A stretch of 60,352 nucleotides of DNA, the filler included, from Nitrospinae bacterium RIFCSPLOWO2_12_FULL_45_22 (lineage in GTDB: Bacteria; 2-12-FULL-45-22), in assembly GCA_001803565.1 (NCBI GenBank). It is 8 parts of 8 records of this genome, joined end to end, with 100 filler letters (N's around TTAATTAATTAA, not from the genome) between each part and the next. Parts side by side here need not be neighbours in the genome. Positions count along the whole stretch, not along the records: positions 33,858 to 38,956 come from MHDQ01000188.1; 7 more parts are not named here. One strand, given 5' to 3'. A program made the translations under genes and the position numbers. Every line of letters starts with the position of its first letter. Position 1 is the first letter of the stretch. Under the pieces are notes generated by a model. The model saw nothing but the letters and a program-made list of their open reading frames with translations. It was not told the DNA's origin and searched no databases. Positions 1 to 60,352 of this stretch are shown here, one piece after another.

Positions 1-2
1 CC

Positions 3-275
3 TTTGAATGGGATGAGGAGAAAGATAAGGAAAACCAAACTAAGCACAATGTCTCTTTTTCATTGGCTCAACAGGCGTTTCTTGATCCTCACCGTGTCAT
101 TGTCGAGGATATTAACCATAGTACAGAAGAGGAAAGATTTTACTGCATTGGCCGTGTCGGTGACGGCATAATGACCGTGAGGTTTACGTATAGGGCTAAT
201 GTTATCCGCATTTATGGTGCGGGGTATTGGAGAAAAGGGAGGAAGATTTATGAGGAGCAAAATAAAATATACTGA
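3..275 (+). CDS. BrnT-family type II toxin (5' truncated at window edge)
   Basis: Frame reads FEWDEEKDKENQTKHNVSFSLAQQAFLDP...HSTEEERFYCIG...VRFTYRANVIRI, with the typical BrnT motifs (FEWDxxK, NxxKH, EER); overlaps a downstream antitoxin. Confidence 0.9.
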   Translation, partial: FEWDEEKDKENQTKHNVSFSLAQQAFLDPHRVIVEDINHSTEEERFYCIGRVGDGIMTVRFTYRANVIRIYGAGYWRKGRKIYEEQNKIY

Positions 276-489
276 TGAACCGATGGGCGAACTGAGAGTC
301 ATTAAGGATTTTCTTCCTCCACCGGATCAGTTGGTATTGAAAGAAGAAAACGTTAAGGTAACGATCTCTTTGAAAAAATCGAGTGTTGAATTTTTTAAGA
401 AAGAGGCCAAAAAACATCATACTTCATACCAAAAAATGATTAGACAGGTTATCGATTGGTACACTTCACATTATCAAAAGAGTGCCTAA
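250..489 (+). CDS. BrnA/CopG-like antitoxin
   Basis: MRSKIKYTDEP...DFLPPP...KVTISL...FFK...YQKMIR ribbon-helix-helix-like C-terminus; overlaps the BrnT stop. Confidence 0.85.
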   Translation: MRSKIKYTDEPMGELRVIKDFLPPPDQLVLKEENVKVTISLKKSSVEFFKKEAKKHHTSYQKMIRQVIDWYTSHYQKSA

Positions 490-543
490 CAAAGCATTCC
501 AACGGATGGCATGGGACGCCACCGCTAATTTTGCATGTTAGTG
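484..543 (+). mobile_element. Integron attC-like recombination site
   Basis: GCCTAAC (R'', contains the antitoxin stop) ... TTCCAACGG / CCGCTAA inner boxes ... GTTAGTG (R'); 60-bp imperfect palindrome. Confidence 0.7.
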
Positions 544-572
544 GCTAAGAAATCGTAAATGAGAATAGAGAG

Positions 573-763
573 GTGAAGAAAATTCAAAAGAAAAGATTGT
601 ATTTAGACGTTTGCACCTTGTGCCGTCCCTTTGATGACCAGAACATGATGCGTATACGCCTTGAAACAGATGCATTCTATTTGATTCTTCGGAATATACA
701 AAATAAAACCTAGTATCAGTAATGAATCCAATAGATTTCTGCATTAGGGAGGATTTGAGATGA
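573..763 (+). pseudogene. PIN-domain toxin, internally deleted
   Basis: GTG start, KRLYLDVCTLCRPFDDQNMMRIRLETDA (PIN N-terminus), TAG at 711-713, then the C-terminal VMNPIDF remnant in another frame overlapping the next ATG. Confidence 0.7.
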
Positions 764-963
764 AGCAAGGTCAATTTATTAGCGAAGATAGACTGTTTAA
801 AAAAGCCATTGACATTCTGATGGAAAAATTGGGTCCAGTAGAGACAAATCGGTTTCTGTCCTTACCCTCGAAAGAAAGGATGGAATCGGTAAAACGACAT
901 CGAAAATGGCAGTCTAAGCTTGATAAAGACACTTTTTTCAATGAAGTTTTCGGAAATCAGTAG
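760..963 (+). CDS. Putative antitoxin partner of the PIN toxin
   Basis: 67 aa, AIDILMEKLGPVETNRFLS motif typical of small PIN-associated proteins; RBS GGAGG; followed by GCCTAAC (974-980), a possible attC half. Confidence 0.65.
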   Translation: MKQGQFISEDRLFKKAIDILMEKLGPVETNRFLSLPSKERMESVKRHRKWQSKLDKDTFFNEVFGNQ

Positions 964-1126
964 GGGCATAATGGCCTAACAACCGTTATCGGCGATGATA
1001 TTATGTGAAATATCGTCTCGAGGCAATACAAATCCTCTGACCCGAATGGTAAATTTTTTTTGAGCCTTGCGAAGGATAAAAGGGAAGTTAGGCCTAGCTC
1101 CCAGCAAGGCATCCAATATTTAATGT

Positions 1127-2041
1127 TTAGGCCTTGGGGGTAGCGCTGGCTGCTCTCTGGGCCACAAACCCTTTAAGGCCCCGGTCTCTCCTCTCTTTAT
1201 ACAAGCTGATTTCATCGGGCCGGAAGCGGATATACTGCAGCATCAGATGCGCGCCATAATGGGCCCTCATGGCAGTTCCCCAGCCATTGATGTCCAACAT
1301 ACCACTAAACCATTCCTTAGCCAGGGTAAAGACCTCCGCAGGGAGGAGGCTAAGCATCTCAGCCCAGCGATTCACTTCCTCATCCAGCTTTTCTTTAGGC
1401 ACTGCCAGGTTTACCGTACCCAATTGCTCAGCCTCTTTGCCCGAAATCTCTGGCAGCATCCGGCCGCAATAAGCCTTATTAGAGCCAATGGGATAGATGG
1501 GATAATTGTTTATCCCATTAACGAAGCGACCAAAACCCCGGGCGCCAAACTGGGCATCCTCGGCTGCGATAGTAATGTCACACATGGCGGCTACAATCTC
1601 GCCCGCACCGATGCAATAGCCATGCACCTGGGCAATAGTTGGTTTAGGGTAGTTAAAGATGTCTTCATGCTTGTTGCAGCGCCGGCGCTCGAAGCCATAA
1701 TAGTCCACCACCGTGGGATTTAAACTGGGGCTTACCGGTGGGGATTCCTCTTCTTTGGGTGAGCTAAGGTCATGCCCAGCAGAAAAATTTATCCCGGCCC
1801 CCCTTATAACCACCACCTTAACCTCAGGGTCATCATTAGCCTGGTGGAGCCCAGCCAGCATATCGCCAAACATACCATCATTATAGGCATTACGTTTTTC
1901 CGGGCGATTCAGGGTAATATAGGCTATCTTGCCTTTTTTCTCATAAAGGGCATCTTTATACTGCCTGCCCTGATACTCCATATGTTCCCATTGGCAGAAT
2001 TGGTACTGGGTCTTAAAATCCCAACCAAACCCGGTAGGCAT
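1127..2041 (-). CDS. Enoyl-CoA hydratase/isomerase (crotonase) family protein
   Basis: ITLNRPEKRNA, FSAGHDL, KPTIAQVHGYCIGAG, MCDITIAAEDAQFG. Confidence 0.9.
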   Translation of the reverse strand: MPTGFGWDFKTQYQFCQWEHMEYQGRQYKDALYEKKGKIAYITLNRPEKRNAYNDGMFGDMLAGLHQANDDPEVKVVVIRGAGINFSAGHDLSSPKEEESPPVSPSLNPTVVDYYGFERRRCNKHEDIFNYPKPTIAQVHGYCIGAGEIVAAMCDITIAAEDAQFGARGFGRFVNGINNYPIYPIGSNKAYCGRMLPEISGKEAEQLGTVNLAVPKEKLDEEVNRWAEMLSLLPAEVFTLAKEWFSGMLDINGWGTAMRAHYGAHLMLQYIRFRPDEISLYKERRDRGLKGFVAQRAASATPKA

Positions 2042-2053
2042 AATTATCCCTCC

Positions 2054-2899
2054 TTAGAAATTTAGTTTCTTGTATGGCACATCCCTCTGCTTCAGGGCCT
2101 GCTCTAGTCCCTTTTGCTCTCTTACTTTAAAGAAATCAAAATCATCCGGGCCGGGCTGGCGGCGCTGCATAGCAACCGCCATACTGTCGGTAAAGCGCCA
2201 GGCCCCACCTAATCCCCTGGACTCTATAGCGGCATTGAGGGTGTCTTTGGTTATTGCCAGGGCATCACTATGTACCAGGCTTATACCCTCAGCCAGGTTC
2301 TTGACTTCTGATTCTAGCTTTGCTAGTGGGACAACCTGATTTATCAGACCCCACTCCTCTGCCTCCCGGGCCGTGAGGTAGCGACCGGAAAAGAATATTT
2401 CTTTAGCACGTTTGATACCTAGTAACCAGAGGAGAAGGGGCATCTGGGGCAGAATGCCGGAGCGTAGTGCAGGGTCACCGAACAAGGCATCTTCTGAAGC
2501 AATAGTGATATCACAAGCTAAAGCCAGGTAAAACCCCAGGCCAGTACAATACCCATGCACCTGCGCAATAGTTGGCTTGGCAATATTAAATATATATTCC
2601 AGGCGCCGGGTCTGTCGTCTCGCATTCGTTAAAAGGGTTTTGTAAGGTAAGGCAGTGCCAGGTGGTGGCAGAAGCACCTCAGCGGTCCCTTGGGCGCTCA
2701 AGTCCTGGCCAACACTGAATGCCTTCCCTGCGCCCCTTACTACCACTACCTTGATGTCCAGGTCTGGTTCAATAGCAGCAAAGGTCTTATCCAACTCTGC
2801 TAACATAGCATCATTTATGGCATTGAGCTGATCAGGTCGGTTCAGTGTTACCCAACCTATGTTATTGGCCTTTTCATAAAGTATATGTTGAAACTCCAT
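2054..2899 (-). CDS. Enoyl-CoA hydratase/isomerase family protein
   Basis: VTLNRPDQLNAI, FSVGQDL, KPTIAQVHGYCTGLG, GLINQVVP. Confidence 0.9.
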   Translation of the reverse strand: MEFQHILYEKANNIGWVTLNRPDQLNAINDAMLAELDKTFAAIEPDLDIKVVVVRGAGKAFSVGQDLSAQGTAEVLLPPPGTALPYKTLLTNARRQTRRLEYIFNIAKPTIAQVHGYCTGLGFYLALACDITIASEDALFGDPALRSGILPQMPLLLWLLGIKRAKEIFFSGRYLTAREAEEWGLINQVVPLAKLESEVKNLAEGISLVHSDALAITKDTLNAAIESRGLGGAWRFTDSMAVAMQRRQPGPDDFDFFKVREQKGLEQALKQRDVPYKKLNF

Positions 2900-2917
2900 C
2901 TCCGCCTCCTTGTTTAG

Positions 2918-3028
2918 TTAGGTCATCAGTCACTGGTCATTGGGTCATTTGGTTACTGGGTTATTAGGTTATTGACTCATGGGAGTGACCGATACCTAAT
3001 CACGTAATGACCTAATAACCTAATGACT
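2918..3028. repeat. Palindromic array of ~8-bp units (GGTCATTA/TAATGACC type)
   Basis: Left arm of GGTCAT/GGTTAT units and right arm of TAATGACC/TAATAACC units; a related array lies at 42924-42989. Confidence 0.7.
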
Positions 3029-3911
3029 ATCTTTTGGGCATAGGGAAATGTTTTAGGAAGGGAAGGTCCCTCTGCCGGATAGCCTCTTTCATGCCTTTCT
3101 CTTCCCTGACCCGGTGGAAATCAAATCCTCCGCGATCAATATAGCTGCGGCCGGGGCGCTGGGCAGCGCTCAAGGCATGATAATTTGTGGCCAGGCGCCA
3201 GCCCGCAGCCAATCCTGCCATGTCAAAGCTAGCCCGGTCAAAGGCAAACCAGCCTACCTGCATATCAAACCCACCGATAGTGCCATACTTAGCTAAAGTA
3301 TCGGCATTGATAGCTACCTCTTCCTCCAGTTGTGCTGCTGGCAGGGACTTCATTACCAGCCCCAATCTTTCTGCCTCCCGGCCATCTATATATTTGCCGG
3401 TAAGGAGTAGTTCTTTGGCCTTCTTAAGCCCTATGCGCCATACCCATAATGGGTTGGTAGGGGATAGGCCTATCCGGATGGATGGGTCACCAAAGATACT
3501 ATTCTCAGCAGCTATAACGGTACGGCAGCACATGGCCAGGTCACAGCCCATACCCAGGCAATAGCCTTCTACCTGCGCAATGGTCCAGCGAGGGAAATCA
3601 AAGATAGCCTGCCAGCGCAAATAGCTCTTCATAGCCGCTTCATATAGGTCACTCAGGAAGGGCTTAGTATTGGGGTCGGGTGGCATTACTTCAGCAGTAT
3701 CTATTCCAGTGAGGTCTTGCCCGGCGCTGAAGTTCCCTCCTGCTCCTTTGATGATTACTACCCAGATATTGGAATCTTTTTGTAACTCTGCCAGGCCCGC
3801 TTCGATCTCCCGGAGCATGGTATCGTTTATGGCATTTAATTTCTCTGGCCGATTAAGCACCAGCCTCCCTATCTTACCCTCTTTTTCTAATTTTATGGTC
3901 TGATAAGCCAT
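3027..3911 (-). CDS. Enoyl-CoA hydratase/isomerase family protein
   Basis: LNRPEKLNAI, FSAGQDL, IAQVEGYCLGMG, AKELLLTG. Confidence 0.9.
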   Translation of the reverse strand: MAYQTIKLEKEGKIGRLVLNRPEKLNAINDTMLREIEAGLAELQKDSNIWVVIIKGAGGNFSAGQDLTGIDTAEVMPPDPNTKPFLSDLYEAAMKSYLRWQAIFDFPRWTIAQVEGYCLGMGCDLAMCCRTVIAAENSIFGDPSIRIGLSPTNPLWVWRIGLKKAKELLLTGKYIDGREAERLGLVMKSLPAAQLEEEVAINADTLAKYGTIGGFDMQVGWFAFDRASFDMAGLAAGWRLATNYHALSAAQRPGRSYIDRGGFDFHRVREEKGMKEAIRQRDLPFLKHFPMPKR

Positions 3912-3937
3912 CTTTAGCTCTCCTTAGTCTGAGTAAA

Positions 3938-4771
3938 CTATTCTTCATATACTCCCGGGAAGCTCTCTTTCCTCCTGAACTTCAGAGGATCAGGCTTTTT
4001 CTTCTCCCAGAAAGATTGCTTATAATATTTTGCCTCCTCACTTCCATAATATTTCCAGATAGCATCATACATCAGCAGTTCCAGCCCTCTTATGTCAGCG
4101 CTAACGGCATTAAAAGCGTATTTGAGGGCCCTGATAGCGCCAGGGCTCTTTGCCAGAATCTCATCACACCACTTATCTACTTCTTCTTCTAACTTGTCAG
4201 GCGGGACCACTGCATTCACCAGTCCCATTTCTAATGCCTCTTTAGCGGTATAGCGCCGACATAGATACCAGATTTCTCTCGCCTTCTTTTCTCCCACTAT
4301 CCTGGTCAAATAAGCGGCGCCATAAGCAGCATCGTAGCTCCCTACCATAGGGCCAGCTTGACCGAACTGGGCGGTCTCTGAGGCTATAGTAAGGTCACAG
4401 AGCTGGTGCAGAACCTGCCCCCCACCTATGGCAAAGCCATTTACTGCGGCAATAACAGGTTTAGGTGTCTCCCTTATAAGGGTATGAACCCGGGGAACAT
4501 TCTTGAGCATATCAGACCTATAGCCTGCCTCTGCTTCCTTGGCGTCTCCTCCGGTACAGAATGCCTTGTTACCTGCACCAGTAAGGACTACTACCCCAAT
4601 CTTATCATCCTCACCAGCATCCATCAGCGCCTCTCCTAGCTCTTTACCAGTATGGGAGGTAAAGGCATTGAAGGCTTGTGGTCTGTTTATGGTTATCCTG
4701 GCTACTCCTGGTCTCTTCTCATAGATAATATCTGTGAAATTAAATCCCGCTACTTTTTCCCACTGTGCCAT
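3938..4771 (-). CDS. MenB/BadI-like crotonase (naphthoate synthase or ring-opening hydrolase type)
   Basis: FCTGGD, VNGFAIGGGQVLHQLCDLTIAS, GQAGPMVGSYDAAYG...VGEKKAREIWYLCRRY; ATG at 4771 after AGGAGG. Confidence 0.85.
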   Translation of the reverse strand: MAQWEKVAGFNFTDIIYEKRPGVARITINRPQAFNAFTSHTGKELGEALMDAGEDDKIGVVVLTGAGNKAFCTGGDAKEAEAGYRSDMLKNVPRVHTLIRETPKPVIAAVNGFAIGGGQVLHQLCDLTIASETAQFGQAGPMVGSYDAAYGAAYLTRIVGEKKAREIWYLCRRYTAKEALEMGLVNAVVPPDKLEEEVDKWCDEILAKSPGAIRALKYAFNAVSADIRGLELLMYDAIWKYYGSEEAKYYKQSFWEKKKPDPLKFRRKESFPGVYEE

Positions 4772-5098
4772 TTTATCTAACCCTCCTTTCAAGCTTCAGC
4801 TCAAAGATTTTATCACCTCTCCTGTAAGATCACTTCTTTAAGCTACTATACCAAATACTCCACAATTAATCAATACGTAACCGTTCACTAAGAGGGAATA
4901 GTTGCCACAGAGCTTCGTGCCCTTGGTGGCAGAAAAAAGTTAAAGGGATTAACTTAGCAACTATTTTATGGTAGAATGGCTTACGAGAGATAAAACCAGG
5001 GCTATTTAGCTTGACATTGTCACATTAAAGTTGAACCTCTCATCTAAATACTTCCTATTGAGACCGGGCAATAAATAACTGAAGGGAGTTATATAAAG

Positions 5099-6446
5099 AT
5101 GTCTACTCGTCAGGAGGAACAATTTTTTAGCCTGGTTAAAGATCATGACCAGCATCATCTTCTGGAGCATTATAAAAACCTAAAACCGGAAAAACAGAAG
5201 GAATTCTTGCAGGGATTGCAAGGACTCGATTTAGGGCTCGTTTTTAGACTGCACAAAAAGTTTGTAGCCGAAGATAACGCCCCCCCTACTCTTTACAACA
5301 TTATTAAGCCCGCTCCCATAATTACTATCCCTAAAACCCCGGAGGAGAAAACCCGTCGGGAAGAAGCCCGTATCCTGGGTGAATCCCTGATTCGTGAAAA
5401 CCAGGTAGCTATCCTGATTGTTGCTGGTGGCCAGAGTACTCGACTCGGTTATAACGGACCCAAGGGCACGTTTCCCATTTCACCCATCAAGAAAAAATCT
5501 TTATTCCGGCTCTTTGCTGAAACAGTAAAAGCTCTCTCTATCAGACATAGCGCTACCATTCCTTTGTTAATTATGACCAGCAGTGAAAACCATCGAGATA
5601 CCCAGCAATTCTTTCTATCTAATCAGTTTTTTGGTCTCGATCCCGGGAGCATATGTTTTTTTGAACAAGGGGTGTTGCCTACCATAACCCCTGAGGGGAA
5701 ACTAATCTTAAAGGATGATACACACCTTCTCGCAAATCCTGATGGGCATGGCGGTTCTCTTAAGGGACTATATGAGTCTGGCCTCCTCAAATATCTTACC
5801 GAAAACGGTTTTTCAGAGCTTTTTTACTGTCAGGTTGACAATCCCCTGGTTAAAACAGCCGATCCGGTTTTTATAGGCTACCACAGGATGGAGAAGGCTG
5901 AAATTTCTACTAAGGTAGTCCGCCGTCGAGACTTTGAGGAAAAAGTTGGTATTTACGGAATCGTAAACGGCAAGCCTGCAATTATCGAATACAGCGATCT
6001 TCTACCCGATAATCAGTACGCTCTGGACGAGAAAGGAGATATGCGCTACTGGGCTGGGAATATAGCAGTTCACATGATATCCCTTTCATTTGTTCAACGT
6101 TTGAACCAAGACGGGTATGGCTTACCCTATCACCGGGCAGTCAAGACAATTGAAACCCTGGGGCCAGACGGTAAACCTGCAAAGATGATAGGATGGAAGT
6201 TCGAAACATTCGTTTTTGATGCTATTCCGTTGGCCCAAAATACCTGTTGTGTCGAGGTAATTCGTGAGGAAGAGTTTGCACCGGTTAAAAATAGTGAGGG
6301 AGTGGATTCTCCTGATACGGCAAGGACAGCCATGAATATGCTTTATAGAACTTGGTTGAAAGAAGCTGGGGCAGAACTTGCACCTGAAGCACAAATAGAG
6401 ATCAGCCCCCTTTATGCGCTGGACAAAGAAGAACTAATAAAAAAGT
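5099..6446 (+). CDS. UDPGP type 1 family (UDP-GlcNAc pyrophosphorylase-like), 3' truncated
   Basis: AGGQSTRLGYNGPKG, PDGHGG, YCQVDNPL, EKVG, IEYSD, KFETFVFD, EFAPVKN. Confidence 0.9.
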
Positions 6447-6548
6447 NNNNNNNNNNNNNNNNNNNNNNNNNNNNNNNNNNNNNNNNNNNNTTAATTAATT
6501 AANNNNNNNNNNNNNNNNNNNNNNNNNNNNNNNNNNNNNNNNNNNNAT

Positions 6549-6710
6549 CGCTATCTGGTAAAATCTGCACCCAATAGCGATATAAGAAAGGACCTGGCAA
6601 CCGTTGTCCATCAGAACCATTGGGGTCTATGGGAGCTGCGGCCTGTTTCTATGACATTAGAGGATATATTTATCAAATTAGTTACCGAAGAAGTTGAGGT
6701 GGAGCAATAG
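6549..6710 (+). CDS. ABC transporter ATPase, C-terminal fragment (GldA-like)
   Basis: Reads ...DIRKDLA...ELRPVSMTLEDIFIKLV*, directly upstream of the permease. Confidence 0.75.
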   Translation, partial: RYLVKSAPNSDIRKDLATVVHQNHWGLWELRPVSMTLEDIFIKLVTEEVEVEQ

Positions 6711-6713
6711 AAG

Positions 6714-7481
6714 ATGAATTTTTACCCTATCCTGAAGAAAGAGCTCAAATCTTATTTTGTTTCTCCGGTTGCATATATCGTAATAAGTATTTTCCTGGTG
6801 ATTTCTGGTTATTTCTTTTATAGCAGTTTTGCCTTTTATAATCTCTTAAGCATGCAAGCGGCTAGCTCACCTTATGGTCCGCATGGATTAAATATTACTG
6901 AAGGGGTGTTACGCCCTCTATTCCTGAACCTCAGTGTAGTTATGTTGCTACTCATGCCCATGCTTACTATGCGGTTGTTTGCCGAGGAGAAGAAATTGGG
7001 TACCATTGAGCTTTTATTGACTTATCCAGTAAGGGATGGTGAGATTCTGGCGGGTAAATTTGGCGCCTGCCTCCTGGTCTTTGCCTTGATGCTTGCCCTG
7101 ACCGGATTCTATCTAATCTTTTTGCTCTTATACAGCGAACCGGAATACGGCCCCATACTCTCTTGCTATTTGGGGCTGTTCCTGATGGGTACATCGTTTA
7201 TTTCCTTAGGTATATTGACTTCGTCTCTGACCGAGAATCAGATTATTGCCTCCGTAGCTACTTTTGGAGCCCTGCTACTGTTCTGGGTGGCCGGTTGGGC
7301 CTCCCATTTTGTGGCTCCCACTTTAGGTAAGGTATTTTCCCACCTTTCTATTATCGAACATTATGAAAATTTTACTAAAGGGGTTATAGAATCTAAAGAT
7401 GTGGTCTTTTATATTAACTTTTCTATCCTGTGCCTATTTCTTACCTTAAGGTCTTTAGAAGCCAAGCGGTGGAGGGGCTAG
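6714..7481 (+). CDS. ABC-2 type permease (GldF-like)
   Basis: KKELKSYFVSPVAY, LTMRLFAEEKKLGTIELLLTYP, SSLTENQIIA; multiple TM helices. Confidence 0.9.
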   Translation: MNFYPILKKELKSYFVSPVAYIVISIFLVISGYFFYSSFAFYNLLSMQAASSPYGPHGLNITEGVLRPLFLNLSVVMLLLMPMLTMRLFAEEKKLGTIELLLTYPVRDGEILAGKFGACLLVFALMLALTGFYLIFLLLYSEPEYGPILSCYLGLFLMGTSFISLGILTSSLTENQIIASVATFGALLLFWVAGWASHFVAPTLGKVFSHLSIIEHYENFTKGVIESKDVVFYINFSILCLFLTLRSLEAKRWRG

Positions 7482-7484
7482 TTG

Positions 7485-9095
7485 ATGAAAAAGGTTTGGG
7501 GTGTGTTAGGAACTGCTGGTCTAGTAGTGCTCTTTTTCGGTACCCTGGTTTATCTATTCCAGAGTCCCTTAAGACCTTACACCCCTTATCTGGTGCTGGC
7601 AGGGTCAGCTTTTTTGCTGGTCTATTTCCTGGGCAATTTTGGTCAGATAAGAAGATTTTTTGCTAAAAGATCGGCCAAGTTAGGGGTAAATACAGCACTA
7701 ATGATTTTTCTACTCCTGGCCATTATAACCCTGGTAGAGATTATATCTTACAGAAACAATAACCGGTGGGACCTGACCCAAAACCAACGTTTTACCCTGT
7801 CTCCCCAGAGTAAAAAGATCCTCCAGGGATTAAATAAGGATATTCAACTGACGGCCTTTTACCGTCCAGGTGAGCCAAATCGGGAAAAGCTGGAGGACCT
7901 CCTTAGACAATATGCTACAGTTACAGAGCGCATGAAGTACGAGTTTATTGATCCTGATAGAAGCCCGGTTAAAACCCGCCGCTACGGGGTTACTACCTAT
8001 GGCACCACGGTAGTGGAGAGTCAGGGGAGAGAAGAGAAGGTCTATACTGCTGAAGAGGAAGAGATTACTAATGCCATCCTTAAGATAAGCCGGGAAGGAA
8101 AGAAAACGATCTATTTCCTGACCGGGCATGGTGAACCAGGGATCAATGACCCGGGCAAGGATGGTTATGGTAATGCTAAAAAGGCTATTGACTCAGAGAA
8201 TTATGAAGTTAAAGAGCTACTCCTTATGCGGGAAGAGAAAGTCCCGTCAGATGCTGCAGTATTGATAATTAACGGGCCAAAGAAAGATTTATTAAGTGAT
8301 GAACTGACCAAGCTCGACAAATACATCTCTGGCGGCGGAAAGGCCCTCTGTATGCTCGACCCCTTCTCTGCCCCATCCTTATCCACTCTATTAGCCAAAT
8401 ATGGGATAATCGTAGGCAAGGACGTCATTATTGACCGGATGAGCCGGATATTCGGGGCTGATTATACTATGCCGGTAATCTCCAGCTACGAACCGCACGC
8501 TATAACCAAAGATTTTAATGTCGCCTCTTTCTTTCCTATGGCTTGCTCGGTGGAGCCAAGACTGTCACCCAATAAGGGCATTGAGCCCCAATCCCTGGCC
8601 AGGACTAGCCGCGACAGTTGGGCAGAGACCAACAAAGAGCTGCTAGATCAAGGCAGGGCTGGCTTTGATGAAGGGCAAGACAAGATGGGTCCGGTTTCTG
8701 TAGCAGTAGTTGCCACAATAGATATAGAGAAATCTAAGACTGGCCAGAGCACCGGGACCAATAAGGCTGAAGCCGGAGCCGAAGAGGGAGAGAAAGAAGG
8801 AGAAGTAGAGAAGAGCGGCCCCAAGGCTCGGCTGGTAGTTTATGGGGATTCCGATTTTGCCAATAATGCCTATGTCCATATCTCGGGCAATGGTGACTTG
8901 TTCCTCAACACTGTAAGCTGGTTGGCAGAGGAAGAAGACCTGATTTCCATTAGACCCAAGCCCCCCCAAAGTTCCTCAGTCCTCCTCACTGCTACGCAAG
9001 TAAATCTTATCTTCTGGATACCAGTAGTATTCCTGCCTGCTACAGTATTAGCAGCAGGGATTAGCGTTCTGCATCAACGCCGGAGGCTGTCCTGA
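7485..9095 (+). CDS. GldG-like ABC transporter auxiliary component
   Basis: RWDLTQNQRFTLSPQS, IYFLTGHGE, VYGDSDFANN, NGDLFLNTVSWL; N- and C-terminal TM helices. Confidence 0.9.
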   Translation: MKKVWGVLGTAGLVVLFFGTLVYLFQSPLRPYTPYLVLAGSAFLLVYFLGNFGQIRRFFAKRSAKLGVNTALMIFLLLAIITLVEIISYRNNNRWDLTQNQRFTLSPQSKKILQGLNKDIQLTAFYRPGEPNREKLEDLLRQYATVTERMKYEFIDPDRSPVKTRRYGVTTYGTTVVESQGREEKVYTAEEEEITNAILKISREGKKTIYFLTGHGEPGINDPGKDGYGNAKKAIDSENYEVKELLLMREEKVPSDAAVLIINGPKKDLLSDELTKLDKYISGGGKALCMLDPFSAPSLSTLLAKYGIIVGKDVIIDRMSRIFGADYTMPVISSYEPHAITKDFNVASFFPMACSVEPRLSPNKGIEPQSLARTSRDSWAETNKELLDQGRAGFDEGQDKMGPVSVAVVATIDIEKSKTGQSTGTNKAEAGAEEGEKEGEVEKSGPKARLVVYGDSDFANNAYVHISGNGDLFLNTVSWLAEEEDLISIRPKPPQSSSVLLTATQVNLIFWIPVVFLPATVLAAGISVLHQRRRLS

Positions 9096-10870
9096 TGAGC
9101 ATCAGAAAGCTCTCTTTAATGTTCCTTATCTTGATCCTCCTCGGGAGCTACTTCTATTTTTATGAGATTAAGAGAAAAGGTGCCTTGCAAAAGGCTGAAG
9201 AGGCTGGCAAAAAGGTCTTTTCTTTAAAAAAAGAAGATATAGTTGAGCTAAAACTCAAAAAGGGGGATAAGAATATTGTTTGCCGAAAAGGAGATGGCAA
9301 CTGGAACTTAGAAAAACCCCTTCAGGCACCAGCCGATTCAATTACTATTGATGCTGTCTTGAGTAGCTTATTAGGGCTCTCTCGTGAAAGGGCAATAGAA
9401 GATAAGGTAGCCGATTTGTCCCCCTATGGCCTGAAAGACCCAGATATTGAGGTAGTACTGAAGAGCAATAAGGACAAGGTTGAAGGCCATGCCCTCTACG
9501 TAGGTGATAAAAACCCCACCGGATCCTTCCTTTATGTCAGGCAGGGTAACAACCCCGAGGTATTTTTAGTCCCTTCTAGCCTGGAGGCCGATCTAAGTAA
9601 AGAAGTGAATGATTTTCGTGATAAAACAGCAGTGAAGATCAATCCCCATGAGATACAAAAGGTGGAATTTATCAGAGATGGCCAGCAAATCCGCTGTGAA
9701 TTAGACCAGGCTAAGCAGTGGACCATAGTTGAGCCTATTAAATATCGAGCTAACGAAGCGAAGATTAAAGATTTTTTGGATAAAGTGCGAGAGTTAAAAA
9801 TAAAAGAATTTGTAGACGAAGACCCCAAGGAGCTGAACCCATATGGTTTAGATCACCCCTCACAGGAGTTAGCTTTCTGGAGTAAAAATAAAGAAGGTTC
9901 CCCAGTACGACTCTATTTAGGGATGAAGGACGAGGGGGAAAAAGGGGTCTATGCTAAACATTCCGATAAAAAGAATGTCTTTCTGGTAGAAGAAGGTTTT
10001 ATAACTTATTTGCCACAGCGAGTAGAGGAACTAAGAGACCCCTACTTACTTCGTTTTGACCCAGAAAAGGTGATCAAGTTAGGCATACAGTCCCCAGCCG
10101 AGGGGAATATTATATGCACAATAGAGCATGACCACAACTGGCAGTTGCAAGCACCTGTTAAAGTTAAGGCCGATGCTCAAGAAATAGATACCCTCCTTAC
10201 TAATCTCAAAGAGCTAAAGGTCAAGGAATTCATCAGTGATGAGCCTAAGGATCTACAAGAATATGGCCTGGCATCTGCCCAGATAAGCTATAATATCTGG
10301 GAAAAAAACCAGAAAGAACCCAAGACCCTATTGCTAGGTAAAGAAGAGTCTCCTAAAACAGGTTTTTATGCTAAAATAGAAAATCAACCTAATATCTTTT
10401 TAATAAATCAAGAAGATGTCAAAAAGATAACCAAGAAGGTCTTTGACCTTAGAGATAAATCTATATTAGCCTTTGAAGTGAGTGATATAAATAAGATTCA
10501 GCTCCGCTATCCAGATAAAGAGATCCTTTTAGAAAAAGAAGGGGATGAATGGAAGCTCTTAAAGCCCCAGGAAGCAAAGGCAAAATATGTCAAGGTTTTA
10601 GATTTATTATGGGAATTAAATGGTTTAAAATTTAAGGATATAGCCTCTGAGCAAGGGACTATACTACCTGAATATGGCTTAGATAAACCCCAGATCCAGA
10701 TCACCCTTTGGAAGGGCAAGGGAGAATCATGGGGCACTTTACTCCTGGGTGCTACCACCCCAGATAAAAAATACCTCTTTGCCAAAACTGCTTCTCATCC
10801 TACTATCTATAAAGTATCACCAGACTTTCTGAAGAATATCCCAACGGACCCTGCGGGGCTGCAAGGATAA
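9095..10870 (+). CDS. DUF4340 repeat protein
   Basis: N-terminal anchor and four repeats of W...P...AD...L..L....YGL..P; usual partner of GldG. Confidence 0.8.
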   Translation: MSIRKLSLMFLILILLGSYFYFYEIKRKGALQKAEEAGKKVFSLKKEDIVELKLKKGDKNIVCRKGDGNWNLEKPLQAPADSITIDAVLSSLLGLSRERAIEDKVADLSPYGLKDPDIEVVLKSNKDKVEGHALYVGDKNPTGSFLYVRQGNNPEVFLVPSSLEADLSKEVNDFRDKTAVKINPHEIQKVEFIRDGQQIRCELDQAKQWTIVEPIKYRANEAKIKDFLDKVRELKIKEFVDEDPKELNPYGLDHPSQELAFWSKNKEGSPVRLYLGMKDEGEKGVYAKHSDKKNVFLVEEGFITYLPQRVEELRDPYLLRFDPEKVIKLGIQSPAEGNIICTIEHDHNWQLQAPVKVKADAQEIDTLLTNLKELKVKEFISDEPKDLQEYGLASAQISYNIWEKNQKEPKTLLLGKEESPKTGFYAKIENQPNIFLINQEDVKKITKKVFDLRDKSILAFEVSDINKIQLRYPDKEILLEKEGDEWKLLKPQEAKAKYVKVLDLLWELNGLKFKDIASEQGTILPEYGLDKPQIQITLWKGKGESWGTLLLGATTPDKKYLFAKTASHPTIYKVSPDFLKNIPTDPAGLQG

Positions 10871-10890
10871 GGAGAGGGAGAGGGAATTTA

Positions 10891-11060
10891 AGAAATCACC
10901 CCGAAATATGCTGCTTAAGTTTTATCAGTATTATAATCATAAATCAAACGCACAGTACGCAAAGATAGGTATGTCGTAGGGAGTTAGCAGTTAACTACTC
11001 ACTCCTTACTGAACTTTGCGTTCTTTGCGCCTTGGCGATGTATAATTTAGGATGATTTCT
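10891..11060. repeat. MITE-like element with internal short-unit palindrome
   Basis: Imperfect terminal inverted repeats AGAAATCACCCCGAAAT / ATTTAGGATGATTTCT enclosing ACGCAAAG...CTTTGCGT units. Confidence 0.45.
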
Positions 11061-11105
11061 CCAGTACTTTCCTACTAGAATAGAAGCATGGAAGGAGGGG
11101 AGTAA

Positions 11106-12218
11106 ATGAAGAAAATAAAGATAGCTATTGTAGGGATGGGGAATTGTGCCAGTGCCTTAATCCAGGGGATAGAGTTTTACAAAAACAATTCTAGGACTGA
11201 ATCTTCTCCATTAGGCATTATGCATAACGATATAGCTGGTTATACCCCAGGGGATATTGAAGTAGTAGCCGCCCTCGATATAGATAAGCGCAAGGTAGGC
11301 AGGCCAATCCATGAGGCTATCTTTGTTAAGCCCAATTGTACCAAAATTTTTCAGCCTCATATGAAAGACCATAATGTCACCGTAATGATGGGAGAGGTGC
11401 TGGATGGGGTTTCGGAACATATGACGGAATATCCGGAAGATAGAACTTTTTTAGTGGCTGATGAGAAGCCGTGTGATGTAGAAAAGGTATTACGAGAGAG
11501 TGGCGCAGATATCCTCCTTAATTATTTGCCCGTGGGTTCAGAAGAAGCGGCTAAGTTTTATGCCCGATGCTGCTTGAATACTGGAGTAAGCCTTATTAAC
11601 TGTATGCCGGTATTTATTGCCTCTGACCCGATTTGGGAGAGGAGATTTAGGCAGAAGGGTATTCCTATTATAGGCGATGATATTAAGGCACAACTAGGGG
11701 CTACTATATTACACCGGGCTTTAACCAAACTCTTTACTGATCGGGGGGTTAAGATTGACCGGACTTATCAGCTTAATACTGGTGGAAACACCGATTTTCT
11801 TAATATGCTAGACCGCAGCCGGTTAAAATCTAAAAAAATCTCTAAGACCGAGGCGGTTAGATCCCAGATGGGCGCCCCTATAGAGCCGGAAAATATCCAT
11901 ATCGGCCCTTCTGATTATGTCCCCTGGCAGAATGATAACAAGGTATGTTTTTTGCGGATAGAGGGTCGTGGTTTCGGTGGAGTAGGGTTGAATCTGGAGT
12001 TGCGGTTGTCAGTGGAAGATTCTCCTAATAGTGCTGGTGTGGTTATAGATGCTATCAGGTGCTGCAAATTAGCCAGAGATCAGGGCTGGGCTGGGGCCTT
12101 ACTTTATGCTTCTGCCTATTTTATGAAGCATCCGCCCCAACAGATACCGGATGAACAGGCCCGTATTATGTTGGAGCGTTTTATAAAAGGTGAGAAAGAA
12201 CCCTTCCTAAGTCATTAA
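11106..12218 (+). CDS. ino1: Myo-inositol-1-phosphate synthase
   Basis: IAIVGMGNCASALIQG, NYLPVGS, GDDIKAQLGATILHR, YQLNTGGNTDFLNM, SKKISKT, DSPNSAG. Confidence 0.95.
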   Translation: MKKIKIAIVGMGNCASALIQGIEFYKNNSRTESSPLGIMHNDIAGYTPGDIEVVAALDIDKRKVGRPIHEAIFVKPNCTKIFQPHMKDHNVTVMMGEVLDGVSEHMTEYPEDRTFLVADEKPCDVEKVLRESGADILLNYLPVGSEEAAKFYARCCLNTGVSLINCMPVFIASDPIWERRFRQKGIPIIGDDIKAQLGATILHRALTKLFTDRGVKIDRTYQLNTGGNTDFLNMLDRSRLKSKKISKTEAVRSQMGAPIEPENIHIGPSDYVPWQNDNKVCFLRIEGRGFGGVGLNLELRLSVEDSPNSAGVVIDAIRCCKLARDQGWAGALLYASAYFMKHPPQQIPDEQARIMLERFIKGEKEPFLSH

Positions 12219-12255
12219 GTCATTTGTCTTTTACCAATGACCAAGTAACGATGTT

Positions 12256-12289
12256 AGGGTAGCCCCCTCTTACACCGGGGAGCTACCCT
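12256..12289. terminator. Hairpin between convergent ino1 and HU genes
   Basis: AGGGTAGC...GCTACCCT stem. Confidence 0.45.
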
Positions 12290-12304
12290 GGCCTGAGAGG
12301 GGAG

Positions 12305-12577
12305 TTATTTGACCGCTTCTTTCAATGCCTTACCTGGTTTAAACTTGGCTACTCGTTTGGCGGGGATTCTTATTTCTTTGCCTGTTTGAGGATTGCGTCC
12401 CCTCCTGGCTTTTCGCTTACCGATGGCGAAAGTACCAAAGCCCACCAGGGTTACATTCTGTCCCTTCTTAAGGGACTTGCTCACACCATCGACAAAAGAT
12501 GATAATGCCTTGTCTGCCGCCCCCTTACTAATTTTTGCCTCCTTGGCCATTTTGGCCACTATCTCCGCCTTATTCAT
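12305..12577 (-). CDS. hup: HU family DNA-binding protein
   Basis: MNKAEIV...VTLVGFGTF...RKARRGRNPQTGKEIRIPA...KFKPGKALK. Confidence 0.95.
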   Translation of the reverse strand: MNKAEIVAKMAKEAKISKGAADKALSSFVDGVSKSLKKGQNVTLVGFGTFAIGKRKARRGRNPQTGKEIRIPAKRVAKFKPGKALKEAVK

Positions 12578-12830
12578 CCCTTACCCCTCCTTTCGGTAAT
12601 ATATGGGTTAATGATTACGGTACTATATACCTATTGAAACCTTCTTTGTCAAGAGTTTTTTAACATGGTGTTCCCCAAAATTTATTCCTAGTGCCAATTA
12701 CCCGGCCAGAGAAGCGAGTAACTAACTGCAGAACAGGCATAGAGCGCAGAAAAGGATAAAATTTTGGGGAATGTTCCTCTTGACTTTCTCTTCCCCGGGA
12801 TGTAATTTTCCCCTAAAAGCAAATTCTTAT

Positions 12831-12980
12831 CTATAGTGAAAGACAAAAGAAAGTTGTCATTTCGACCGAAGGGAGAAATCTTTAGACAAGAACAACCATA
12901 ATAAAAAAATTTCGAAATTCGAAAAGAAGATTCCTCGCTTGGCTCGGAAGGACAAATTCCTACTCTGAACTTATTTAATA
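12831..12980 (+). repeat. REP/MITE-like repeat, left copy
   Basis: CTATAGTGAAAG end; contains GTCATTTCGACCGAAGGGAGAAATCT and AGATTCCTCGCTTGGCTCGGAA; 12851-12882 is a perfect 32-bp inverted match to 14212-14243. Confidence 0.75.
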
Positions 12981-14140
12981 TGAGCTCGAAACCACTTAAT
13001 GTCTTATATTTAGATGGATTCACGGTTCAAGGAAAGGACTATGACGCAAGCGACGCTATTGGGTATGGGATAACGGCATCGAAGGCCATACGGAATGGAC
13101 TTAGAAAGATGGGCTATAACCTGATTCGACCTAAACCCATGCCTATCTTACTAAAGGACCTCAATTCAGTCCGCCTGGACTGGTTTTTAAAAGGCTATAA
13201 AAAGACCCTTAGTCTCCTGACTACCGATCCACCCCATATTATCTTTATCTTCCATATTCTTCAACACTTTCCGGCCGAGATCAAAAGGATGCTTTTTGAC
13301 CTTGGCCTCTCTATTCCTGTTATTGGCTATACCCATGGAAGTCATTGGGATCCCACTGATACATTCCGCTTTATAAAATACCCGGAGTTTCACATCCTGG
13401 ATCTGGCAAACCTCTATAGCCTGGATAGGATATTGGTAGTATCCCATTATATGAGAAACACCCTGGTTCAGAACATCTCAAGATTCAATAATGAAGTGGC
13501 GGAGGAGATTGAAAAGAAAATAGATGTAGTAGGACTTCCCATTGACATCAGGTTTATAGATAGATTCTATACCAACGAAAGGTTTAAGAGGACTACTGTG
13601 GTCTTCAACCATTCTCTTCTACCGGGCAAAAATCCAGGACTATTTTTTAAGGTAATGGAGAGGATGCTAAAGGACTATGAGGTAAACTTTGTTGTAACCC
13701 GGAGGCTAAGTGTAAATGAACCATACTATAACCAGGTCGAAAAATTGAAACGGTCTTATCCTGAGATGCTTGTCCTCGGTAATACCATGAGCCTTGAGGA
13801 TTACTATAAGACCCTTTGGATGGCTGATATCCAGGTGTCTACTGCTACCCATGAGAGCCTTGGGATCGCCACTCTTGAGGCAATGTATACCCAAAACTGT
13901 TGCATCCTTCCTTCTCTCGGAAGTTACCCTGAGATCTCCGATGGGATAAAAGAAATCCTCTATGAATATGGTGAGGATGGATTATATGAGAAACTGGCAT
14001 ATTTTATTGTTAGGAGCGAAGAAAGGAAAGAGGTAGCTACCAGACTAAGACAGGTATCCCACAAATACTCTCCTGCGAATGTTGTATCAAACATATCAAA
14101 GGTAATAGAGGGGTTCGAGCTTAGAAAGGGCCCTTGCTAA
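12980..14140 (+). CDS. GT-B (GT4-like) glycosyltransferase
   Basis: THGSHWDPTD, VVFNH...KNPGLFF, ADIQVSTATHESLGIATLEAM (EX7E motif), GSYPEI. Confidence 0.85.
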   Translation: MSSKPLNVLYLDGFTVQGKDYDASDAIGYGITASKAIRNGLRKMGYNLIRPKPMPILLKDLNSVRLDWFLKGYKKTLSLLTTDPPHIIFIFHILQHFPAEIKRMLFDLGLSIPVIGYTHGSHWDPTDTFRFIKYPEFHILDLANLYSLDRILVVSHYMRNTLVQNISRFNNEVAEEIEKKIDVVGLPIDIRFIDRFYTNERFKRTTVVFNHSLLPGKNPGLFFKVMERMLKDYEVNFVVTRRLSVNEPYYNQVEKLKRSYPEMLVLGNTMSLEDYYKTLWMADIQVSTATHESLGIATLEAMYTQNCCILPSLGSYPEISDGIKEILYEYGEDGLYEKLAYFIVRSEERKEVATRLRQVSHKYSPANVVSNISKVIEGFELRKGPC

Positions 14141-14144
14141 GTCA

Positions 14145-14262
14145 CTATAGCGAAAGTCATAAATAAGTTGGCATATGGAAGCTGTCATTCCGAGCGAAGC
14201 GAGGAATCTTGAAGATTTCTCCCTTCGGTCGAAATGACAACTTAATTTAGTCCTTTACTATA
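14145..14262 (-). repeat. REP/MITE-like repeat, right (inverted) copy
   Basis: CTATAGCGAAAG...CTTTACTATA ends; internal GTCATTCCGAGCGAAGCGAGGAATCT / AGATTTCTCCCTTCGGTCGAAATGAC. Confidence 0.75.
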
Positions 14263-14402
14263 ATTAGAAACACTAAGGTTACCAAGGAGAAAGGTTAGCA
14301 GGGCAAGACCCTGTCAACTGTTAAAGGGTCACTACCCAAATTCTGAGGTGGCAAAAAATGGGGGTGGGCAAGGGATCATAAATGGTGTCATCCCAAAATG
14401 AT

Positions 14403-14477
14403 AATGTCCTATCTAGCCAAGATAGGAATGTCCTATTTTGATATAGAATGCCCTTTCATGAAAGGAGGGCATTATGT
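14403..14477 (+). mobile_element. Possible IS left end at a contig break
   Basis: AATGTCCTAT occurs twice, then AAAGGAGG RBS and ATG at the contig edge; contigs often break at IS copies. Confidence 0.35.
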
Positions 14478-14577
14478 NNNNNNNNNNNNNNNNNNNNNNN
14501 NNNNNNNNNNNNNNNNNNNNNTTAATTAATTAANNNNNNNNNNNNNNNNNNNNNNNNNNNNNNNNNNNNNNNNNNNN

Positions 14578-15217
14578 CCAATGGCAAGCAAATAGCGAGA
14601 CGGATATCGATCATTACAATATCTATGTGGGCTCTTCCCCCAAGGTTTATAATATCGAAGGCAACCCCTTCAATGTAGGCAATGCTACTTCGCTCACTGT
14701 TCCCGATGTCCCAGAAGGGGGTTACTATTTGGCTCTCAGTGCCGTAAATAGTGCTGGCCAGGAGAGTAGCTTATCAGAAGAGATAAGGGTAGTGGTAGGT
14801 GCTAAGCCGATTATTACCATAAGGAGCAATATGAATAGCTATTCTCCAGGAGATACCCTCAGCCTTTCATTTAGCCTCAGCAACCCTACCACTACTACTC
14901 AGGTAGTTGACATTTTCCTAGGAATTATCACACCGGATGGCAGTATCTACTTTTTCGACTCCTCTACCTTTCAAAGAAATCTGGTACTAGCCAATGCTAA
15001 TGACCCACGAACCTTCACCCCCGCCACCACTTCTCTGGAACTCAGTCCAGGATACGATTTCCCCATGACGCCTTTCTTTTCTGTGACCTTACCTACAGGC
15101 TTACCAGGAGGCACTTATCAGGCCTTTGCGGCCCTGGCTGAACCCGGCTCTGTACAGACAGGTTCTCCCAGACTGGTAGGGGATATCAGCCTTGCTTCCT
15201 TTAGCTTCACCCGATAA
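14578..15217 (+). CDS. Secreted protein, C-terminal fragment (FN3 plus conserved terminal module)
   Basis: QWQANSETDIDHYNIYVG...YYLALSAVNSAGQESSLSEE then KPIITI..N..SYSPGDTL module, near-identical to the ends of the two downstream large genes. Confidence 0.85.
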
Positions 15218-15507
15218 ACTATAAATAAAAGGGTTGAAATGGGGCTTCTGGGTTTAAAGAATACCCGCTAAGGATAGCGATTTGGACATCCTGGGGGTCA
15301 TGCCTTCATTTCTTACCCGATTTAAACGTTCTGTTTCCATCTATAAGGCTCTTACCGGAATTATTATAGCCAAGGATCTGCTGTTTCATATCTCTGAGGA
15401 GATAGGGGAGTAGAAAGATAACCCCTGAGATACTCATTACTACTATAATAAAAAATGCATTATATTATAAATGGTGGGGAGGACTATTACGCGACCGAGG
15501 GAAAGGC

Positions 15508-18500
15508 TTGAAAAGGAATATCGCAGGGGCTGATCCTTACTGTTATCGGGGGTTAATATGGATGAAGGAAATGGTCAGATTTAAAGATTTAATAAAATTT
15601 AATGTCCGCAAGGCCATTATTGGGGCACTGATATTAGTACCTTTACTTTATTCGGCGGCCCAGGCTGGCTGGAGTCAACAAACAATAGAAATGGATAGGC
15701 ATGTAGAAGCTATCTCGACAGATAAGGCTTTGGCTGTCGATTCTAGCGGAAAGCCACACCTAATCTATAAAACTTCTGATGAAAACTCATATTTATATTA
15801 TGCATATTACGATGGAACTACCTGGCAAAGGGAGATAGTAGCATCCATAGCTGTCTATAATGGTAGCTTGGTGTTGGATAGTAACGATAGACCCCATATC
15901 ATCTATTTTGATTATGAATCGAATAAAAAAGCTTTCTATTATGCCTATTTTGATGGTAACTCCTGGCAGACAGAGACTCTGGTAAGCTTGGAGAAATGGG
16001 GTATCGTGCAGGGCTCACTCGCTCTTGATTCAGATGATCATCCCCATATTAGCTATTGCATTGAAGGTGGTAATGATGATGTTAGATACCGGGACCTCAA
16101 ATATGCCTATTTTGATGGTAACTCCTGGCAAACTACCACTGTGGATAGTCAAATGGTACGTACCAATACTATTTATCAGGGGGGCCTTGCTAATTCTTTG
16201 GCTTTAGATAGTAATAATAGGCCGCATATTAGCTATGAATACACAAAGATAGAAACCGGCCATCAAGCTATCAAATATGCCCATTTTGACGGTAACTCCT
16301 GGCAAGTGGAGATTCTAGCAAGCAGCGATTTTGGTGGTCTTCGCGGCAGTTCCCTTGCCCTAGATAACTACGACCGGCCCCATATTAGCTATTTGGATTA
16401 TAATGCCACGGAGCTCAAATATATCTATTTTGATGGTAACTCCTGGCAAACCACCACTGTGGATCAGGGTAATACCGTTGTTGATTTTTCCCTGGCATTG
16501 GACCACCTTGACAGAACCCATATTGGCTATTCGGTCCGACATGATCAGGTAAGGTATGCCTATTTTGATGGCGCCTCCTGGCAAGTGACGACTATGGACA
16601 GTAAAGGTGGTTCCCACATTTCTTTAGATCTGGATCCAAATGGGCATCCACATCTGACTTATGCTTGGGATAGGAATACAATTAAATATGCCCATTTCAG
16701 TACAAACCAATGGGAAACCTCTACCGTAGATACTAGAAGTTATATAGGTAGTTATTCCTCGATAGCTCTTGACAGTAAGGATCGCCCTTATATCATTTAT
16801 CAGAAGGTTTATCCGGATATGGTGGAGCTGAAATATACTACCTATGACGGCAATACCTGGACCTCCGGAACCATAGACAGCGCGGGAGGAAATATTGGTG
16901 AATATAATTCCCTAGCCTTAGACCTCCAGGATCGCCCCCATATCAGCTATTATGATGCCGTGAACCAGGACCTCAAATATGCCCGCTTTGATGGCAATGG
17001 CTGGGTCATTGAGACGGTTGATAGTGAAGGTGATGTGGGTAAATGGAGCTCCCTGGCCTTGGATAGCAACAACCGGCCTCATATTAGCTACTATGATGCC
17101 CTCAACCAGGACCTTAAACATGCCCACTTTGATGGCAATAGCTGGGCCAATGAGACCGTTGATCATGAAGGAAATGTGGGAGAAGGAAGCTCCCTGGCGA
17201 TAGATAGCACAAATCGGCTTCATATCGCCTATGAAAATAGCAGCTCGACATCGATAAAGTATGCCCTATTTGATGGTCATAGCTGGCAGATACAGGGTAT
17301 AGGTTATAGTTTTTATCCTCCTTATCTAGCACTAGATGCTAATGACCTCCCTCATGTGATCTATAAAAATGGGGGTGAAGATTCATCCCGTTATACCTAC
17401 TATACCGGAACTAAATGGGAAGCAGAAGACCTCAATCAAGCCTTAGATGCCTTTCCTATCTCTATGTCTCTGAATAGCAAAGATCATCCTCGCTTCATTT
17501 TCAATTCTCAGTCAGGAATGCTTTACACCTATCGGGAAGGTTCCAGGTGGGTAAATCAAAGATTGCCATTACCTCCACACACTTCGCCTCTTTCTCTGGC
17601 TTTGGATAGCGCCGATCACCCCCATATCATCTACCGTGGCTCTCTATATCTCTATTTCACTCCCTCATTAACCAAACCTCATTCCCCCTATCCCAATGGT
17701 GAGTTTACCGCGATCCCATCAACTTTAAGCTGGACCATTGGAGACCCTGATCTCCAAGGGGGGATAGGTATAACTTATGACGTTTATCTGGATACTTACA
17801 GTGCCAGTACTTTGGTCTCTAAAGACCAGTCAACTACTTCATATACTCCCCAACAACCCTTCACCGCAGGTATTACTTACTACTGGAAGGTGATTGCAAG
17901 GGATAATAAGGGGGCTGAAATTTCAGGTGATCTTTGGACCTTTACTATAAGAAATTATGCACCCTATACACCCCGTATTCCCTCTCCAGCCGATGGAGCT
18001 ACCGGCCAAGCCATTAACCTCAACCTAAGCTGGCAAGGTGGTGACCCAAATTTGGGTGATACCGTCACCTATGATATCTATTTCGGCACTAACCCCACAC
18101 CTCCGTTAGTGATTAGCGGTTTAACTACCACCACCTATAACCCTGGAGCTCTGGCCTATTCTACTACCTACTATTGGAAGGTTGTGGCCAAGGATAGCCA
18201 GGGAGCGACATCAACCGGAGCGGTATGGAGCTTCACTACTGGTTCTGTCCCTAACAACCCGCCCAATACCTCTAGCAATCCTTCACCGGCAGATGGGGCT
18301 GCAGACGTTCCGATCACTACCAAAATAAGCTGGAGTGGTGGCGACCCTGATACCGACGATACGGTTAGCTATGATCTCTATTTTGGTACCAGTAGTAGTC
18401 CTTCGTTGGTTAAAAGCGGTCTGACCGAGGCCAGCTACAACCCCGGTACTCTGGCTTATGGGACTAAATACTACTGGCGGGTAGTAGCTAAGGACAATCA

Positions 18501-19301
18501 TGGGGCAGAGGCCGGAGGTGTGGTCTGGAGCTTCATCACGCAGACTCCCCCAAGCCAGGCTCCCAATACTCCCTCGGGTCTTAGCGTTACCATTAAAGGC
18601 CGCACCGTTTTTATCCAATGGCAAGCAAATAAGGAGACAGATATAGATCATTACAATATCTATGTAGGGTATGCCTCTAAAAACTATGATATAGAAGGAA
18701 GCCCGTTTAATATAGACAATGTTACTTGGCTCACTGTCCCTGATGTCCCGGATGGTACTTATTATATGGCTCTTAGTGCGGTAAATAGTGCTGGCCTGGA
18801 GAGTAGCTTATCGGAAGAGATAAAGGTAGTAGTAGGTGCTAAGCCGATCATTACTATAAGCAGCAATAAGAGTAGCTATTCCCCCGGGGATACCCTTACC
18901 CTTTCGTTTAGTATCAGCAACCCTACCGCTACTACTCAGGTAGTGGATGTTTTTCTTGGTATTATCGCACCCAATGGTAATATCTATTTTTTCGACTCCT
19001 CTCCCTTTCAAAGAAATCTGATATTAGCCAATGCTAATGACCCAAGAACCTTTACCCCAGCNNNNNNNNNNNNNNNNNNNNNNNNNNNNNNNNNNNCTTT
19101 ACCCCAGCTACTACCTCCTTGGAACTCAGTCCAGGATATGCTTTCCCCTTGACCCCATTCTTTTCTGTAACCTTACCTACAGGCTTAGCTGAGGGTAGTT
19201 ATCAAGCCTTTGCTGCCTTAGCCGAACCTGGCTCTGTTCAGTCAGGTTCTCCTGAGATAATGGGGGATATCAGTATCATTTCCTTCTCCTATTCTCCTTA
19301 A
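15508..19301 (+). CDS. Large secreted beta-propeller-repeat / FN3 protein with the conserved C-terminal module
   Basis: Signal-like AIIGALILVPLLYSAAQA; many SLALDxxxxPHISY...LKYAxFDGNSW repeats; three YYW(K/R)V.AxD Ig/FN3 units; the frame break at 19062-19096 is an assembly gap with duplicated flanks; exact start uncertain. Confidence 0.85.
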
Positions 19302-20087
19302 TAGTGGGGGATGTAACCTCTAAGTTAGAGAACCTTTTAATCCGGAAGAGTGAATATTTCAGAAAGTAATCTATACCCCTAAGATTACTTCACCAAATGA
19401 AAATTACTACGAGTAATATGACAGAGGGTCTCACCTATCCCTTACCAGATAAGCTAAAGAATTTATTTTATTGACAAAACACCCAATTTTCAATTCCCCT
19501 CATTTCCCCTGGTTTTGCCAATGGAGTGACTACAATTTTGACTACAGCCGGTAGAGAATAAAATATAAGGGGTATGCACTTGACTCTTGTAGATGCAATT
19601 TGTTATAGTTGACTAATGAAAGTGCCCCAATATATTGTATATTATTACAAGTTACATGAGTGATGTGCATATGCCTTTAAAATATTTATTGACATGAAAT
19701 CTGGGACTTGATAAAAACAAATTCCAGAGAAAAAAAACAGTATCCTTGAGAAAATCCCCCATAGAACCTAATAAACTTACCTCTTCTTGATAAGAACTAT
19801 TGGAGGGAAGAAAAATGGTTAAGTCCTTCTATCTGCCCCGATTTCTTCTGAGGCCGCAGCTACTGAACCACATACCGAACACCCAATCCTTGGGTTATTG
19901 AATATTACCTGAGTTCATCACTTAGATTAATAGACAATCTTATGAAGGGGGGCAAAGATGGGCAGAGCATTTTCCCTACCTAAACTATCCCTGAGACCTT
20001 GCCTGGCAATAGCAGTAATAATCTATCTTCCCTTTCTTATCCCTAATAATAGACTGGTTGCCCCAATCAATAGCTTGGAGTTGACCG

Positions 20088-22061
20088 ATGCTAACTCACG
20101 GTGAAATAAATTCTAAAGAGGACGAAAACCGGCATAAGCAAACAAACCTAAATAAGGTCGCGACATTTTTTTGTGGGAAAAGGATTGTATTATCATCCAT
20201 CCTGTTCTTAACTTTCGTTATTCGAGTAATTTACATCAGCCAAACTGCGGATACACTCTTTTATAAAAACCTAGTTCTGGATCAACTCTTTTATGATGAA
20301 TGGGCAAGGGAAATACTTACGGGTAATGGGGCGCGGGAAGGTGTTAACATTATGGGACCGCTATATCCCTTCTTTCTGGTTTTGATATATCGTATCTTTG
20401 GCCAAAGTTTGTATATGGTCAGGTTTATACAAATATTGATAAGCACATTCGCTTGTTTCTTAACATTTATTATTTCCCAGAAATTATTCAATCGCACAGT
20501 AGGTATCATCTCAGCTTTAATTTTCAGTTGTTACGGGACCCTTATATATTACGATGCCCTCTTATTGGAACCCTCCCTTACAGCATGCCTGACTCTATTA
20601 ATGATTTTATCAGTATTGAAGGCTATAGAGGAAGAAAAATACCTCTATTGGGTTCTCGGGGGAGGGTGTTTGGGATTAGCAGCTTTGGCTCGGCCCAATA
20701 TCTTATTATTTGCCGCTGTTATGTTGATCTGGTTTTTTTTCTCGAGAAGGAAGGCACCAGAAGGGAGACCTATTTTGTACGGGGTCAGTTTCTATCTAGG
20801 AATAATTTTAATCCTTTCCCCTATAACCTTAAAAAACTATTTGCTTACCAGAGAATTCTTATTAATAAGCTCTCAAGGTGGCATAAATTTTTACATTGGT
20901 AATAACCCTCAGGCAAGTGGGACTTATTCTTCCATAGAGAGGGTCTCTGATACCCCGGGTAGACAATTTGTCGATGCCAAAAAGATTGCGGAAGATACCT
21001 TAAAGAGAAAATTAAAACCCGCTGAAGTATCAAGGTTTTGGTATTTCCAGGGTCTTGTTTTTGTAAAAGATGATCCTTGGCAGGCTTTATCACTACTTAT
21101 GAAAAAGTTTACCCTCTTTTGGAATGCCGCAGAACTTCCTTTAAATGAAGACTATGAATTCAATAAAAGATTTTCTTCCTTACTGCGGCTCCCTTTGCCC
21201 TCTTTTGGACTAATTGCCCCTTTTGCTTTATTAGGGATTGCCCTATCCCTGCCCAGTTGGAGAAAAGCAAATATGTTTATATTGCATCTTTTTATTGGTG
21301 CTTATATGCTTTCCGTCATCAATTTCTTTATAACAGCACGATACCGCTTACCCATCATACCTTTACTAATTATTTTCGCTTCCTATGCCATCTATTGGTG
21401 CTTAATAAGGGCCGGGGAGAAAAAATGGAGACAAATAGGAGCATTCATTGGATTATTCCTGATCCTTTATAAAATAGCTAACATTGAGATTCTAAAAACA
21501 GATTTTGCTAGTTCCCATATAAATCTTGGTGTCATCTATAATAAAACTGGTATGTTTGATCTAGCCATAAGGGAATTAAAAGAGGCACTCAATGAACGTC
21601 CAGACTATGCAGAAGCCCATTACTATCTCGGTATTGTCTATTCAAACAAAGGATGGCAGGAACAGGCCATTAGAGAATATAAGCGCGCCTTAGCGATAAA
21701 ACCTAACCTGCCTGAAGTTCACAATAATCTAGGAGTGATATTTAAAGAGGAGCGTCTTATCCAGCAGGCTATAGAAGAGATCAAAGAAGCTATAGAACTA
21801 AGGCCCGAATATCCGGAGGCTCATTATAATCTCGGGGTTGTGTATGGAGATATGAGATTATACAATGAGGCAATTAAAAAATATAAACAGGCATTACAAA
21901 TTAAACCCAATTTCCCTGAGGCCCATAACAATCTGGGAATAATTTACAGAGAGAGAGGATGGATTAGTTTGGCAGAGGAAGAATTTAAGAAGGCCCTGGC
22001 AATAAAAGCCGATTATGCCGAAGCAGCTCATAATCTCAAGATTATCTATTCCGTGAAATAA
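20088..22061 (+). CDS. GT-C/PMT-like membrane glycosyltransferase with C-terminal TPR repeats
   Basis: D..FYDEWA, GPLYPFFL, GLAALARPNIL, GGINFYIGNNP, ARYRLP; about five TPRs (P.Y.EAH.NLG). Confidence 0.85.
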   Translation: MLTHGEINSKEDENRHKQTNLNKVATFFCGKRIVLSSILFLTFVIRVIYISQTADTLFYKNLVLDQLFYDEWAREILTGNGAREGVNIMGPLYPFFLVLIYRIFGQSLYMVRFIQILISTFACFLTFIISQKLFNRTVGIISALIFSCYGTLIYYDALLLEPSLTACLTLLMILSVLKAIEEEKYLYWVLGGGCLGLAALARPNILLFAAVMLIWFFFSRRKAPEGRPILYGVSFYLGIILILSPITLKNYLLTREFLLISSQGGINFYIGNNPQASGTYSSIERVSDTPGRQFVDAKKIAEDTLKRKLKPAEVSRFWYFQGLVFVKDDPWQALSLLMKKFTLFWNAAELPLNEDYEFNKRFSSLLRLPLPSFGLIAPFALLGIALSLPSWRKANMFILHLFIGAYMLSVINFFITARYRLPIIPLLIIFASYAIYWCLIRAGEKKWRQIGAFIGLFLILYKIANIEILKTDFASSHINLGVIYNKTGMFDLAIRELKEALNERPDYAEAHYYLGIVYSNKGWQEQAIREYKRALAIKPNLPEVHNNLGVIFKEERLIQQAIEEIKEAIELRPEYPEAHYNLGVVYGDMRLYNEAIKKYKQALQIKPNFPEAHNNLGIIYRERGWISLAEEEFKKALAIKADYAEAAHNLKIIYSVK

Positions 22062-22094
22062 AGGGCATAGCTATCTATAGCGAGGATATTACCG

Positions 22095-25000
22095 ATGTCA
22101 AAGAAAGTTCCGGTAGGGGGGCTGATTGGTTTAGCAATATCCTTATTTATTGCGAGCGGGATTTCATCGGCAGAGACCTATGTCAGTTACAATATAACGC
22201 AAGATACTACTTGGACTGAGGAAGGAAGCCCATATATTATCATCAGGACTATCAGTGTCTACCCATCCGCAACCCTCACGATTAAACCAGGAGTAAAAAT
22301 AAAGTTTGATGGCTATTACTCTCTACAGATAGGTGGTACATTAGTTGCCCAAGGTACTTCACAGAAGTATATTACCTTTACTTCCAATAAAGCAAACCCA
22401 TCCCCTGGTGATTGGGATAGAATCTATTTCTTAGACAGTAGCGAAGATGCCCGATTTGACGATGCCGGCAATTATCTCAGTGGTAGTATATTGGAATATT
22501 GCAAAATAGAATATGGCGGCGGTTCTCGTTATGGTAATATAGGTGTAATTTACGCTGATCAGCCCGCTTCTCCGGCTATCATCCGTAATACTATCAGCAA
22601 AAATGCCAGTGATGCCGTCTATCTGCCGGGAAATTCTTCTTCTATGATCACGAGTAATGTTATCACCGACAACAGCGGACTTGGTATCTATTGTCCCGGC
22701 TCTTCTCTAAAAATTGAAAATAACACGATCTCTAATAATGCGACAGGAATTTGGGGATCAGCAAAATCCATTAGTAATAATTTTATCCATGGTAACCGGG
22801 GAGGAGGTATCGGGATTGATGCCGATTCAACCATAACAAACAATATCATCCTCAATAATACTTACAGTGGAATCTATATATACTCCAGTACATCCATTAT
22901 CTCTGGTAATAAAGTCATTAATAATGGAGATGATGGAATTCTCGGTACCGAAAGTAACGCTCTTATCGTCAATAATTCTATCATTGGAAACAGGGGTTAT
23001 GGTATTAATTGTTATAATGATAAAGTTGAAAATAATACGGTCACAAAAAATAAGGGTGGGATTAAAAATGCCCTTAAAGCCCACCTAAACAATATTTTTG
23101 ATAATACGGACTATGATTATCTAAGTAGTACTTCCACCGATGTTGATGCAGCAAATAACTGGTGGGGCACTACTGATACTGCCGAAATAGATAAGCATAT
23201 CTATGACTATTGGGATAATATCACCCTGGGCAAGGTAAATTATCCCCCCATATTAGACGCACCTAACCTGGAAGCCCCACCTCTCCCCCCTACTGGATTA
23301 AAAGCCACAGTAGAAGATAATAAGATATCCTTGACCTGGAAAAGATCTGAGCAGAACGATTTAGCGGGCTATAAAGTATATTATGATACCGATTCTGGCT
23401 ACCCTTATGGCGGCAAGAATGCCGCGGAGGGAGATTCTCCTATAGATGTGGGCAATAGGATAAGCTATCAATTGACCGGTTTATCGGATGGCATATATTT
23501 TTTCTCTATCACGGCCTACGATACACAAGGCAACGAGAGCTGGCATTCTGATGAGGTAGAAATTAAAGTAGGGACTGGCGTAGATGCCACCCCACCATCT
23601 GGCACCATCCTTATCAACGATGGTGCCGAGAAAACCAACTCCATCTTGGTTGATCTAACTTTATCTGCCGCTGATGAAGGGATTGGTATGGGTGAAGGGG
23701 CTCGGATGCGGTTCAGTAACGATAATAAGACATGGTCAGACCTGGAGCCTTATAGCACTACTAAGGCCGACTGGGACCTGAGGGCCTATGGTGGCAGCCC
23801 GGATGAAGGGACCAAGACCGTCTATGCCCTGTTCAGTGATGCTGCTGGCAACTGGATTACCCGGGCCGTCAGTGATACCATTGAATACATCAGTGGCATA
23901 GATACCACTCCCCCCAGTTCTACCATCACTGCCCCCGAAAACGGGGCCACGGTATCCGGTAAGGTCTATACCATCAAAGGGACCGCCACAGATGATAAGT
24001 CCGGTGTTGATTTGATAGAAGTAAGCACCGATGGCGGGACAAGCTGGCAAAAGGCTACTGGCACCACTAACTGGCAGTATGACTGGACACTGCCTGCCGA
24101 TGGTACTTATACTATTAAGTCTAGGGCCACAGATAAAGATGGCAATATAGAGACCCCCGGAGATGGGATTACGGTCATTGTAGATAACCAGGGTATCTCT
24201 ACCCCTACGGGCCTCACCGCTCAGGGTGGGGCCAAGAGCGTTAACCTATCCTGGAAGGCCAATACCGAGAGTGACCTGGCCGGATACAACCTCTACCGGG
24301 AAATTGACCCAACGGGAAATTATACTACCAAGATAAACCAGGAACTGATAAAGACTACCAGCTATACCGATGAAGCTGTTGACCAGGGGAATACTTACTG
24401 GTATAAGATAACGGCCGTTGATCTGTCCGGTAATGAGAGCAATAAGTCCGCAGCGGTCTCCGCTAAGGTAGGGGCCATTACCGTATGGATGCCCGATATC
24501 AAAGGAGAGGCCGGGGACAAGGTAAGCCTGCCGATCAATGTCAGCAATGCTACCGGTGTGGGTTCTACTGCCGCCGGGATAGATATTAAGTTGAACTATA
24601 ACCCAAACCTGCTGACCCCTACCCAGGTCAGCACGACCAACCTGACCAAGGGCTTTACTCTGTATGACAATATCTCCCAGGCCACTGGTCAGCTCAATAT
24701 CAGTGGGGTGAACCGCACGGGTAGTACTATCACCGGGGAAGGATACCTGGTAGAGGTAGAGTATTCCATAAATAGAGAGGCCGTGGAAGGGGCTACCGCC
24801 ACCTTAAGCTTTGTAGAGGTCAAGCTATATGATGATGCTGCCAATTCTTTGACAGTAGATTATACTGATACTGCTACCTTTACTGTAGGGGCGGCCTATA
24901 AGCGGGGAGACCTTAATGGAGACGGTTCCGTGGATTCCGCCGATGCCCTGATAGCCATGAAGATCGCCACCGGGGAGATAGAGCCTAGTAAGGAACAAAA

Positions 25001-26246
25001 ACAAGCCGGTGATATCGATGGGAATGGGAAGATAAATACTGCCGATGCGATCCTGATCCTGCGGATGGCGGTGGGGCTTGATATACATCCCTCTTCCTCA
25101 GTAGCCAGCAATGTTATAAAGGCTCTAAAGATATTTGCCTCTAGCCATACTATAAACGTAACCATTGGAGACCATCCTGGTGAGGCGGGTTCTGCCATTA
25201 CGGTCCCCATAATAATAGATAATCTGGCAGGGGTAGCGGGGGCCGATATCCTATTAACATTTGACCCGGATATCCTTACTGCTACCGGGGCCTCTACTAC
25301 CAGCCTGAGTACTGGCTTTAATCTGCAATATAAGATTACTACTGGGGCTATAGCCATATCCATCCTCAGTACTACCGAGCTATCCGAGGGCAGCGGCGCC
25401 TTTGTCAATGTAGGCTTCCAGGTAAATCAAGGGGCCAATATTGGAGCCAGCACATCCCTTACCCTGGCACAAGCCAGTCTGTATAGCCAATACGGTAGAG
25501 ACCTATCCCTAGATCATAGTGTTAAGGCTACTAATGGGAAATTCACGGTAGCTCACAGTACGCCCACTGGCTTGAAGGCCACGGTAGAAGGTAAGACCGT
25601 GCATATCCAATGGCAGGCAAACAGCGAAGCTGATATTGATCATTACAATATCTATGTGGGGTATGCCTCCAAAGCCTATGACCTGGACGGTAGCCCATTT
25701 AATGTAGGCAATATTACCTCTATCACTGCCCCAGATGTCCCGGATGGTACTTATTACTTGGCTCTCAGTGCCGTAAATAGTGCTGGCCAAGAGAGTAGCT
25801 TATCGGAAGAGATAAAGCTAGTGGTGGGTGCTAAACCCAGTATTACCATAAGCACTAATAAGGATAGCTATTCCCCCGGCGATACTCTTACCCTTTCCTT
25901 TGCTATCAGCAACCCCACGGCGACTACTCAGGTAGTAGATATTTTTCTTGGCATTATCGCACCAGATGGTAGTATCTACTTTTTTGACTCATCCCCCTTT
26001 CAAAGGAATTTAATCCCAGCCAAGATAGATGATCCCAGGAGCTTTATCCCAGCTAGCACTTCTTTGGAACTGAAGCCAGGATATGATTTCCCCTTGATGC
26101 CTTTCTTCTCAGTAGCCTTACCCAGCAATCTGCCAGAGGGTACTTATCACGCCTTTGGTGCCTTGGCTGAACCCGGCTCTGTCCAGGCAGGTGCTCCTAA
26201 AATAATTGGGGATATCAGTATCACTTCCTTCGGCTATTCTCCTTAA
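22095..26246 (+). CDS. Large secreted protein: beta-helix, FN3, Ig-like, cohesin-dockerin-cohesin, FN3 and conserved C-terminal module
   Basis: Signal peptide; DTTWT.EGSPY and I.NN.I..N beta-helix repeats; DAANNWWG; dockerin GDLNGDGSVDSADA...GDIDGNGKINTADAILIL flanked by cohesin-like domains. Confidence 0.85.
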   Translation: MSKKVPVGGLIGLAISLFIASGISSAETYVSYNITQDTTWTEEGSPYIIIRTISVYPSATLTIKPGVKIKFDGYYSLQIGGTLVAQGTSQKYITFTSNKANPSPGDWDRIYFLDSSEDARFDDAGNYLSGSILEYCKIEYGGGSRYGNIGVIYADQPASPAIIRNTISKNASDAVYLPGNSSSMITSNVITDNSGLGIYCPGSSLKIENNTISNNATGIWGSAKSISNNFIHGNRGGGIGIDADSTITNNIILNNTYSGIYIYSSTSIISGNKVINNGDDGILGTESNALIVNNSIIGNRGYGINCYNDKVENNTVTKNKGGIKNALKAHLNNIFDNTDYDYLSSTSTDVDAANNWWGTTDTAEIDKHIYDYWDNITLGKVNYPPILDAPNLEAPPLPPTGLKATVEDNKISLTWKRSEQNDLAGYKVYYDTDSGYPYGGKNAAEGDSPIDVGNRISYQLTGLSDGIYFFSITAYDTQGNESWHSDEVEIKVGTGVDATPPSGTILINDGAEKTNSILVDLTLSAADEGIGMGEGARMRFSNDNKTWSDLEPYSTTKADWDLRAYGGSPDEGTKTVYALFSDAAGNWITRAVSDTIEYISGIDTTPPSSTITAPENGATVSGKVYTIKGTATDDKSGVDLIEVSTDGGTSWQKATGTTNWQYDWTLPADGTYTIKSRATDKDGNIETPGDGITVIVDNQGISTPTGLTAQGGAKSVNLSWKANTESDLAGYNLYREIDPTGNYTTKINQELIKTTSYTDEAVDQGNTYWYKITAVDLSGNESNKSAAVSAKVGAITVWMPDIKGEAGDKVSLPINVSNATGVGSTAAGIDIKLNYNPNLLTPTQVSTTNLTKGFTLYDNISQATGQLNISGVNRTGSTITGEGYLVEVEYSINREAVEGATATLSFVEVKLYDDAANSLTVDYTDTATFTVGAAYKRGDLNGDGSVDSADALIAMKIATGEIEPSKEQKQAGDIDGNGKINTADAILILRMAVGLDIHPSSSVASNVIKALKIFASSHTINVTIGDHPGEAGSAITVPIIIDNLAGVAGADILLTFDPDILTATGASTTSLSTGFNLQYKITTGAIAISILSTTELSEGSGAFVNVGFQVNQGANIGASTSLTLAQASLYSQYGRDLSLDHSVKATNGKFTVAHSTPTGLKATVEGKTVHIQWQANSEADIDHYNIYVGYASKAYDLDGSPFNVGNITSITAPDVPDGTYYLALSAVNSAGQESSLSEEIKLVVGAKPSITISTNKDSYSPGDTLTLSFAISNPTATTQVVDIFLGIIAPDGSIYFFDSSPFQRNLIPAKIDDPRSFIPASTSLELKPGYDFPLMPFFSVALPSNLPEGTYHAFGALAEPGSVQAGAPKIIGDISITSFGYSP

Positions 26247-26539
26247 TAGTGTTGGATGTAACCTTAGGTTAGATGGCCTTTAAATCCGGAAGAGTGAATA
26301 TTTCCGGAAGAAATCCATAGTCCTAGTAGTTCTTTATTAGGTGTGGACTTCTTACGAGAAAGCTGCCCCCAAGGAATTAAGCAATCCATTAGGTCTATCC
26401 CCTAATGCCGTCAGAAGGTGTGATATTTGCCCCCCACTAATTCTGCGCGGGCTTCACATTATCTTTTTGATTATTACCTACACCAGCCTTTGTAGAGATG
26501 CCAGATCTATTGTGAATTGTTGTACTGATCGAGCAAGTT

Positions 26540-26597
26540 AACGCAGGCTAAAGCCTGCGACTACCCCAAAACCGCATTATTAAAATGAAAATTCCTA
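26540..26597. repeat. GTAG-type REP-like hairpin plus repeated element end
   Basis: CGCAGGCTAAAGCCTGCG-ACTAC; CCCAAAACCGCATTATTAAAATGAAAATTCCT recurs at about 48776-48807. Confidence 0.65.
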
Positions 26598-26649
26598 TAC
26601 TATTAAATTATGGTGGGATGAAGAAGGCCATATTTATGGCATTGATATT

Positions 26650-26796
26650 ATGCCATTTATGGAAGAGTTAGAAGAATTCAAGAAAAATCTAAACACGATA
26701 CGTTTGGGTGGTATTTGGAAAGGTATAAAGATTACAGAGGAAGATATTAAAGAAATACGAAGGGATTTGCTAAAGAAACTTGAGGAGAAATGGTAA
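26650..26796 (+). CDS. Putative antitoxin (possibly 5' truncated)
   Basis: 48 aa ...LGGIWKGIKITEEDIKEIRR...; its TAA overlaps the toxin ATG; not in the ORF track. Confidence 0.6.
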   Translation: MPFMEELEEFKKNLNTIRLGGIWKGIKITEEDIKEIRRDLLKKLEEKW

Positions 26797-27185
26797 TGCC
26801 CTTTGTTACCGACACTCACTCTTTAGTTTGGCATATAACGGATAATCCTAAACTTTCCACCGAAGCGAGAGAGATTTTTCAAAAAGTGGATAATTTTCAG
26901 GATTATATTTTCATTCCTTGTATTGTCTTTTTTGAATTACTCTATCTCATCGAAAAGAAAAGGATTGTTGCTGATTTTGATAGTTTTCTTGCAATGGTAT
27001 CTTCAGCGAAGAATTATAGGATAGAGCCGTTATGTCTGCCAATAATTGAAAAAAGTAAAAGAATCCCCAAAAGGGTGTCCGATCCTTGGGATAGATTAAT
27101 TGCTGCTACCTCAATGCATTTGAATTTCCCTTTGATAACTCGGGATGAGACCCTGAGAGAGATAGGGTTGGAGGTTATATGGTGA
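26796..27185 (+). CDS. VapC/PIN toxin
   Basis: VTDTHSLVW, FFELLYL, DPWDRLIAAT, LITRD. Confidence 0.9.
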   Translation: MPFVTDTHSLVWHITDNPKLSTEAREIFQKVDNFQDYIFIPCIVFFELLYLIEKKRIVADFDSFLAMVSSAKNYRIEPLCLPIIEKSKRIPKRVSDPWDRLIAATSMHLNFPLITRDETLREIGLEVIW

Positions 27186-27487
27186 CAGGCCCGGCACAGC
27201 GTATAACACGGTCTATGGGGAAAATGGATGAACAATTGTCCGTCAGAGACGGTTGTATAATTACCTCCTTTTCCTCTAGGGTTCTTTCCCAGAAAAAATC
27301 TCCTTTCAACTCTTCTTTACCCACCAAAAACTAGACCACTAATCTAATTGATGATATCCTTAATTCCCTAAATGCCTTTGACCGAGGATCGCTGAATACG
27401 GGATATAGCTTGTTAAATGAGGGGATTTGTGGTTTAATTAATAAATTACTATAGAGTTATATCAGATATAATCTCGTGAGAAAAGCT

Positions 27488-27871
27488 ATGTATGCGCTTA
27501 CTGTGAAGTCGGGATTTGCTGCCGCTCATCAACTGCGGGGTTATCAAGGGGCTTGCGAAAACCTGCATGGCCACAATTGGAAAGTGGAAGTAACCATCAT
27601 GGCCAACAAATTAAATGAACTAGGCATAGTAATAGATTTCCGGGAGATAAAACGGGTATTAGATGGAGTCCTGGAGAGCCTGGATCATAAGAATCTAAGC
27701 GACCTAGAACCCTTTAAAAAAGCTAATCCTACCTCGGAGAATATTTGCGCCTGGCTATTCCAGGAGTTGGATAAAAGATTATCTTCTCGAGACCTTAAAG
27801 TAAATAAGGTTACCGTCAGAGAAACGGATAATTATGCTGCCTCGTATTACCGACAAGCATCTGAGCCATAA
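27488..27871 (+). CDS. queD: 6-carboxytetrahydropterin synthase
   Basis: FAAAHQL, CENLHGHNW, IDF, LDHKNL, NPTSEN, VRET. Confidence 0.9.
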   Translation: MYALTVKSGFAAAHQLRGYQGACENLHGHNWKVEVTIMANKLNELGIVIDFREIKRVLDGVLESLDHKNLSDLEPFKKANPTSENICAWLFQELDKRLSSRDLKVNKVTVRETDNYAASYYRQASEP

Positions 27872-28595
27872 TAAAAAAATAGAGCAATTATTGAATGAGT
27901 TCTTACCACCCTCTTATTACCAGGTTTTAAGGGGGGCGAACGAGATAGCCAACGAGCTGGGGTATCCCATTTATTTAGCCGGAGGCTCAGTACGGGATTG
28001 GCTCATGGGCAAAGCAAACCTCGATCTGGACCTCGTGGTAGAAGGGGATGGCCTGATTTTTACCGAATATTTAGCCACCCGGCTCAGGACAAAATACCAG
28101 CTCCATAAGAGGTATTTGACCGCTACTATTTTTTTACCCGGGTCTTTCAAGCTCGATATTGCAACTACCAGGACAGAATACTATCCCCATCCCGCTGCCT
28201 TGCCTAGAGTGCGAAAAGGTACCTTGAAGGAAGACCTCTTCCGGCGAGACTTTACTATTAATACGCTGGCTATAAGGATTAATGGGCCCGAGGCACCTTA
28301 TTTGGTAGATTTTTTTGGTGGGGAGAAAGACCTGCATGAAGGCATTATCAAGGTATTACATCCCCTCAGTTTTGTAGATGATCCCACCCGGATACTAAGG
28401 GCCCTTCGGTTCGAACAGCGCTTTGATTTTTCCCTGGAAAGTGACACCCTGGACTATCTCAGAAAGGCCGTTGAGAAAGCGTATCTCGCCCAGGTAAAAG
28501 GAGCCAGGTTTTTCCAGGAACTCTTTCTTATCCTAAGCGAAAATAGGCCCCTAAAAGTTATCCAGCGCATGTCTGATTTTGACCTCTTAAGGTCT
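27834..28595 (+). CDS. CCA-adding enzyme / poly(A) polymerase family, 3' truncated
   Basis: AGGSVRD, DLDLVVEG, DLFRRDFTIN, SFVDDPTRILRALRF. Confidence 0.9.
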
Positions 28596-28695
28596 NNNNN
28601 NNNNNNNNNNNNNNNNNNNNNNNNNNNNNNNNNNNNNNNTTAATTAATTAANNNNNNNNNNNNNNNNNNNNNNNNNNNNNNNNNNNNNNNNNNNN

Positions 28696-29595
28696 AACGT
28701 ATACATTTGGCATTAACGCTGCTGCAAAAAGGCTTGCTATTATAATGAAGTAGAGGACATTCAATACCCGGATGCCTCCAAAACGGTCAGCCGACCATCC
28801 GCCAAGTACCCTGAAGACGCTTGCCGATATTGCAATAACAGCCGCGAATTGCCCCATATTTGCCTTGGGTATATTGTAGGCATCATGAAAGAAGGTAGGA
28901 AGGAACGTAGTAAATCCAATGTACCCACCGAAAGAGACTATATACATAATATTGAACACCCATGCGTCTTTTTCAATTATAACCTTCAGGTAATCCTTCA
29001 TCTTCTTCTTTTCCTGGTCAGGCGGCTCCTTGGCAAAGAGGGCCATCAGTGTCATAGGAATAAGCATAAGAATAATATAAAAACCATACACTGAGTGCCA
29101 GCCATAGGCAGCAGCAAGAGGAGGCGCAGTCAGCATTGCGATTACAGCGCCGCTGTTTCCGGCTCCTGATATTCCGATAGCCAGCCCCTTATACTTTGGC
29201 GGGTACCATCCGCCGCCCAGGGAAAGTGCAATACCGAATGAAGCGCCTGCTATACCAAGAGGAATACCCATCCAGATAACCTCCTGGAAGGTATCAACAA
29301 AAAAGTAACCATAGGCGAGGCCTATAGTAATCAAACCCATCTCAAGCATCGCAGCCCATTTTCGCGTAATGTATTGTGCTAAAAGACCTGTCGGGAAACG
29401 CATAAAAGCGCCTGCCAGAACCGGTACTGACAACATAAATCCCTTTTGCACAGGAGTTAGATGAAATTGCTCACTAATAAATGGAGCTACTGCCCCGTTA
29501 ACAACCCAGATTGCAAAACAGAAATCAAAATACAGGAATGCACAAAAAAGTGTTGGCCAATGACCTGATTTTAAGAATGCTTTTACGCCACCCAT
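28696..29595 (-). CDS. NarK/NasA-type nitrate/nitrite MFS transporter, 3' truncated
   Basis: GHWPTLFCAFLYFD, GIAGASF, GISGAGNSG, SFGGYIG, RVLGGWSADRFGG. Confidence 0.9.
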
Positions 29596-29770
29596 GATGA
29601 AAACCTCCTTCCCCGTTAATCAGGGGAATTTACTATATAAATACACAGCGATGGTTATTTGATAAAAGTAATACTACTTATTATAATAACGACTATTACG
29701 GATCTTAATTTTGCTGAATATTAATGCAACTCTTTTATCCCTCCTTTCCAATCCCTTTGAGACTGGATGT

Positions 29771-29786
29771 TGCAAGACAAGTGCCA
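29771..29786 (-). promoter_or_regulatory. Sigma-54 (-24/-12) promoter for the NarK gene
   Basis: Minus strand reads TGGCAC-TTGTC-TTGCA, a full consensus match; an NtrC-family activator gene is adjacent. Confidence 0.85.
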
Positions 29787-29864
29787 TAACATATATACAT
29801 GCTTATCTATTTGATATTACAAGGTTATTCGTATTTATCCACTGGATTGCACGGATATTATTAC

Positions 29865-29979
29865 GTTACATAAACGTAACACAATAACGGACAAGATTAT
29901 AGATAACCGTTATGATTAGCCATGTTTGAGGAAATAAATGAAGTGGGGGGGGGAATCGGAAATGTTACCAATAAGTAAC
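29865..29979. promoter_or_regulatory. Two palindromic GTTAC-N6-GTAAC sites (putative enhancer)
   Basis: GTTACATAAACGTAAC at 29865-29880 and GTTACCAATAAGTAAC at 29964-29979, upstream of the sigma-54 promoter. Confidence 0.65.
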
Positions 29980-29980
29980 A

Positions 29981-31390
29981 TCACTCAGCAGTATTATCTT
30001 CAACAATCTCTTCCTTTTTCAGCAGACCATACAATTTGCACTTCTCCCAAAGGGTTTTTCTCGATATGCCAAGGAGTTTTGAAGCAAGTGTCTTGTTGCC
30101 TTTAGTCTCTTCCAGTACTTTTGATACATACTGTTTCTCAAAAAGAGACATGGCAGTCGGAAGGGGTTCTGAATAACTGAGCCTCTCACCCACTTTACTT
30201 CCTTCACGGCAGATAGTACACATATCTTCAGGGAGGTCCCATGGTTGTATCTCTTTATCTCTTGATAAGGTCAAGGCCCTTTTAACTGCATTCTCAAGTT
30301 CTCTTATATTACCCGGGTAGTCATACTTTAGAATAAATTCCCGTGCCTCTATTGATATTCCCCTCATTGGTTTATTCATATGCTTTGAGTACATATTCAG
30401 AAAATGCTCTGTTAGCAGTAAAATATCCTCCTTGCGATCCCTTAAAGCAGGAAGATGAACAGGCACAACATTCAGCCGGTAATAAAGATCCTCACGGAAA
30501 CTGCCTTTCTGTACCTCTTTTTTAAGGTCCCTTTGAGTTGCTCCTATAATCCTTACATCCACATTTATTGTACTCGTGCCTCCAAGTCTTTCAAACTCAC
30601 GCCCCTGAAGCACCCTTAATAGTTTGACCTGAACCGTCTGGTTAATCTCTCCGATTTCATCAAGGAAGAGAGTACCCTTGTGGGCAAGCTCAAACCTCCC
30701 CTTCTTCTGCTTCAGGGCTCCGGTAAATGCACCTCTCTCATGACCAAACAACTCTGCCTCAAGAAGCGTTTCAGGCAGCGCGGCACAGCTCACTTTAATG
30801 AACGCCTCATTTTTCCTCGGACTATTATAGTGGATAGCATTTGCAACAAGCTCCTTGCCTGTGCCGCTTTCTCCGGTAATGAGCACCGTTGTATCCGTAG
30901 GCGCTATTATCTCTATCTTCTCAAATATATCTTTCATCTTATCGCTCTTACCGATAATTCCGCTGAATTCATACCTCTCCTCTATCTTTTCTTTCAGGTA
31001 TATATTCTCGTCTTCAAGGTCTCTCAATGCAATCAGCCTTTTTACTGTCAGGATAAACTCATCCATAGAAAACGGCTTTGTTATATAGTCGTATGCACCT
31101 ATCTTCATAGCCTCAACGGCAGTATCCACTGATCCATATGCGGTGATCATCAACACCTTTGTGCGCGGAGAGATCTGTTTGCACGACTTCAATATCTGGA
31201 CTCCGTCCACTTCCGGAAGTCTCAGGTCAGTTATCACAACATCATAAGAGTTATTCTTAATTGACTTTAATCCTTCACCACCGGTTTCCGCACTCATGAC
31301 GTTGTATCCTTCAACCTTAAGAGCGTCACTTATTGAGATCCTCATCAGCGGTTCATCATCTATAATTAATATATCCGGTATCTTGTGCAT
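29981..31390 (-). CDS. Sigma-54-dependent response regulator (NtrC/AtoC family)
   Basis: Receiver domain (DD, DLRLP, KPF), [20 protein letters not shown], Fis-type HTH. Confidence 0.95.
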
Positions 31391-31402
31391 TGTGATATTC
31401 CT

Positions 31403-33757
31403 TTACGCCTCCTTCAACGGCAGCCTGATCGTGAATGTTGTCCCCTTCCCCTCTTCGCTCTTTACGTCTATCTTCCCTGAGTGTTTCTCAACTATACCAA
31501 GACTTACTGCAAGGCCGAGCCCGGTTCCCTTTCCAACATCCTTAGTTGTAAAAAACGGATCAAATATCCTTGGCATTATCTGTGGCGGTATCCCTGAGCC
31601 ATTATCAGAAACAGCGATACAGCACCAGTTGTTGTCGGCATATGTCCTGACTATTACCTCCCCCTCACCCTTGACTGCCTGAACCGCATTCAGCAACATA
31701 TTCATAACTACCTGTCCTATCTTATGCTGATCCATCATTACTCTTTGCATGTTTAAACCAAGCTCTTTTCTTAGATGGATACCATTCTTCGTTACTGCAT
31801 AACTCATCAGAGACAGGACATCTTCAACAAGGTTATTTACATCCACAGCTAAAAGCCTCGGTTCATGCTGCTGTGCAAAATCAAGAAGCTGTTCAACAGT
31901 TCTCTGAACACGCTGGATTCCATCCTCCATGGACTTCATATATATCACTTCACGCTCCTTTGGCAGGAGCTTATTACGTATATTATACAGACAATTCATA
32001 ATCCCGCCAATGGGGTTATTGATCTCATGTGCAATTCCTGCAGCCAACTGGCCTATAGCAGACATCTTCTCCGCCTGAGCAACCTGCTGTTCCAGTCTGT
32101 TCCTTTCAGTAATATCATTTGCAATTACCAGCACCCCCGCCATCTTTTCATCTCCGCTTCTAAGAGGTGAAATACTGAGAACCGCATATTTTACACCCCC
32201 GGAATTATCTATAATTTCTACCTCATATGTCTGTCTTATCCCCTCTGCTACGGTCTTTCTTAACCTCTCGCCTTTATGCTTCTTCGACAGTATAGCCAGG
32301 AATGAACTTCCAACAAGATCTTCCTTCTTATAACCCCACTCTTCTACCTTTTTATTAACATAAGTAATCAGTCCGGCAGGGTTAAGTGTGAAAATAACGT
32401 CGTTTGCGCCTTCAAGGAGGTTTTCAAGATAATCCTTGGTCTCCCTCAACTCCCTGGTCCTGTCTGATACCCTCTGTTCAAGGATGTCATGATATTCACG
32501 CAGATGCCTTTCCAATCTCTTCCTGTCAGTAATATCGCGGACAAATGCCCTTGTCTTTATGAATTGACCGGTTATCGGATGGTAAAGGGCAGTGGCGGAT
32601 ATCTCAACTTCTATTTTTTTACCATCCTTTGTAATAAATTGTAACTCGACCCGGCCTTTGCCTTCTTTAATCACCCGACCTACATGCTTTTTTACACGCT
32701 CCCTGAGTTCTTCCGGAACTATATCCTCCAGCCTCTTATTTCGCATCTCCTCAATCGTGTAACCAAGGGTATTAAGTTCCGTCTTGTTAACCCCTACAAA
32801 ATATCTTTCAGCATTAACAGAATGAATCATCTCAGGAGAATTTTCGATGAGATCCTTATACCTCTCCTCAGATGTCTCAAGTTCCTTATTCCTCTCCTCA
32901 AGAGTAGTATAAGTCTTCTTTAACTCTTCTGCCATTTTATTGAACTCATCCGCCAGTTTTTCTATCTCATCACCTGTCTTAACATAAAGACGGTGGTCAA
33001 GTTTACCCTGGCCTATAAGTTCTACACCACGGTACAGCTCATTAATAGGTTTAACAATATCTCCTGCAGCATAGACGGCTGTAAGGGCAAGAAACACTAT
33101 GAGCACAAAGGCAAATATAGTAACGCGCGCGAGTAAAGAATATATGGGTGCATACATCTCACTGGGGCTCTGTCTCAGAAAGACATACCATTTGTTTCCG
33201 TCAAGCCATCCAAGTTCCGGGTTTATTGTCGCAAGTACCGGGGCAAAACCAACAATAGAGTCTTTACCGCCATGGGCATCATCTTTTGCAACCCCCCATC
33301 CCGGATTAACGCGTGTTACGAGTTTGACAAGATCATGGCTTATATGATGGCTGCGCAGAGGAAATATAGGACACATGATAATTGTACCTGCAGAATCTAC
33401 AAGGTTTGCATGTCCTGTCTTACCGATTCTTACATTATTTATAATCTCGAGGAGGCTATCTACTGTATACCTGATTGCAACAACGCCGATTGCCTTACCA
33501 TTATCCATGACGGGGGCCGCTATGTTCATCAGATACTTGCCGGTTTTATTATCAAGATTTAAATCACCGACGTAGACCTTGCCCGCACCATTGTTGAAGG
33601 CAACATTAAACCAGCGCTCACTTTTGAAATTACCGCTTCCACCCTCGTTTATGCCGGCAACATAATCAGCACTCCTGTCAACAATTAAAAGGCTGTGAAC
33701 TTCCTTTTCATCATAACTCCTGAATTCCCTGAGATAATTATTCAGTTCACCTCTGCC
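31403..33757 (-). CDS. Sensor histidine kinase (Cache-HAMP-PAS-PAS-HisKA-HATPase), 5' truncated
   Basis: Frame open to the contig edge; DEIEKLADEFNKM (HAMP), two PAS domains, AHEINNP, DNGSG, FFTTK..G.GTGLGL. Confidence 0.95.
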   Translation of the reverse strand, partial: GRGELNNYLREFRSYDEKEVHSLLIVDRSADYVAGINEGGSGNFKSERWFNVAFNNGAGKVYVGDLNLDNKTGKYLMNIAAPVMDNGKAIGVVAIRYTVDSLLEIINNVRIGKTGHANLVDSAGTIIMCPIFPLRSHHISHDLVKLVTRVNPGWGVAKDDAHGGKDSIVGFAPVLATINPELGWLDGNKWYVFLRQSPSEMYAPIYSLLARVTIFAFVLIVFLALTAVYAAGDIVKPINELYRGVELIGQGKLDHRLYVKTGDEIEKLADEFNKMAEELKKTYTTLEERNKELETSEERYKDLIENSPEMIHSVNAERYFVGVNKTELNTLGYTIEEMRNKRLEDIVPEELRERVKKHVGRVIKEGKGRVELQFITKDGKKIEVEISATALYHPITGQFIKTRAFVRDITDRKRLERHLREYHDILEQRVSDRTRELRETKDYLENLLEGANDVIFTLNPAGLITYVNKKVEEWGYKKEDLVGSSFLAILSKKHKGERLRKTVAEGIRQTYEVEIIDNSGGVKYAVLSISPLRSGDEKMAGVLVIANDITERNRLEQQVAQAEKMSAIGQLAAGIAHEINNPIGGIMNCLYNIRNKLLPKEREVIYMKSMEDGIQRVQRTVEQLLDFAQQHEPRLLAVDVNNLVEDVLSLMSYAVTKNGIHLRKELGLNMQRVMMDQHKIGQVVMNMLLNAVQAVKGEGEVIVRTYADNNWCCIAVSDNGSGIPPQIMPRIFDPFFTTKDVGKGTGLGLAVSLGIVEKHSGKIDVKSEEGKGTTFTIRLPLKEA

Positions 33758-33960
33758 NNNNNNNNNNNNNNNNNNNNNNNNNNNNNNNNNNNNNNNNNNN
33801 NTTAATTAATTAANNNNNNNNNNNNNNNNNNNNNNNNNNNNNNNNNNNNNNNNNNNNGATGATTTTCTGGGTAATTTTTATTAGACATGTAGCCTCCTCA
33901 ATACTAATGATTTTATATCAAATTTTTACGTGAGTAAAGCAGATAGGCAGTTGAGCTAAT

Positions 33961-34503
33961 TTATCCCTTCAGTTGTTTCTTTATCTTTTCCCATTCCTCT
34001 AAAACATCCCATTCTTTGGTCCAAAAGTCTAAATATTCCTCCTCAGGGATCAATCCGAGCCTTCTTATCCTTTCAATAATAGAATCTATATCCCAGAGGT
34101 CTTTTTGCCGATGGGCGATTAGCTTATGAATCAACAGATCCTCCAAAGAGATCACAGGAACCTTTATCCCTTCCACTTCTTCCCAGGTCTTCCTTTTAAC
34201 CACTAGATGTTGGTAAGGGATCTTGCATATAATCAGGTGGATAGGTATTGATCCTTTATCACATAAGAGCATATCAGGATCAGATTCGGGAATAAGTTTT
34301 ATCTTAAATCCATTCCTCTCTAGAATCTTTATTAGATCTTGGGTTGAGATGGTTTCCAGGATAACCAGGATGTCTAAGTCTGCTGTGAATCGTGGCTCCA
34401 TCCGGTAAAAGTTTGCAGCAAATGCCCCGATTATAGCATAATCTATTCCATCCGCTTCAAATATGTGATGGAGTCCTTTAATGATCTGTAGTATTGACTC
34501 CAT
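33961..34503 (-). CDS. Nucleotidyltransferase family protein
   Basis: YAIIGAFA...PRFTADLDILV, SLEDLLIHKLIAHRQKDLWD. Confidence 0.8.
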   Translation of the reverse strand: MESILQIIKGLHHIFEADGIDYAIIGAFAANFYRMEPRFTADLDILVILETISTQDLIKILERNGFKIKLIPESDPDMLLCDKGSIPIHLIICKIPYQHLVVKRKTWEEVEGIKVPVISLEDLLIHKLIAHRQKDLWDIDSIIERIRRLGLIPEEEYLDFWTKEWDVLEEWEKIKKQLKG

Positions 34504-34681
34504 GGAGCCTCCTCCATCGGTTGAAAAACTCCAAATGGGTATATATATCTGCTTCTTCTAGTTTTTTCATGATTTCAGAAGGGTTTATACCGTCTCTTTT
34601 CAGTCCGGCTTCAAAGAAGGCATTTCCTAATTCAAAGAGTTCCCAGGTAGTTTTTATAATTCCAGTGGAATTTGGTTCCAT
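34478..34681 (-). CDS. Small hypothetical protein, likely partner of the nucleotidyltransferase
   Basis: 67 aa, overlaps the NTase start in a TA-like arrangement. Confidence 0.55.
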   Translation of the reverse strand: MEPNSTGIIKTTWELFELGNAFFEAGLKRDGINPSEIMKKLEEADIYTHLEFFNRWRRLHGVNTTDH

Positions 34682-34722
34682 GAATTTAACCCGAAAAATG
34701 CGGATAAGCTCCTATCGGTAAG

Positions 34723-34854
34723 CTATAAATCTTTATTTTTTGTTAGCTTCTCTATGATTTTCTTGGCCAGGGTATGAAACTCCTTAGCTATTGAAAGGGC
34801 CACGAAGCCCTCACTAAGTCTCAGCCTGTACTTTGCTTCTTCGCTTGAATCCAT
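34723..34854 (-). pseudogene. HEPN-domain protein remnant (internal deletion)
   Basis: MDSSEEAKYRLRLSEGF joined to ALSIAKEFHTLAKKII; only first- and last-helix-like segments remain; lies directly after an MNT gene. Confidence 0.5.
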
Positions 34855-34859
34855 AAGCG

Positions 34860-35230
34860 CCACTCCAGTCTATGCCCCAGCCTGGTTCGGGTTGCTCTTC
34901 CCATATCCAGATGAAGGAGCCAAATCTTTTTATCCCGTTAGAGAAAGCCGCCGATTAAAATCGGCGGTTACTACCGCTTACTGTCTTGGCATATAAAGAG
35001 ACTTGAAAAGGGAGTTCTTTAGGGATCATCTTCCTCAAGAAGATCTGCCTCTCAAAGAGGTGCTCGGGGAGGTCTTGTGCCAGGATAAAGATATCCCCAT
35101 CGCTCCTCCCTGATCCCTCGCCTCTGGCCCGGGAGCCAAACAGGATGAGGCAGATAAGCCCTTCTCCTAATAGTGCAAGAAAGGCCTTTATTAACGGTTC
35201 AAAGATTGAGTTAATGGCTTCCCTTTCCAT
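34860..35230 (-). pseudogene. Minimal nucleotidyltransferase (MNT), apparently disrupted
   Basis: LILFGSRARG...SDGDIF motif; stops at 34955, while a W-rich tail (IWIWEEQPEPGWGIDW) continues in another frame. Confidence 0.65.
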
Positions 35231-35254
35231 ATTCTATGGTGAAAATGTCTTATG

Positions 35255-37753
35255 TTAAAAATTCTCTTTGTATAGTTGCTTATCGAACTCTCCATATTGA
35301 TAGATATCTACTCCATATATGCATATCTCCCATTTATCAGTCTTCAAAACCTGTTTACAAGACAAAATCTCCTTTTTAATCTCTCGGATAATATCATTTT
35401 TAATAATCTCCTGGGTATCAGGCGGATTAGGTGGGTCCCATTTAACATCCTTCCGAAGCTCAATGGCTATCCTGAATCTAAATAGCAAAGGAATGCTCAA
35501 TTCGACATCAATCTTCTTACTATTTATTGGGTTAACCAACCGGAAAAATACGGCATTGACCCGGTTATGTAAATCAAAGTGTCTTTCCTGGATCATCTTG
35601 AATATGATCTTGTTGCAGCAAGAAAGCCATTCTGTAAGAATGAGATAATATTGTTTTTCTTTTCCGTTGGCTTTATTCTCTTCAACCCATACCCTCTGAA
35701 CCACACCAAGAAGGGCTGACTCGAGATCTCTCAAGCCACTTTCCATCTTTTTCTTATTCCCATAGTCAAAGATTAAGTTAATTTCTCTAAACTTATTGAA
35801 ATTCTTATCCTCCATTTTTATCCAGGGAAGGATACGGTAATCCAAAATATCCTTTACTTCTTTTCTTCTTTGGCTGGTTTTATTAATACAATCTGAAATC
35901 CTCCCACCCTTATTCTTTTTAAGCCCTTCATAAATATGCCATATGCCATCGAACCACTTCTTTAAAGCCACCCAGTTCATCAGATCTTTAGAATCCATAT
36001 GTTGAATAGAATATTGCATCATAGAAGACAACCTCTGGAGCGTTTTCATTTCAGTGTCGATCTCTCGTTCAGTTAATTCTATCCGCCTCCGCCGGTATTC
36101 TTCATCTATCACCCGTTCTCTCTGGTTGTCACAGGCATCAATAATTCGCTGAAGTGCGGTAATCAGCTCCATCCTAAGGTATTGTCCTGAGTTAATTAGA
36201 AATTGATTATTTAGTTCCTTAATGGGATGGTCTATCTCTTTCCAGTGATAGAATCTTTGGGGCAATTCAGAGGTCTTAATCAGGGGCATCTTTCTGCGGT
36301 GGTAGCGATAGGCAGCGATGATGGCATTAATATATGGCTCTTTATTGTTGCTTATATCTTTACCACTAAATCCTATTGTCTCCGTCTTTTCTCCCTTCTT
36401 AACCTTTTCCAAGTCTCCCATTACTGCATAATAGGCAAGCTCGTGATGTAGATCCCGATTAAAGGAAGGAAATGAGGTAATATCTACTTTTTTTGTCTTT
36501 CTAGTGTCATCTTCATTCCACTCAAAGTTGATTTCCCTACCCGAATGCCCAATGTCATGAATCCATAAGGTGTAAAGGAGGACATAAATCTCCTCCGGAG
36601 ACAGAAAGTCTTTAAAGGGATATTCTTTAGCCTGATTTCTATTCACTTCAAAAGTTTGCATGGGCTTTATTAGCTGAACAGCCATCTCAAGGAGCCGCTG
36701 GCAGTGTCCTCTAGCATGATCCACAGTCTCAGGGATGTTATCACCAAGCCAGATATACTGGGTATCAGCAAATCTTTTCTCAAGATCTTCTTTTAGTGGA
36801 TGACCCTCAGGGAATAGGGTTAGTGCCACTGCCCCACTTCCAAATCGGGTCAGTTTTGTTCTTGATTCCTCCCATCGCTTCTCAAGAATATCTTTAATAG
36901 GTAAGGCTGTATATCTTTTCTGCGATGGGTCTTCTATAAAGAGGTGCTGTAGTCTCAGGGGCAGGGACTCCAGCAACCCTTTTGCTTTGTCCTTATCTAT
37001 ATGAGGTAGGGCATAGATAATAGAACGGTATTCATTTCGGCCAATAATATCAAAATCCACAGGGAGTAATGGCAAGTCTATAATATTTGGTGATTGCTCA
37101 TATAGATATTTTATCTTCACGCCCTCGTAACACATCCCTATGATGGAGGTATAAGGGATGAGACCTTTGTAGCCCCCAGTAATATTGATGATGAATTCGT
37201 GGCCTTTGTGTTCTTCCTTTTCCAAGTAGAAAGTGATAGAAGAGATGAGATTCTGGATACCTTCGGTTTGGAATCTATCAGCTTTCTTTACCTCAATCCC
37301 TTTTAAGAGTCCACCGCAAGGATGTTCTTCCATACAGTTTCCCAAGGAAGATTGGGTAATATAATTTTTCAGTACGAGAAAACAGAAGGCCCCTTCAGGG
37401 GTATCAGAAAAGAGTAGGACAATTTTATCCTGGTTAACTTTAGAACACCCGATCTTCCAGAGGCTGGCTACCTCAGCAGGGGCAAAAAGGCGGTGATTTT
37501 CGATTGTTGAGTTCAGTTTAGCTTTCAATAGACTTACAACTTCATTTACTTTACCCGAGTAGGAGTCCTGAAAATTCTTTAATGCCAGTTCAGTAGGCCA
37601 ATTCGTAAACGGGTTTTTTAAGTATTTTGCAATATCTTTTCCTCTGGAGTATAAAGGGTTAGGTTCATTATCAATATGCTCGCTTACTAATTTCTCCAGG
37701 AGGGATGTACCTACTGTGGTAAAGATAAGTTTTGGAGGTATGTCCATATCCAT
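35255..37753 (-). CDS. CRISPR-associated CARF (APE2256/Crn1-like) fused to an HD phosphohydrolase domain
   Basis: CARF: TTVGTSLL, AEVASL, SDTPEG, NITGGYKGLIPY, YLYE, LPLLP. HD: ETVDHARGH, WIHDIGH, HH, YHR, IIDACD. 7 bp downstream of a RAMP gene. Confidence 0.85.
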   Translation of the reverse strand: MDMDIPPKLIFTTVGTSLLEKLVSEHIDNEPNPLYSRGKDIAKYLKNPFTNWPTELALKNFQDSYSGKVNEVVSLLKAKLNSTIENHRLFAPAEVASLWKIGCSKVNQDKIVLLFSDTPEGAFCFLVLKNYITQSSLGNCMEEHPCGGLLKGIEVKKADRFQTEGIQNLISSITFYLEKEEHKGHEFIINITGGYKGLIPYTSIIGMCYEGVKIKYLYEQSPNIIDLPLLPVDFDIIGRNEYRSIIYALPHIDKDKAKGLLESLPLRLQHLFIEDPSQKRYTALPIKDILEKRWEESRTKLTRFGSGAVALTLFPEGHPLKEDLEKRFADTQYIWLGDNIPETVDHARGHCQRLLEMAVQLIKPMQTFEVNRNQAKEYPFKDFLSPEEIYVLLYTLWIHDIGHSGREINFEWNEDDTRKTKKVDITSFPSFNRDLHHELAYYAVMGDLEKVKKGEKTETIGFSGKDISNNKEPYINAIIAAYRYHRRKMPLIKTSELPQRFYHWKEIDHPIKELNNQFLINSGQYLRMELITALQRIIDACDNQRERVIDEEYRRRRIELTEREIDTEMKTLQRLSSMMQYSIQHMDSKDLMNWVALKKWFDGIWHIYEGLKKNKGGRISDCINKTSQRRKEVKDILDYRILPWIKMEDKNFNKFREINLIFDYGNKKKMESGLRDLESALLGVVQRVWVEENKANGKEKQYYLILTEWLSCCNKIIFKMIQERHFDLHNRVNAVFFRLVNPINSKKIDVELSIPLLFRFRIAIELRKDVKWDPPNPPDTQEIIKNDIIREIKKEILSCKQVLKTDKWEICIYGVDIYQYGEFDKQLYKENF

Positions 37754-37760
37754 CCTTCCT

Positions 37761-38920
37761 TTATTCGTGCAGTTTGTAGGTATTAGTCTCTACTTCCTGA
37801 GCAGTAGGCAGGGGGTGTTCACAAATGGGTTTTCCATAGTGTGAGCAAGTTTTTATCGTGCAATTGGCGGTATAATTAAAAAAGCTGGGGCGATCCGGAT
37901 ACTTGATGGGAAGTCCATGATTTATAGGGGGATAGTTCAGGATAGCCCTCAAATCTTCCCAGGCATCAGTATGAAATGAATTTTTGGCATTCTTAAGCTT
38001 ATTTATGAAGTAACTAACCTCTGTGCTATCTGCTCCCTTTTTGCCTTTGTATCTATCGAACATATTGATATTTTTAAAACCCTTTTCATCAAACTCTATC
38101 TTTATTGTCCCAAGGCCCAGTGGCTTTCCCAGTCCAATCTTATGGCACATGCTGTCATCAAGCCTCAGGGATAAAAGGAGAAGGCCAAGTTCTTCATCAG
38201 AGAGGTTTTCATAGGTTACAGGAAAAGAAAGATTACCAGAGACGAGGAGTTCAATAGCATCGCAACCGGGAAAATACTGGGTCTTTATGGCTTCGTTATC
38301 TGGAGGTCTATGGTAATAGAATTTTCTTCCTCGTAAATTCCCATTATGATTGAGGTAAAAGCTTTCGTGGTGGGGCTTGGGGCTGGACAGGGCATGGTCT
38401 CTCAAGAACCTTCGCTCAAGGCTTCCATTCTCTATCTTTATATCGGAAAAAGAGACCTTTCCCCCAAAGCCTTCCTGTCCTTCCTGTCCTTCACCAACGG
38501 ATTTATTAGATGTCCCAAAGAGTCTACAGCAAATGCAGAGACCCTTTTTTTCATCTCTTAGATAGCATCCATCATTTTTGCTTTCATCTGGAATACCATA
38601 AGAGAAATTAACCTTATACCTTCTTCTTTCCCTTTCTATTTCCCAGCTATTCCCACTGGGTGAATTATAGTTTGTTTTCTGAACATTCTGACCAACATTT
38701 TGCCACTGGGAATTAGGGATAGCGTTAAAGGCGGCTATAAGAGTTCTGTTTTGGATATCATCTCTGTATTCCGCTGAAAACATGGAGAAGCAAGCACTGG
38801 AAATGGCCTCAGCTATGGATCTGATCATGCCTTTTACAGTAGAGCCAGGTATGAAAGGGAGACCATCATGGTTCCTGCTGAACCTCTTGTAAAAGACAAA
38901 TTGGGGGGTTGGGTTTGGGG
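37761..38920 (-). CDS. cas7: Type III CRISPR RAMP protein (Cas7 with insertion, III-D/TIGR03986-like), 5' truncated
   Basis: PFIPGSTVKGMIRSIAEAISSAC, LCICCRLFG, GKVSFSD, LRGRKFYYH, G-rich loop HKIGLGKPLGLG. Confidence 0.9.
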
Positions 38921-39138
38921 TTTACAAGAGGTTCAGCAGGAACCATGATGGTCTCCNNNNNNNNNNNNNNNNNNNNNNNNNNNNNNNNNNNNNNNNNNNN
39001 TTAATTAATTAANNNNNNNNNNNNNNNNNNNNNNNNNNNNNNNNNNNNNNNNNNNNTCATTCTATTAACGGTTTCAACAACAATTTCAAACAGTATATGT
39101 GAAAAACTATGGTGTAGCATCATCGGCTCCTTTTGGAA

Positions 39139-39217
39139 GCATAACGTCAGCCATGAGGCGCTCAGGGAGACGCGTTCGGCGCGGGTTCCTGAGTCGCACT
39201 CGATGGCTTTGTTCGAT
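39139..39217 (-). mobile_element. Integron attC site
   Basis: Minus strand ATCGAAC-AAAGCCATCGAGTGCG...CGCCTCATGGCTGAC-GTTATGC, a 79-bp imperfect hairpin 4 bp after the gene stop. Confidence 0.8.
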
Positions 39218-39221
39218 TCTC

Positions 39222-39755
39222 CTATGTCGGCAACTGTCCGACTGCAATGGGTAGTGACGTTTTCCCATAGAGCAAGTTTACGACGCCTCTGCGGATGAGT
39301 AGCTGCTCTAATTCGATATCCGCGTGCCCTTGAGGGGCATAGAAACCCTTCTTGAGTTGGACACGGTCAAAATCGTGGCCCAGGCACTGTCCCATCACAA
39401 CAAGAAGGTCGGCAAGGCAATCATCTGTCTTGCTATTCCACGTTTTTTGTTTTGCCTTGTAGTCCGGGTCCGTATAGTCCCTCGGAGCGTTGTACAGGTG
39501 GTCCAGATATACCTTCCACGCGTTGAGGACCTTCTTTTCCTTTGTTTTCTTTGTGTTGAATTCAAGGTCTATCATGTTCAGAGCTTCCACATAGGCTGGA
39601 GAAAGGCGAGATCCTCTTGTTGCCATGAGTGTCTTGAATATCAGCAACTTCCTGTTTCGTCCTTCTCTCCATTTCTCTATTCCTTTCTGAACCTGGACAG
39701 CTATGACCGGGCTCAGCAGGACGGCAAGTATCATCAACCAATCAGCTATGCTCAT
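39222..39755 (-). CDS. Cassette-borne hypothetical protein (DUF6680-like)
   Basis: N-terminal TM (AVLLSPVIAVQV), IFKTLMATR, ALNMIDLEF, Y.PQGH; bounded by GTTCGAT (39778-39784) and attC. Confidence 0.7.
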   Translation of the reverse strand: MSIADWLMILAVLLSPVIAVQVQKGIEKWREGRNRKLLIFKTLMATRGSRLSPAYVEALNMIDLEFNTKKTKEKKVLNAWKVYLDHLYNAPRDYTDPDYKAKQKTWNSKTDDCLADLLVVMGQCLGHDFDRVQLKKGFYAPQGHADIELEQLLIRRGVVNLLYGKTSLPIAVGQLPT

Positions 39756-40100
39756 TCTTCTGTCTCCTCCTCATGGAATCGAACAATTAATAGACGAAGT
39801 ACTTAATTTTAGATTTTTTCCTTTGCCTTATCATAATTTGCAAATACATACAAAGGAAAAAAGCCCGTAGCAGAAAGAAGATTTCTTTACCTCTATTCAT
39901 AATTATTTTATAATAGCAGCATTTAAGAAATTCGTATAATATACTTTTTCCATTTTAGGGCCGCTAAATTATTCTTATCGAACGGAACGTTCATATCTGG
40001 CTTGGGCCAAAAGGTTCTATTATTATACTTCGAATCTAAAAAAGAGAGGTATCCTGTCAGCAAGCAGTTTTTCGACTTCTTTGGGTCTACGCATTGTTTA

Positions 40101-40352
40101 TCAACCGTTGTAAAGTTCTCCCAATTCTTCGGTAAAATCTAATGGCTTGACTTCTAGCTCCCCGGCCTCGGTCTTTAGCAGCACCTCTACTTTTCTTTCC
40201 GCTTCTTCCAACTTTTTTATACACCACCGGGACAGCTTTATCCCTTCTTCAAACACTTCTAAAGATTCGTCCAGGGAAAGGTCTCCACCTTCTAATCGCT
40301 TGACTAATTCCTCCAGGCGGCTCATAGCCTCTTCAAATCTTGGCTCGGTCAT
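40101..40352 (-). CDS. xseB: Exodeoxyribonuclease VII small subunit
   Basis: FEEAMSRLEELVKRLEGGDLSLDESLEVFEEG. Confidence 0.95.
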   Translation of the reverse strand: MTEPRFEEAMSRLEELVKRLEGGDLSLDESLEVFEEGIKLSRWCIKKLEEAERKVEVLLKTEAGELEVKPLDFTEELGELYNG

Positions 40353-41745
40353 TATCTATTTTCTCCTCCGGTTTAGTTTTTTCCACTCGGCAAAAAATTT
40401 CTCCTTGATAGAGCTTTACTGATACCTTGTGGCCTTTTTCTACCTCCTGGGCATCTTTTACTATCTGCCCGCTGGGTAGGCTGCAGCAGATGCTATAGCC
40501 CCGTGCCAGGATAGCCAGAGGGCTCAGGCTATTAAGCTGTCCTGCGGTACCCTCCAATCGTTTTCTTGTCATACCCAGTCTATAGATCATCTGGCGGGTC
40601 AGGTCTTTGAAAAGCCTTTGCAGATAATCTCTTCCATAAAGGATCTTTTCTCTCGGTGACCGGGAATAGTGCCTCTGGCACAAATGGGCCAGGTATTCCT
40701 TTTTATTCTTAAGCTGAATAGAAAGCGTCTTGACTGTCCGGGCCTGTAACTCATCTACCCTTTGTTGATGGTATTGCATCTTTTCTTGAGGTATGGAGAA
40801 GCCCTTTCGCTGGCAGAGGCGTTGGAGCCGATCTTTTAAGAAGCCCAGGGAATAGCCCATCCGGTTCCGCAGCCGGCTATGGAGGGTTTGGAGGTGCAAA
40901 AGGATATCTTCCTTGTTCTTGACCACTAATTCTGCGCCCGCTGAGGGGGTAGGGGCCCGCAGGTCAGCCACAAAATCGGCAATAGTAAAATCTATCTCAT
41001 GGCCCACGGCTGATATTACCGGGATGCGGGAGGCAAAGATTGCCCGCGCTACCGCTTCTTCATTAAAAGCCCATAGGTCTTCTACTGACCCGCCTCCTCG
41101 CCCTATAATCAACACATCTATATCAGGGAACTGGTTTAGGAGCCTGATCCCTTCTGCGATTTCCTGGGAAGCACCCTCTCCTTGTACCCGGGCGGGATAA
41201 AGGATAAGATGGACATTGGCAAAACGCCGCTGGATAACCCGCAAGATATCCTGGATAGCAGCCCCAGTAAGTGAAGTCACTATACCGATTTTTTGGGGCA
41301 ATAGGGGCAAGGGCTTTTTGTGCTGGGGGTCAAATAACCCTTCTTGCGCCAGCTTATCTTTCAGTTGCTGGAAGGCCAGTTGCAGAGCCCCTATGCCTTT
41401 AGGCTCCATATAATCTATGATGATCTGGTATTCTCCCCGGGGTTCATAGACGCTTATTCTACCGCGGACAATGACTTTGAGCCCATCTTCCAGTTTAAAC
41501 CTGAGGGCCCGCCGCTGGGATTTAAAGAGTAGGGCCTTGATCTGACTGGTTTCATCTTTGAGGGTAAAATAGGTATGGCCGGAAGAGGGTATCCGGAGGT
41601 TAGAGATTTCTCCTTCTACCCAGATAGCTGAAAGTTCCAGCTCTAAAATCAGTTTTATCCGGCTGGTCAGCTCGCTAATAGTATATATCGGCTGGCCGGT
41701 GCTCAGGGCCCAGGGCTCTGTTTCGGCTATCTTCCTTCCCTCCAT
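40333..41745 (-). CDS. xseA: Exodeoxyribonuclease VII large subunit
   Basis: WVEGEISN, SGHTYFTLKD, RGGGSVEDLWAFN, SAVGHEID, RAPTPS. Confidence 0.95.
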   Translation of the reverse strand: MEGRKIAETEPWALSTGQPIYTISELTSRIKLILELELSAIWVEGEISNLRIPSSGHTYFTLKDETSQIKALLFKSQRRALRFKLEDGLKVIVRGRISVYEPRGEYQIIIDYMEPKGIGALQLAFQQLKDKLAQEGLFDPQHKKPLPLLPQKIGIVTSLTGAAIQDILRVIQRRFANVHLILYPARVQGEGASQEIAEGIRLLNQFPDIDVLIIGRGGGSVEDLWAFNEEAVARAIFASRIPVISAVGHEIDFTIADFVADLRAPTPSAGAELVVKNKEDILLHLQTLHSRLRNRMGYSLGFLKDRLQRLCQRKGFSIPQEKMQYHQQRVDELQARTVKTLSIQLKNKKEYLAHLCQRHYSRSPREKILYGRDYLQRLFKDLTRQMIYRLGMTRKRLEGTAGQLNSLSPLAILARGYSICCSLPSGQIVKDAQEVEKGHKVSVKLYQGEIFCRVEKTKPEEKIDNDRAKI

Positions 41746-42647
41746 ATGCTTTCCTCATCTAATGCTGGGCCAAAAATCTGTTTACGGTATGCCAATAGAG
41801 TGTTTTTCAGCAGCATGGATATTATTAAGGGGCCTACGCCACCGGGTACGGGGACTATAAGCCGGGCTTTTTCTGGTGCCCCATCCAGTTCTATGTCACC
41901 TACCAGCTTCCCCTTTATCATATTGAACCCCACATCTATTACCATAGCATCATCAGCCAACATACTGGCTTTGATCGCCCTGGGTTTTCTTAGGTCAGTA
42001 ATGACAATTTCGGCCTTGCTGAGCAATTCTTCTCCCTGGCTACCCCAGTTGGTTGTCACCGAGACCGTAGCATAACGCTGAGCCAGGAGCATGGATAAGG
42101 GCTTGGCAAAGCCTTCTTCACGCCCTACAATTAATACCCTTTTACCGATAAGATCTATTTTGTATCGGCCTAATATTTCAGTTATAGCTGCCAGGGTAGC
42201 AGAGACCAGGGTAGCAGTCCCGGCCAGGAGCTTGCCGATGTTTAGTGGGTGAAGGCCATCTATATCCTTGCGGTAATCTATTGTCTGAGAAAGGGCACCT
42301 ATATCTATCTCTCCTGGAATAGGCAATCGAATAATTATCCCATGGACTTTAGGGTTGTTATTCAAGGAATGAATAATTTCCTGGAGCTCCTTTAATGAAA
42401 TTTCACTGGGTAGATAGGCAACAAAGAAATTAATACCAGCCTTGTCGCATGCCATCCTTTTCCGTCGCAGAAAGAGTTGGCCAGCTAAGTCCTCACCAAT
42501 GGAAATAGCTGCTAAACCAGGGGTTATGCCTGTCTGGGCCTTAAGGGCGGCTACTTCTGTCTTTATTTCCTCCAGGATCTCTACCGCCATAGCCCGCCCA
42601 TCCAGGACCTTTGCTGTCTCACAAGCAGACTTAGCTAATTCCATCAT
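41727..42647 (-). CDS. folD: Divergent FolD (methylene-THF dehydrogenase/cyclohydrolase family)
   Basis: KDIDGLHP, VIDVG, PVPGGVGP; several canonical motifs are altered. Confidence 0.85.
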   Translation of the reverse strand: MMELAKSACETAKVLDGRAMAVEILEEIKTEVAALKAQTGITPGLAAISIGEDLAGQLFLRRKRMACDKAGINFFVAYLPSEISLKELQEIIHSLNNNPKVHGIIIRLPIPGEIDIGALSQTIDYRKDIDGLHPLNIGKLLAGTATLVSATLAAITEILGRYKIDLIGKRVLIVGREEGFAKPLSMLLAQRYATVSVTTNWGSQGEELLSKAEIVITDLRKPRAIKASMLADDAMVIDVGFNMIKGKLVGDIELDGAPEKARLIVPVPGGVGPLIISMLLKNTLLAYRKQIFGPALDEESIWREGR

Positions 42648-42872
42648 CTCTATCCACCCCTATTTAGGGAGTAAAGAGTAAGCAGTGAGCCGTGAGCAGT
42701 AACGGCTTACTCCTAACTGCTTACTGCTCACTTTTTTATAGGTTAAGAGGTTAACGCTCCGATGCACAATTTTAGGTTTAAAGGTTAGGAAATATTTGCT
42801 AGAGAACAATATTACTGCGGTATTAATTAAGGTGCAAGAATTTTCTTATTGAGGTAAAATGCACCAACTAAC

Positions 42873-43047
42873 TAGTTGTCACTGAAAAAATAGGATGTCG
42901 AGCAAGCTCGACCGCTACACCATTTCGTTATTAGGTTATTAGGTCATTGCGTAATTAATAACCTAATTACCTAATGACCTAATAACGAATCTTCTGTAAG
43001 ATGTAGTGGCAAAGCTTGTTTTGCCGAAATTTTTTCAGTGCCAACTA
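42873..43047. mobile_element. MITE-like element with nested REP pair and tandem palindrome
   Basis: TIRs TAGTTGTCACTGAAAAAA / TTTTTTCAGTGCCAACTA; a second copy lies at 48824-48946. Confidence 0.75.
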
Positions 43048-43073
43048 AAACTTTACGATAGGAGGGTAAGAAA

Positions 43074-44120
43074 ATGGCTAAGATGAAATCCCTGATATTT
43101 TATGGAGCAAGGGAGGTTAGTATAGAGGAGGTGGATCGGCCTACCATGGAAAAACCTACCGATGCCCTGGTCAAAGTGACCCTTTCCACTATATGTGGCT
43201 CAGACCTCCATATCTATCATGAAGAGCTGCCCATACCACCACCTTTTCCTATAGGACATGAATTTGTTGGTGTGATTGAAGAGCTAGGGAAGGATGTCTC
43301 GGGTTTTAAAGAAGGCGACCGGGTAGCCGCTTCTTGTGTAGTATATTGTGGCCAGTGTTATTATTGTCAAAAGGGCTTATATGGCCACTGTGAGAAGGGG
43401 GGCCTTTATGGTTGTGGGGCTCTGATGGGCAATCTGGGTGGCACCCAGGCTGAGTATGTAAGAGTCCCCTATGCCCAACTGGGACTGCACAAGATCCCGG
43501 ATGAATTAACTGATGAGCAAGTCCTCTATGTTGGTGATATTTTAACTACGGGGTTTACAGCCGCCAGGAAGGGGAATATATTGCCCGGGGATATCGTGGC
43601 AGTGTTTGGCTCTGGCCCAGTAGGATTATGTGCCCAGGTATGTGCCCAGCTCTTTGGCCCGGCCCGGGTTATCGCGGTAGATAGACTGGATTATCGCTTA
43701 GAAGTTTCACGGCAGATAGGCTGTGAGCCGATAAATGCGGCTAGAGAAGATCCAGCCGCTAAGATAAAAGAATTGACCGAGGGCCGTGGAGTTGATGTTG
43801 CCATCGAAGCCGTGGGGATCCCGGCAACTATGGCCGGGTGCCTCTCTTCCGTTAGACCCGGGGGGAGGGTCTCGGCCGTAGGAATATTCTCTCAGCCTAT
43901 GGAATTCCCTCTGCCTCAGCTCTGTATGCTGGATATTAGCTTGACCATGAGCATTTGTGATGTGCAGTGGATGCCCGCCTTGATAAAGCTTATCCAGAAC
44001 AAAAAGATAGACTTAACCTTTTTGGGCACCCATTCTATGCCCCTGGCCGATGCAGCAAAGGCATACGAGATATTTGATCAGAAACAGGATCTGGTCTTAA
44101 AAATCCTGCTGCGACCCTAA
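43074..44120 (+). CDS. Zinc-dependent alcohol dehydrogenase (MDR family)
   Basis: ICGSDLH, GHEFVG, CGQCYYC...C, GSGPVG. Confidence 0.95.
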   Translation: MAKMKSLIFYGAREVSIEEVDRPTMEKPTDALVKVTLSTICGSDLHIYHEELPIPPPFPIGHEFVGVIEELGKDVSGFKEGDRVAASCVVYCGQCYYCQKGLYGHCEKGGLYGCGALMGNLGGTQAEYVRVPYAQLGLHKIPDELTDEQVLYVGDILTTGFTAARKGNILPGDIVAVFGSGPVGLCAQVCAQLFGPARVIAVDRLDYRLEVSRQIGCEPINAAREDPAAKIKELTEGRGVDVAIEAVGIPATMAGCLSSVRPGGRVSAVGIFSQPMEFPLPQLCMLDISLTMSICDVQWMPALIKLIQNKKIDLTFLGTHSMPLADAAKAYEIFDQKQDLVLKILLRP

Positions 44121-44147
44121 AACCAATTTGACCGTGTCCAATTGGAT

Positions 44148-44272
44148 AAATCCTAAATTCGAAATGGTAAATCCTAAACAAATTCAAATGACCAAAATTC
44201 AAAACGAGATAATGGTTTTGAAATTTGGATTTACGATTTTGATATTATTTTGGATTTAATGCTTAGGATTTG
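44148..44272. repeat. Palindromic heptamer-like tandem repeat (AAATCCT / AGGATTT)
   Basis: Left arm of AAATNNN units and right arm of complementary units. Confidence 0.6.
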
Positions 44273-44309
44273 GGTGTGGCTATTCTTTGTCAGAAATCCA
44301 TTAACAATG

Positions 44310-44361
44310 GTAGTGGCAGAGCTTGCTCTGCTAGAAATGTCGAGCAAGCTCGACCACTACA
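44310..44361. repeat. REP doublet (GTAG type)
   Basis: GTAGTGGCAGAGCTTGCTCTGC...GTCGAGCAAGCTCGACCACTAC; same units as in 42873-43047 and 48824-48946. Confidence 0.75.
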
Positions 44362-44490
44362 AATTATATTACATAGGCCTTATGACAAAAAATAGCCACT
44401 CCCTTAGGATTTAGAGTTTGTTCAGGTTGGTTGCTCTCAATAAATATGACATTGTGAGGCCAAAACAGGGAGAATTGGGAGTGAGGGGAG

Positions 44491-44943
44491 ATGCTGGAAT
44501 ACCTGAAATGCCCCCAGTGTGGGCAGGTGATAAAAAGTTTTAAATCGCCTACGCCTACGGTAGATATCATCATTGAATGCGAGACCAATGACGGAAGAAA
44601 AGGGATTGTCCTTATCTATCGCAAGAACCCTCCATTAGCCTGGGCTATCCCTGGTGGCTATGTAGATTATGGCGAGACCGTGGAAGTGGCGGCAGTGAGG
44701 GAAGCCAGGGAAGAGACTTCTTTGGATGTTACTCTGATCCGGCAATTCCATACCTATTCTGATCCGAAAAGGGACCCCCGGCAGCATAATATCAGCACAG
44801 TATTTATCGCTATTGCCCAGGGAGAACCTATGGCGGCGGATGATGCCACCGCCATAGGTATATTTACCTCCGATAATATCCCGCTGGAGTTGGCCTTTGA
44901 CCATGAGCAAATCCTTGCTGACTATTTTCAGAAAAAATATTGA
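44491..44943 (+). CDS. NUDIX hydrolase
   Basis: [24 protein letters not shown] Nudix box; RDPR; LAFDH. Confidence 0.95.
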
Positions 44944-45078
44944 TTCCTTAAATAGCCACACCCGCTTAATTTGCTCTTAGCCCCTCTCTGCTAATAATCT
45001 CTAAACGTTTGCCGACGAAGCCTTTGCGCCTTATCTACCTGAGTTAAATAGGGGAGAATAGTTGCATAAAGGGCAATA

Positions 45079-47307
45079 TTACCAGGGATGAAGAGGGGTT
45101 AGTATCTCTAGCTCGGGGATAGACCAAAAATGGACGGGGTCTGAGCCGGTCTGGGTAATTTTCAAGTAACGGGCTTCCTGGGCAGGGAAATAGATTTCAA
45201 AGATAGGGTTTTTATGATGCAAAGCAAAAGAGAGTAAGGGCGGTAGTGCAGCCTTTTCTTTTTTTACTAACTTCCATACTTGTTTATCGGTTGATACCTC
45301 TAGCTTATAACCCCGGGGATAGTCAGTCACATATCTTTCCAGATGTATTCTTAAACCACTAACAGGATGCTTTTTACCCAGGTCTACCAGAAACCAGGTC
45401 CCGGGTCTTTGTGGTACCTGCGCAGACCAGCGGGTCTTCAAAACATCATCTATAGCATAAAAGGCATCATGGTCAAAAATGCTTCCCTCTACTTCCCATC
45501 CAATATTAACCAGGGAGATAGAGGGGACTGAAGGGGTAGGGTAAAGAACGGGGGCTAGCTCATAAATATAATCCGAACCGAATTGCTCAACTAGTGCAAG
45601 ACTGCTATCCATCTCCCCTATCTGTCCCTTAATCCATTTTATCCAGTCTGGTGGATAGGGCTGAGAATGCCAGATTATGTATCTTACCCCCAGGGACTGC
45701 AAGTCCCTGAGGAATTCTGAGCCCGGGAACAATACCATCCTGTCTTTCAAATAATAATATAACGGGGGATAATAGCCGCTGTAGCCGTTAACCAGTTTTT
45801 TCCAGTGATAAGTGGAGTAATACATATAAGGGGTTTCATGCCAGAGATCGGTTATGGGCAACTCAATAATGGCAAAGTCCTCCTTCTGCTTTGCAAGCCA
45901 GCCATATACTGGCGGGATGCCCTCGGCATTGTTTACTGAGACCAGGTGGATAGGGCCGGAGTAGTATTCCAGGAGAATAAGGCCTGGGATCAGGCATAAC
46001 AATAACTTTTTCTTTGTGTTCCCTTTTATCCTTAAAAGAATGGAAGCACCGTATCCTGCGAGGGTACTTAAGGCGAACATGGTGAAGATCCCGAACCGGG
46101 CTGGGACCCTTAACCCATCAAATCCTGGAATCAGATTATAGAGTAAGGCATATGGCCCCATGATCAAATCTTTATAGGTGGTATGGATATGGATTAAAGG
46201 GCCAAGAGAGAATAGGAAGGCGAGGAAAGCGGTAAGCAGATAATATACCATCGGGTTCCGCAAAAAAGTTATCTTTCCCTGGACAGATGAGAGGGGCAAG
46301 TGTTCGGTTAATTTGGGGTTGAGCTGTCTGCCTCGGCACATAAAACCTATGATTCCTAATACTGCCAGGCACAGGCATACCAGCCCAGGGAAAAGGGTCT
46401 TTTCTATACTATTTCCAGGATCAGCTAATATCGCTCCATATAATTTGTTCTCGGTTGATACCCGTAAATAGCTTTGAACATCGGCTGAAAAGGGGATGAT
46501 CTCTTCTAGGGAGCGTTTAAATCCCCAGTCTTTTTTAAGCTTCATATAGGGGTAAAAAAGAGGGAATAATAGGCTTACTGTAATAAGAGATAAAAGGATA
46601 AAGCTCTTTATATTTTGCCAGGCAAAAAAATCTTTTTTGATATTCAGCAGGAGAAAACAAGCGATAAATACCGTGGTGAATAGGGCGTAGTAGCCGCAAG
46701 ACAGGCATTGGAGTACATAAAAGGTTATGGCCAGGATTAAATGGCGATATTTGAACTGATTCACAAATTTATGCAGGTAGAGGAAGGCAAAAGGTAGCCA
46801 TTGGATGGTCAGGAGCTGTAAGTGAGCCAGATGGGCGAAGCGATAGGGGCAGAAGGCAAATATCAGGGCAGAAATAAAAGCTGGCCAGGAATAACCTGTT
46901 AGATGCCTGACCAGTAAGAACATACCCAGGGCAGAGACAAAAAATGAGAATAGGAAGACGAAGTTATAGGCCAGGATAACATTTTTGGTGAAGAGGATAA
47001 TAGGCATAGCCAATAGCGAGCTTCCTATTAAATGTTCCGAATAGGCCAGGGTCCGCTGGTGAGGATGGAATATGTTGGCATTAAATAAGTTTATGGGGTC
47101 AGTAAATATCTGGTGTACATCCCAGGCCAGTATCCAGGTGTTCAATAAGGGGTCGCCCAGATTGTCGGGTAGATGGTCGGTGAGGTGGAGGATCAAGGGA
47201 TAGGTCATTAAGGCGGTTAGGAGGATGAATAATATTAATATCTTAATAGTGCCTTGGTGTCCCTTAATCCAATCTTTCAACTCCATAGCTATCCTTTTGC
47301 CCATCAC
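45079..47307 (-). CDS. GT-C/YfhO-like membrane protein with C-terminal F5/8 (discoidin) domain
   Basis: GDPLLNTWILAW, FNANIFHP, LRVPARF, HWKKLVNGYSG, TRWS..VDLG...ARYLKI. Confidence 0.8.
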   Translation of the reverse strand: MMGKRIAMELKDWIKGHQGTIKILILFILLTALMTYPLILHLTDHLPDNLGDPLLNTWILAWDVHQIFTDPINLFNANIFHPHQRTLAYSEHLIGSSLLAMPIILFTKNVILAYNFVFLFSFFVSALGMFLLVRHLTGYSWPAFISALIFAFCPYRFAHLAHLQLLTIQWLPFAFLYLHKFVNQFKYRHLILAITFYVLQCLSCGYYALFTTVFIACFLLLNIKKDFFAWQNIKSFILLSLITVSLLFPLFYPYMKLKKDWGFKRSLEEIIPFSADVQSYLRVSTENKLYGAILADPGNSIEKTLFPGLVCLCLAVLGIIGFMCRGRQLNPKLTEHLPLSSVQGKITFLRNPMVYYLLTAFLAFLFSLGPLIHIHTTYKDLIMGPYALLYNLIPGFDGLRVPARFGIFTMFALSTLAGYGASILLRIKGNTKKKLLLCLIPGLILLEYYSGPIHLVSVNNAEGIPPVYGWLAKQKEDFAIIELPITDLWHETPYMYYSTYHWKKLVNGYSGYYPPLYYYLKDRMVLFPGSEFLRDLQSLGVRYIIWHSQPYPPDWIKWIKGQIGEMDSSLALVEQFGSDYIYELAPVLYPTPSVPSISLVNIGWEVEGSIFDHDAFYAIDDVLKTRWSAQVPQRPGTWFLVDLGKKHPVSGLRIHLERYVTDYPRGYKLEVSTDKQVWKLVKKEKAALPPLLSFALHHKNPIFEIYFPAQEARYLKITQTGSDPVHFWSIPELEILTPLHPW

Positions 47308-47354
47308 AGATTCTAAGGAACGAGTAGCGCTACCTGTAACAGTTACCGATACTT

Positions 47355-48692
47355 TTATATATGGAGCGGCTTTATTTGGTGAATATTCTCTTCCAGGAGC
47401 GCTAGGAAGGCGGGAGGGTCTGAGGGAAGGGGTTTTGGCGTATAATCCTGTTTAATCCTTTCTAAATATCCTGGTAGGGTGGGATATTGGCTGATTATAT
47501 AATCCATATTGGGACTGAGTCCGCAGCACAGCCGGTTCAAACGCCAGTAACTCAGCAAAAAATCCCGGGCCAGCGCAATATCTTTTTGTTGCAATTGGTT
47601 ATAGATAGCACATTCTTGCTCTAGCAGGCTATTTACTTTTCTTAACAAGGAGGTATCTACGCCAGTACTCTTTTCCACTAAGGCAATGCCGATATTTTCG
47701 TTCTCATGACGAAACATAGCTCCTCGCAGGGCGCTCAAGAGGGCATCGCGGCCCATGGAGGATAGGTGCTGCTGTCCTGCATCTTCATACATCTTTAAGC
47801 GAGATTGGATTATCTCTTCTGAATTACCTAAATTCAGGCCCAAATTTCTCCCTACCGAGATTCCCTGTTCGATGATCCTGGTCATTAATCCCCGCAAGAG
47901 CTGGTTATCTATTACTTCGCCACAGGTACAGCCAATCAGGGCCGAGACAGGGTTTATCAAGTTGGCCAGGGTCTTATCAAAACTATCTTTCCTGAAGCTA
48001 TTCTCGAACTCAGCCCTTACCTGAAGCCTTTGGGGAGGGAAGAGGGTTTTTACCCGCTGGAGGGTTTGTTCAAACTCCGGGGTCTTTTTCTCAAACCAGT
48101 TACCGATAACAATCTCACTGATACCGCTCCTTACCAGCCGTACTGGGTGGCTCCCTATTTCCTGCAGCTCATAATCGGTCCCACCCATTATTACTACCCG
48201 GACTAATGTATTGGTAATACCCCTTGCTTTATGCCCGGCCAGGGCCTTTTCTTCCGGGGCTAATCCATTAACCAGATAGGTTATCACACTATCTGGCTTA
48301 GCAATCTCTTTAATTAGATCCTGGACCGCTGCATAATCATATGCCTTAACCGCCACAAAAATAACCGCTCCATCGGCCAGCCCTATCTGGCCCAAGGCCA
48401 TAGTGGAATAAGCCGCTACCTCACCTGGAGCCAATGTTTTCGGGTTCGCTATTATTTTACCCAATGGAATAACCGTTTTATCATCAGGATAATAGACATC
48501 TTTTTCTATGCGTAATTCCTGGGTCGTTAATGCCTTTACTGGTTGAGGTAGGTCCAGGGCCCCTAGCCGTGCCTCCGTACTATAGAGTTTGAGCATAAAA
48601 TAAGAGCCAATCTGCCCACCAGCCCCTATAATGAGCAAATCAATCTTTGTCATTTTTCTGTTAATAAAACTCAAAAGTAGATACTTAATCAC
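47355..48692 (-). CDS. Ketopantoate reductase-like oxidoreductase
   Basis: IIGAGGQIG, VAVKAY, LVNG, N.INPVSAL, SSMGRD, E.ENI. Confidence 0.65.
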   Translation of the reverse strand: MIKYLLLSFINRKMTKIDLLIIGAGGQIGSYFMLKLYSTEARLGALDLPQPVKALTTQELRIEKDVYYPDDKTVIPLGKIIANPKTLAPGEVAAYSTMALGQIGLADGAVIFVAVKAYDYAAVQDLIKEIAKPDSVITYLVNGLAPEEKALAGHKARGITNTLVRVVIMGGTDYELQEIGSHPVRLVRSGISEIVIGNWFEKKTPEFEQTLQRVKTLFPPQRLQVRAEFENSFRKDSFDKTLANLINPVSALIGCTCGEVIDNQLLRGLMTRIIEQGISVGRNLGLNLGNSEEIIQSRLKMYEDAGQQHLSSMGRDALLSALRGAMFRHENENIGIALVEKSTGVDTSLLRKVNSLLEQECAIYNQLQQKDIALARDFLLSYWRLNRLCCGLSPNMDYIISQYPTLPGYLERIKQDYTPKPLPSDPPAFLALLEENIHQIKPLHI

Positions 48693-48823
48693 GAATTACA
48701 CGAATGGACGAATGACACCAATGGCTCTTAGCATTGCCCGCAACGGTCTAACTATATTCGTGCTATTCATACATTCCCAAAACCGCATTATTAAAATGAA
48801 AATTCCTCTAGTATCTAGTTATT

Positions 48824-48946
48824 TAGTTGCCACTGAAAAATGGGGTGTCGAGCAAGCTCGACCACTACATGCATCATGAAAACAGTATTGCTATAGCAAT
48901 ATGTAGCGGCAAAGCTTGCTTTGCTGGTTTTTTTCAGTGGGAACTA
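48824..48946. mobile_element. MITE-like element, second copy
   Basis: TAGTTGCCACTGAAAAA...TTTTTCAGTGGGAACTA enclosing the same REP pair. Confidence 0.75.
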
Positions 48947-49060
48947 TTTAGTATACCGAAATACGGGTAATTTTGCTATGGATGGATGGGACTTAACCAG
49001 GGCCACGTCAAAGTCATCTTAGAAGTCGATTGGGTAACTCAAGGCTTTAGCCTTGACAGA

Positions 49061-50035
49061 TCAACCCTGAAGGGTTGAGTTACAGGGGCTGCTCAGGATC
49101 ACTTTGACGTTACCGTGGGGGCTTAACACCTCTAGCTCGTGGATAGTCCAGCGATATTGGTGGTTACCTGTCAGGGTAATTTTTAGATACCGGGCTTCGT
49201 GGGGCGGGAAATAAATCTCAAAGATAGGGTCTTTGGGCTGCCGGGCATAGGATAAGAGGGGTGGCAATGGGTCTCTTTCTTCTTTGACTAATTCCCAGAC
49301 CGCTTTATCCGCAGATATTTCTAGTGTGTAACCCCGGGGATACTCTGCTACATCTTCTCCCAGGTGGATTCTTACGCCATTTATTAGGCACTCTTTACCG
49401 AGGTCTATCAAGAAATAACTCCCTGGCCTCTGGGGCTCGTGGGTGGACCAGTAAGTCTCCAAAATGCCATCAATGGCCTTTGGGGAATCAATACTAAATC
49501 TGTTTGCCTCGACTTGCCATTTAGCCTTATCCAGAACGGTGAAAGAATCCGGCGGAATAGGAAAGGGGCCAGGGTCTATGGCATACACATAGTCGGTATA
49601 GAATTGCCGGACTAACCGGAGGGTGCTACCGAGCTCAGCAATCTGCGACTTTATTCGTTCCCTCTGCCCTGGGGAATAGAGATGGGAATGCCAGACCAGA
49701 TACTTGACCCGGAGGGCCTGCAAGTCTCGAAGAAAATCGCGGGACGGGAAAAGGGTCGCCCTATCCCTCAAATAAAAATAATAGAGGGGTGGATAATAAC
49801 CACTGTGACCATTAACCAGCTTTTTCCAATGATAAGTAGAATAGTAGGTATAGAGGGTTTCTTGCCCTGGATCGGTCATGGGGAGCTCTATGATAGCAAA
49901 ATCTCCTTTTTGATTAGCGAGCCACTGATATACCGGGGGAATTTCTTTTCCTGCCTTTACCGGTGCGATAGGGATCGGTGCCGGGTAATATTCAATAAGG
50001 ATTAGAGATGAAAATATAAAAAAGAACAGGCCCTT
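49061..50035 (-). CDS. Paralogue of the GT-C/discoidin protein, 5' truncated
   Basis: YYSTYHWKKLVNGHSGYYPPLYY and YPRGY.LE.S.DK shared with 45079-47307; frame open to the contig edge. Confidence 0.85.
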   Translation of the reverse strand, partial: KGLFFFIFSSLILIEYYPAPIPIAPVKAGKEIPPVYQWLANQKGDFAIIELPMTDPGQETLYTYYSTYHWKKLVNGHSGYYPPLYYFYLRDRATLFPSRDFLRDLQALRVKYLVWHSHLYSPGQRERIKSQIAELGSTLRLVRQFYTDYVYAIDPGPFPIPPDSFTVLDKAKWQVEANRFSIDSPKAIDGILETYWSTHEPQRPGSYFLIDLGKECLINGVRIHLGEDVAEYPRGYTLEISADKAVWELVKEERDPLPPLLSYARQPKDPIFEIYFPPHEARYLKITLTGNHQYRWTIHELEVLSPHGNVKVILSSPCNSTLQG

Positions 50036-50639
50036 NNNNNNNNNNNNNNNNNNNNNNNNNNNNNNNNNNNNNNNNNNNNTTAATTAATTAANNNNNNNNN
50101 NNNNNNNNNNNNNNNNNNNNNNNNNNNNNNNNNNNTATATCTTGCCCTTTTTTCTCGTTAAGCGGCTCTATGTGACTTTTGCATAGAATTTTGAGAGATA
50201 GTGTAACCATCCCTTTGTCCCTGTAAGTTATCATATAATTCCCTTTAAGCCAACAATGGACTTTTGTTATTTTCAAACCCTTTGCGCGCATTCCTTCCTT
50301 AAAAGGCTCTCCTCTCAATAATTTTCTTATTGCAGACTTCTACGAATAGCCAATAAAAAGGGCTATTTTTTGGACATTTTACCGAGACCAAATATGCCCT
50401 CCAGGATATTATTAGGCTACTAATATATATTAAATTATATATAATTTAGCTATAATATCTAGCCTTTACCAATTTCGGAATGTCCAATTATGCGTAAATT
50501 ATTGATGCTATTGACTTTTCTTTATATGGTCGAAGAAGTCTGAACTTTGACTCGAAATTTCTATTTATCGAGCCAGAAGAAGTAATTAAGAGATAGATAG
50601 GATAGTAAGAGCTAAGGGCTCATAGACTATCTCACCCTT

Positions 50640-51614
50640 AGGTGAAGATTCCCGGTTGGGTGGGTCTCTGGAAGGTCATCCTCAGGTCTTGCTTGAGGTG
50701 TTTCACCAGGTCTCTGGATACCCTGTTTCTTGCGTATCCCCCGGGATTTATTTGAATACTATCCGTAGTAGCGTACCATCTGGAATGATTTCTCCGGGAT
50801 ATGCTGGGTAATGGCTGCTATGAACTCTTCAGCCTGGTACATCTGGAAATTCTTTTTATTCTTCCCCCGGCTCATCCTGGAATGGTAAATAACTGTGCCC
50901 GTCTCCTCGATATAGCTCATCTTCTCAAGGGAAAAGGTATTGCGGATAATATACTGTGATAGAGCCTCTCTTAAAAAGATAAGTAAACTCTCATAAGCAC
51001 AGTGGCATAGCTCTGTAAGTAAGTCTCTGTCATATTTAAAGTAGAGACGAGGCATAATTGGAATACCAGCAATAATTCACCCTCTTATCAATAAACATTA
51101 AAAAGGTGATAAGTTTTATAATATCAATGAATACATCTCAGTGAATAGTTCAAAATGTATATTAAATTTATGCACTACCAATTTTTCTCAGGCATTCAGG
51201 AGGGAAAATCTTACCCAAAAACCCTATAAAAGAAGAAATTTAAGGCTCGGAAAATTAAGAAGTGCATTAATTTGATATACATAATATGTCACTCAAATAG
51301 GACAAAATAGTTACATTTTAAGCATAAATTATGTATTAAATATGGTATCTGTTCAATACCCAAATAGTATCAACTGTATCTTAAATTAAGGGTGAATTAT
51401 TGCTGATACTGAAAACATATTGACGGTGGGGGACAGGGTAGAGAATATTATGGTGCAAAAATTCTCCGAGCTGGACCACCTTTTTGGAGTGGCATGAAGG
51501 GCAAAACCAACGTCCTTTGCAACTAAAGGCAAGCAAATACTCTTCGCTGCAATCCTTGCAACGTACCCTTGCGAAACCATTCTTTAGATCACCACATTCC
51601 AAATACTCCCTCAT
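50640..51614 (-). pseudogene. IS91-like (Y2) transposase remnant
   Basis: Zn-binding GFARVRCKDC...FSCKGRWFCPSC, HRQYVFSI; HIP...VRYYG*YSNKSRG with in-frame TAG; internal deletion and a MITE insertion. Confidence 0.85.
51067..51405. mobile_element. 339-bp MITE with 17-bp perfect TIRs and 4-bp target duplication
   Basis: CAGCAATAATTCACCCT / AGGGTGAATTATTGCTG flanked by ATAC direct repeats; removing it restores QYVFSIPIMPRLYF. Confidence 0.9.
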
Positions 51615-51727
51615 TAAGCAAACGCCAGAACGGAGATGCCTCAGGTTGTCTGGGATGAACTGTTACATGCTGATCCAATACCTTTCGGTTAATATCTTAG
51701 ATTGCAGAAAGAAATGTTCATATGTTA

Positions 51728-53311
51728 CTAGAAAGTGTAAGTAAATTCAAGTTGAATTTCATCGAAATTGCGGTCTCCCCATCCCCACACATCATCATTA
51801 TTGCCCGCATAACCTGTATATCCAATGTCTACATTGAAGGTATTCGTTATTTCATAATTCATTTTAGGTCCTGCAAATCTCCAGGAACCGCCATCATTAT
51901 AGCCTACGGCACAACTAAAAGTGGCCCGGTCGTTCCAAAATGACTTAGAAATGCTGACAATACCATAAGTCTGCCATTTATCAAGGGTTTTACCCAGTTC
52001 GGTCTGGTCATTGTCATAGCCGAAATAGTTATAAACTGCTACCCAGGTAGTAATGAGCCAATCAGCCGGACCTTTCACTAAGGGTGGTTTAAACGTTGTT
52101 TCCGCATTGAGTGCCCAGCGCATCTCATTTCTTTTCGTATACCCATCTTTGCCAGGGGCCAGAAATCCAGCGGCAATGTCCCGCGCGCTGGGTTGCTCAG
52201 TGCGGGTAGACCGATAGCGGTTAAGGAAATAAGCAAGCTCTCCCCGCAGGGTCCAATCCTTTCCCAGCATATGGGTTATCTTTTCCCCTGTTGCGCCCAG
52301 CATTGTCATACGCACAGGCTTAGGCTCGATTATTATCCAGGGTTCCCCCCTGCCAAGGGCAGCAGTATCTATCCCTTTTATAAAATTATAAGGAGTTTTT
52401 TCCCATATATACAGGAAATAAAGTCCAAGATCCCAACCCCCTTCGGTAAAGGTAGAAACTCTAGCCCCCCATTCGTGGTTTTTAAAGGAAGCTGAGGGTT
52501 TATCTGTTTTGAAAAATCTCAAATTTTTATAGCTATTCCGGAAGATAAAGGCCGGAGATTGCAAATAGGGAGCCGGCGCATACAGACTCTCCTCATAATC
52601 AGGCATCCAGATTAATTCAAACTCAACATCTCCCAAAAAGGTATCTGCCAGATAATAAGAAATATCAGCCATCCATGCTGTCCTTCTGGTCAGCTCAGTA
52701 TCATCCACGGCGGTGTCATGTAGTTCTCGAAAATCATAACCATGGAGCTGATCAACAAAATGACCAATGTCAGTGGCTTTTCCCCATACGATTTGTTGCT
52801 TACCAATCCTAAATTCCCAATCTCCTTTTGACCATAAGAAATATCCTTCCCGAAACCACCGCCTGAAACTATGGAAATACTCTAATTCCCTTTCCGTTCC
52901 CTCCCCTTTTCCCAAAGCCCCTCTTTGCCAATCGAAAGAGGAGTCGTAGAGATAATCCAATTGGCCGATGAGGGTCAGGGTGGGGCTGAAATAATACTTG
53001 TAGCGCAGTTCTCCCAGCCATTCAATTCGCTGAAAGTTCTGTTTGATGTGCAAATGACGTCCTCCCCCCAGCGGTGCATCACCCGTATTATGGAGCAGGA
53101 TATCGCTTTCATTAATAAGATAACCCCTCAACTCTAAATTAGGAAAGGTTTGTGTTAGGGGCTCTATGATTAAATCCCGCGGGGGATTCATGGGAAAGGG
53201 ATCCGCCAGGGCGGATCCTCGGAAAAAGAAAAGAGAAACAATCACTACAAATCCTATTTCTATCGTCCTCTCAGATAAGCTATATCTTCGGTCCATCCTT
53301 CCCCCTTTCAT
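51728..53311 (-). CDS. DUF1302-like outer-membrane beta-barrel protein
   Basis: Signal peptide, FREGY, RIGKQQIVWG, LRGELAY, C-terminal ...D.IQLEFTYTF; downstream of a DUF1329-like gene. Confidence 0.75.
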   Translation of the reverse strand: MKGGRMDRRYSLSERTIEIGFVVIVSLFFFRGSALADPFPMNPPRDLIIEPLTQTFPNLELRGYLINESDILLHNTGDAPLGGGRHLHIKQNFQRIEWLGELRYKYYFSPTLTLIGQLDYLYDSSFDWQRGALGKGEGTERELEYFHSFRRWFREGYFLWSKGDWEFRIGKQQIVWGKATDIGHFVDQLHGYDFRELHDTAVDDTELTRRTAWMADISYYLADTFLGDVEFELIWMPDYEESLYAPAPYLQSPAFIFRNSYKNLRFFKTDKPSASFKNHEWGARVSTFTEGGWDLGLYFLYIWEKTPYNFIKGIDTAALGRGEPWIIIEPKPVRMTMLGATGEKITHMLGKDWTLRGELAYFLNRYRSTRTEQPSARDIAAGFLAPGKDGYTKRNEMRWALNAETTFKPPLVKGPADWLITTWVAVYNYFGYDNDQTELGKTLDKWQTYGIVSISKSFWNDRATFSCAVGYNDGGSWRFAGPKMNYEITNTFNVDIGYTGYAGNNDDVWGWGDRNFDEIQLEFTYTF

Positions 53312-53390
53312 AGGTCCTCGTGTAGCTTAATTCACCATACACTTCAGATTGAATTTGACATTCCGCTCGTAACGTGTAGATATCCAGTTC

Positions 53391-54500
53391 TTATTTACCT
53401 GCGGCCGTTATTTTCGTATTAACATTTTCCCAGAATTCCCACCTAATTTGAGGTTCCGGCGGAAGATCCTCTTTTTTCTTGAAATAAGGAGGTGGATTTT
53501 TTGCCTTTCTCCAGATAAATTCTTTTCGGAGTTGCCCTTGTGAGAACCAGCGCTTGCTATAATCCTGATCAAATATCCAGTCATACCATTGATAAATGGT
53601 CCTTACATTGGTGCTGAGGGTTTTGGCGTTCCATTGGGACCACGCCCAATAATTCCATGGCTTTACCTGAACCCAGTCTATATCATATACTTTGAAGAGA
53701 CGACCTTGCCGGTTAAACTGTTCTTCATGAACACTTCTGAAATCTTTATCTTCCACCCAGGTAACCCTCTTGCTCAAGTAATATTTCGGGTCTACTATAT
53801 TGTGGCTCTCCACAACAAAGCATCTTTCCCCTTTTATCGTATCCACACCCAAGATCTTATGGATCTCTTCCCACCAGGGTTCCCTCTCTTCAAGATCATC
53901 CCAGGTAATATCGCAAATACTGTAATTATCGTCTTTAATCTGGGGATTCTTTACCCTTACCCTTCTCAGCTTATTGCTCCATGACCAGGTCCAGCGGGCC
54001 TTTTGAACTCCCACGGAGTTCAGATAGGAGTATCAAGTACCTCCCGAACCAACATATTCGGGCGGATAAGTATTTACGCCGATCATATTGCTGTGAAGCT
54101 CTCCCGGTTTTATCCCGTCCTGGGTAAGCAAGGCTTTTATATCCTTATAGTAAAATTTGAATTTACAGAGAAACTCCCTTATCCTTATATTTCCCATATT
54201 GTCTACCAGAGTTACTCGATCAAACCGGTCATTATCGTGCCCCGACTCCTTACTGGCATAGGAATAGATCATCAATTCTAAAGCTGTATATCCATATTTT
54301 TCTATCTCTTCCTTTTCGGTCTGGGTCAATTCTTTTTTCCCCGGAGGCATTCTGGCGATCATGGGATCTCCAAAGACCTCCTTGGGATTCCGGTATTGAT
54401 CTCCATTCGCAATAGAAGGAGCCCCTAGAACGACTATCCCCAATAGAATAGAGATAAATACTACCCATTCCCTCTCCCGCATTCTCTTTAACTTGTTCAT
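53391..54500 (-). CDS. DUF1329/LolA-like periplasmic protein with an in-frame TGA at 54033-54035
   Basis: AAAGGAGG RBS and ATG at 54500; both halves are in the same frame (GGT ACT TGA TAC TCC); LRRVR, ITWDD, Y.SKRVTWV, EQFNRQGRLFK. Confidence 0.75.
54004..54022 (-). promoter_or_regulatory. SECIS-like hairpin downstream of the in-frame UGA
   Basis: UGAACUCC-GUG-GGAGUUCA, an 8-bp stem starting 10 nt after the UGA. Confidence 0.4.
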
Positions 54501-54547
54501 GATTTTCCTCCTTTCTTCCAGACGAGCGTGCAAAGGCAACAAGCTGA

Positions 54548-55182
54548 GTCGAGTAGACCGGTTTCTCCCGATGCTACAGGTTGAGGTTTGTTTTCTCCGT
54601 TTTCTGCCTGGTTTCTCGGCAGTGCCACAATATTTCAACCATACATCAGTTGGCCCCAACCCCTCACAGAACCGGACTTGCGGGATTACCGCATCCGGCT
54701 CTTCAAGCAGGCTCACATCGTAGCCGCGTAGATCCAACCATAGCCCTTCAAGATTCTGGGTTTGGGTAAGGGATAGCGAAGCAGTAAAGCTTCAAATTCT
54801 GCCCAGTTGAAGCTTTTCCTTTGACTGCGCCGATTGAGCCACTTGAACCACATCCTCTTTATCGCATAGACAAATTTGTTCAAGGTTGCGTAGTTCCCCG
54901 CAAATCCAAAATAGTTGTAGTACCCCTTGAGGACTCGGCATATATGCTGGTATAGTTCCCGGAATGGAAGCACATTGCGCAATTTCCTGAGTTTATCATT
55001 CAAGTCGACCAGTTTTCTTCTCATACGCTTACCAATCGTCTTGCGACCCAGTCTTATCCCGCCTCTTCGGCTCCGGGTCATATAGTGAGTAAACCCAAGA
55101 AAGTCTAATGTGCTCGGCTTACCCCCTGTAAGCTTGCTCCTCCGGTATGCATCCTTGCCAAACTATATCAGTCTGCTCTTCT
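54548..55182 (-). mobile_element. Group II intron, 3' part (domains V and VI)
   Basis: DV GAGCCGGATGCGGTAATCCCGCAAGTCCGGTTC (54669-54701), then TGTGAGGGG; ends ...CTACTCGAC. Confidence 0.9.
54713..55182 (-). CDS. Group II intron RT/maturase, C-terminal fragment
   Basis: EKSRLI*FG (in-frame stop), DFLGFTH, LKGYYNYFG, WLNRRSQRKSFNW, PLPKPRI. Confidence 0.9.
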
Positions 55183-55282
55183 NNNNNNNNNNNNNNNNNN
55201 NNNNNNNNNNNNNNNNNNNNNNNNNNTTAATTAATTAANNNNNNNNNNNNNNNNNNNNNNNNNNNNNNNNNNNNNNNNNNNN

Positions 55283-55579
55283 CTGCTCTGGCCGGGTCAA
55301 GATAGGCAGGTCCTGGGCAAAATATTTCCGGGCTGCCCCCATATCCTGCGGCATGTTCTTTACCCGGTTCAGGTCAAAGCCGGCACAGAAGGCCTTTTCA
55401 CCGGCACCGGTAATAATCATCACTTTTGCATCATCATCCTGCTCTACTTCGTTAAAAGCCTGCTCCAATCCCGAGGTTATCTCCTCATGGAGACAGTTGT
55501 GTTTCTCTGGATAATCCAGGGTAGCGATCACTACCCCGTTCTTCTTCTCATAATTTACTTTGTCAAACCGCTTCATCAT
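55283..55579 (-). CDS. Enoyl-CoA hydratase family, 3' truncated
   Basis: PEKHNCL, ITGAGEKAFCAGFDL. Confidence 0.85.
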
Positions 55580-55648
55580 CTCCTTTCCCTCCCTTTTTCA
55601 AACACCTTTTGCAACCTGCTTGCAGGTATCGGGGTTATTTTGGGCATT

Positions 55649-55915
55649 TTACGATATACTTACCAGTTCAGTTGCGACGAGCTTAGGTGGCAACCATCGC
55701 CCGTTTACATCTCTTTTGTATCTTGACTCTTCGAGAATGTCTTCAAGGGTTCCCATTTTTTTTGCCTCTTCAATAAATAGCCTCACAGCAGTCTTGAGCA
55801 TTTCCTTTGCATGTTCAATGGTATTCCCACAACTCGAAATATCAAGCTCAGGGCAATATGCTACATAAGCTTCATCCTCTTTAAAAACGATAATGTCATA
55901 ATCAATGGGTATCAT
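55649..55915 (-). CDS. HicB-family antitoxin (no HicA seen)
   Basis: YVAYCPELDISSCGNTIEHAKEML..AV.LFIE. Confidence 0.85.
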   Translation of the reverse strand: MIPIDYDIIVFKEDEAYVAYCPELDISSCGNTIEHAKEMLKTAVRLFIEEAKKMGTLEDILEESRYKRDVNGRWLPPKLVATELVSIS

Positions 55916-55972
55916 GGTTGCCTCCTTATTAATTCAGACCATCTGAGCTAAGAAAAACCCTAAAAACTCTCT

Positions 55973-58504
55973 TTAGAATAATCTGCCTTGATTTGCATTT
56001 ACTTTTTTATTCTCTTTTTGTTCGGCTTTCTGGTTTAAGATTTGATAGATATCAACCCTGGTTTTTTCTTTCACGTAGGCATTGCGTAATCGGTCAAAGA
56101 AAATCAGCTTCCAGTTTCCCTTTTCAAAATGCTCTTTAAAAAGGGGCGAAGTGAGCTTGTTTTTAAATTGGGCCTCTCTTTCCTCAGGCAGAACCATAAA
56201 TTTGTCGACCTGCTCTTCAACGTTTGATCCACGCATTAAGGCGCTAGTCATACTGGTTGTTGCCTCTATTTCGAAAAGGGCAATAATCTTATTCCCAGTC
56301 ACCCAGAGGAGGTCTATATTTTCCACCACATCAAAATTGGTAGCATTGGTAACCTTTAGCTCCTTAAGGGACATATATCCAGATAAGGTCTTACCCTGGG
56401 CAACGAGTCCACCATCTCTTTCGTGCTGCTCTCTTTTCCCAATCCAGATACCATATCCCTGATCTTTTCCTATTACTGCCAAAATAGCCAGAACCTCGCT
56501 GTGCTGATTAACCCGCCGCTTTATCTCGGGCTTTAATAGCCAGTATCCACCAGCGACCTGCCGGGCATAGATTTTCAGGGCATCCATGATGTTAGTACTA
56601 TCAGAGGTAAGGGAATTGGGGAACTCGGTACTTACCGCATCCCATACCTCGGTAAAGGTCACTTTGGCCTTCTGGTATAGCTTTCGACAGACGGTCTGTT
56701 CAACCCTTTCAGTCAGAGGTATCTCGTTCAGCCGGGGCACAATAGAGGTATCCTTGAACCACCACAGCTTGCCTTCGGCCCCACCTACCTTTGCTGGAAG
56801 GAGAATAAATTCTTTATCAAGATGCTTTTTCAGCACTGTATTTATATCCATCCCGGTATGGAGGCTGGAGAAGAAACCGTGTTTGGCCAGGACTGGGTCT
56901 ATATAGTTGATGATGATGGTATAGGGGGTCGGTTCCGCCCTTTCTGCCAATAGCGCAATCGTGGTTTCTACTACTATCTTCTCAAACCTGACTTCATCTA
57001 TCTCTTCTGGTAGTGTAGCAGTGACCTTTGCTGGTGGTTTATGAAACCGGAGATAAAAATCCCCCTGGGCAGAGCCAAAGGGCTGGAGCAAGGATTTAGC
57101 GGAGGGTCTGGCCAGCTCTTGGTGATGTATCTTTTGGAACTCAAACCCAGCAAAGACACCTGCCCGTATAGTTGCATTACGGACCTTGAAGGTAGGGTTA
57201 TGGAAGGTCATGGTAAGATAATGATCGGGCTTCAAAACTTTAAACATCTGCTGGAAGCTTGATGAGATAAGCGAATAATAGACATCAAAGTCCTTATGTT
57301 GTCTCTCGTTTCTTATGATCTCATGGGCCATTATTTTTTCTAGATACCCTTGATCCATCTTGAGCCACGCTATCCACATATAAGTAAGCTCGCCATATTG
57401 GATAGAGGCATCATAGGGGGGGTCGGTAAAGATGTAGTCAACCTTTCCCTCCGGCATTTTATCCATCAGGCCCAGGGCATCCCCCTGATAAATAAAGATA
57501 TCCGCCTTTCCTGAGAGCAGTTGATCTATAGATTTAGCAAATCTCTTATTCGCGAAAAGAGCATTTGATTCAGTCTTGGCTTTGATAAGCCCCTGACGTT
57601 CATTGATCGCGCTTTCAAAACGATTCCAAACATTTGATTCCATAAATTCATTAGCTGACCAGTAGCTGTGTTCGTTCCATACTGAGCTAAACGGTCGGGT
57701 TGGTCTGACTGGCATCATTTTTGTGCAAAGATGTACCAGGGACGAGAATCCAATCTTCAAAAAGTCCCTCAAGTCCTTTGTGGGCTCTTTTTCTATCGCA
57801 GCCATTAGCCAGGCCAGGGCCTGAAGGTTCCTCTTGGTGAAGAGCTGGTCTATGGATTCGTATTGCTGCTTTTCCTTAAAGGCCATTCCATTGGGATAGT
57901 AGAGGGGATTGGTGGGGTACCACTCCCTTATCTTTTTGGATTCAATACTTTTGAGGAGATCACGGTCATATTTGCTAAGCTTACAGTTGGATTCTTGCCT
58001 ATCACCACAGTGCGGACAGGATTGGTAGCGGATTTCCTGGTAGTCCCCATCCTGCCAAACCGCACAATCAATGACAATATCTTCTTTGCAGTTGCGGCAA
58101 TGGGTGGTATATAACCCCTCGATCTTTTTCTTCACCTGTTTCTCTACTCGCTTAAATGCCTGGTAGAGTTCTACTTCATTAACGGGCTTAATAGTAAGAC
58201 GAATGATCTCGGTAGCGATGGGGTTTAGGTCACAGGCAATGACTCTCAGATTATTTTTCAGGGCTTCCATAGCGGTAATCCCACTACCGGCAAAGGGATC
58301 AAAGACGATCCCACCTTCTGGACAGTATGCCCTTATGAATTCACCCACCACATTCCAGGTCTTCCTTGACCAAAACTTATGCCAGAGATAGATGGGGGTA
58401 TGGGCTAAGGGAGGGATTTGGCGGCTTATATGGTCAATTTCTAGTTTTGATGGCTTTGAAACGGTGACCGGGGTAATCTCTATTCGGGATTTACTCTTTT
58501 TCAA
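55973..58504 (-). CDS. Amino-DNA methyltransferase with Zn ribbon fused to a C-terminal restriction-endonuclease-like domain
   Basis: HKFWSRK, FDPFAGSG, CRNC...CPHC, FTDPPY; C-terminal IDLLW...FEIEATT PD-(D/E)xK-like motif. Confidence 0.85.
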   Translation of the reverse strand: MKKSKSRIEITPVTVSKPSKLEIDHISRQIPPLAHTPIYLWHKFWSRKTWNVVGEFIRAYCPEGGIVFDPFAGSGITAMEALKNNLRVIACDLNPIATEIIRLTIKPVNEVELYQAFKRVEKQVKKKIEGLYTTHCRNCKEDIVIDCAVWQDGDYQEIRYQSCPHCGDRQESNCKLSKYDRDLLKSIESKKIREWYPTNPLYYPNGMAFKEKQQYESIDQLFTKRNLQALAWLMAAIEKEPTKDLRDFLKIGFSSLVHLCTKMMPVRPTRPFSSVWNEHSYWSANEFMESNVWNRFESAINERQGLIKAKTESNALFANKRFAKSIDQLLSGKADIFIYQGDALGLMDKMPEGKVDYIFTDPPYDASIQYGELTYMWIAWLKMDQGYLEKIMAHEIIRNERQHKDFDVYYSLISSSFQQMFKVLKPDHYLTMTFHNPTFKVRNATIRAGVFAGFEFQKIHHQELARPSAKSLLQPFGSAQGDFYLRFHKPPAKVTATLPEEIDEVRFEKIVVETTIALLAERAEPTPYTIIINYIDPVLAKHGFFSSLHTGMDINTVLKKHLDKEFILLPAKVGGAEGKLWWFKDTSIVPRLNEIPLTERVEQTVCRKLYQKAKVTFTEVWDAVSTEFPNSLTSDSTNIMDALKIYARQVAGGYWLLKPEIKRRVNQHSEVLAILAVIGKDQGYGIWIGKREQHERDGGLVAQGKTLSGYMSLKELKVTNATNFDVVENIDLLWVTGNKIIALFEIEATTSMTSALMRGSNVEEQVDKFMVLPEEREAQFKNKLTSPLFKEHFEKGNWKLIFFDRLRNAYVKEKTRVDIYQILNQKAEQKENKKVNANQGRLF

Positions 58505-58799
58505 GCTCTTTTATAATCCTCTTTGCCAACTCAAAAGCTGCGGCAATCCTTGTGAGTTTAACATCCTTCAGGCCTTTTATCTGGGCCATTTCGGACAAAC
58601 TCTGACCCATGAGCCCATTTATAGAATAATACTTATAGAGTAATTCCTTGGCTATGTCTAGCGCACTTTTACCTTTGTACCCTGTGCCGATAAGTATCGC
58701 CAGTAATTCTGTATTGGTACATGCCTCAGGGCCCAAACATAGCAGCTTACCACCCGGATGGCTCCATTCTTCCATTACCTTTTCTTCTTCTGAAGACAT
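58491..58799 (-). CDS. RadC/UPF0758 N-terminal (HhH) domain-only protein
   Basis: KL...GPEA.T..ELLAILIGTG..GKSALDIAKELL...IKGL..VK...I.AAFELAKR; no JAB domain. Confidence 0.85.
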   Translation of the reverse strand: MSSEEEKVMEEWSHPGGKLLCLGPEACTNTELLAILIGTGYKGKSALDIAKELLYKYYSINGLMGQSLSEMAQIKGLKDVKLTRIAAAFELAKRIIKELEKE

Positions 58800-58826
58800 T
58801 GCCTATCTCCCTTGAGTGCCTAAATC

Positions 58827-59684
58827 TTATGAATCTTTTTTCTCTGTCCGCTTTACGGCTTTACTAATATCTAAATATCTTTTCCCTTCTTCGTCCCTTT
58901 GATAAAATCCCTCAAAATTTAATTCAGCTACAATACGATTTGCTAATTGTACAAAAAGATTATTGGCTCTTTTTGCCTGCTTTATATCTTCGGCTATATC
59001 TATTCCCACGAATGAACTTCCTATTGAAAAGTCTTTACCTGTAATCTTTCCCGAAGGATCTCTGATATCTTTTATAGGTTTTTTTGAAGGTGACAGCCCC
59101 TCTCCCTGATAATATTTTGGCCACCTATGCTTAATAGCGTTGGCTATTTCGTTTATTCTTTCTACGCTTTTATCTTTTGAGTATTCTTTTATCCATTTAT
59201 AGAGATTGGAGGTGTTATTGGTTATTTTAAGATGAGCCCGGAGGACATTTAAGTAGGTATTATCTTCACGGGCCTTTTCTTCTATTAAATTCCCTTCCTC
59301 ATCCTTCTTTTTCTCATTTTTCCAGTTTTGAATATCTAAGGCTAACCTTATCAAATTTGCCAATTTATCCCCACAAGCCTGGAGCAATATACATGCGTAT
59401 CTTAGAAAATATGCCTTTTCAACAATTTGACTGCTGTAGGTAATTTCCTTAGTATCTTCATCCCTATAAACTTTATGCCCAACAGGATGCTGATTTGAAT
59501 TAGCGATTATCAAGCTTTTAGCGGCATCAAACTGGGTATGATAAATAAGGTATTTCCAGGATTCCGCCATACCATAGTTTTCATCCTTAATTACAAGTAA
59601 GGAGTTAGGAGAAACCCATGACCGGTCAATCATTTTTAAGGTCTTGGAGAAATTTAAATCCCGCTTTTTTGCTTTTTCTTTCAT
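58827..59684 (-). CDS. Putative HEPN-domain protein (Cthe_2314-like)
   Basis: Helical and AT-rich; DKLAN segment and ANAIKHR motif. Confidence 0.55.
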   Translation of the reverse strand: MKEKAKKRDLNFSKTLKMIDRSWVSPNSLLVIKDENYGMAESWKYLIYHTQFDAAKSLIIANSNQHPVGHKVYRDEDTKEITYSSQIVEKAYFLRYACILLQACGDKLANLIRLALDIQNWKNEKKKDEEGNLIEEKAREDNTYLNVLRAHLKITNNTSNLYKWIKEYSKDKSVERINEIANAIKHRWPKYYQGEGLSPSKKPIKDIRDPSGKITGKDFSIGSSFVGIDIAEDIKQAKRANNLFVQLANRIVAELNFEGFYQRDEEGKRYLDISKAVKRTEKKDS

Positions 59685-59827
59685 TTCGTAAGTTTACTAT
59701 TTAATTACGGCTAGGGCCTTTAAAAAGTATTAATCAAATCTCTTTCTCTGTCTTCTAGGTGCCTGTGGCTAAACAGAATTTAAAACTTTAATTAGCTAAA
59801 CTATTACCCTTTATTTTTATACTCAAG

Positions 59828-60352
59828 TCAGATCAGTTGCTGGATATTTTTGAGGATTTGATCGGCTCCTTCGACAATTTCCTGGATGAGCTGAGCGGCA
59901 GTAACAGTATTTCGCACCATACCGGCAATTTCGCCGATCAGTGGGGCACCATCTACCACATCACCGCTTACCATGGCCTTCAGCACCTTCCCAGGATAAC
60001 CTACATGGGCCTTTATCTCTTCCAGGGGCCTGCCCGCCAGTCTCATCTCCTCGGCTTTGAAGGCCCAGGGGTTTTTGTAGGAGCGCATAGGTGGCGCACC
60101 GGTCTCTTTGCCTGGCACTATTACCATGGTCTCATCTTCCTGCGCCTTCAGGATGATGTCTTTAAAATTGGGATGGGCGTTACATTCTTTGGTCACTACA
60201 AAACGGGTCCCGATCTGGATAGCATGGGCACCCAGGGCTAAAGCGGCCACCAGTCCCCGGGCATCTGCTATGCCACCGGCGGCTACTACCGGTACTTTGA
60301 CAGCATCTACTACCAGGGGTATCAAGACCATAGTTGCTACATCATCATAATT
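59828..60352 (-). CDS. Nitronate monooxygenase / FabK-like flavoenzyme, 5' truncated
   Basis: VPVVAAGGIADARG..AALALGA..IQIGTRF....E. Confidence 0.9.
   Translation of the reverse strand, partial: NYDDVATMVLIPLVVDAVKVPVVAAGGIADARGLVAALALGAHAIQIGTRFVVTKECNAHPNFKDIILKAQEDETMVIVPGKETGAPPMRSYKNPWAFKAEEMRLAGRPLEEIKAHVGYPGKVLKAMVSGDVVDGAPLIGEIAGMVRNTVTAAQLIQEIVEGADQILKNIQQLI

What the first reader, a model, noticed from the sequence alone, without database searches (positions are those of the whole stretch)
35255..38920. Type III CRISPR locus with a CARF-HD phosphohydrolase fusion effector
Seen: a Cas7/RAMP gene is followed 7 bp later by an 832-aa protein. Its N-terminal ~230 aa carry APE2256/Crn1-type CARF motifs (VGTS, AE..SL, SDT.EG, TGGYK, YLYE). 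Its central part has a complete HD metal-binding set (DH..GH, HDIGH, HH, YH, DACD), then a long helical insert and an HF..H motif resembling HD-CE domains. Known: type III complexes make cyclic oligoadenylates that activate CARF effectors, and Crn1-like CARFs bind and can degrade cA4. The characterised effectors I know of are mainly nucleases, deaminases, NADases and membrane proteins. I do not know of a characterised CARF-HD enzyme, although such fusions may appear in computational surveys. Inference: a cOA-activated phosphohydrolase that depletes (d)NTPs or other nucleotides to arrest infection, possibly self-limiting through CARF ring-nuclease activity. An alternative is a two-stage signal-destroying enzyme.
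Basis: partly seen in the sequence, partly recalled or inferred. Interest (0 to 1): 0.87.

Follow-up and report, generated by a model that had tools for sequence, protein, structure and literature searches.

The report
CARF-HD effector on truncated CRISPR fragment
This gene encodes a sensor domain for the type III CRISPR alarm molecule fused to a metal-dependent phosphohydrolase; such fusions are already listed in computational surveys, but no published test of their activity was found.

Summary
Window 35255-37753(-) encodes an 832-aa protein with a Cas_APE2256 CARF domain (Pfam E 1.3e-21) and an HD-CE domain (E 1.7e-11). A TIGR03986-type RAMP gene ends 7 nt upstream.

The window is a chain of contigs joined by N/TTAATTAATTAA linkers. 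The finding lies on a 5,099-nt contig (33858-38956) whose end cuts the RAMP gene. The missing cas10 and CRISPR array are therefore uninformative, and the xseAB and kinase "neighbours" are artefacts.

In relatives this gene is the last gene of type III-D operons (cas10-csx7-csx10-cas7x2-csx19-RAMP-CARF-HD). Of 99 non-redundant family loci, 58 carry a type III marker and 32 a fused beta/beta' RNA-polymerase-like gene.

The fusion is not new. PADLOC holds the profiles "CARF7--CARF_HD" and "CARF7--CARF_CYTH_HD", and a 2023 survey lists "RNAPol + CARF". Ten literature searches found no experimental study.

Best reading: a cA4-sensing, probably self-limiting effector. Its HD domain is a phosphohydrolase. 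Nucleotides are slightly favoured over nucleic acids as substrate, and this is not shown. It is a new member of a known, uncharacterised kind, of moderate interest.

The parts
35255..37753 (-). CARF-HD gene, 832 aa (whole ORF including the stop codon)
37034..37753 (-). residues 1-240: CARF domain (Cas_APE2256 / CARF7). Ser17 sits in GTS and Lys196 in GGYK.
   Evidence: Pfam E 1.3e-21. PDB: Cami1 E 1.5e-19, and Sis0811 with K169 aligned to K196. Foldseek: Cami1 E 2e-9. Predicted homodimer 0.79 vs best control 0.01.
36752..37033 (-). residues 241-334: helix-helix-helix-strand-strand linker module (winged-helix-like) between CARF and HD
   Evidence: secondary structure of model m3b674320d45e. The Cami1 alignment runs to residue 286. 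The winged-helix label is my reading and was not searched separately.
36110..36751 (-). residues 335-548: HD-CE phosphohydrolase core. H346, H350, H399-D400, H403, R433, H436, H485, D539 and R547 are invariant in 48 of 48 sequences.
   Evidence: Pfam HD-CE. Alignment A2. VIA-align: GppA/PPX C-terminal domain Z 12.1 (rmsd 3.6, 185 aligned), PDEs Z 9-10.
35564..36109 (-). residues 549-730: long helical insertion (five helices). It ends in the near-invariant K719-Q722-H725-H729 motif.
   Evidence: pLDDT is low in its middle (about residues 607-662 of P0001; one search reports 308-363 in HD-model numbering, which starts at P0001 residue 300).
35258..35563 (-). residues 731-832: C-terminal alpha/beta domain (4 strands and 1 helix), no family assigned
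   Evidence: It was not folded or searched alone.
37761..38921 (-). 3' part of a TIGR03986-type type III-D RAMP (Cas7-like) gene. The frame is open to 38921 and the 5' part is missing beyond the contig end.
   Evidence: NCBIfam TIGR03986 120.6 bits on model 333-557/568. PADLOC Csm3/Cas7_IIId. tblastn: residues 73-368 of the L002 RAMP align to 38858-37875 at 37% identity. Stop-to-stop ORF.
38858..38956 (.). 43-nt inverted repeat (38858-38900 and 38914-38956, 93% complementary) at the contig end. This is most likely a hairpin assembly artefact, so sequence beyond about 38907 is not trustworthy.
   Evidence: The only Rfam matches here are sub-threshold miRNA hairpin models.
38957..39056 (.). artificial linker (44 N + TTAATTAATTAA + 44 N) joining unrelated contigs
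33758..33857 (.). artificial linker at the other end of the 5,099-nt contig
   Evidence: L081 has length 5099.
34955..35230 (-). 91-aa MntA-like nucleotidyltransferase (short), directly downstream of CARF-HD
   Evidence: Pfam Polbeta/NTP_transf_2. NCBIfam MntA 26.4 bits, cutoff 60. PADLOC PDC-S09.
33961..34503 (-). 180-aa nucleotidyltransferase-fold protein (DUF2204 / AbiEii-like)
   Evidence: Pfam

Best explanation
The protein is an ancillary effector of a type III-D CRISPR-Cas system and belongs to the catalogued 'CARF7 CARF_HD' group. Shown: domain identities, motif conservation and genomic linkage. Inferred: a Cas10 with an intact GGDD cyclase site and no evident HD nuclease makes cyclic tetra-adenylate (cA4) when the crRNA complex meets target RNA. 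The N-terminal CARF domains of a homodimer bind cA4. Binding is passed through the winged-helix-like linker to the HD-CE domain, a metal-dependent phosphohydrolase (ligands H350, H399-D400, H436, H485, D539). That domain hydrolyses an abundant cellular substrate and arrests growth. The CARF keeps the Ser (S17) and Lys (K196) that ring nucleases of this clade use, so the signal is probably degraded slowly and the response limits itself. Favoured substrate, with low confidence: free nucleotides (NTP/dNTP, triphosphohydrolase-like) rather than DNA or RNA. In this window the rest of the operon is simply missing beyond the end of a 5.1-kb contig.
For: - **CARF:** Pfam 77.3 bits. PDB profile hits Cami1 at E 2e-27, plus Sis0811 and Sso1393. 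Foldseek E 2e-9 to 5e-6. K196 aligns with Sis0811 K169, the residue mutated in entry 7pqa. G15, S17, T192, G194 and K196 are invariant in 20 of 20 sequences. The homodimer model scores 0.79 vs best control 0.01. That mark was reached by 20 of 30 proteins solved as pairs and 1 of 23 solved as single chains. The runs share at least 75% of contacts and partner pLDDT is at least 82. Related dimers are solved, so the pass may be from memory.
- **HD:** Pfam HD-CE 44.8 bits. 17 columns are invariant in 48 of 48 sequences. HD-fold matches reach Z 12.1 (GppA, rmsd 3.6, 185 aligned) and Z 9-10 for PDEs.
- **Linkage:** the gene is last in cas10-csx7-csx10-cas7x2-csx19-RAMP operons in L001, L002, L003, L014, L043 and L077, among others. 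58 of 99 non-redundant loci carry a type III marker. Of the 61 loci with at least 8 kb of flank, 57 carry a type III marker or an RpoBC-like gene. The RAMP lies directly upstream in 20 of 78 clusters. CRISPR-like arrays occur in 31 of 111 loci. Cas10 has GGDD/GGED in 8 of 10 checked, and 9 of 10 show no 'HD' dipeptide in the first 120 aa, which is a crude test.
- **Effector rather than accessory:** in L001, L002 and L014, NCBIfam named no other CARF or SAVED gene among the ORFs scanned.
- **Nucleotide substrate:** the best non-CARF PDB sequence match is the dNTP triphosphohydrolase EF1143 (E 0.0036, about 59 positions). The top Foldseek hit is E. coli dGTPase (E 0.08). No Cas3 or Cas10 HD appears among the 50 rows shown. 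A sister clade carries a CYTH (triphosphate-tunnel) domain in the same protein, by the PADLOC profile name. dCTP-deaminase-like genes adjoin the gene in 4 of 111 loci.
Against: - No activity, ligand or substrate was tested.
- The nucleotide-substrate evidence is weak. The EF1143 match covers only the H...HD motif region. Foldseek found nothing at E <= 0.001. Z values of 8-12 for helical folds can be generic, as the tool's own note says.
- A 2025 classification speaks of 'DNases of the ... HD families' among cOA effectors.
- HD-CE is fused elsewhere to GHKL ATPases. By my recollection, such fusions usually sit in DNA-targeting conflict systems.
- L008 and L028 Cas10 lack a GGDD-like motif.
- cas10 and an array cannot be shown for this organism: the contig ends and no genome is held.
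- The CARF ligand (cA4 rather than cA3 or cA6) is inferred only from likeness to Cami1 and Sis0811.
- 26 of 99 loci show neither marker, though 20 of those have under 5 kb of flank.
Confidence: 0.4

Rival explanations
1. The architecture and cA4 activation are the same, but the HD-CE domain is a nuclease. On signalling it degrades ssDNA, dsDNA or RNA non-specifically, as Can1, Can2, Card1 or Csm6 do with other folds.
For: Makarova et al. 2025 list 'DNases of the PD-(D/E)xK and HD families' among cOA-activated effectors (PMC12669027, section 8 read). HD nucleases are typical of CRISPR systems (Cas3, Cas10; my knowledge). YhaM, an HD exonuclease, matches at Z 9.2 (rmsd 4.4, 156 aligned). HD-CE is fused to HATPase_c_3 (GHKL) ATPases and methyltransferases in other proteins. 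The long helical insertion and the C-terminal alpha/beta domain could hold nucleic acid (inference).
Against: No Cas3 or Cas10 HD appears in the 50 rows shown by either VIA-align search, which is not an exclusion. Pfam gives only HD-CE and no nuclease-type HD family at E <= 0.01. CYTH fusions in the sister clade and dCTP-deaminase neighbours point to nucleotide chemistry. No nucleic-acid-binding domain was detected.
Confidence: 0.3
2. The protein is a dedicated signal-removing enzyme, not a killing effector. The CARF binds and cleaves cA4 to A2>P, and the HD domain acts as a phosphodiesterase on cA4, on linear products or on 2',3'-cyclic phosphate ends.
For: The CARF is of the Crn1/Sis0811 ring-nuclease clade, with Ser17 and Lys196 invariant. 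The HD fold matches cyclic-nucleotide phosphodiesterases at Z 9-10 (e.g. PDE10A Z 10.3, rmsd 5.3, 218 aligned) and PDEB1 by sequence at E 0.012. Some loci carry a second CARF7 protein that could be the true effector or another ring nuclease: L043:11624-12772, L063:18250-19335 and L009:3057-4169.
Against: In L001, L002 and L014 no other CARF or SAVED gene was named, although Cas10 keeps GGDD and shows no obvious HD nuclease. A system with only an off-switch would then have no output. An 830-aa protein with a large insertion and an extra domain is elaborate for a ring nuclease, since known ones are small (PMC12409355, passages). Contigs often end right after the gene, so effectors beyond the end cannot be excluded.
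Confidence: 0.15
3. The protein is part of a transcription-linked module rather than a stand-alone effector. It would act together with the fused beta/beta' RNA-polymerase-like protein and the RtcR-like AAA+ protein seen beside its relatives, for example by shaping the nucleotide pool or RNA 5' ends for that polymerase.
For: An RpoBC-like gene occurs in 32 of 99 family loci and is directly adjacent in 18. All 10 checked keep the catalytic NADFDGD motif. A close relative of the window protein, L003, has a partial RpoB-like gene 7 kb downstream in the same locus. Altae-Tran et al. [quoted passage not shown]
Against: Nothing of this module is on the window's contig. In the window's 32-row clade most contexts are plain III-D operons: 18 D against 4 DR. 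The link is one of position only.
Confidence: 0.1

Closest known systems
CARF7 'CARF_HD' and 'CARF_CYTH_HD' groups (PADLOC-DB profiles PDLC01933 and PDLC01929). From memory, these profile names come from the 2020 CARF classification of Makarova et al., which I could not open.
   Same: Same architecture: a CARF7 domain followed by HD-CE plus a C-terminal extension. P0001 matches PDLC01933 over residues 66-736 (E 6.6e-39) and PDLC01929 over 13-573 (E 3.6e-42). Both groups are linked to type III loci.
   Different: The window protein is a divergent subfamily. It scores 132-143 bits, against 1103 bits for a Synergistota member and 425-756 bits for Thermotogota members. It lacks the N-terminal extension of the CYTH-named forms. 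Its clade sits at the end of III-D operons rather than beside the RNAP-like gene.
Cami1 (CARF-RelE; PDB 8phb, 8phj)
   Same: Closest solved CARF domain: E 1.5e-19 over residues 92-286 and Foldseek E 2e-9. The PDB title says 8phj holds cA4, which suggests the same ligand.
   Different: Cami1's effector part is a RelE-type ribosome-dependent RNase (recalled). Here it is an HD-CE domain with a helical insertion, and there is no RelE match.
Crn1-type ring nucleases (Sis0811, PDB 7pq2; Sso1393, PDB 3qyf)
   Same: Same CARF clade. The GTS serine and the GG.K lysine are conserved, and K196 aligns with Sis0811 K169.
   Different: Those are proteins of about 270-320 aa without an enzyme domain. P0001 scores 14.8 bits on the NCBIfam ring-nuclease equivalog, whose cutoff is 600.
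CARF-HAD phosphatases (Chp; PMC12715507, passages read)
   Same: A CARF sensor fused to a phosphohydrolase. That paper reports depletion of nucleotides (ATP, IMP) as the immune output, which is the mode proposed here.
   Different: The catalytic fold is unrelated (HAD versus HD). Chp works with type III-A, whereas this gene sits in III-D operons. Activity is shown for Chp and not for this protein.
SAMHD1 / dGTPase / EF1143 dNTP triphosphohydrolases
   Same: HD superfamily, with similar H...HD(I/V)GH motifs. EF1143 matches at E 0.0036, dGTPase at Foldseek E 0.08 and SAMHD1 at Z 8.3 (rmsd 4.8, 206 aligned).
   Different: The similarity is confined to the motif region. The family-specific insertion, the C-terminal domain and the K719/Q722/H725/H729 motif have no counterpart. 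Membership is not established.

Membership tests
CARF superfamily, Cas_APE2256 / CARF7 clade | Profile match above the curated threshold | tested here: met
   PF09651 at 77.3 bits, cutoff 24.8. TIGR02619 scores 28.8, below its 37.45 cutoff.
CARF superfamily, Cas_APE2256 / CARF7 clade | Rossmann-like CARF fold resembling solved members | tested here: met
   Foldseek: Cami1 E 2.1e-9, Sis0811 E 1.5e-6, Sso1393 E 2.6e-6. The model has pLDDT 75.
CARF superfamily, Cas_APE2256 / CARF7 clade | Conserved ligand and ring-nuclease residues (Ser of GTS, Lys of GG.K) | tested here: met
   S17 and K196 are invariant in 20 of 20 sequences. K196 aligns with Sis0811 K169. The S17 to S12 equivalence is inferred from the profile alignment range and was not printed.
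CARF superfamily, Cas_APE2256 / CARF7 clade | Homodimer forming the cOA pocket | tested here: met
   Complex prediction scores 0.79 vs best control 0.01. The mark was reached by 20 of 30 solved pairs and 1 of 23 single chains. The interface includes residues 191-201 and 225-239. Like dimers are solved, so the pass may be from memory.
CARF superfamily, Cas_APE2256 / CARF7 clade | Binds (and cleaves) cyclic oligoadenylate | not testable with these tools
   Needs biochemistry.
HD superfamily, HD-CE family (PF24391) | Profile match above the curated threshold | tested here: met
   44.8 bits, cutoff 27, residues 341-555.
HD superfamily, HD-CE family (PF24391) | H...HD...D metal-ligand set present and conserved | tested here: met
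   H350, H399-D400 and D539, plus H346, H403, H436 and H485, are invariant in 48 of 48 sequences.
HD superfamily, HD-CE family (PF24391) | All-helical HD fold | tested here: met
   VIA-align: GppA/PPX C-terminal domain Z 12.1-12.3 (rmsd 3.6, 185-192 aligned), PDEs Z 9-10, SAMHD1 Z 8.3. Foldseek alone found nothing at E <= 0.001.
HD superfamily, HD-CE family (PF24391) | Metal-dependent phosphoester hydrolysis | not testable with these tools
   Needs an assay.
Type III-D CRISPR-Cas locus | cas10 in the same locus | tested here: inconclusive
   None on the 5.1-kb contig. The contig end cuts the operon and no genome is held. Relatives have cas10 3.6-7.7 kb upstream.
Type III-D CRISPR-Cas locus | III-D-type Cas7 / TIGR03986 RAMP adjacent | tested here: met
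   Partial gene at 37761-38921. TIGR03986 scores 120.6 bits, below its cutoff because only model positions 333-557 remain. It is 37% identical to the L002 RAMP. The same adjacency occurs in 20 of 78 clusters.
Type III-D CRISPR-Cas locus | CRISPR array | tested here: inconclusive
   None in the window, but only 1.4 kb lies downstream of the gene on its contig. Arrays occur in 31 of 111 related loci.
PADLOC CARF7--CARF_HD | Match to the profile across both the CARF and HD parts | tested here: met
   E 6.6e-39, residues 66-736 on model 49-614 of 670. The score is far lower than for Synergistota members.
SAMHD1 / dGTPase-type dNTP triphosphohydrolases | Family-level sequence or fold match beyond the generic HD motifs | tested here: inconclusive
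   EF1143 E 0.0036 over about 59 profile positions. dGTPase Foldseek E 0.08, prob 0.41. SAMHD1 Z 8.3.
Crn1 stand-alone ring nuclease (NF040951) | Equivalog-level match | tested here: not met
   14.8 bits against a cutoff of 600. The protein is three times longer and carries an HD domain.

The most novel reading that the evidence does not exclude
The HD-CE domain is a cA4-gated nucleoside-triphosphate triphosphohydrolase, or another enzyme acting on triphosphate groups. This would give type III CRISPR a nucleotide-pool-collapsing output with a fold not yet seen among its effectors. In sister clades the same enzyme is joined to a CYTH triphosphatase, which could destroy the released triphosphate. 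It also sits beside a dedicated, catalytically intact fused beta/beta' RNA polymerase and a CARF-like AAA+ activator. That would form a CRISPR-triggered alternative transcription and nucleotide-control module.
Probability: 0.25. Interest if true: 0.78.

Novelty: new member of a known kind. Interest (0 to 1): 0.5.

Why it matters
CARF effectors studied so far act by RNA or DNA cleavage, membrane depolarisation, ATP deamination, NAD+ cleavage and HAD-type nucleotide dephosphorylation (PMC12715507, discussion passages). The CARF-HD group is sizeable: 354 representatives at 50% identity reach E <= 1e-30. It is often the only visible signalling output of cyclase-competent III-D systems, yet no published activity was found. 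Learning its substrate would fill a gap in the map of type III outputs and could give another cOA-switched enzyme for diagnostics. This window adds a divergent, intact member but no new context, because its contig is cut.

Tried and rejected
- **Cas genes elsewhere in the window:** I scanned 42 ORFs of the window with Pfam and NCBIfam and ran tblastn with 23 III-D proteins from L001-L003. Only the RAMP fragment matched. This is uninformative, because the window pieces are unrelated contigs.
- **Whole genome and earlier findings:** neither was available.
- **'Orphan RAMP + CARF-HD module':** this was my first reading. I dropped it once the linkers and the contig end were seen.
- **Full-length Foldseek search:** only CARF matches appeared. 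I therefore folded the HD part alone.
- **HD-part searches:** Foldseek gave no hit at E <= 0.001. VIA-align gave generic HD folds. No Cas3 or Cas10 HD was among the 50 rows shown, which does not exclude them.
- **PDB sequence search with the HD profile:** only marginal hits.
- **Literature:**
  - 'HD-CE' as a whole word returned 19 papers. The 15 listed were all on unrelated subjects.
  - 'CARF-HD', 'HD-CARF', 'CARF HD', 'CARF and HD' and 'HD nuclease effector' showed 0 occurrences in all 20 of the 39 papers listed.
  - CARF with HD-domain terms for 2023 onward found no effector study.
  - The RNAP-like search terms gave 0 papers.
  - The 2020 CARF classification is not held.
  - Supplements are closed. 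Supplementary Table 2 and the data files of the 2025 classification, and Fig. 6 and its supplements in the 2023 survey, may name this family.
- **dCTP-deaminase association:** found in only 4 of 111 loci, too few to weigh much.
- **Rfam on the contig:** only sub-threshold miRNA hairpin models on the artefactual palindrome.

Full report
**What is in the window.** The ORF at 35255-37753 on the minus strand encodes 832 aa. Pfam places a Cas_APE2256 CARF domain at residues 93-229 (E 1.3e-21, 77.3 bits, cutoff 24.8). It places an HD-CE domain (PF24391) at 341-555 (E 1.7e-11, 44.8 bits, cutoff 27). The ORF just upstream, 37761-38828(-), ends 7 nt before the CARF-HD start codon. It matches the TIGR03986 type III RAMP family, but only over model positions 333-557 of 568 and below the curated cutoff (120.6 against 161.35 bits). 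PADLOC calls it Csm3/Cas7_IIId.

**The window is a concatenation, and the locus is cut by a contig end.** Reading upstream of the RAMP gene showed a run of 44 N, the word TTAATTAATTAA and 44 N again. The same 100-nt linker occurs seven times in the window: at 6447-6546, 14478-14577, 28596-28695, 33758-33857, 38957-39056, 50036-50135 and 55183-55282. The finding therefore lies on a piece spanning 33858-38956. A metagenome scan returned exactly this piece as a separate 5,099-nt contig, 100% identical (L081).

The RAMP reading frame is open from its stop codon up to 38921. Residues 73-368 of a 388-aa relative align to 38858-37875. The gene thus runs off the contig, and the ATG at 38828 is not its true start. 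The last 43 nt of the contig (38914-38956) are an inverted copy of 38858-38900 at 93%. This is a hairpin of the kind assemblers leave at contig ends, and the only Rfam matches on the contig are sub-threshold miRNA hairpin models at this spot.

Three consequences follow. DUF6680, xseB/xseA/folD and the histidine kinase/sigma-54 activator pair are not neighbours of the finding. The lack of cas10 and of a CRISPR array in the window says nothing. The true neighbours are only a short MntA-like nucleotidyltransferase (34955-35230) and a DUF2204/AbiEii-like nucleotidyltransferase-fold protein (33961-34503). No whole genome is held for this window.

**The family and its genomic setting.**
- A word-indexed search found 20 relatives, 19 with the same two Pfam domains, at 28-39% identity.
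- An exhaustive profile search found 3,758 cluster representatives at E <= 0.001 and 354 at E <= 1e-30. Most of the 150 listed match over nearly the whole profile.
- Scans of genome and metagenome contigs gave 160 loci.
- I sent 98 of the 101 ORFs called in 14 loci to NCBIfam. In L001, L002, L003 and L014 the CARF-HD gene is the last gene of a co-directional type III-D operon: cas10, csx7, csx10, a small gene, a double cas7, csx19 where recognised, the TIGR03986 RAMP, then CARF-HD.
- L004, L007 and L012 show the last genes of the same operon before their contigs end. L008, L010 and L028 also end a co-directional type III operon, but with other RAMPs (Csx7/Csm3/Cmr4-type) directly upstream; in L028 the TIGR03986 RAMP instead precedes cas10. 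L003 continues with cas6, an RT-Cas1 fusion, two cas2 genes and an array.
- With local HMMs built from these genes I scanned all 160 loci. 111 loci hold an HD-CE hit, and they collapse to 99 clusters at 95% identity.
- Of the 99 clusters, 58 hold a type III marker (44 III-D-type, 17 a III-B-type cas10) and 32 an RpoB/RpoC-like gene. 17 hold both and 26 hold neither. 20 of those 26 have under 5 kb of flank in total.
- Of the 61 clusters with at least 8 kb of flank, 57 hold one or the other marker.
- The RAMP lies directly upstream on the same strand in 20 of the 78 clusters that have at least 600 nt upstream.
- CRISPR-like arrays are present in 31 of 111 loci.
- Cas10 carries GGDD or GGED in 8 of 10 proteins checked. 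In 9 of 10 there is no HD dipeptide in the first 120 residues, which is a crude test.
- A FastTree tree used 88 of the 99 clusters; the 11 rows under 560 aa were dropped. It places the window protein on a long branch inside a 32-row clade (local support 99) made mostly of III-D contexts, nearest to L003/L087 and L082-L084. The tool itself warns that long branches meet there.

**The CARF domain.** A profile of the family hits Cami1 (8phb/8phj, E 2e-27), Sis0811 (7pq2, E 1.4e-16) and Sso1393 (3qyf, E 5.9e-16). The full-length model has pLDDT 75.0 and pTM 0.73 and finds the same structures by Foldseek (E 2e-9 to 5e-6). In the pairwise alignment, K196 of the TGGYK motif falls on Sis0811 K169, the residue changed in entry 7pqa. 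G15, S17, T192, G194, K196, E219 and S221 are invariant in 20 of 20 sequences.

A homodimer of residues 1-300 was predicted with a score of 0.79 against 0.01 for the best of three controls. That mark was reached by 20 of 30 proteins solved as pairs and by 1 of 23 solved as single chains. The three runs share at least 75% of contacts and partner pLDDT is at least 82. The interface includes 191-201 and 225-239. Dimers of close relatives are solved, so this shows likeness rather than independent proof. Residues 241-334 form a helix-helix-helix-strand-strand module, which I read as winged-helix-like and did not search separately.

**The HD part.** In an alignment of 48 HD regions, 17 columns are invariant: G337, D338, I340, P341, E342, V344, H346, H350, H399, D400, G402, H403, R433, H436, H485, D539 and R547. 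Ten more are near-invariant: W335, P429, R486, D542, Q544, K719, Q722, H725, H729 and E795. This is a complete H...HD...H...H...D set.

The domain model has pLDDT 76.8 and pTM 0.82. It found nothing by Foldseek at E <= 0.001; the top hit was E. coli dGTPase at E 0.08 and prob 0.41. VIA-align gives these matches:
- the C-terminal HD-like domain of GppA/PPX: Z 12.1-12.3, rmsd 3.6, 185-192 aligned;
- class I cyclic-nucleotide phosphodiesterases: Z 9-10;
- YhaM: Z 9.2;
- Rel hydrolase: Z 8.5;
- SAMHD1: Z 8.3.

The tool warns that such Z values can be generic for helical proteins. By sequence, the best solved match outside the CARF is the dNTP triphosphohydrolase EF1143 (E 0.0036, about 59 positions around the H...HD motifs), followed by PDEB1 (E 0.012).

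The fold is therefore HD superfamily, but the subfamily and the substrate are open. After the core comes a helical insertion of about 180 residues and a small alpha/beta domain; neither has an assigned family. In other proteins of the ESM Atlas, HD-CE is fused to GHKL ATPases, a methyltransferase and a phosphoribosyltransferase.

**Is it already known?** Yes, as a catalogue entry. PADLOC-DB holds profiles named CARF7--CARF_CYTH_HD and CARF7--CARF_HD. P0001 matches them at E 3.6e-42 and E 6.6e-39, the latter over residues 66-736. Synergistota members match CARF_HD at up to 1103 bits and Thermotogota members match CARF_CYTH_HD at 425-756 bits. The window's clade scores 93-171 bits, so it is a divergent subfamily.

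From memory, these profile names derive from the 2020 CARF classification by Makarova and colleagues, which is not held here. The 2025 CRISPR classification (PMC12669027, section 8 read) lists 'DNases of the PD-(D/E)xK and HD families' among cOA-activated effectors. Altae-Tran et al. [quoted passage not shown] The legend of their figure defines CYTH, HD and FleQ.

I found no experimental paper. The search for 'CARF-HD', 'HD-CARF', 'CARF HD', 'CARF and HD' and 'HD nuclease effector' showed no occurrence of these phrases in the 20 of 39 papers listed, all of which matched another term. CARF combined with HD-domain terms from 2023 onward gave no effector study. The December 2025 CARF-HAD paper lists the known CARF outputs without an HD enzyme (PMC12715507, passages). 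Supplements are closed, so a family name or data hidden there cannot be excluded.

**How it most likely works.** Shown: the architecture, the conservation of the sensor and catalytic residues, and the operon linkage to cyclase-type Cas10. Inferred: cA4 from Cas10 binds the CARF dimer and switches on the HD domain, and the conserved Ser17 and Lys196 later cleave cA4 and end the response.

For the substrate I slightly favour free nucleotides, for four reasons:
- the only sequence-level and top Foldseek similarities outside the CARF are to dNTP triphosphohydrolases;
- the sister clade carries a CYTH (triphosphate-tunnel) domain in the same chain, which would fit removal of released triphosphate;
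- dCTP-deaminase-like genes adjoin the gene in 4 of 111 loci;
- no nuclease-type HD was seen among the matches.

Each of these is weak. A cA4-activated nuclease is nearly as likely and is what the 2025 classification implies. A pure signal-degrading role is less likely, because in L001, L002 and L014 no other CARF or SAVED gene was named among the ORFs scanned although Cas10 keeps GGDD. Contig ends limit that argument.

**Side observation in relatives.** In Synergistota and Thermotogota loci the CARF-(CYTH)-HD gene lies beside three other genes:
- a 1,287-1,891-aa protein that matches both RpoB and RpoC models and carries Rpb2_3, Rpb2_6, Rpb1_2 and Rpb1_5 in one chain;
- an unknown protein of about 290 aa;
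- an RtcR-like sigma-54-type AAA+ protein.

All 10 polymerase-like proteins checked keep the NADFDGD catalytic motif. L077 also has a CYTH-RpoA-like fusion. This matches the 'RNAPol + CARF' entry of the 2023 survey. Nothing of it lies on the window's contig.

**Verdict.** The 'locus' is a contig-end fragment. The protein is a divergent, intact member of a catalogued but experimentally uncharacterised effector group. Interest is moderate.

Noticed in passing
window 6447-6546, 14478-14577, 28596-28695, 33758-33857, 38957-39056, 50036-50135, 55183-55282 (plus a 35-N gap at 19062-19096): The window is a pseudomolecule: eight contig pieces joined by identical 100-nt linkers (44 N + TTAATTAATTAA + 44 N). 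Gene order across the linkers has no biological meaning, which affects any other finding in this window that relies on neighbourhood.
   Followed up: yes
window 38858-38956: A 43-nt inverted repeat (93% complementary, 13-nt loop) sits exactly at a contig end and is most likely an assembly hairpin. It produces sub-threshold Rfam miRNA matches (MIR2587 and mir-24, below gathering scores).
   Followed up: yes
L018:11772-16385, L027:11649-16235, L053:1997-6436, L063:2655-6518, L077:13404-19079, L020:4690-9384(-): A fused beta/beta'-like RNA polymerase (1,287-1,891 aa) lies next to CARF-(CYTH)-HD genes in Synergistota and Thermotogota type III loci. It carries Rpb2 and Rpb1 domains in one chain, and NADFDGD is kept in 10 of 10 checked. 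It comes with an unknown ~290-aa gene and an RtcR-like AAA+ gene. It occurs in 32 of 99 family loci and appears to be the 'RNAPol + CARF (UAS-58)' of Altae-Tran et al. 2023. I found no functional study.
   Followed up: partly
L077:12109-13428: A CYTH domain is fused to an RpoA-like (RNA_pol_A_bac / RNA_pol_L) protein. The gene lies between the CARF-HD gene and the fused beta/beta' gene, at the end of a III-D operon.
   Followed up: no
L005:636-1148, L012:5956-6525, L013:7582-8049, L118:3308-3562: dCTP-deaminase-family genes (TIGR02274) lie close to the CARF-HD gene in 4 of 111 loci. This may hint at nucleotide-pool defence, or it may be chance.
   Followed up: partly
window 33961-35230; L002:511-843 and 1637-1981; L014:93-530: MntA-like nucleotidyltransferase and HepT-like genes (toxin-antitoxin type) flank the type III-D / CARF-HD loci in the window and in two relatives. 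The window's 91-aa MntA-like ORF looks short, and small ORFs fill 34478-34863.
   Followed up: no
L009:4534-9073: Beside a CARF-HD gene and a second CARF7 protein lie a Ser/Thr kinase and an 864-aa fusion of FHA, group-II-intron-type reverse transcriptase and CRISPR-associated primase-polymerase. cas1 follows.
   Followed up: no
L001, L002, L014, L099, L104, L109 (CARF-HD gene ends 2-420 nt before the contig end): Many contigs stop shortly after the CARF-HD gene. This would fit a CRISPR array just downstream breaking the assemblies. Arrays are seen at that position in L004, L012 and L088.
   Followed up: partly
window 54713-55081 and 55973-58504 (other contig pieces): A group II intron maturase fragment, and an 843-aa protein with an N6/N4 DNA methylase domain. 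Both are unrelated to the finding.
   Followed up: no
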